Shown here one piece after another: positions 1 to 64,000 of a DNA stretch of 64,000 nucleotides. The DNA is taken from positions 1 through 64,000 of the forward strand of contig CAXHJY010000449.1 of the NCBI GenBank assembly GCA_964016885.1, given 5' to 3'. This DNA comes from Eledone cirrhosa (lineage: Eukaryota). The notes beneath the pieces were generated by a model, which did no database searches, was not told where the DNA came from, and saw nothing but the letters and a program-made list of their open reading frames with translations. Numbering within the stretch: the stretch's first letter is position 1; each line of letters opens with the position of its first letter. A program made the position numbers and the translations under genes.

Positions 1-30844: not shown

Positions 30845-31414
30845 CTAACGTCGCTTTGTTCGTTTGTAAACAAACTGAACAGCCTGAATTTATGCCATAC
30901 GGTGTTAAGGCACTGATACGTGCATATATGTATGTGTACCTGTATGCATATGTATATGTATATGTATATATATATATGTGCGTGCTACTGTACGTCTGTA
31001 TACATATATGTATGTACGTATACATGCATACTTACATTTAAGTAAGTGCCATACTAAGAGTGAGAAATGAAATTTCGTTTTCATTTTGTTTCAATTTATC
31101 GTTTTCGGTATGCCTGACCGATTTAACTCACTCAATATGCAAATTAGGCTGCTCAGCCGTTAATTTTCATAAGGAAAGTATATACTTTCGAACGTTCAAC
31201 TATCTGGCAGATGGGTAAACGGTGCTGATGATAGCTAACAAGCTTGAAACTAGTACATCGTTCCTGTGTCAGTGTTGAACAAAAAGGTGACGTGGTTGCC
31301 TTAACACCGTATGGCATAAATTCAGGCTGTTCAGTTTGTTTACAAACGAACAAAGCGACGTTAGCGCCGCTAAACTGATACGTGCATATATGTATGTGTA
31401 CCTGTATGCATATG

Positions 31415-31445
<31 letters not shown>

Positions 31446-31568
31446 ATGTGCGTGCTACTGTACGTCTGTATACATATATGTATGTACGTATACATGCATA
31501 CTTACATTTAAGTAAGTGCCATACTAAGAGTGAGAAATGAAATTTCGTTTTCATTTTGTTTCAATTCA
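30845..31568 (+). mobile_element. Retrozyme-like family D: ~1.4 tandem monomers (period 462) with short inverted 5' arm
   Basis: 30913-31097 is repeated at 31375-31566; 30845-30912 is the reverse complement of ~31297-31363; HHR at 31218. Confidence 0.85.
31218..31262 (+). ncRNA. Minimal type I hammerhead ribozyme (family D)
   Basis: aacggtg-CTGATGA-tagct/aaca/agctt-GAAAC-TA-GTA-catcgtt. Confidence 0.9.
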
Positions 31569-31594
31569 TATATATATATATATATTTATATATA

Positions 31595-31705
31595 GTGCAA
31601 ATTTATACGGGAACAAAACAGAGAGGCAGACAAATAAAGATTTATTAGGTTCACGCTTTTGAGAGGGGGGACGTTTCGGGCATAAGCCCTTCTTCAGGAG
31701 TAGAT
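31595..31705 (-). mobile_element. Penelope-like 3' end with HHR core
   Basis: Reverse complement: CTGAAGA-a-gggc/ttat/gccc-GAAAC-GTC; stem I is not paired. A related degenerate motif lies at 21285-21320(-). Confidence 0.6.
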
Positions 31706-32154
31706 AGGTTAGGAAGAGAGTTCCGAGGGTGTGTGGAAATACATTCAGAAAAAAGGGGGAAGGAGAACAAATAAAAATAAACGTAAAAATAAACAATAAG
31801 ATGAACAAGTGGTGGAAGGCTGTGCAGCGGAGTGGGCAGAGGGAGGCGGGGGTCGAAGCGAGGAAAGCTGAAGGTGGTGTTTGTGTATGTGTGTATGTGT
31901 GTATGTGTACGTGAGTGTGTGTGTGTATATGAGAGTTTGAGGAAGAACGAGGTTCCATGTTCAGGAAAATATATATATATATACATATATGAAAAACATG
32001 GGGAGAAGAATACTGCATGGTTGAACATGGATTACATATTATAAAATTAGTCCCTCATCAGTGATTTGCCAACCATCATTGGTATTTCATCGCATTATAT
32101 ACATACATATATACAAAATATATATATATCTATATATATATATACATATATACT

Positions 32155-32316
<162 letters not shown>

Positions 32317-32317
32317 C

Positions 32318-33089
<772 letters not shown>

Positions 33090-33510
33090 ACATATATATA
33101 CATATACATATATATATACATACATATATGCAAAAGTGGTATCCCCGAAATATGTATAATGAAATAAATATGGTTTTATAAATATAGTTTCCATTTGTTT
33201 AATATCGTATACATACATATATATTTAGATATATATACATATATATATACATACATATATATATATATACATATATATATACATATATATATACACATGT
33301 GTGAGTGCGTTGTAGCAAGATAAAATTTGGTAAAAATACGTAAGTAGTCAGAACACTCAAAATAGCAAACTGAATGAGCTGACATAAAACCAAGGAAACT
33401 CGAATGTATGACTAATGGCTTCGTTAAAGAACACACACATATATATATAGATGGTGTATATATATATATATGTGTATATATATATGTATATATATATGTA
33501 TATATATGTA

Positions 33511-33603
<93 letters not shown>

Positions 33604-33719
33604 GTATGTGTTCCTACGTGTAAAAAATACATATAGGGATAGAAGTATAATCCAACAGTATGCCAATGGGAAACTTTTTCTCTATTTGCTAGAGCTGGAT
33701 TTTATATATATATATATAT

Positions 33720-33901
33720 ATTGTTATACTTGGGGAGGGTCATATTTTTGTAATATTGCCAGAATTAATAACAGAACACACTTACTCTTTGGTTGGTTTT
33801 CGCTTCTCGCTGTCTTTTATATCTGCGATCTAAAGTATAGCAATATTTGTTTCGACACACGACTTCATATAAAAAACCTCGCTAAACTAATTCATCGTCG
33901 C

Positions 33902-33902
<1 letters not shown>
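33720..33902. mobile_element. Inverted-arm plus tail element in (TA)n (family I)
   Basis: Same termini as 56908-57140; no clear HHR core seen. Confidence 0.75.
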
Positions 33903-33932
<30 letters not shown>

Positions 33933-33947
33933 CCACCTATACATGTA

Positions 33948-33983
<36 letters not shown>

Positions 33984-34008
33984 TACATGTATAGGTATTA
34001 TATATATA

Positions 34009-34091
<83 letters not shown>

Positions 34092-34106
34092 CCTATACAT
34101 GTATCT

Positions 34107-34153
<47 letters not shown>

Positions 34154-34176
34154 ATACATGTATCTTATATATATAT

Positions 34177-34235
<59 letters not shown>

Positions 34236-34247
34236 ATACATGTATCT

Positions 34248-34278
<31 letters not shown>

Positions 34279-34282
34279 CATG

Positions 34283-34339
<57 letters not shown>

Positions 34340-34371
34340 CATAATGTATATAAATTATACCTATAAATGTA

Positions 34372-34409
<38 letters not shown>

Positions 34410-34422
34410 CCTATACATGTAT

Positions 34423-34509
<87 letters not shown>

Positions 34510-34554
34510 ATATATACATATACATAAAGTATATATATTATACCTATACATGTA

Positions 34555-34595
<41 letters not shown>

Positions 34596-34709
34596 CACAT
34601 TACAACCCAAGAGCAAGAATGAAGGGTTCTTTCTGCTGACATGGATATAAAATTGAGGCTTGTCTGCATAATTACAAACGAATCGAATATTATTATTAAT
34701 TATCGAAGA

Positions 34710-34898
34710 GGGTGGTGGATTGGCAGTATCGGTAAGGGTCGGACGCCATGCTTTGAAGCATAGAGTTACCTCCCTTTATGACCTGAGTTCAAATCCCGCC
34801 GAGGTTAACTTTGCCTTTCATCCTTACGGAGTCGATAAAATAAAGTACCAGTAATGCACTGGTTAATTGCTGGCCTTGTGCCTAAAGTAGAAACAATT
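34710..34898 (+). mobile_element. tRNA-derived SINE family 1, full length
   Basis: TSD ATTATTAATTATCGAA on both sides. Confidence 0.92.
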
Positions 34899-34921
34899 AT
34901 TAATTATCGAAAAACTCACAT

Positions 34922-34961
<40 letters not shown>

Positions 34962-34966
<5 letters not shown>

Positions 34967-35064
34967 TGTCACATAAATAAATGTATACACACTTTGATTA
35001 CCAATACAGGCAATATTTATTAGAGTGCTGTTGAAGTGTGTGTACATTTTGGGGAACACCTTGT
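34962..35064. mobile_element. Short Tc1/mariner-type MITE
   Basis: Internally deleted relative of 40261-40433. Confidence 0.65.
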
Positions 35065-35415
35065 ATATATAAAGAGAGACACCACATATATATGTGAATA
35101 TATATATGTGAATAATAACATTATTCTTTCTGCACCATTTCTTTAACATGTCCAACACCACCATTCTACACCAATACATATTATTATCATTTGATAAGGC
35201 ATAACAATGCTGAAACCGGTAATAGACAATTATTAATATAAATAAATAAATAAATGCCATTGTTAATCAATAAATAAATCAACTAATACCTTAACACTTC
35301 ACACAAAGTAAAATATTTCGTGTTAATCATTTTCTAACTCAGAAAAAAGAGAGAGAGAAACAAAAAGGAAAAAAATATTTTTTTTTTTCTTCCTAATAAT
35401 CGTCTTTTTCGCCGT

Positions 35416-35475
<60 letters not shown>

Positions 35476-37294
35476 GTGTGAGTGTGTACATGTATGTTTG
35501 AGCGTGCTTAGAATCGAAATGTGAATTTAAATTGATAAAACCTTACCAAACGTGATAATCAACGATGATAATAATAATAACAACAATAATAACAACAACA
35601 ACACCAATGATAATAGAAGAAGAAGGATCATTAATAGTTAACTGAAGATTTCAGAAATGGAAAATGACAGATTGACAGAATGGTGGAATGGCTGAGATTG
35701 AATTGTGGTATAGGAGAATTGTAGGATGGCAGAATTGTAAATTGGCAGAATGGTAGAGAAATGCTAGAAGTCTGTTGTGATTGAATGGACTGTGTGTGAG
35801 TGATTTAGACACATACATTGTTTAGAGATGATAGTGGTGGTGGTGGTGGTGGTGATGGTGTTGATGGTGGTGAGGGTGGTGGTGAGGGTGGTGGTGGTGA
35901 TGGTGGTGGGTGGTGGTGATGGTGATGATAGTGGTGATGGTGGTGGTGGTAGTGATGGTGGTGATGGTGATGGTGGTGGTGGTGATGGTGGTGATGGTGG
36001 TGATGGTGGTGAGGGTGGTGGTGATGGTGAGGGTGGTGGTGATGGTGGTGAGGGTGGTGGTGAGGGTGGTGGTGGTGATGGTGGTGATGGGTGGTGGTGG
36101 TGGTGGTGAGGGTGGTGGTGGTGGTGAGGGTGGTGGTGGGTGGTGATGGTGATGATGGTGATGGTGGTGATGGTGGTGGTGGGAGAGAGAAAAAGAGAGA
36201 GAGAAAGACGGAAAGAGATGAAACGCGAAAGATAGATTGACAGAGAGAGCGACGTGAATTACAGAGAAATGAACGTAGAGAGAGGGGGGAGGAAGGAGAG
36301 AGAGATGAAGGAAGGGAGAGAGAGAGAGGAAGGAAGGGAGAGAGAGAGTTGAGAGAGAAGGGAGATAAACAAAAGGGGAAGTGAAATATGGAGGGAGGGG
36401 GGAGAAAGAGAGGAAGAAAGAATGAAAGAAATAAAGAGAGGGGGAAGAATAAAAGACAAAAGCTCGAAAGTAGAATAGATAATACCCCCCCCCCCACATA
36501 CACACACACACACACACGTGCGTGTGTGTGTGTGTGTGTACACAATTAATAATGATAATTGTGAAGACCCAATGTAGATATTCCTAATTCTATACAAAAA
36601 CAGACAGACAGACAGACAGACATATATATATATATATATATATATATGCATACACATAAGCATAGAGAGAGACGGGGGGAGAGACAGAGAGAGTGACAGA
36701 GAGAGTGACAGAGAGAGTGACAGAGAGAGAGTGACAGAGAGAGAGACACAGAGAGATAGTGACAGAGAGAGAGAGACATAGAGAGTCAGAGAGAGAGACA
36801 GACAGAGACAAAGTGTAAGTGAGAGGAGGTGTACGAGATTTAATGTAAAAAGCCTATGTTCACCTTGACAAACAAAATTCTCAGATCCAACCAAGACGTT
36901 GATTCAAACAAAGTATTGATATCACGTGACATGATTTGGTGAAAAGATCGCCTGTCATTTGTGACCATTATTGTAATGCACTGGGTAATTGCTGGCCTTG
37001 TGCCTAAAGTAGAAACAATTATTTGCTGCTACTGTTGTTGTCTTTTGTCCCCAAGGAAGTTCTGATTGACAACACCTGAGATTGTGATCAAAGGCGCTCC
37101 ATCCGTGACCACTACGTCATGTTGGCTTTGTATATCTGGACACTGCATTTCACTCAGTATAACGTCCCTATTTTATAGCAGTAGGATGGACACGTGACCT
37201 AACGGAAAGTGGCTGCTATTTCTAAAAGGTGAGCAACAGTGTAGAGTCAGTTTATATTTGAGTGAGAGAGAGAGAGAAGGATGTGTGTGTGTGG

Positions 37295-37408
<114 letters not shown>

Positions 37409-37503
37409 GTGTGTGTGTGTGTATCTCCGTGTGTGTGTTTGGGGAGGATTTTAAATGACAGAAGAAGTTACACGTACGAGAGGGAGCGAGACAGATTGTG
37501 CGT

Positions 37504-37550
<47 letters not shown>

Positions 37551-37626
37551 GAGAGAAACATACTGTCTGTGTATCATAAGTTATGTATATATATACATAA
37601 ATACATGTATGCATGCATTCTTGTAT

Positions 37627-37729
37627 GTATGTGTGCATATATATATATTAGGTCGTCAAATATGAAATTTGCAGAAAAAAACACATGACCATATGCCTCT
37701 CTACAAGTTTCATACTTGATGACCCAATA
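37627..37729. mobile_element. mariner-like MITE
   Basis: TIRs TATTAGGTCGTCAAATATGAAA / TTTCATACTTGATGACCCAATA with TA flanks. Confidence 0.7.
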
Positions 37730-37967
37730 TATGTATATATATACATTCATTTAATTTATTGAATTATTGATATTTTTTATCTGAGTGTCCCGAATCTTCC
37801 GTTATCGTAAGTTTTCGATCGTACGGTTGATTATAGACTTGTTCTATGTGTGACGGTATTTTAACGATAGTTATAGCTCTGATTTATCTAAATCAGCGAG
37901 CACTCTGCCGCTCATATCGAATTTTGTTTATCGTGAACTCGTGCGCCGATTTTTCGATACTCGATCA

Positions 37968-38061
<94 letters not shown>

Positions 38062-38367
38062 GGCGCTGTTTGAGTTATATATTTGTCATCAAGTTTATTT
38101 CATATTTTCTGATGAATTCTTTGCATTTTGTATAAAACAGCAAAGTTACTAAATCCGTCATCAGCGTTTCTAGACTTTCTTAGTCTCTTCTTTATTATAA
38201 AGTGAAACTAGTGTGTTAGTGCTTCTCTCTAGTAAATAGAGTCGGAGCCGAAATGATTAATGCATATATTAGAACCGGTTCAACAGCAAAGTGTTAGTTT
38301 TTCTTTGCGACTGGCACATGTTAGTAAGCTGTGTGTTGTGTTATGAGTATTGTTTCCATTCTTTATT

Positions 38368-38738
38368 GGTCGGACCCTATGCTTTGACGCATAGAGTTAC
38401 GGCCCTTGCCATTCTGAGTTGTTCAAATCCGCCGGGGTTAACTTTGCCTTTCATCCTTACGGGGTCGATAAAATAAAGTACCAGCATGGCATCCGACTCT
38501 CTACCGATACTGCCAATCCACCGCGCTATATATATATATATAATATATATATGTATAATTGTTTCTACTTTAGGCACAAGGCCAGCAATTACCCAGTGCA
38601 TTACTGGTACTTTATTTTATCGACCCCGTAAGGATGAAAGGCAAAGTCAACCTCGGCGGGATTTGAACTCAGATCGTAAAGGGACATAACTATGCTGGAA
38701 AGCATGGCGTCCGACCCTCTACCGATACTGCCAATCCA
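38368..38738. mobile_element. Family-1 SINE cluster: + copy 38368-38484, inverted 5' piece 38485-38525, full - copy 38557-38738
   Basis: SINE body motifs on both strands. Confidence 0.88.
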
Positions 38739-38782
38739 TAATGTTCCTGAAATATGTATGTATATATATATATATATATTTA

Positions 38783-39192
38783 TGAGATGACCCCTTAGCC
38801 TTTGTCAAGGCAGAATTCTAGGAGAAGGAAAACTCTGATATAACACCTGCAACCCTAAAGGTATCCAATGATGTTGACTTGTCCTTCTTTTTGGTAAATA
38901 TCATCTTGGTTAAGAGAGTGGGACTGGCTTTGTGCAGTGCCTTTCCTCACTATAAAAGCTTCACGGTACAGGCATTGCTTTATATCTGGAGATCTCTCTG
39001 CACTTGTCGTCACATGGTACCATGGGCCCAGCACTATGTGTCAATAATTGTCACAAGTGTAGTGTTTGTACCAGAGTTTTCATGTCGCTTGCTGGACTAA
39101 AAAGTCACACTCGTTCAGCGCATCGGTAGGGGTTCTCCTACATGGATATAAAGTAGTGGCCGTACTCGAAAACGAGTTGGCAGCCGCCATAT
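38783..39192 (-). mobile_element. Second copy of the 9805-10390 repeat
   Basis: Reverse complement of 9805-10213. Confidence 0.8.
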
Positions 39193-39257
39193 ATTTATAT
39201 AAACATGTATTACACATACACATACACACACTATATATATATATATATATATACATA

Positions 39258-39307
<50 letters not shown>

Positions 39308-39813
39308 TACATATAAACACATACCTGAAATCTAATTTGAAACAGAAATCCAGTTAATACTTTAATTAAATATTTAATTACTAATTATCTCCTATTTCCC
39401 AATTACAATCTTTGAAGCTACCGATTCTACAAGCTCGCGTGGCCCTCAACCCTTGCTCACCACCTCTATCCGACCCCCCCGACCCCCACCCCCGGGGGAG
39501 GTCAATATGGTGGGCATTTCTATATTTATAATCGTATTTCAAAACTAGAAGACTAGCTGTAAAAGCTCAATTATAGAATTACGTAAATGACCGCTCTGAT
39601 TATAACGCCAAAAGCTATGGAAGCCCAGACTGGTCAAACTTTCTAACATAATTCTATCTCCCGTTTTGGGGAAGTTATATACACACAACTGCTATGTCGT
39701 TTATTAACATACTGGCAAGATAAAGGAGAATATACATTATGGTCCAGTGTATAGGCATTGCCATTCTAGGTGTACACCAAACAATGTAAAAGAGAATTGG
39801 CCTGGTGAGTAGC

Positions 39814-40168
39814 TATATATATTCTTCATGTATACACAGATTTGTGCATGTATATATATTCTTCATGTATAGACAGATTTGTGTATGTATATATATTCTT
39901 CATGTATACACAGATTTGTGTATGTATATATATTCTTCATGTATACACAGATTTGTGTATGTATATATATTCTTCATGTATACACAGATTTGTGTATGTA
40001 TATATATTATTCATGTATACACAGATTTGTGCATGTATATATATTCTTCATGTATACACAGATTTGTGTATGTATATATATTCTTCATGTATACACAGAT
40101 TTGTGTATGTATATATATTCTTCATGTATACACAGATTTGTGTATGTATATATATTCTTCATGTATAT
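39814..40168. repeat. 37-bp minisatellite
   Basis: TATATATTCTTCATGTATACACAGATTTGTGTATGTA, about 9.5 copies. Confidence 0.95.
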
Positions 40169-40260
40169 GCAGATGTGTGTGTGTGTGTGTGTATATATAT
40201 ATGTGTGGAGTGTGGGGAAAGTATATTAGACCCTCTCAGTAATATATATACATTTATATA

Positions 40261-40426
40261 TACAGGGTGTCCCCAAAAGATGTATACACACTGATTACCT
40301 GCACAGGCAATATTTATTAGAAGGCATAGACATAATTCAATTGTATGCAAACCCCCGAAAATGTTTACATAATTTAAATAAATTTTTTTTTTTTGCTGTT
40401 AAAGTGTGTATACATTTTTGGGAGAC

Positions 40427-40433
<7 letters not shown>
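40261..40433. mobile_element. Tc1/mariner-type MITE
   Basis: ~30-bp TIRs TACAGGGTGTCCCCAAAAGATGTATACACACT / AGTGTGTATACATTTTTGGGAGACACCCTATA with TA target. Confidence 0.85.
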
Positions 40434-40481
<48 letters not shown>

Positions 40482-40565
40482 TATACATATATATATAATA
40501 TATATATATAATATATATATAATATATATAATATATATATACATATATATATAATATATATATAT

Positions 40566-40598
<33 letters not shown>

Positions 40599-40623
40599 CA
40601 TATATATATACATATATATATAT

Positions 40624-40686
<63 letters not shown>

Positions 40687-40741
40687 ATATATATATACAT
40701 ATATATATATAATATATATATATATATATACATATATAATA

Positions 40742-40773
<32 letters not shown>

Positions 40774-40998
40774 ATATATATATATATACATATATATATA
40801 TAATATATATATATATACATATATATACATATATATACATATATACATATATATATATAATATATATATATATACATATATATACATATATATATATACA
40901 TATATATACATATATATACATATATATATATATATTAACATATATATATATACATATATATACATATATATACATATACATACATATATATATATATT

Positions 40999-41040
<42 letters not shown>

Positions 41041-41160
41041 CCCATTTATTTATTTATTTTAATTCATAGCATCGATTCATTATTCTATATTAATTACGTA
41101 AAATTAAGTAATATACACACGTGCATGTGTGTACAATATATTGTGTAAAGTGATTGTATG

Positions 41161-41272
<112 letters not shown>

Positions 41273-41360
41273 TTGTGTATAGTGGTAGCTATGGTGCCTC
41301 CACAGGCGGTATGCCAAAATTAGCACTCGATATTCACCAGAGTAGAGTGTAGATAGTATA

Positions 41361-41633
41361 AAGAAAACGAAAAATCAGTGATGCATCTGGACTTGGTTTA
41401 TTTCGTGTTACAAATGTTTCGCCGGCAGGTAGCTCGAGACACGGTCCTTGTATGGATCTGGCTTGAAAGAACCTATAGAAAGAACCTGCAGAAATAGAAG
41501 AACCTTGAAAGAACCTGCAGAAATAGAATCAGCCAGATCCATACAAGGACCGTGTCTCGAGCTACATGCCGGCGAAACATTTGTAACACGAAATAAACCA
41601 AGTCCAGATGCATCACTGATTTTTCGTTTTCTT
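41361..41633. mobile_element. HHR element family E, ~103-bp inverted arms
   Basis: Arms 41361-41464 and 41531-41633. cgtgt-CTCGA-gct..ggc-GAAACA-tt-TGTA-acacg; the core lacks 2 nt. Confidence 0.75.
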
Positions 41634-41634
41634 G

Positions 41635-41695
<61 letters not shown>

Positions 41696-41734
41696 AGGAG
41701 GTTATAGTTCACTTGAAGCATTGTGTAATGAGGT

Positions 41735-41980
41735 ATAAACGTTAGAATATGTGTAATAAGGCTAAGACAATGCAGATATGGACATAGAAAAAAAAAAAAA
41801 AGAATGCAATAGTGAAAGATATTGATGAGAATTCGTCTTTCACCTTGAATTTTAAGGACATTTAAATAAATTCAAGGTGAAAGACGAATTCTCATCAATA
41901 TCTTTCACTATTGCATTCTTTTTTTTTTTTTTTCTATGTCCATATCTGCATTGTCTTGGCCTTATTACACATATTCTAAC

Positions 41981-41986
<6 letters not shown>
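41735..41986. mobile_element. Inverted-arm element family F (~116-bp arms)
   Basis: Arms 41735-41851 and 41869-41986. Possible HHR 3' half GAAAGA-cgaat-TCTC. Confidence 0.7.
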
Positions 41987-42061
<75 letters not shown>

Positions 42062-42694
42062 CGTTGTTTTATGCGTGTTTGGTGTCATATATATATATGT
42101 TTGAATGTCTGTATATGTATGGATATATATTTGTTTGTAAATGTCTAAACTTAGGTATGTTTACATGTATCTACATGTGTATACTTTATATGTGTATGTA
42201 TATGTTTTTGTATGTGTATGTCTAAACTTAGGTATGTTCACCTGTATCTATATGTGTATACATATGTATATATATGTATGTATATGTTGTTTGTATGTGC
42301 ATATATTTGTGCATGTGTATACTTTTTTGTGTATATGTACACCTATGCATGTGTACACCTATGCATGTGTACACATGTGTATAGATATGTATACGTATAT
42401 ATTTCTAAATACACGCATGCATGTGTGTGTATATGTGTGTGTATATATTTAGGCAACGTGCATTTGAGACAAGTGTTGGTGACAGAATAACAGGACAAAA
42501 TGGAAACACATCCACCCGGTCATAGGTTACATGTTTGGGCACCTTCAGTCGGTTTTCAGTCGTTAGGGTACTACTGTACGTTAATAATACACTTTACACA
42601 ATGCAGCGATCCTGAAATAATACCAGCTAAGGGATTTACTTCAAGCACATATTTACACCAGAAACTGCAGAGACATAGAATAACCACACCATGT

Positions 42695-42981
42695 TCTAAA
42701 GTCTGTCTTAAGCCAGAAGTCTCGTTAAGTCGGTGCTTATCCCTGTTTTATGGCCTGAAACGACTGAGCGTACAAGACTCCCCCCTGAACAGGACGTCAA
42801 TCCATCGCAGGGTTAAACTCCTCAACTATTGCTGGTACTCATTTTCAGCTGAGTATACTGGAGCAATGTGAAATGAAGTGTTTTGCTCAAGAACACAACA
42901 CGCAACCCAGCCCAGGAATCGAACTTACGACATTATGATCGTAAGTCCAACACCCTTACCTCGAGGCTACGCGCCTCCACA
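42695..42981 (-). mobile_element. tRNA-derived SINE family 2
   Basis: Reverse complement TGGAGGCGCGTAGCC..GTTCGATTCCTGGG..TTCTTGAGCAAAACACTTCATTTCAC; matches 54608-55130. Confidence 0.85.
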
Positions 42982-43076
42982 TGACCACAGCATATTGCAA
43001 ATAATAATTCTACCATTTTATGGGGTTGCCCTAATATATTTTCTACATACAACCAAACCGAAAAAAAAAGCATAAG

Positions 43077-43445
43077 AAAGGAGCTTGTCATCAGATCGGA
43101 CCAAGGAACCTTTACTTTCGCAAGTCTTGCCATTGTTGATACTATCTGTCAATCGCAAATCCTGGCAGAAAAAAGAAACTGATTGTCAGATCTGACCAAG
43201 GAAACTATATTTGCATTGGTCTTTCTATTACTGATACTGTCTATCAGTCACTATTCCTGGGGGATGAAAGGAATTGATTACCAGATCGGACCAAGGAAAC
43301 TATGTTTCCATTAATGGTACTGTCTGTCAGTCACTACTCTTGGCAGAAGAAAGGAGCTAATTGTCATATCGGACCAAAGAACTTATGTTTCTGTCGGTCT
43401 TCCCATTGCTGATACTGTCTGCCAATCACAAAACCTGACAGGATG
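43077..43445. repeat. Degenerate ~94-bp tandem repeat, 4 copies
   Basis: CAGATCGGACCAAGGAA-like motif at about 43092, 43187, 43282 and 43365. Confidence 0.8.
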
Positions 43446-43574
43446 AGGCGAGATTTGAACTCAGAATATACAGTACCGTAACAGATACCACAAAGTATCA
43501 CGTCTAACATTTATTTACCACTACCACAGAAAAACACACACACATATATATATATATTATATATATCTATCTAT

Positions 43575-43748
43575 CTAAGGCGGGTAAAATTCCCGAGATC
43601 CATGGACGAGTTCTCTCCAGCGGTCTCTGTCCTTCATTATCGCTGCCATATCCTGCATCTCCAACAGACCAGTGTCTGTCCTTAGGGCATCAACATATGT
43701 TAACCTTGGTCTTCCTCTTCTAGTGTGTCCATGTAGGGGCTCCCAAAG
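43575..43748 (-). mobile_element. RTE-clade LINE 3' fragment
   Basis: Minus strand: LWEPLHGHTRRGRPRLTYVDALRTDTGLLEMQDMAAIMKDRDRWRELVHGSR, a typical RTE C-terminus. Confidence 0.85.
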
Positions 43749-43755
43749 GATATAT

Positions 43756-43802
<47 letters not shown>

Positions 43803-45330
43803 CAAAAGCTGATCTCGGCGATGATTTGAACTCAAAGGCACCGACGAGAACCGATACAAATATCGGAGACGATTTTTTAATCCGACGTTTTCCCGACTCT
43901 GCCAATTCACCGTCTAGATAAATATATGAATATATGAATAAATAAATATTTTTTAAAAAATAGATATAAAGTAAAACAAAAAAAAAACGTAAAAGGAAAT
44001 AAAAAAAAGGTTCATAGTTGAGACATCTTTAGACCGATTAACGATAATTCCTGAATTAACAGTTTTATAAATGGACTCTAACACATTTTTCTAACACATT
44101 TGTCGTTTACTTATTTATTTTCTTTTATTTTTCTATTTTTTTTATTTTTCTCTATGTCGTTCATTTATTTTATCTTTTCATTTTTTTAAAAACTATTTTT
44201 TATGATTAATTTTTTTTAATGAATTTTTTTTTTGTTAATTTGTTTTCAAAAGACATTGATTGGTTATTTTTGCCATTGAAAGGGCGGATAAGCGGCAATA
44301 AATGTCCCGATAATCTCTAAGACTACAAATCTCTGTCTCTTCATCACCGCCATTTTATTATTCATTTATCTATTTATTTCATTTTATTTTATATATTATA
44401 TTTATTTCGTTATGCGTTAGTTATTGTATTTCAGTTCTATTCTCACCAGTAATCTGACCCACTGCTACATCTATCTGGGAAAATAGTTCAGTGTAGAGTT
44501 TCAGGGATTTTCTTTTGTTTTGTTTTGGTTTGGTTTATTATTTTCTGTCTATTTCCATTTGTTTTCAGTATTATTTATTAGCAATGATGATGGTGAGGGT
44601 GATGATGGTGGTGGGCGTGATGATGATGGTGGTGGTGATGGTGGGCATGATGATAGTGGTGATGGTGGTGGTGGTGATGGTCGTGGTGATGGTCGTGGTG
44701 GTGATGGTGGTGGTGGTGATGGTGGTGGGCGTGATGATGATGGTGGTGGTGATGGTGGGCATGATGATAGTGGTGATGGTGGTGGTGATGGTCGTGGTGG
44801 TGATGGTGGTGGTGGTGGTGATGGTGGTGGCGGTGGTAGTGATGGTGGTGGTAGTGACGGTGGTGATGGTGATGTTGCTATTAGTGGTGACATCGTTGTT
44901 TTTTATGTTGTTGGTGATGATGGTGAAGATGAAGATGATGATGATATTGATGATGATGTTATTGACGATGATGATGATGTTGTTGGTGATGATGATGATG
45001 GTGATAATGATGGTGATGGTGATGGTGAAGGTGATGGTGATAACGTGGATGAGGATGATGATATCGATGTTTATTTTGATGATGATGATGCGCTAGTAGT
45101 GGTGGCGTTTCCGTTGTTTATAATAAATCAAAGCTGAGTAAATTCGATCTCTGTGGAATCAGTGGCTCCTGTGATGATTTACAATAAGAAAGAAACAATC
45201 TTTGGAGCTCAATTTCGTCTACTGTGAACCAGTGAACCTGAGAATATATAAAGGTTTTGAAAGCAATTAACTATAATATTTAACACTTGCTCTGGTGGGG
45301 GCATACATACTAACTTACTAACAGACGGAT

Positions 45331-45363
<33 letters not shown>

Positions 45364-45390
45364 CACATACATACATATATATACACATAT

Positions 45391-45463
<73 letters not shown>

Positions 45464-46001
45464 TAAAAGGAAAAGAAAATGCTGATAAATTGTTCCCAGT
45501 GAAAAATAGTTTAATTAGGAATAAGTAAAAATTAGTAATAAGTATTGGTTAGTATTCAGTTTTAGTTTTAAGTTTTTACCGGTTGCGCATTTCTAATGCT
45601 TTTCAACGCCCGTGATGTTTGCTCCCAATCTGGTCAGTTTTGGAAATACTACCTGTTTTATGTGAAAAAAGTGGCTCCAGATGTATTAAAATAAGTTTCG
45701 CGGCAAATGGTGTACATTATTCGATATTTTCAGCAAAAACGATTCTCTCAATAGAACATTAAAAACCTTAATAATAAAAGGTGTGAAATGATATATAGTA
45801 TTGTCATAACACCAAGGTGTGTGTGAGTGTCCAGATTGTACGTATTGCAAGGGGAATTCATTAGGCCCTGCCGTATTGGAATACTTGTGTACAAATATGT
45901 ATGTGCCCATCAGTGTGCAATGCATGTGTGCGTATATGTATGTGTGTGTGTCGGCACATTACACTACAGTGGATTAACGCGAGTTTTTAATTCCGTTTTT
46001 T

Positions 46002-46057
<56 letters not shown>

Positions 46058-46059
<2 letters not shown>

Positions 46060-46320
46060 GGTGTTGGATGCTTAAAACGTCCGTATGCGGTTGGCCGTAT
46101 GAGCACTCGATGCTCTCATAGAGCAGAGTATGATATCACAGAAAAAAAGAGAATCAGTGAGATACGTCTTCGTAGAATCAAAACGTATTTGAAGACCTTG
46201 AGATTTTCAGAGTCAGGTTCGATCATCACATCGATCGTGCCGCGAGCTGGTCGCCAGAGAAACGATTGTAATATGTCCAATAAATTCCATTCGTCGCAAC
46301 ACTGATTCTCTTTTTTTTCT

Positions 46321-46327
<7 letters not shown>
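46058..46327. mobile_element. Inverted-arm element between (TA)n tracts
   Basis: ATATCACAGAAAAAAAGAGAATCAGTG at 46133 is inverted at 46300-46327. Confidence 0.6.
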
Positions 46328-46388
<61 letters not shown>

Positions 46389-46631
46389 AAGCAAAGAAAA
46401 TGTCAATGATACGAAAGATTTCCTGATGGAAGTTCAGGTGTACTCTGGGTTGGTATCCATTTTCGGGGTGAAAATCCAATTAGAAAATCCAACGAATTTA
46501 AACCTTAAGACCCTCTTCCTGCTATATCAAGCGCGTTAACCTAATACATCCCTTCCATATACTGTACCGATTGTGTTATTTTTTCTGTTTTCCTTTTACA
46601 TACATATTTGTGTGTATATATATATATATAC

Positions 46632-46699
<68 letters not shown>

Positions 46700-46731
46700 G
46701 TGTAATGCGTTGGCTTTGATTTTTGTTTCAG

Positions 46732-46874
46732 TATATCAAGATGTGGGCATCAGGTGGTGTGAAAACTCAACCCATACACAGGCCGGATTCCTTCCTTGAA
46801 CGGTTTGCTATGGGTGGGAAAAACATTCATATCGACCCCTGTGAGACGAAACATCGCAAAATATCTGACATTAA
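46732..46874 (+). CDS. CNGA: Exon of a cyclic nucleotide-gated channel alpha subunit (N-terminal region)
   Basis: Acceptor TTGATTTTTGTTTCAG and donor GTAAGT. Reads YIKMWASGGVKTQPIHRPDSFLERFAMGGKNIHIDPCETKHRKISDI; WA..RPDSFLERF matches the CNGA2-type N-terminal motif. Confidence 0.8.
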
Positions 46875-47090
46875 GTAAGTTGACCACCATTTTCTTTTAT
46901 ACAGCGATATATATTGCTATTTCTCTTTCCCGCTCCTATATTATTCCTTTACTCTTTTAACTCTTCCAGCCATCCGGCTGAGGCCAAGTTGGAGCACCGC
47001 CCTTATATGTATATATACAAATATATATATATACATATGGCACGGCCCTTATATAGATAGATAGATAAATATATATGTGTATGTGTGTAT

Positions 47091-47220
47091 AAGTTTATAT
47101 AGAAAAGGCTTCTACAACACTAAAACTGTTTCATTCATGTGAAATCAGCTGGGATGCAGTTCTAGTCCTGTAGAAGCCTTTTCTATATAAACTTCTGTCG
47201 TCACTATGTATTGACTTTAT
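47091..47220. mobile_element. HHR element family A, truncated inverted copy
   Basis: AAGTTTATATAGAAAAGGCTTCTACA..TGTAGAAGCCTTTTCTATATAAACTT. Confidence 0.75.
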
Positions 47221-47244
47221 TTACTCCTCCCTCTCTCTCTCTCT

Positions 47245-47327
<83 letters not shown>

Positions 47328-47331
<4 letters not shown>

Positions 47332-47531
47332 AACGAGTAGGACCCCGACGGCTAAGCTCAAGCCGTTTCGACGGCTGATTCTTTTTTTTTTTTTAGTCCA
47401 GAATTAGCCGTCGAAACGGCTTGAGCTCAGCCGTCGGGGTACTACTCGTTCCTATTACCCACTCTACTACCCTAAGTATTGAGTACTTTGGTGCGTTATG
47501 GTCCATCTGGTCCCTTACCACATTTCCTTCG

Positions 47532-47533
<2 letters not shown>
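47328..47533 (+). mobile_element. HHR element family G, inverted arms plus tail
   Basis: Arms 47328-47381 and 47400-47454. HHR 3' half GAAACGGCT-tgagctc-AGCCGTC with GUC triplet; 5' core is truncated. Confidence 0.75.
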
Positions 47534-47581
<48 letters not shown>

Positions 47582-47816
47582 GAGCGTCAGCTGAAACGTT
47601 CATTGATTGACTTACGAAGGAGTGATGCTAGAGCTGTAAAATCTTGCATGCATTAATTTCAACTTAACTGTATTGTTTCTTTCCAGGGACTATGTCGAAT
47701 AATAAACCTCATTTAGTTATTCCATGAGAGTATCTTGGTCGGCTTAACTTTACAGCCGACTCTCATATATGTGTGTGTGTATGTGGTCTATATACATATA
47801 TATATAGAGGGAGATA

Positions 47817-47847
<31 letters not shown>

Positions 47848-47948
47848 AATATAAGATCAAAAGATGGTTAAAGGAGTTCCATGTATTTTATTATGCGCAT
47901 TTCAAAAACATTGCTTTATTGTACTACAATAAAACTCACCTCCTACAT
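47848..47948. mobile_element. HHR element family C, minimal 100-bp copy
   Basis: Same two termini as the 6929 and 56406 copies; flanked by an ~80-bp direct duplication. Confidence 0.8.
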
Positions 47949-48220
47949 ATATTTATATATATATATATATGTGTGTGTGTATGTGGTCTATATACATATA
48001 TATATAGAGGGAGATATATATGTATATATATATATATATTTATATATATATGTGTGTGTGTGTGCAATTGCCCCACTATGTGGATGTTTTTAATGAAAAT
48101 ACTTGTATTTTTGTATATTTTCTGAAGTCTTTGAAGATACAAGATTGAGCGAAATTAAAAGTCGATATTGAAATCCTTGAGTCGATGTTCAGATTGTATT
48201 ATATAGACACATCTATATCT

Positions 48221-48410
48221 AAGGGCGGTAGATTGGCAGTATCGGTAGAGGGTCGGACGCCATGCTTTCCAGCATAGTTACGTCCCTTTATGATCTGAGT
48301 TCACATCCCGCCGAGGTTGACTTTGCCTTTCATCCTTACGGGGTCGATAAAATAAAGTACCAGTAATGCACTGAGTAATTGCTGGCCTTGTGCCAAATGT
48401 AGAAACAATT
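48221..48410 (+). mobile_element. tRNA-derived SINE family 1, full length
   Basis: TSD ATTATATAGACACATCT. Confidence 0.92.
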
Positions 48411-48673
48411 ATATAGACACATCTCTGTGTTGTAATAATGGAGCTTGAGCGAGGCTTTTGTCGGCTTTCTTATAGAAACATGTGTAAGGAAAATAAAATG
48501 TTCGTCTCGGTTTACTATCCATTGTTGTACATTGTTATACATGTGTCTGAATGTGCGTGCGTATACATATATATATATACACATACATAGAGTATACATA
48601 CAAATGTACATACACATACATACATACATACACACATACACGCATACAAATATACATACATACTTACATGCAT

Positions 48674-48727
<54 letters not shown>

Positions 48728-49694
48728 GTATACAAATATATATATACATACGTATACAAACATACAAATATAGATATACATATGTATATAAACATACAAA
48801 CATATATATACATACGTATACAAACATACAAACATATATACATATGTATAAAAACATACATACATACGTATACAAACATATATATACATACGCATACAAA
48901 CATATATATATATACGTGTACAAACATATATATATATACGCATACAAACATATATATACGCATACAAACATATATATACATACGCATACAAACATATATA
49001 CACATACGTATACAAGCATACAAATATATGTATACATACGTATAGAAACATACAAATACAAACATACAAATATATATATACATACGTATACAAACATACA
49101 AATACAAAAATACAAATATATATATACATACGTATACAAACAAACATATAAACATACGTATACAAACATATATATATATATACATACGTATACAAACATA
49201 CAAATACAAACATACAAATATATATATACATACGTATACAAACATACAAATACAAAAATACAAATATATATATACATACGTATACAAACAAACATAAAAA
49301 CATACGTATACAAACATATATATATATATATATACATACGTATACAAACATACAAATACAAACATACAAATATATATATACATACGTATACAAACAAACA
49401 TATAAACATACGTATACAAACATATATATATATATATACATACGTATACAAACATATATATACATACGTATACAAGCATATATATATATATATATATATA
49501 CAGAGATAGACATGTTTAGCTTATCTCCGCTCATTACTATTTGGTTTCATCAGACAAACACTTTTAACTCTTCAGATACCTCAGAAACGTTAATGTAAGG
49601 ATAAGTGTGACTATTCATAGATATATATTTAGGTTCTAAATTAGATGATAACTCTATTCATTCCTTTCTATCGTCACACACACACAAATGCATG

Positions 49695-49745
<51 letters not shown>

Positions 49746-49816
49746 TAGGAAGAGAGAGAGAGAGAGAGGGAGGAAGGGAGAGAGAGAGAAAGACCACAAA
49801 CCCTCCAGCGCAATTC

Positions 49817-49856
49817 TACTTTTGAAAAGCACAAGAACTGCGAAACCGGTAAAGGA
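49817..49856 (+). ncRNA. Variant hammerhead motif (U3-A8 core)
   Basis: ctt-TTGAAAA-gca/caagaac/tgc-GAAAC-CG-GTA-aag; stem III is palindromic ACCGGT. Confidence 0.55.
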
Positions 49857-49911
49857 ACCAAATAAATATATAAAAAAAAACTCCAGTTGCATTTTCGATT
49901 TCATCATTTTT

Positions 49912-49968
<57 letters not shown>

Positions 49969-49984
49969 TGTATACATATATATA

Positions 49985-50346
49985 TATATACATATATGTA
50001 TACAGACGTACAGTAGTATGTATATATATATACATACATGCACACATATATATATGTACGTATGGATTCACCGAACATTTATTATAATGCTCGGTGTGTT
50101 TGTAAACAGACATCCCGTATTAAGCCGTAGTGTCAAACAAACCCATCGTTGCTCGTTTGTTCAACACTGACAAAGAAACGCTGTACTAGTTTCACGCTTA
50201 TTAGCTATCGTCAGCAACGTATATCTTCCTCACAGATTGTTGAACGTATATACTTACCTTATGCATATTAACGGCTGAGTAGCCCAATTTGCATATCGAG
50301 TGGGTTAATCGGCCGGGTGCACCGAAAACGATAAATGTAAAAAATG

Positions 50347-50349
<3 letters not shown>
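49985..50349 (-). mobile_element. Retrozyme-like family D; HHR 50179-50219
   Basis: Reverse complement acgttg-CTGACGA-tagctaataagcgt-GAAACTAGTA-cagcgt. Confidence 0.85.
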
Positions 50350-50414
<65 letters not shown>

Positions 50415-50826
50415 GAAACGTGTCAGGACCCCGACGGCTGAGCTCCGTTTCGACAGCTAGATCCGAACTAAGCTACCAGTATTGCTGGTAATATTGAGTA
50501 CTCTGGAACGTAATGGTCCACCTGGTATCTTACCACACCCTGCGCCATCATCCACTTTTCTATAAAAACAAATCATACACAAAACGCCAGCACCAACAGT
50601 TTTGCAAGAGATGTCAACATGAATGGACCTGTTATTTTTATCTAAAGACATTTTTTCCAATTCCATCCCGCCCGTCCCTAAATCTATTTTATTTCTCATT
50701 CTTTCTTTTGATGAAAGACTAGCGTCCGAAACGTTAAGACCCTATTCCTGCTATACCAAGCGTTAACCTAATATATACCTTCCATATACTGTACCCATTG
50801 TGTTGCTATTTCTGTTTACCTTTTAC

Positions 50827-50864
<38 letters not shown>

Positions 50865-50884
50865 ATGTACACCACACACATTTC

Positions 50885-51365
50885 CGAAGAAGGGGGTTAG
50901 GTGTAAAAACCAAACTAGCTATCTTCAATTCGGTAGTCGTGCCAACCGTTACCTATAGTCACGAATCTTGGGTAATGACCGAAAGAATACGATCTCAAAT
51001 ACAAGCAGCCGTAATGGGGTTCCTCCTAAATGTCTTTGGAGTAATGTTACTCGAAAGAGTTTGTAGCACGGAGATCAGAGAGTGACTCCGGGTAAAGCCG
51101 CTACTTCTCCGAATTGAGAGATCACAGTGCATGCGGTTAGAATGTCTCAGGAAGGAATCGTTGGACAGATTTTACTGGCAAAACCAACCAGCAAGAAACC
51201 CAGGGGTAAGATCCCGAGCAAGATGGTTGGATAACATGCATGAGCTTGGCTGGTTACACTTGGGGAACCAGCCAGATCAGTTGAAGACGGTTGCTTCTAA
51301 CAAAAACCTGTAGGAAGGAATGTTTGGGGACTCTGCCCACGACCCTCCTAGGAGTAAGTGAGCGA
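50885..51365 (+). mobile_element. RTE-clade LINE 3' fragment (degenerate)
   Basis: KTKLAIFNSVVVPTVTYSHESWVMTERIRSQIQAA..LLLRIERSQ..RARWLD, with a stop and indels. Confidence 0.9.
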
Positions 51366-51388
51366 AGAAGAAAAAGATACACACACAA

Positions 51389-51444
<56 letters not shown>

Positions 51445-51573
51445 CAAGAGATGTCAACATGAAACGTTAAGACCCTCTTCCTGGTATTTCAAGCGTTAAC
51501 CTAATATACCCCTTCCATATACTGTACCGATTGTGTTGTTATTTCTGCTTATCAACAATAGAACACAACACAA

Positions 51574-51714
<141 letters not shown>

Positions 51715-52010
51715 GTCTGTGTATGTATGTATCTATATAAGTAAGAATTATAATATACAAATTCCCCCTGTTTACCTATCCAGGCCTCATATACCTTCAT
51801 AATACGAAATCACATTTAATATATTTCTTCTTGTTACTCTGTAGTTTGCTTTGCTGTTTCCGTTTACTTTATATATATAGTCTTCCTCCTACCCGAACAC
51901 CTGCTTCTCAGTAGATACAAACAAACATTATTAAACTAAACAAATGTTAAGATCTTACATTTATAGCTAATGGATATTTAAATTAACGATAGTATGCCAG
52001 AAATGATTCT

Positions 52011-52122
<112 letters not shown>

Positions 52123-52796
52123 TGCGTGCTAAGCAGTCAGGAAATAACACCTAAGCTCACCAACTAGTATACCGGATGGATAACCAGAATAACTACGTCA
52201 CTAACGATTATGTAATTAATGTACTGTCAGATGAAATAGTGTCTAATTATGACAACAGATGCTATCGAAATACGTATCACAGGATTATGTACTAAATAGA
52301 ATGTGATGAAATTATAATATACTGTCTTCTAATCCATTTTATATGTGTGCGTGTGTAAACAAGCGTTCCACCAACTAAGTAATTTAGGGGACCAATGCAG
52401 TTGTCCTGGCAACATATATATACATATATATATATATATATATGATTCAATAATAATAGTGTTATATTTTCCTATATCAGACAACACTGGTTGAAGTGTG
52501 GACGGCAGAGAAAGGATTTTTTTTTTTAATAGGATTGGTTGTACAATAGTAACTAATTATCCAGAAAGAGAGGGGGCGAGAGTGAGATAGAAAGAAAGAT
52601 AGAGAGAAAGATAGAGAGAAAGGGAGAGAACGAAAGAGAGAGAGAGAGAGACAAAGAGACAGAGACAAAGAGAGAAAGAGAGAGAGAGAGGGTTTTTGAT
52701 ATCAACGTCGTTTATAATACAATTAGCTTTATGGATGACGGCGACAACAACGACAACAATAAAGACAACAATAACAACAACGACAACGACGACAAT

Positions 52797-52837
<41 letters not shown>

Positions 52838-52939
52838 CGACGACGACTACTATAACATCTGTACAAATAACAATAACTAATATGATAACGATTATATCTG
52901 GAACAATAACACCAACGATTGCGTGAGAGAAAGAGAGAG

Positions 52940-53033
<94 letters not shown>

Positions 53034-53101
53034 TAATTATATATACATCTATAAGTGTGTGTAAGTATATATATATACACACACCTGTATGAATGTAAGT
53101 G

Positions 53102-53162
<61 letters not shown>

Positions 53163-53529
53163 ATCATTAAAAAAGCGTGGGAGAAGTATCGGAAACAAAA
53201 CTCGGGTGAGACAAGCACATGGACAATCCCCGCTCTTTAGCCGTCTTCTGTGGATCATTATAGTTTCCGATGCATATGCGTGTGTTCTAAAGGTGTGTGT
53301 CAGTGTTTATAGTGGTGGGTTCTTGACTGTAAGGTCAGGGATTCGATCGCAGAGTCAGGTGAGGCGTTGCATCCTTGAGCAAGAAACTTCATTTCACATT
53401 ACTTCAGCACACTCAGCTTGAAAAAACTAGCTAGAAACGGTTCAGCCTACTCAGTTGGCAAAATTAACTAGAGCAAGGGGCTTAGAAACGTAGGATTCCT
53501 CCCCATAAATCAAGAGTTCAAAATACTGA

Positions 53530-54550
53530 TCTTCCCTGTTCATCCAGTAAACTCTGTTTATTTCCAGAAGTAGAGGGCATTAACTGTTTAAAAACCTAAC
53601 ATCCAGCAGTGACCTCTCTTCACCCACTAAACTGTGTATCTCCAGAAATAGAGGGCATTAACTGTTTGAAAACCTAACATCCAGCAGTGACCTCTCTTCA
53701 CCCACTAAACTGTGTATCTCCAGAAGAAGAGGGCATTAACTGTTTAAAGACCTAACATCCAGCAGTGACCTCTCTTCACCCACTAAACTCTGTATCTCCA
53801 GAAGTAGAGGGCATTAACTGTTTAAACACCTAACATCCAGCAGTGACCTCTCTTCACCCACTAAACTGTGTATCTCCAGAAATAGAGGGCATTAACTGTT
53901 TGAAAACCTAACATCCAGCAGTGACCTCTCTTCACCCACTAAACTGTGTATCTCCAGAAATAGAGGGCATTAACTGTTTGAAAACCTAACATCCAGCAGT
54001 GACCTCTCTTCACCCACTAAACTGTGTATCTCCAGAAGAAGAGGGCATTAACTGTTTAAAGACCTAACATCCAGCAGTGACCTCTCTTCACCCACTAAAC
54101 TCTGTATCTCCAGAAGTAGAGGGCATTAACTATTTAAAAACCTAACATCCAGCAGTGACCTCTCTTCACCCACTAAACTGTGTATCTCCAGAAGTAGAGG
54201 GCATTAACTGTTTAAACACCTAACATCCAGCAGTGACCTCTCTTCACCCACTAAACTGTGTATCTCCAGAAGTAGAGGGCATTAACTGTTTAAAAACCTA
54301 ACATCCAGCAGTGACCTCTCTTCACCCACTAAACTGTGTATCTCCAGAAGTAGAGGACATTAACTGTTTAAAAACCTAACATCCAGCAGTGACCTCTCTT
54401 CACCCACTAAACTCTGTATCTCCAGAAGTAGAGGGCATTAACTGTTTAAAACCCTGACATCCAATACTGACCTCTCTTCACCCGGTAAACTCTGGGTATC
54501 ACCAGAAGTAGAGGGCATTAACTGTTTAAAACCCTGACATCCAGTACTGA
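53530..54550. repeat. 78-bp minisatellite, about 13 copies
   Basis: CATCCAGCAGTGACCTCTCTTCACCCACTAAACTGTGTATCTCCAGAAGTAGAGGGCATTAACTGTTTAAAAACCTAA. Confidence 0.96.
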
Positions 54551-54607
54551 CTGAGTGAACATTTATTTACAGGAGTATTTTATTATTTTACTCCATAAAT
54601 GAACTGT

Positions 54608-55130
54608 TGTGGAGGCGCGTGATCTAGTAGTAAGGGTGTTGGACTTATGATCATAATGCCGTGGTTTCGATTCCTGGGTTGGATTACGTGTTGTGTTCTT
54701 GAGCAAAACACTTCATTTCACGTTGTTCCAGTAAACTCAGCAGGAAATGAGTACCAGCAATTTGGCGGGAAGTTTAATCCTGTGATGGACTAGCATCCTG
54801 TCCAGGGGGTGTCTTGTACTATAAGACGCTTCACACCATGGAGTCATGAGGCGAGTGGTAAACGTATTGGACTTATGGTCATAATGTCGTGGGTTCGATT
54901 CCTGGGCTGAGTTGCGTATTGTGTTCTTGAGCAAAAAACACTTCATTTCACGTTACTCCAGTATACACAGTTGAAAATAAGTGCCAGCAATTGCTGGGGA
55001 GGTTTAACCCTGTGATGGACTGGATCCCTGTCCAGGAGTGGGGAGTCTTGTACTCTCAGTCGCTTGACGTTATGAAACCGGGATAAGCCCCGGCCATAAC
55101 GAACCTTCTGGTTTTAAGACAGACTTTAGA
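54608..55130 (+). mobile_element. Two tandem family-2 SINEs (54608-54840, 54845-55130)
   Basis: A/B-box-like 5' parts and shared CTTGAGCAAAACACTTCATTTCAC and GTGATGGACT..CCTGTCCAGG blocks. A degenerate copy lies at about 53290-53430. Confidence 0.85.
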
Positions 55131-56334
55131 ATCAACTGTTGGTAAGAATCTGACAACCTGCCGTCTTCCCTAGCAAACATTAATCCATTAAGATTCTGTA
55201 TTGATTGTAAAACAACACAGATTTATTCACAACAACAATAATAATAATGATAATAATAATAAATGTCTGCCAAGATGAGAACAGTGAAATACAAGACATT
55301 AGTCAAGACTTAATGGTGTTGGAACGATATCCAAGAATAATTTGGCACCGAATATGTCCAACTCACCAACGCCATCGCCGCCATCAACCAGCATCCCAAA
55401 CAAATGGATTTTAGCTTTAGTTTGTGTCTTCATTGTTTTTGTTGTTGTTGGGATGGTGGTTTTGGTTATTGTTGTTGTTGTGGTGGTGGTGGTAGTTGTG
55501 AAAGTGGTGGTAGTTGTGCAAGTAGTGGTTGTGGTGATAATGGTGGCGGAAGTGGTGGGCTGTTGTGATGGTAGTGGTGGTGGTGGTGGTGATGGATGTA
55601 ATGGTGGCGGTGTTGGTGGGCTGTTGTGATGGTGATTGTGGTGGTGGTAGTAATGGCGGTGGTAGTGGTGATGATGGTGATGGTGGAGATGGATGTAATT
55701 GTGGCGGTGGCGGTGGGCTGTTGTGGCGGTGGTTGTGGTGATGGTGGTGGTGCTGCTATTGGTAGTGGTGGTTGTGTTTTTGTTTCTCATTTGTCCAAAC
55801 AGCACAGTGTTTCAGGAATGCAAATCGAATTTTATTATTTCTTTTTTTTTTTAATTTTTGTTCTATTTTCTGTCGCCATTTTCTTTTCACTCTAATTCAT
55901 CATCGCCGTCGTCATCACTACCATCACCATTACCACCCTCATCACTACAATCACTATCATCACCACCACCACCACTGATACCACAACCATCACCACTACC
56001 ACCCTCATCACTATTATCACCACCACCACCACTGATACCACAACCATCACCACTTCTACCATCACCATGACAACCATCACCACTACCACCCTCATCACTA
56101 TCATCACCACCACCACCACTGATACCACAACCATCACCACTACCACCCTCATCACTATCATCACCACCACCACCACTGATACCACAACCATCACCACTTC
56201 TACCATCACCATGACCATTACCATCATCACCACGACCCAAATCATCAAAATAATCCTCACTACTACCACTACCACAACCAACACCATCATTACCGCTAAC
56301 ACCACTGCTATACCATTACTACCACTATATATAT

Positions 56335-56365
<31 letters not shown>

Positions 56366-56370
56366 CATAT

Positions 56371-56405
<35 letters not shown>

Positions 56406-56413
<8 letters not shown>

Positions 56414-56822
56414 AGATCAAAAGATGGTTAAAGGAGTTCCATGTATTTTATTATGCGCATTTCAAAAACAAACATCATCATGCAATAATATTTGTGTTTT
56501 CATCAGATAAAACAGGAGAACATGATATGAAGGCTAAAAAACACTTGTGGATAGTGCAGTTTTAAATCAACATATGCACTAAAACTGCACTATCCACAAG
56601 TGTTTTTTTAGCCTTCATATCATGTTCTCCTGTTTTATCTTATGAAAACACAAATATTATTGCATGATGATGTTTGTTTTTGAAATGCGCATAATAAAAT
56701 ACATGGAACTCCTTTAACCATCTTTTGATCTTATATTATGTATACTCCAGTCCTACAAACTGTAGAGTGCTTCTTATCCGATATCTGCATTGCTTTATTG
56801 TACTACAATAAAACTCACCTCC

Positions 56823-56827
<5 letters not shown>
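56406..56827 (+). mobile_element. HHR element family C, ~159-bp inverted arms plus 87-bp tail
   Basis: Arms 56406-56564 and 56580-56739. The - arm core CTGATGA is intact; the + arm is mutated to CTTATGA. Confidence 0.85.
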
Positions 56828-56907
<80 letters not shown>

Positions 56908-56913
<6 letters not shown>

Positions 56914-57138
56914 ATACTTGGGGAGGGTCATATTTGTGTAATATTGCCAGAATTAATAACAGAACACACTCACTGTTTGGTTGGTTTTCGCTTCTCGCTG
57001 TCTTTTATATCTGCGATCTAACTTAATCTGTTATTAATTCTGGCAATATTACACAAATATGACCCTCCCCAAGTATAACAATATTTGTTTCGACACACGA
57101 TTTCATATAAAAAACTTCGCTAAACTAATTCATCGCCG

Positions 57139-57140
<2 letters not shown>
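56908..57140. mobile_element. Inverted-arm plus tail element family I
   Basis: Arms 56906-56964 and 57027-57084; sister of 33720-33902. Confidence 0.8.
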
Positions 57141-57203
<63 letters not shown>

Positions 57204-57212
57204 AATATATAT

Positions 57213-57277
<65 letters not shown>

Positions 57278-57297
57278 TATTATAAAGATATATATAT

Positions 57298-57420
57298 ACG
57301 AAAAGTAAACAGAAAACAACAAAGCAAGCAATACAGTACAATAAAACGATATTAGTTTAAATCTTGATATAGTAGGAAAATAATCGTAACATTTCGGACG
57401 CTAGTACTTCTTCAGAGGAT
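57298..57420 (-). mobile_element. Penelope-like 3' end with degenerate HHR (family H)
   Basis: Reverse complement CTGAAGA-agtactagcgtcc-GAAATGTTA. Confidence 0.55.
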
Positions 57421-57479
57421 AGTATGAGAAATAAAACAAATAGGAAAATAAGAGGGCTGTGGGGGACAGAATTCTCACA

Positions 57480-58018
57480 CATTCCTTCCAGCGGGTCCTG
57501 TCAGAAGCAACCCTCTCCAACTGATCCGTCTAGATCCCCAAGCGCGACCAGCCAAGCTCATGGATGTCGATCCAGCCATCTTGCTCGAGGTTTACCCCTG
57601 GGTCTCCTACCGGTTGGTTTTGCCCGTAAAATCTGTCCAGCTATTCTTTCCTGAGACATTCTAACCACAAGCCCATAGTATCGGAGCTGTGATCTCTCAA
57701 TTCGGAGAAGTAGCGGCTCTACCTGGAGTGACTCTCTGATCTCCGAGCTACACACTCTTTCGAGTAACGTTACTCCAAAGACCCTTCGGGGGGACCCCAC
57801 TTTGCCGCGTGTATTCGCGGTCGTATTCTTTCGGTCATTACCCAAGTTTCATGACTATAGTTAAGGGTTGGCACAAATACAGAATTGAAGATAACGAGTT
57901 TGGCTTTTACGCCGACATCACTTCTGATTATTGAATGCTGAAGCTGGTGCAATACTGCACCAGCTCCTGCAATTTTTGAACTCACTTCAGCCTCCTGCCT
58001 TCCATCACTCGTGAACAC
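57480..58018 (-). mobile_element. RTE-clade LINE 3' fragment
   Basis: FTSDGRQEAEVSSKIAGAGAV..KAKLVIFNSVFVPTLNYSHETW..RRPRGKPRARWLD; same family as 50885. Confidence 0.9.
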
Positions 58019-58038
58019 GTATTTCTATGGTCGACAAC

Positions 58039-58160
58039 AGGCGGTGAATTGGCAGAGTCAGGGCGTTGGATTAAATGTTTCTCACTATTAGGTCCGATTC
58101 CCTACATTCCATGTTCAAATCCTGCTGAGGTCAATTTTGCTTTTGATCCTTTCGATTAAT
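58039..58160 (+). mobile_element. Diverged family-1 SINE
   Basis: GGCGGTGAATTGGCAG..GTTCAAATCCTGCTGAGGTCAATTTTGC. Confidence 0.75.
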
Positions 58161-58680
58161 TAATAGGCAGCCCACCACAAAAGAAAAATATTTGTACTGC
58201 TTAAATGACAGCGTAATTAGCATTATAAATCTCTATATACCACAAACACGCCTCAAATCAATTTATATAGAGTGTATTTCAATAGGAATGCAGCAATGAA
58301 ATGGTTAACCCGAAGCTCTTATAGAAGAAAAAAAACTAGCCTTAAGTTTCAATCAGACGGGCAAGGCCGAACCGGAAATGATATAGTTGCGAAGCGACTA
58401 TCTTCACTATACCACAGTATCACGTCCCGGTTATTACCGATCAACATTGAAACTGTTGAAAACACTTGATGTTTAAAACTAATTCCCGCGAGATATATTG
58501 TTAGAGATTTAATTAAACTTTAGCTTCATCTTTTATTTTTCAAGTGTCTTTCACAAGCTTCAGTAAAATTAATCTAAACTAAACTGCTACGTATTTCTTC
58601 AACCTTGTACCGCTTCCAGTCCTGTCAGATTTATGTCTGTTTAACGAGCGACTCAGAACCAAGAAATGTAGCGGCCATTT

Positions 58681-58761
<81 letters not shown>

Positions 58762-59119
58762 CTCTCTCTCTCTCTTGCATTGTGTGTACATCTTTGTTCG
58801 CATGCGTCTTCATATCATAGTGTGTGTGTGTGGGCGTGTAAGTGTATATATGTGTGTGTAAGCGTATGTGTGTGAAGTGTATATATGTATGTGTAAGCGT
58901 ATATTTGTGTGTGTAAGCGTATATCTGTGTGTGTGTGTAAGCGTATATCTGTGTGTGTGTAAGCGTATATCTGTGTATGTGTAAGCGCATATATATGTGT
59001 AAGAGATTATATGTGAGCGTATATGCGTGTATGTATTCGCGTCTGTATGCACATGTCTATGTGTGCATGTATACACACGACTACGTTTATGCGTGTGTAT
59101 ACACGCAGCTATGTGTGCG

Positions 59120-59865
59120 CGCGTGTATGCACGCATCTATGTGTGTGCTTGCATGCACGCATCTATGTTTGTGTATGCACGCATCTATGTGTGTGCTTCC
59201 ATGCACGCATCTATGTGTGTGCTTCCATGCACGCATCTATGTGTGTGCTTCCATGCACGCATCTATGTATGTGTGTGTATGCATGCATCTATGTGTGTGC
59301 TTCCATGCACGCATCTATGTATGTGTGTGTATGCATGCGTCTATGTGTATGCTTCCATGCACGCATCTATGTATGTGTGTGTATGCATGCGTCTATGTGT
59401 GTGCTTCCATGCACGCATCTATGTATGTGTGTGTATGCATGCGTCTATGTGTATGCTTCCATGCACGCATCTATGTGTGTGCTTCCATGCACGCATCTAT
59501 GTGTGTGCTTCCATACACGCATCTATGTATGTGTGTGTATGCATGCGTCTATGTGTGTGCTTGCATGCACGCATCTATGTGTGTGCTTCTATGCACGCAT
59601 CTATGTGTGTGCTTCCATGCACGCATCTATGTATGTGTGTGTATGCACGCATCTATGAGTGTGCTTCCATACACGCATCTATGTGTGTGCTTCCATGCAC
59701 GCATCTATGTATGTGTGTGTATGCATGCGTCTATGTGTGTGCTTGCATGCACGCATCTATGTATGTGCTTCCATGCACGCATCTATGTGTGTGCTATGCA
59801 CGCATCTATGTATGTGTGTGAATGCACGCATCCGAGTATGCTTCCACGCACGCATCTATGTGTAT
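59120..59865. repeat. ~26-bp minisatellite (ATGCACGCATCTATGTGTGTGCTTCC)
   Basis: Tandem units with two alternating variants. Confidence 0.92.
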
Positions 59866-60464
59866 GTGCATGCGTAAAATATAATGTGTTCTGTTTTAAT
59901 AAAACTGCAGTTTTGCACCAGGTCACTCCAGGTAACAAATTTACAGTGGAATAAAAAGGAACTAAATTAGATTCGATGTGGTTCTGCTTTTAGCCTAAGG
60001 CATTCATTTTATTTCGTTTTATTTCACAGTATTTCACTGTTTTTCTTCCTTCGACATTCGTGTGTGTTTAATTGTTGAGTAAAAGAAAATTACGTAAAAG
60101 ACCAACCACTTTGACATATCTTTTTTTTTTTACAACAGTCGTAAACATGTCACTGAAACCAGTGGTTTACAAGTTTACACAATTAATGTTTCAGAAACAT
60201 TTGCAAGAAAAACCTTTCGGATGGGTTTTTCTTTTTCTGTTTCTATTTAGTTTTTTTTTTGTTTGTTTGTTTGTTTTGTCTGAGGATGTCGGGGGCGGGG
60301 GCTGTTTTCGGCTTTTTTGTCTTTTTGTTTTTTCTTTTTCTTTTTTGGTGGCGGGGTTGCTTTTTGGGTTTTTTTTCCTTCTGGGTTTTTTATTTTTTTT
60401 TGCTTTTTGGGTATTTTTTTCGAAAAGTTTATATACATATATATATATATATACATATATATAC

Positions 60465-60506
<42 letters not shown>

Positions 60507-60512
<6 letters not shown>

Positions 60513-61496
60513 GGAAAAAATGAAACGAAATTTCATTTCCCACTCTTAGTACGGCTGTTACTTAAATATAAGTATGTATACGTACATACATATATGTATA
60601 CAGACGTACAGTAGTATGTATATATATATATATACATACATGCACACATATATATATGTACGTATGGATTCACCAAACATTTATTATAATGCTCGGTGTG
60701 TTTGTAAACAAACATCCCGTATTAAGCCGTAGTGTCTAGCAACCACCGTTGCTCGTTTGTTCAACACTGACAAAGGAGCGCTGTACTAGTTTCAAGCTTG
60801 TTAGCTATCGTCAGCAACGTATACCTTCCTGCCAAATAGTTGAACGTCCGAAAGTATATACTTTCCTTATGCATATTAACGGCTGAGTAGCCCAATTTGC
60901 ATATCGAGTGGGTTAATCGGCTGGGTGCACCGAAACCGATAAATGAAAAAAATGAAACGAAATTTCATTTCCCACCATACGTACATATATATATTTGTGC
61001 ATGTATGTATATATATATACATACTACTGTACGTCTGTATACATATATGTATGTACGTATACATACTTATATTTAAGTAACAGCCGTACTAAGAGTGGGA
61101 AATGAAATTTCGTTTCATTTTTTCCGTTTATCGTTTTCGGTGCACCTGGCCGATTAACCCACTCGATATGCAAATTGGGCTACTCAGCCGTTAATATGCA
61201 TAAGGAAAGTATATACTTTCGGACGTTCAACTATCTGGCAGGAAGGTATACGTTGCTGACGATAGCTAACAAGCCTGAAACTAGTACAGCGTTCCTTTGT
61301 CAGTGTTGAACAAACGAGCAACGGTGGTTGCTAGACACTGTACGGCTTAATTCGGGATGTTTGTTTACAAACACACCGAGTATTATAATAAATGTTTGGT
61401 GAATCCATACGTACATATATACATGTGTGCATGTATGTATATATATATACATACTACTGTACGTCTGTATACATGTATGTATGTACGTATACATAC

Positions 61497-61502
<6 letters not shown>
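60507..61502. mobile_element. Retrozyme-like family D: head-to-head arms, each longer than one ~430-bp monomer
   Basis: Left arm 60507-60974(-) has period 432; right arm 60975-61502(+) has period 430. HHRs at 60779-60819(-) and 61251-61291(+). Confidence 0.9.
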
Positions 61503-61527
<25 letters not shown>

Positions 61528-61950
61528 AATTCTAACGACAAATATCTAATGGAATGAGGTAAATTATTATATCAATCTGTGTGTGAGTGTATGTGAGTAA
61601 ATGTATGTCTGTGTGTGAATGTGTATTAATGTATGTATGTACGTACGTTTATATGTATGTACGTACGTTTATATGTATATACGTACGTTTCTATGTATAT
61701 ATGCATGTACGTATGTATGTAAGTGTATGTATGTATATATGTATGTACGTACCTATGTACGTACGTATATACGTATGTATGTCCGTTTCTATGTATGCAT
61801 GTATGTATATACGTACATGTATATCTACCTCTCTATGTACATATGTACGTATCTATCTAAGTATGTATTACATATATACATATGAATATTACATATATAT
61901 TCATCTATGTACATACGTATGTATGGATGTATCTATATACGTATGTATGG

Positions 61951-64000
61951 AAGAACAAATTCAAGACCACATGGATGCATCCTGCATCTAAGGAATGGCA
62001 TCTTTTGGACTACGTCCTAGTCAGGATGCGTGACAGACAGGATGTGCAGTGTGTTCGTGTTCTTCGTGGAGCTGAGTGCTGGACGGACCACCGCCTGGTA
62101 CGCGCAAAAGTGAATCTAATCACCAAACGTAAAATCCGGGCTCCTGGTGTTACCCTGCCCAAAAGATTGAATGCTGCTCGTCTTAAGGATAAAAATGTGA
62201 AGAGGACATTGGAAGAAGAGATGCAGGCTGCAGATCTTGGTGAGGATTGGCCGACCCTTAAAAAGTCGGTTTATGATGTAGGCAGACGTGTTCTGGGATT
62301 GGTGCAGAGAAAACATCAGGACTGGTTTGATGAGAAAGATGTGCATATAGATGACTTGTTGGCTGATAAGAGGCGCGCTCTGTCACGCTACTTGACGGCA
62401 AAACCACAGGAGAGGAATACGTTGCATGAGGAGCTCAGGGATGTAAAATCACGCGTTAGGCGGAGTCTTTCTCAGATGAAGGATCAGTGGTGGAGTGAGA
62501 AGGCTGGTGAGATACAAACTGCGTCTGATTGCAATAACACAAAGCTGTTGTACAGTCTCTTGCGTGAGGTTTATGGACCGTCTTCTTCTCTGGTGACACC
62601 GATTCGCAGCAAGGATGGCAAAGAACTTCTTCGTGACTCACAGGGAATTCTACGAAGGTGGCGAGAGCACTTTGATGATCTTTTGAATCAGCCGTCTGTC
62701 GTCAGTGAAGATTTCCTCAATCTCATTCCGGAAAGTCCTGTGAAAGTAGCTCTCGCAGAACCTCCGACACTTGTGGAGGTTGCAGTGGCTATTTCGAAGC
62801 TGAACAGTGGAAGATCTCCAGGTATGGATGGCATACATGCTGAGCTCCTACAATATGGTGGTGAGAGACTCCTGCAACATCTTCACTCTCTGTTTGGAAG
62901 GATATGGGCTAATGAATCCGTGCCTGAGGACTGGAGAGATGCAGTAATGGTGGTCTTGTACAAGGGAAAGGGTAACAGGAATGATTGTGGGAACTACAGA
63001 GGTATATCATTGCTTTCTGTCGTGGGGAAAGTTTTATGTAGGGTGCTTCTGGACCGTCTGCTGACACACATTGCAGATTGTGTCCTTCCTGAAAGTCAAT
63101 CTGGTTTTCGTGTTGGACGCGGCACTACTGATATGATCTTCTCAGCTAGACAGCTCCAGGAGAAGTGCATTGAACAGGGCTTGGATCTGTATCAGGTTTT
63201 TGTCGATCTGACAAAGGCTTTCGATACTGTCAACAGAGATGCATTATGGAAGGTTCTCCAGAAACTTGGTTGCCCTGATAAGTTCCTTGCTTTAGTTAGG
63301 TCTTTCCATGACGACATGAAGGCTTGGGTTAATGTCGGAGGTAACATGTCGGAGCCTATCTCAGTAAAAAATGGAGTGAAACAGGGGGATATTCCAGCAC
63401 CGACCCTGTTTGCCATATACTTTGCAATGGTTTTCTGTATTGCATTCAGGAATTGCGAGCATGGTGTTTACATCCGATATCGAACCTCAGGCAGCATATT
63501 TAACATCAGGCGCTTTGCTGCGAAGACAAAAGTGTTTACATCGGTCATAAGAGACCTCTTGTATGCAGATGATTGCGATCTTGTAGCGCACACAGAGAGT
63601 GATATGCAGCACATTTTGAATGTATTTTCTGACGCTTGCACTGCCCTGGGTTTGACTGTCAGTCTCAAGAAAACCGTCGTCATGTACCAACCTGCACCTG
63701 GTAGGCAGTACACTGAACCAAACATCTATGTGTATGGCAAACGACTTGGAGTGGTTGATCAGTTTGTCTACCTGGGAAGCACTGTCAATCGATACGGCAA
63801 CCTTGACAGTGAAATCTCACTTAGGATTAGGAAAGCAAGTGATGCTTTCGGAAAGCTAGAAAGGCGACTCTGGGGTCGGCGAGACATATGCAGGAGGACA
63901 AAGGTAAGGGTGTACAGGGCATGTGTACTCTCTTGTCTTCTTTATGCCTGCGAGACCTGGGTCACATATCGACGCCACCTTAAGCAATTGGAGCGTTTCC
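61951..64000 (+). mobile_element. 5'-truncated RTE-clade LINE with open APE-RT ORF running off the window
   Basis: TTWMHPASKEWHLLDY..AECWTDHRLV (APE C-terminus), FVDLTKAFDTVNR, GVKQGD and LLYADD (63562), all in one frame with no stop seen. Confidence 0.95.

Follow-up and report, generated by a model that had tools for sequence, protein, structure and literature searches.

Head-to-head insertions with one-sided tails in (TA)n tracts of Eledone cirrhosa, and twin priming as a candidate origin

Composite insertions in the window

The DNA analysed here (the window) is a 64,000-nt stretch of contig CAXHJY010000449.1 from Eledone cirrhosa. It is eukaryotic non-coding DNA of 63% A+T, with simple and tandem repeats covering 29,559 of the 64,000 bases and with short unique-looking islands lying between 292 (TA)n runs of at least 10 nt. 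By self-BLAST and by eye we selected 17 head-to-head composites from nine families across the 64 kb, a small sample (Table 1). Their tails measure 44 to about 100 nt, and both ends are flanked by (TA)n in 13 of the 22 elements listed. Truncated forward-only copies are present in families A, G and E.

Table 1. Composite insertions, their parts and their flanking repeats in the window
Feature	Position	Strand	Remarks
C1	6931-7110		151-nt inverted arm (6931-7081) plus last 29 nt of tail, 2-nt joint
C1 hammerhead motif	6961-7031	-	in inverted arm
C2	47849-47946		62-nt inverted arm plus last 38 nt of tail, 2-nt joint
C2 13-bp duplication, left copy	47836-47848	+	right copy 47947-47959; both abut the ends of C2
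C2 flank repeat, 75 bp, exact	47765-47839	+	second copy 47965-48039
Target (TA)n run to the left of C3	56376-56408		final 3 nt also fit the template
C3 inverted arm, tail-less	56409-56564	-	begins at internal AU-rich site
C3 type I hammerhead motif	56444-56514	-	intact core; predicted cut near 56452
C3 hairpin-centre spacer, 15 nt	56565-56579		1 nt hints that it belongs to the inverted arm
C3 forward arm	56580-56736	+	carries hammerhead copy 56631-56701
Internal AU-rich site (P2)	56737-56744	+	best (TA)n-like 8-mer of the template
C3 tail, 89 nt, forward arm only	56737-56825	+	terminates at shared site P1
(TA)n run lying between C3 and I2	56826-56909		
I1	33722-33901		outer ends as I2; 50 nt of the middle absent
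I2	56910-57139		54-nt arms, 63-nt spacer, 59-nt tail
Family A composite (A8098)	8098-8283		identical 57-nt arms, 4-nt spacer, 68-nt tail
Family A hairpin (A27403)	27400-27541		4-nt spacer, most of tail missing
Family A composite (A47091)	47092-47230		inverted arm extends further 5' than forward arm
Family B (B8621)	8621-8820	+	hammerhead motif 8652-8694; 20-nt arms
Family G composite (G47330)	47330-47532		53-nt arms, 17-nt spacer, 80-nt tail
Family G composite (G50412)	50412-50540		long inverted arm, short forward piece
Composite H	41280-41636	-	tail at left, 106-nt arms
Composite J	41694-41983	-	44-nt tail at left, 115-nt arms, 15-nt spacer
Composite K	46057-46323	-	tail at left, 23-nt arms
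Family D composite (D30845)	30845-31567		diverged; inverted end at another site
Family D composite (D32555)	32555-33057		both outer ends common to D60507
Family D composite (D60507)	60510-61497		each arm exceeds one hammerhead-bearing unit (~440 nt); both outer ends lie within the unit

Ends and junctions of family C

The initial annotation described three copies of family C (C1, C2 and C3; 182, 101 and 422 nt in its coordinates) as having fixed ends and a variable middle. Motif searches and template coordinates agree with this description, with the ends constant within about 5 nt. A 12-nt motif from the start of the family occurs four times in the window (6929+, 47852+, 56412+ and 56722-) where 0.32 would be expected, and four was reached in 0 of 100 shuffles. 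A 14-nt tail motif has three mismatch-free occurrences (7097, 47935 and 56814); with two mismatches allowed, 0.71 would be expected, and three were reached in 4 of 100 shuffles. On a 246-nt template numbered from the tail end (56825 = 0), the outer end of the inverted arm lies at -94 to -89 in C1 and at -89 to -86 in C2 and C3, and is therefore not base-exact. For three ends placed at random on a 250-nt template, the probability of lying within 5 nt of one another is P = 0.0015; random outer ends were the result that the annotation had named as contrary to its proposal.

The inner ends vary. The inverted arm ends at -248, -150 and -245, and the forward arm at -28, -37 and -245, in C1, C2 and C3, respectively. 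The arms overlap by 0, 0 and 157 nt, and only C3 forms a hairpin, with arms of 156 and 157 nt that share 155 identical positions and differ by one mismatch and one gap. C1 and C2 each consist of two pieces from non-overlapping parts of the template, with an overlap of 2 nt at the junction. The inverted arm of C1 ends within 3 nt of the hairpin centre of C3. C1 and C3 have 141 identities, 9 mismatches and 5 gap columns over 155; C2 and C3 have no differences over 62 + 40 nt (102 nt compared).

In all three copies the inverted copy is joined head to head, and (TA)n adjoins both ends. Two target ends are joined to two different template sites, as had been proposed, and the internal AU-rich site postulated at the inverted end is also present: P2 matches (TA)n at 7 of 8 positions and is the best such 8-mer of the 246-nt template. 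A target duplication is visible in one of the three copies, namely C2, where it measures 13 bp or about 80 bp. The 75-bp repeat flanking C2 is either a long target duplication or an older tandem duplication. At C1 and C3 a duplication would be hidden in pure (TA)n. We considered a link between the length of the C tail (81-89 nt) and that of the C2 flank repeat (75-82 bp) and rejected it; it is a single case, and the letters at the junction agree better with a 13-bp duplication inside a tandem repeat of greater age. An identical 10-nt interruption of (TA)n occurs to the left of C3 (56366-56375) and to the right of I2 (57276-57285), and these interruptions may be a duplication flanking the C3-I2 pair.

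Junctions in the other families

Families A and G, which the initial annotation had thought similar to family C, have the same layout in alignments. Its extension to family I stood in part. The outer ends are shared, but I1 and I2 are colinear over their initial 112 nt and a single 50-nt gap is all that separates them, so family I is a weaker case of a variable middle. The inner junction of I1 has an overlap of 1 nt. In base skew the spacer of family I is T-rich, like most of the sense strands, yet the forward arm is not.

Judged by eye in the alignments, 5 of the 17 composites have an inverted arm that extends further 5' than the forward arm (C1, C2, A47091, G50412 and D60507; the junctions of A47091 and D60507 were likewise read from alignments), and in 6 it is the forward arm that extends further (A8098, A27403, G47330, B8621, D32555 and D30845). 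Neither arm can be assigned as the longer in the other 6 (C3, I1, I2, H, J and K). Loops or spacers are 4 nt long in A8098 and A27403 and 15-17 nt long in C3, J and G47330. The arms within a copy are nearly identical and have private variants in common. The 20-nt arms of B8621 may be a natural stem. The tail of G50412 contains a small inverted duplication (50474-50492) that resembles a local template switch.

Family D was found at 30845-31567, 32555-33057, 49985-50348 and 60510-61497 and has a retrozyme-like, hammerhead-bearing unit of about 440 nt. Its template continues beyond both outer sites, and the TA overlaps in D60507 are 3 and 5 nt. The inner arm parts of D60507 differ at 12 of 321 columns. 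These differences include a linked 2-nt indel and substitution, and each allele also occurs in another copy; neither arm is therefore a copy of the other as they stand. The arms longer than one unit suggest a tandem or circular template with mixed units. A solo copy, D49958, terminates near the internal site and has no partner. One of the three family D composites (30845) is an exception, with its inverted end elsewhere and without (TA)n. A 12-nt unit repeated 3.2 times (30814-30852) lies exactly at this outer junction, part in the flank and part in the element, and could reflect slippage at priming or a later duplication. Family E is represented by five 5'-truncated copies (7850-8012, 46498-46600, 50680-50826, 51452-51552 and 57299-57450), some with a hammerhead-like core and none with an inverted arm. 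The frequency of inversion seems to be family-specific.

TA microhomology at the outer inverted ends, the test named in the initial annotation, was found. Of the 16 inverted ends scored, 10 share 3 nt or more with (TA)n, where junctions placed at random on these templates would give 2.1 (P = 5e-6); counted by family, 5 of 9 do so against 1.0 expected (P = 0.0015). In family C the outer overlap is 3-5 nt. The remaining 6 of 16 ends overlap by 0-1 nt, and a summed-overlap test by family gave only P = 0.03. An earlier, stricter scoring gave 8 of 16 with per-family P = 0.08-0.28, and misjudged C2 and K, where an indel or a shift of phase affects the junction. B8621 was scored 0 as a result of an alignment shift, and G50412, which has no tail-side template of its own, was omitted. 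Given that P2 is the most TA-like tract in family C, microhomology alone could fix the end there, in priming and in joining alike.

The middle of the composites had been described as variable. It is variable but not freely so; the inner ends are not random and are capped at a family-specific 5' limit. In family A, 7 of 8 arms end in a 13-nt interval at the start of hammerhead helix I, which extends from about 9 nt ahead of the first position of the ribozyme core to 3 nt beyond it. If truncation is geometric with a mean of 60-150 nt, this clustering has P <=0.0004 for the arms and <=0.0012 for the 5 loci. In family C, 3 of 6 arms end at -245 to -248, and in family G three arms end within about 10 nt. 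The limit could reflect a strong stop, or else the template may have been a short RNA whose 5' end is fixed. Ribozyme cleavage was rejected as its source; the long arms pass through the predicted cut site.

Hammerhead ribozyme motifs

On the tail-carrying strand, the predicted type I hammerhead of family C has an 8-bp stem I, a stem II of 12-15 bp and an 8-nt palindrome replacing stem III. The forward copy in C3 has a core substitution at 56641. With a descriptor of our own, six hammerhead motifs (two in family C, one in B and three in D) were found in 34,441 unmasked bases; in 100 shuffles the mean count was 0.03 and no shuffle had more than 1. No hammerhead core was found in I2 with this descriptor. 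C1 and C3 differ by four stem substitutions, all one-sided and pairing-preserving, and by a fifth at a free core position; a stem-pairing shuffle control gave 500/500 and, with three rows, is powerless. Arms cross the predicted cut site, so the ribozyme was presumably uncut in the template.

Rfam did not find the hammerhead in the C3 inverted arm, nor was a hammerhead among the 150 matches listed of 401 for the whole window. Those 150 were microRNA-type models on simple repeats or hairpins and one viral UTR model, all under their gathering scores. A MIR529-like match lies at the C3 centre. B8621 has a weak match to Rfam HH9 (19.8 bits, E 0.012), also under the gathering score. RNA folding was no better than that of shuffles for the C hammerhead region (z -0.72; stems I and II in the centroid only) or for the tail (z -0.66). 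Hammerhead-like cores with a 4-bp GC-rich stem II were also seen in forward-only form at 21230-21320 and 31600-31700 (minus).

Class assignment of family C

Family C is very probably a member of the Penelope-like element (PLE) class, judged by its RNA motif, layout and target. We infer its membership only from these features because the window contains no PLE ORF. No GIY-YIG domain was found in the 134 non-repetitive frames of at least 55 aa in the window, and no ORF with PLE reverse transcriptase (RT) and GIY-YIG lies within or beside any copy there. Family C is not filed as an autonomous PLE. Phage and plasmid collections, which are uninformative on eukaryotes, gave no match to it.

The sole RT in the window is a 713-aa open frame (61861-63999, +) that runs off the window end and matches RVT_1 (E 5e-31) as well as LINE-1 and R2 chains. 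It is the only clear protein-coding remnant among the 134 frames. From its looks we take it to be an RTE-clade LINE, and the element is possibly young. We found no evidence for this LINE-type RT as the driver of the composites.

The initial annotation compared family C with Penelope-like pseudo-LTRs (pLTRs), and the comparison is borne out by the predicted type I hammerhead in the inverted arms of C1 and C3, the tail at one end, the (TA)n target and the flanking duplication. Family C behaves like a truncated PLE pLTR insertion, with an inverted, tail-less copy and a forward copy that has the tail. We do not regard it as a MITE, because the 89-nt tail is external to the inverted repeat, and such a repeat is missing altogether from C1 and C2. 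The constant-length terminal inverted repeats and defined target duplication that the annotation would have taken for a MITE are absent, the arm overlap being inconstant and the sole visible duplication being at least 13 bp. A candidate for a true MITE, in contrast to family C, is a 166-bp element (40265-40430; relative near 34965-35070) that lies between TA runs and has terminal inverted repeats of 28 bp. Of the features of L1-type insertions, microhomology is found at the outer ends of family C and at the inner junctions of C1, C2 and I1 (2, 2 and 1 nt), but there is no poly(A) at the tail end and the family D template continues past the site. Non-LTR retrozymes do not fit either, since family C is never tandem and the arms of family D comprise 1.05-1.2 units with one hammerhead each rather than two full units.

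A model for the origin of the composites

Twin priming is in our opinion the best reading of the composites, and we hold it with moderate confidence. The copies would be dead 5'-truncated insertions of a hammerhead-bearing PLE pLTR or of a short non-autonomous derivative, made by an RT/GIY-YIG protein encoded outside the window and acting in trans. This protein would nick both strands of (TA)n in staggered positions; the target and one flanking duplication are observed, and the nicking is presumed. One target 3' end would then prime cDNA synthesis at the tail end (P1). The other would pair over 3-5 nt with the UA-rich tract 86-94 nt upstream (P2) and prime cDNA of the opposite strand. The two fixed junctions and the microhomology are seen directly, and we interpret both as priming events. 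P1 and P2 are probably both internal to the RNA. The initial annotation had placed one primer at the RNA 3' end, a placement that the data do not support; the family D template passes both sites, and the start sites of the Poseidon protein PAc described below are internal (PMC11167929).

Each cDNA would halt early or reach the family-specific 5' limit, about 245-260 nt from P1, where the observed clustering of ends may mark the RNA 5' end or a strong stop. The cDNA 3' ends would finally be joined head to head through microhomology of 1-2 nt, as seen at the junctions, and filled in by a repair route that we can only suppose. Two long cDNAs would give a hairpin with a tail, as in C3, and a short forward cDNA would give non-overlapping pieces, as in C1 and C2. 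C3 needs the same 157 nt to be copied twice, and hence two RNAs, a tandem RNA or strand displacement. Constant outer and variable inner ends, the (TA)n overlaps, the arm differences of D60507, the solo copy D49958, the 13-bp duplication at C2 and the hammerhead motifs all speak for twin priming. The 4-nt loops and the 15-17-nt spacers, which are what fold-back gives, speak against it, as do the resemblance of C1 and I1 to one-sided deletions from a hairpin centre and the lack of a driver protein among the 134 frames.

The principal alternative, to which we assign a minor but real share of the probability, is single priming followed by fold-back, in which one tail-end cDNA snaps back and is copied as DNA up to the UA-rich tract. 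On this account, and with the same lesser degree of probability, the end at the tract would come from microhomology joining or from a cut by the element endonuclease, and the centres of C1, C2 and I1 would have been deleted later. The short loops and spacers (A8098, A27403; C3, J, G47330), the near-identical arms with common private variants and the coincidence of the C1 arm terminus with the C3 centre are what such a process would leave. Fold-back of a single cDNA, however, places the inverted arm inside the forward arm. The inverted pieces of C1 and C2 are missing from their forward pieces and so cannot have been copied from them without a second event; such an event is needed in 5 of the 11 assignable composites, and the pure form predicts none. 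C2 does not differ from C3 over 102 nt and has kept its 13-bp duplication, yet its hairpin is gone. The solo copy that ends near the internal site is left unexplained, as are RT start sites at both tail boundaries (PMC11167929). A mixed tandem template with fold-back and deletion would likewise account for D60507. Two cDNA ends that anneal through a short self-complementary word leave letters identical to those of snap-back. Single junctions therefore cannot discriminate, and it is the two-site, both-strand initiation reported in the available text of PMC11167929 that tips the balance toward twin priming.

We consider it improbable that a master composite, hairpin and tail together, was copied whole as a MITE or a short non-autonomous retroelement and later shortened by deletions, even though C1 and C2 could each be had from C3 by removing one internal block, and I1 from I2 by removing 50 nt. 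The two ends are not inverses of each other, the tail is external to the repeat, and the overlaps are 0, 0 and 157 nt. The arms of C3 agree at 155 of 157 positions, against 141 of 155 between C1 and C3, and family A subfamilies carry their own variants on both arms; a match that is better within copies than between them indicates that the hairpin formed anew at each insertion. The truncated forward-only copies in A, G and E also argue against a master element. Two independent head-to-head insertions into one (TA)n tract would fit the stacking of different elements in one tract (C3 beside I2, H beside J) and the differing arms of D60507 at shared sites. This is very improbable; the inner junctions have 1-2-nt overlaps instead of a (TA)n remnant, and the two pieces are always of one family, one tailed and the other tail-less. 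We give the least credence to a sequencing or assembly artefact from fold-back reads at (AT)n. Hairpins do adjoin long (AT)n, and a host palindrome at about 33934-33998 is centred on (AT)n, but the same ends recur at three loci, with non-overlapping arms, arm differences and a flanking duplication, and published PLEs have a matching layout.

Twin priming may even be programmed, that is, the normal mode of PLE integration, in which a dimer would nick (TA)n and each end would prime at a fixed pLTR site. We put this forward tentatively, as possible rather than probable. If it were true, the inverted pLTR would be a second first-strand cDNA and not a fold-back product, and where priming took place on the 5' pLTR of a transcript, the cDNAs would reach the transcription start after 130-260 nt and end there by run-off. 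One explanation would then cover the hairpins, the inner limit specific to each family and the excess of solo pLTR ribozymes among animals.

Relation to known systems

Inverted 5'-truncated copies, a 30-40-bp tail at one end and (TA)n targeting have been described for endonuclease-bearing PLEs (PMC8557442), and in Pen2a_Av of Adineta the inverted pLTR is 37 bp shorter than the full one and the duplications are 8-10 bp (PMC3846280). As described in the available portions of these papers, such insertions resemble the composites in the inverted 5'-truncated copy beside the 5' end, the one-end tail, the (TA)n hiding duplications and the 5' overlap of the two copies, and they are comparable in duplication length (8-10 bp in Adineta, 13 bp here). 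They differ in the tails (44 to about 100 nt here, 89 nt in family C) and in that no ORF lies between the repeats here. Both papers call the formation of the inverted repeat and tail unresolved in the text available.

The purified protein PAc (Poseidon, from Anolis) nicks and extends both strands, prefers AT-rich DNA, is a predicted dimer and acts independently of ribozyme cleavage (PMC11167929). Its two start sites are adjacent, lie inside the RNA, delimit the tail and match genomic tail boundaries. On the twin-priming reading, the composites share with PAc the two start sites bounding the tail, extension of both strands, the AT-rich target and an uncut hammerhead template. The PAc start sites are said to be non-homologous to the target in the accessible part of that paper; in the composites, by contrast, a 3-5-nt overlap with (TA)n is seen at 10 of 16 inverted ends. 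Top-strand extension is not tied there to the inverted pLTR, and steps after initiation are left unvalidated, as far as the available text goes.

L1 twin priming likewise involves two target ends, one RNA species, an inverted 5' piece, and microhomology at outer and inner junctions (PMC2912911, from the text available). The composites differ from it in having no poly(A), a fixed internal site and arms that may overlap into a hairpin. L1 twin-primed pieces rarely overlap, and their sites are variable. Fold-back outcomes have been described at L1 breaks (bioRxiv 10.1101/2024.12.14.628481), and short 5'-truncated PLE insertions, together with long duplications from a LINE, in bioRxiv 10.1101/2022.05.23.493040.

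The type I hammerheads of PLE pLTRs occur mostly in solo copies and in some pairs 100-700 bp apart on opposite strands, as here (PMC4209133). Like these minimal hammerheads, that of family C has a long helix II and a short palindromic helix III; unlike them, its 12-15-bp helix II has no G10.1-C11.1 pair, which the available text calls highly conserved. Short hammerhead units have also been proposed to be non-autonomous PLE derivatives (bioRxiv 10.64898/2026.07.22.740005). Such non-LTR retrozymes are short, non-coding type I units, to which the more-than-unit arms of family D are comparable; family C differs in being non-tandem, and neither priming nor tails are discussed in the accessible text of the preprint.

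Earlier papers already cover two-site initiation as well as the layout, the ribozyme and the target, and what is gained here is a link between known facts and not a new system. In a search light on subscription papers, we found none that derives the inverted pLTR from twin priming. A term search of the supplement text of PMC11167929 was negative, and the figures of that supplement may bear on the matter. With 17 composites in 64 kb, the density permits a test from sequence alone, based on which arm owns the spacer and on comparing inner ends with transcription starts. In annotation, copies of this kind could easily be taken for MITEs or microRNA hairpins, and they also seed palindromes in (AT)n tracts.

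Other repeats in the window

A host-like palindrome to the right of I1, at about 33934-33998, has 18-nt arms and an (AT)14 centre, and is an element-free fold-back at (AT)n. A 190-nt SINE-like repeat is present in many copies that are 84-98% alike (18400-18923, 20267-20545, 22056-22241, 28308-28491, 34709-34902, 38368-38738 and 48222-48415), several of them with rearranged or duplicated ends. This abundant SINE is reminiscent of cephalopod repeats. LINE 3' end-like fragments occur at 50900-51350 and 57449-57913, in opposite orientation with 81% identity, and another at 43578-43755. A 418-bp repeat (9796-10213 and 38784-39201, opposite orientation, 95% identity) has a weak C2H2 zinc-finger match (E 4e-4) under the cut-off. 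At 29004-30247, a 600-bp palindrome is followed by sequence ending in a short hairpin and CTAG, which we take to be Helitron-like. A 6.5-kb array (71-6557) consists of 408 copies of a 16-nt pyrimidine-rich unit with 91% matches.

Follow-up and report, generated by a model that had tools for sequence, protein, structure and literature searches.

The locus near the end of the analysed window (64,000 nucleotides of Eledone cirrhosa, contig CAXHJY010000449.1) is read here as a single insertion of an abundant, non-coding repeat of 430 bases that bears a hammerhead motif. The insertion has two arms with fixed ends and lies within a TA microsatellite. A borrowed reverse transcriptase-endonuclease of the Penelope-like (PLE) type likely produced it, priming on both strands of the cut DNA and likely using a single circular RNA as template. 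We assign this reading, taken as a whole, a probability of roughly 0.6. The parts of the insertion are as follows:

60427..60506, no strand: (TA)n-rich target tract, left side, assigned from sequence
60507..60975, minus strand: arm 1, 1.08 units, with its 3' end at the distal fixed site (unit position 432) and a 5' truncation at about unit position 397
60507..60565, minus strand: 59-base tail between both fixed 3' ends, containing an AT-rich hairpin
60778..60820, minus strand: type I hammerhead motif of arm 1, core start 60814, 4-bp helix II intact, predicted cut 3' of 60784
60975..61505, plus strand: arm 2, 1.23 units, starting at unit position 272 and ending at the proximal 3' end (unit position about 373)
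61073..61131, plus strand: internal tail copy in arm 2, with 61131 as the distal fixed site
61250..61292, plus strand: type I hammerhead motif of arm 2, predicted cut after 61286
61503..61527, no strand: (TA)n plus a T-run, right side of the target, assigned from sequence

Unit positions are counted from window position 61132 (position 1), and the predicted ribozyme cut falls after unit position 155. The two arms abut head to head at 60975, with zero spacer, inside a TA tract. The segment 60563-61505 matches its own reverse complement at 90.6%, as an inverted pair would, and the arms differ from each other at 13 of 408 aligned bases. Arm 2 crosses the unit junction at 61131/61132: bases 60990-61075 match at an offset of 430 in 82 of 86 positions, as against 56 at most for the other offsets between 420 and 439. 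The period of the minus arm is 432. The longest Met-started frame in 60975-61505 has 64 aa, so the unit is non-coding; its GC content is 37%. The sequence-only reading had described a non-coding unit, read through its own junction with a period of 430-432, and this description was borne out. Its view of the locus as a simple read-through copy held for the junction but missed the inverted head-to-head pair and its second hammerhead.

As had also been claimed, each unit carries one motif that can be assigned by its core and three helices to the type I hammerheads. The focal locus contains two, on opposite strands (cores 61256+ and 60814-). In arm 2, the predicted helix I is formed by 61250-55 and 61287-92, the core occupies 61256-62, and GAAA and GUA are located at 61277-80 and 61284-61286, respectively. 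Helix III is palindromic, with six bases (61280-85), and short palindromic helices III are a form described as working in dimers (PMC4209133). Helix II of this copy has a U.U at its base and a private mismatch at 61275, where arm 2 has C and 172 of 179 aligned segments have T; the minus-strand copy in arm 1 has no such defect. The arm 2 copy, which had been put forward for a cleavage assay at 61286, thus has the GUA and the predicted cut but a mismatched helix II. The hammerhead models of Rfam, proposed as a further check, did not recognize the motif: no family reached its gathering score in the 64-kb window, and none of the 112 matches at E<=10 within 60400-61600 was to a hammerhead family, the only ones being TA-repeat matches to microRNA models.

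Comparison among the families of the repeat revealed that 7 of the 13 base pairs in the hammerhead stems change on both sides, which occurred in 0 of 500 shuffles; the sample consists of related sequences, and four of the seven depend on a single sequence of family 3. Folded as a circle, the majority unit reached -147.8 kcal/mol, versus -94.5 +/- 4.6 kcal/mol for 60 shuffles, while the 76-base hammerhead region alone folded like its shuffles (z 0.07). Neither the active monomer fold nor the active dimer fold of the hammerhead emerged from free folding or cofolding; the duplex of its palindrome was calculated at -6.8 kcal/mol. Little covariation was observed in a consensus fold of the tail region from three families, the alignment of which had slipped.

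In the 3.0-Gb assembly, 8,768 exact matches to a 23-mer inside the hammerhead were counted, together with 14,003 matches to a 20-mer downstream of the cut and 28,312 to the hammerhead core pattern (reversed controls: 0, 0 and 1, respectively). The 197 segments of the focal family (family 1) differ from its majority sequence by a median of 2.8%, and its arrays contain up to 10 units. Two relatives share the layout of the focal unit: subfamily 2, with a unit of about 460-500 bases, and a younger sister family (family 3), with a unit of about 467 bases and 5,195 matches. One contig carries, at L316, L322-L324, L328 and L330, long tandem arrays in which the focal unit is more diverged; they exceed 3.4 kb and are possible satellite-like source arrays.

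Four loci of the unit had been reported within the window, and all four were confirmed. In addition to the focal insertion, they comprise the following:

30845..31572, plus strand: subfamily 2 copy, matching the focal unit at about 78%, with an arm at 30912-31572, a distal 3' end and a hammerhead core at 31225
30845-30912: inverted stub of the subfamily 2 copy, 68 bases
32556..33066: head-to-head copy, composed of a minus arm at 32556-32893 (distal end, hammerhead core 32865) and a plus arm at 32888-33066 (proximal end)
49971..50349, minus strand: single arm with a proximal 3' end, hammerhead core 50214 and (TA)n on both sides

The subfamily 2 copy repeats at an offset of 462 (30912/31374), in agreement with the period first given for it. 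A 12-base unit, present in three copies at 30814-30852, adjoins and overlaps the end of its inverted stub and possibly reflects repeated priming or slippage. The window also contains further hammerhead-core motifs in other repeat families, at 7885-7930, 8150-8200 and 20750-20800 on the plus strand and at 21175-21225, 27430-27480, 31655-31703 and 57370-57420 on the minus strand; these are probably remnants of PLE pseudo-LTRs. Downstream of the focal insertion, at 61861-64000 (plus strand), a 713-aa open frame runs off the window end; we take its features to be those of the endonuclease and reverse transcriptase of an RTE-type LINE. A separate dispersed repeat of about 190 bases (84-97% identity, both strands) occurs in several copies within the 17225-38740 region, example copies being located at 18396-18923, 20267-20545, 22056-22241, 28308-28491, 34689-34907, 38368-38738 and 48220-48418. 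An imperfect palindrome of 600 bases (85.6%) extends over 29004-29607, and a 16-base satellite with about 408 copies over 71-6557.

Most arms of the repeat end in 3' at one of two sites. Within the window, the distal site is used at 60507, 32556 and 31572 and the proximal site at 61502, 33066 and about 49971, which accounts for six of the seven arms; the sole arm ending elsewhere is the 68-base stub at 30845. An end survey was performed on 93 non-overlapping loci with 153 arms, where the first 30 loci were the best-score matches and the other 63 the first motif matches along one contig. Overlapping loci (14), arms shorter than 60 bases, microsatellite-only matches and three arms at locus edges were left out. 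In total, 135 of the 153 arms ended at the fixed sites, 73 of them distally (424-434) and 62 proximally (366-381), and 18 ended at other positions; in the contig-ordered subset of 63 loci, the proportion was 92 of 107 arms. The two points are 59 bases apart, and most of the fixed ends in the 3' junction listing run directly into (TA)n. In the independent runs X1 and X2, the distal end (61131), with (AT)n after it, again had the best support of all loose ends, and it was also seen in X4 (second organism). The copies had originally been described as starting and stopping at different points of the unit. This is correct for the 5' ends, which are scattered over the whole unit, but the argument from arbitrary ends is wrong for the 3' ends because both sites are fixed, as in the PLE tail. 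The origin that had been proposed, as integrated cDNA of a circular or concatemeric RNA, is favoured instead by the insertion anatomy, by the A>G marks described below and by the failure to find an ORF joined to a unit in 140 loci.

The two sites are combined in a regular manner. Of 48 head-to-head pairs, 38 have both ends fixed, and 37 of these 38 consist of one distal and one proximal end; with a duplicated locus removed, the count is 36 of 37 (p 2.7e-10). In new loci inspected by eye, one-of-each pairs made up 6 of 6 in family 1 and 10 of 11 in family 3. The unpaired arms ended at the distal site in 31 cases, at the proximal site in 18 and elsewhere in nine. In the twin priming model of LINE-1, the end of the inverted arm coincides with the beginning of the other arm. 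Here the inverted arm stops at a fixed site regardless of where the 5' end of its partner lies, and a LINE-1-style origin was rejected.

Taken together, the insertion footprint of the focal family is clearly that of a PLE. Partial tandems, an inverted 5'-truncated copy, a tail that is often present at a single end and a bias for (TA)n have all been described as PLE traits (PMC8557442), and purified PLE protein cuts and extends both strands, using two internal start sites that bound the tail and are alike on the two strands (PMC11167929). The genome contains 10,596 GIY-YIG candidates, and frames combining reverse transcriptase and GIY-YIG domains (Pfam) reach 938 aa and more. Two such coding families, L187 and PLE-A, exhibit a two-end anatomy and pairing like those of the unit; tails of about 52 and 63 bases were found in two coding PLE families, compared with 59 in the unit. 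Nine opposite-strand neighbours of PLE-A comprised six pairs of a tailed and a tail-less copy, two with one aberrant end and one with two tails.

One PLE-A copy is found in the window itself: the 3' end of this young coding family occupies 49790-49915 (plus strand), tail to tail with the unit copy at 49971 and sharing its TA tract. The family has 13,227 exact motif matches in the genome, and in its hammerhead-like motif U and A replace the core bases C3 and G8, a swap also present in two other PLE families. PLE-A, which has a 938-aa frame and a CxxxxCxxC linker as in Neptune, Nematis and Naiad, was considered as the helper of the unit in view of its T-rich end. It was not assigned as such, as the T-rich end proved to be the PLE-A proximal site and the 63-base tail is unlike that of the unit.

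The fixed 3' ends, the tail, the inversion and the PLE-type hammerhead are all found in PLE ends as well, and the copies could in principle be merely the 5'-truncated ends (pseudo-LTRs) of a coding PLE. We consider this the remotest of the explanations weighed here, since upstream of a unit lies another unit and not an ORF, and 0 of 140 loci sampled from thousands had a joined PLE frame. Nine of these 140 loci had a PLE protein match in flanks of 1.5-2 kb, none of which was continuous with the 5' end of the unit, and the two closest co-oriented cases were separate insertions across a TA tract. Coding families drawn from 40 of the 10,596 GIY-YIG candidates showed no homology to the unit in their 3' regions. 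Within this sample, the element is non-autonomous. Fixed ends shared by fragments of a longer coding element had been named in the sequence-only reading as one part of the finding that would speak against it; fixed ends were found, but such fragments were not, in 140 loci. The unit is probably a non-autonomous PLE-type retrozyme whose template was one RNA, likely circular and sometimes edited, with both cut DNA strands as primers.

The form of the template can be approached through the predicted cut. A cut linear monomer would be expected to stop the cDNAs at unit position 156. A first count of 5' ends at the cut (4 of 153) came from hammerhead-selected loci; because selecting on the hammerhead biased this count, it was redone with a motif located 9 bases downstream of the cut. 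Of 100 matches, four had 5' ends in unit positions 146-164, equal to the background of 4-7 per 20-base bin upstream, and run-off of the cDNA at the ribozyme cut was thereby rejected. At the family level, 23 of the 153 arms cross the predicted cut twice or more, which is not the case at the focal locus with its two hammerheads on opposite strands. A cut monomer might nevertheless serve as template if precise template jumping of the reverse transcriptase allowed it to be re-entered, giving tandem copies without a covalent circle. Such jumping would account for identical units in both arms and for haplotype switches within an arm, but neither an excess of 5' ends at the cut (the same 4 of 100) nor scars at the cut in 20 identical segments were found, and we regard it as improbable.

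The 20 segments belong to a family 3 insertion (locus A), where they are identical across both arms save for one junction base. They prove nothing alone, because the haplotype is not the private barcode for which it was taken: it has 69 matches at seven loci, one of them beside an assembly gap. In 33 of 36 pairs, an arm was more similar to its partner than to the median unrelated arm, a likeness that fits one template and also gene conversion. Gene conversion can make inverted arms uniform, and tandem arrays can be polished by assemblers. More specific is a second family 3 insertion (L376), which carries two A>G changes in all of the 7 and 8 covering segments of both arms; the joint pattern has six genome matches, every one at this insertion, although a source allele missing from the assembly could also explain it. 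A family 3 clone (L283/L284 and L303-L309) has three A>G in one stem and seven near-identical insertions of up to about 26 units, and is probably still active.

The direction of the changes was analyzed on the RNA strand. Among rare variants common to all units of an insertion, A>G exceeded T>C by 5:1 and 4:0 in two sets of family 1 and by 11:0 and 6:1 in two sets of family 3, whereas unit-private variants were divided 50:52 in family 1 and 6:17 in family 3. The pooled counts are 26:2 for shared and 56:69 for private variants (Fisher p 1.5e-6), in a test that was prompted by locus A (3 of 26 changes) and in which rarity cut-offs differ between sets. Two fresh variant sets gave 10:1 together, neither being significant alone (p 0.065 and 0.13). 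Unit positions 262-378 in family 1 and 293-304 in family 3 were left out of the counts, and sites 434, 439 and 197 recur among the A>G. Of 12 candidate edited sites in family 3, ten fall in predicted stems, versus 61% of all A. ADARs disfavour a 5' G. At these 12 sites no ADAR-type bias of the 5' neighbour was seen, G preceding three of them versus 23 of 151 of all A. We read the strand-biased shared A>G as A-to-I editing of the template, copied into each unit, for which a monomer circle is the simplest explanation. The signs of a circular, edited RNA are indirect but specific, and the strongest of them come from family 3 and not from the focal family.

The most serious competitor retains the element and the PLE enzyme, and replaces the circle with an uncut linear multimeric transcript of an existing array, the hammerhead being a passenger or acting at another step. 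The fixed ends, the pairing, the reading through the cut and the A>G bias fit such a template equally well, and PLE insertion in vitro was unaffected by hammerhead mutants and used uncut linear RNA as its main substrate (PMC11167929). Copying of a mixed array would also agree with the changes of haplotype within an arm, observed in an insertion on contig 744, which a single monomer circle cannot give, and with three arrays of alternating A-B units (L105, L063 and L290). The dimer period of these arrays fits dimer circles or DNA-level duplication. In L288, a 3-unit period occupies part of one arm only. Against a linear multimer, units edited independently of one another would not come to share two identical A>G throughout both arms at one locus only. 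Moreover, 5' truncation only shortens, and young insertions reach about 18 units per arm and 26 in both. We consider the linear template unlikely, though less so than the other competitors.

A further alternative is elongation of short PLE-type insertions at the DNA level, by slippage or unequal exchange with homogenisation by gene conversion. Local DNA amplification was proposed for retrozymes in 10.64898/2026.07.22.740005, and long degenerate arrays with a higher-order period do exist in this genome (L105; L316-L330). Such processes would not produce an A>G strand bias restricted to shared variants, and they would need to affect the two arms equally and yet spare both fixed ends; we judge this route very improbable.

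For the copying of a circular RNA by a PLE enzyme, the following course is proposed. Tandem units would be transcribed, and pairs of hammerheads, by analogy with known retrozymes, would cut as dimers through the palindromic helix III, after which a host ligase would close monomer or dimer circles. The structured RNA would sometimes be A-to-I edited, as suggested by the strand-biased A>G. A presumed PLE protein would nick both (TA)n strands, with unit position 432 as the start on one strand and about 373 on the other; each of these ends finishes in U-A-U, which can pair with the target. The arms themselves show that each cDNA extends past the ribozyme site and across the unit junction, to a variable extent, and that the 5' ends of the two are joined head to head. 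Single arms with one end or the other, which are observed as well, would arise where the second arm was not made or was lost. In its full form, the proposal has a dimer of the PLE enzyme hold a single ribozyme RNA, circular and ADAR-edited, by its tail, prime one cut strand per tail end and write the edits into all units of both arms, so that the insertions record rolling-circle reverse transcription from two ends; in our estimate it stands at even odds.

As an element, the unit is an ordinary new member of a class already known. Its footprints bear on the movement of animal retrozymes and on the role of the hammerhead and tail in PLEs, and they can be counted in both the focal and the sister family, as paired start sites, the absence of a stop at the cut and edits common to both arms. 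If circles are indeed copied from two ends, this would tie retrozyme circles to PLE enzymes, would explain the rule by which PLE tails occur at one end, and would mean that RNA editing contributes heritable changes to such elements. The model is testable in vitro, because the same genome also holds young coding PLEs with long frames.

By sequence criteria, the focal family is an animal non-LTR retrozyme, a kind already in print (PMC7229834; 10.64898/2026.07.22.740005). As described in the available parts of these reports, such retrozymes are likewise non-coding tandem units of a few hundred bases with GC below 50%, one type I hammerhead per unit, strong self-pairing and thousands of copies, in genomes that also contain PLEs. 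The U.U at the base of helix II is shared with HHR_Amex2 of axolotl. Circles and cleavage were demonstrated there, whereas the present unit is known from the assembly, and of nine Xenopus retrozyme dimers, one was cut in vitro (10.64898/2026.07.22.740005). Rolling-circle copying by a PLE was proposed, and not shown, for retrozymes in both sources. Fixed 3' ends, a tail, paired inverted arms and genomic edits are not described for retrozymes in the text available of either, and the word 'inverted' is absent from that of PMC7229834.

In terms of taxonomic range, no cephalopod is named in the accessible text of PMC7229834 or PMC7761336, the sampling of Li, Clavereau and Pollet (2026), as far as their text is available, included no mollusc (10.64898/2026.07.22.740005), and the giant squid genome paper gives 235 hammerhead 1 matches, with no analysis of them in the accessible text (PMC6962438). 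In a literature search with thin coverage of subscription titles and with supplements outside its scope, no report was found of a cephalopod retrozyme, of edits fixed in retrozyme copies, or of fixed ends or arm pairing in retrozymes.

The type I hammerheads of PLEs and other metazoan sequences (PMC4209133) likewise have a 6-bp helix I, a 4-bp helix II and a 2-bp helix III with a 2-base palindromic loop, and both they and the hammerhead of the unit are predicted to work as dimers; unlike them, that of the unit is not recognized by Rfam models. The MRC1-type elements of Chlamys (PMC8557442) are also non-autonomous PLE derivatives with multicopy head-to-tail insertions. Their 3' end resembles that of an autonomous family and they mostly lack hammerheads, whereas among the coding families sampled here none with an end matching the unit was found.

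The closest likeness in insertion anatomy is that to the EN+ PLEs (PMC8557442, PMC11167929), the described insertions of which likewise combine 5' truncation of variable extent and partial tandems with an inverted 5'-truncated arm and an often one-ended tail, and also show two internal start sites, AT-rich or (TA)n targets and a hammerhead upstream of the starts. In contrast to these, the unit has no ORF, and its entire length is pseudo-LTR-like. Its tail comprises 59 bases, versus 30-40 in the printed PLEs, and its arms were counted in strict one-of-each pairs, whereas the PLE enzyme in vitro showed no strand difference in start site (PMC11167929).
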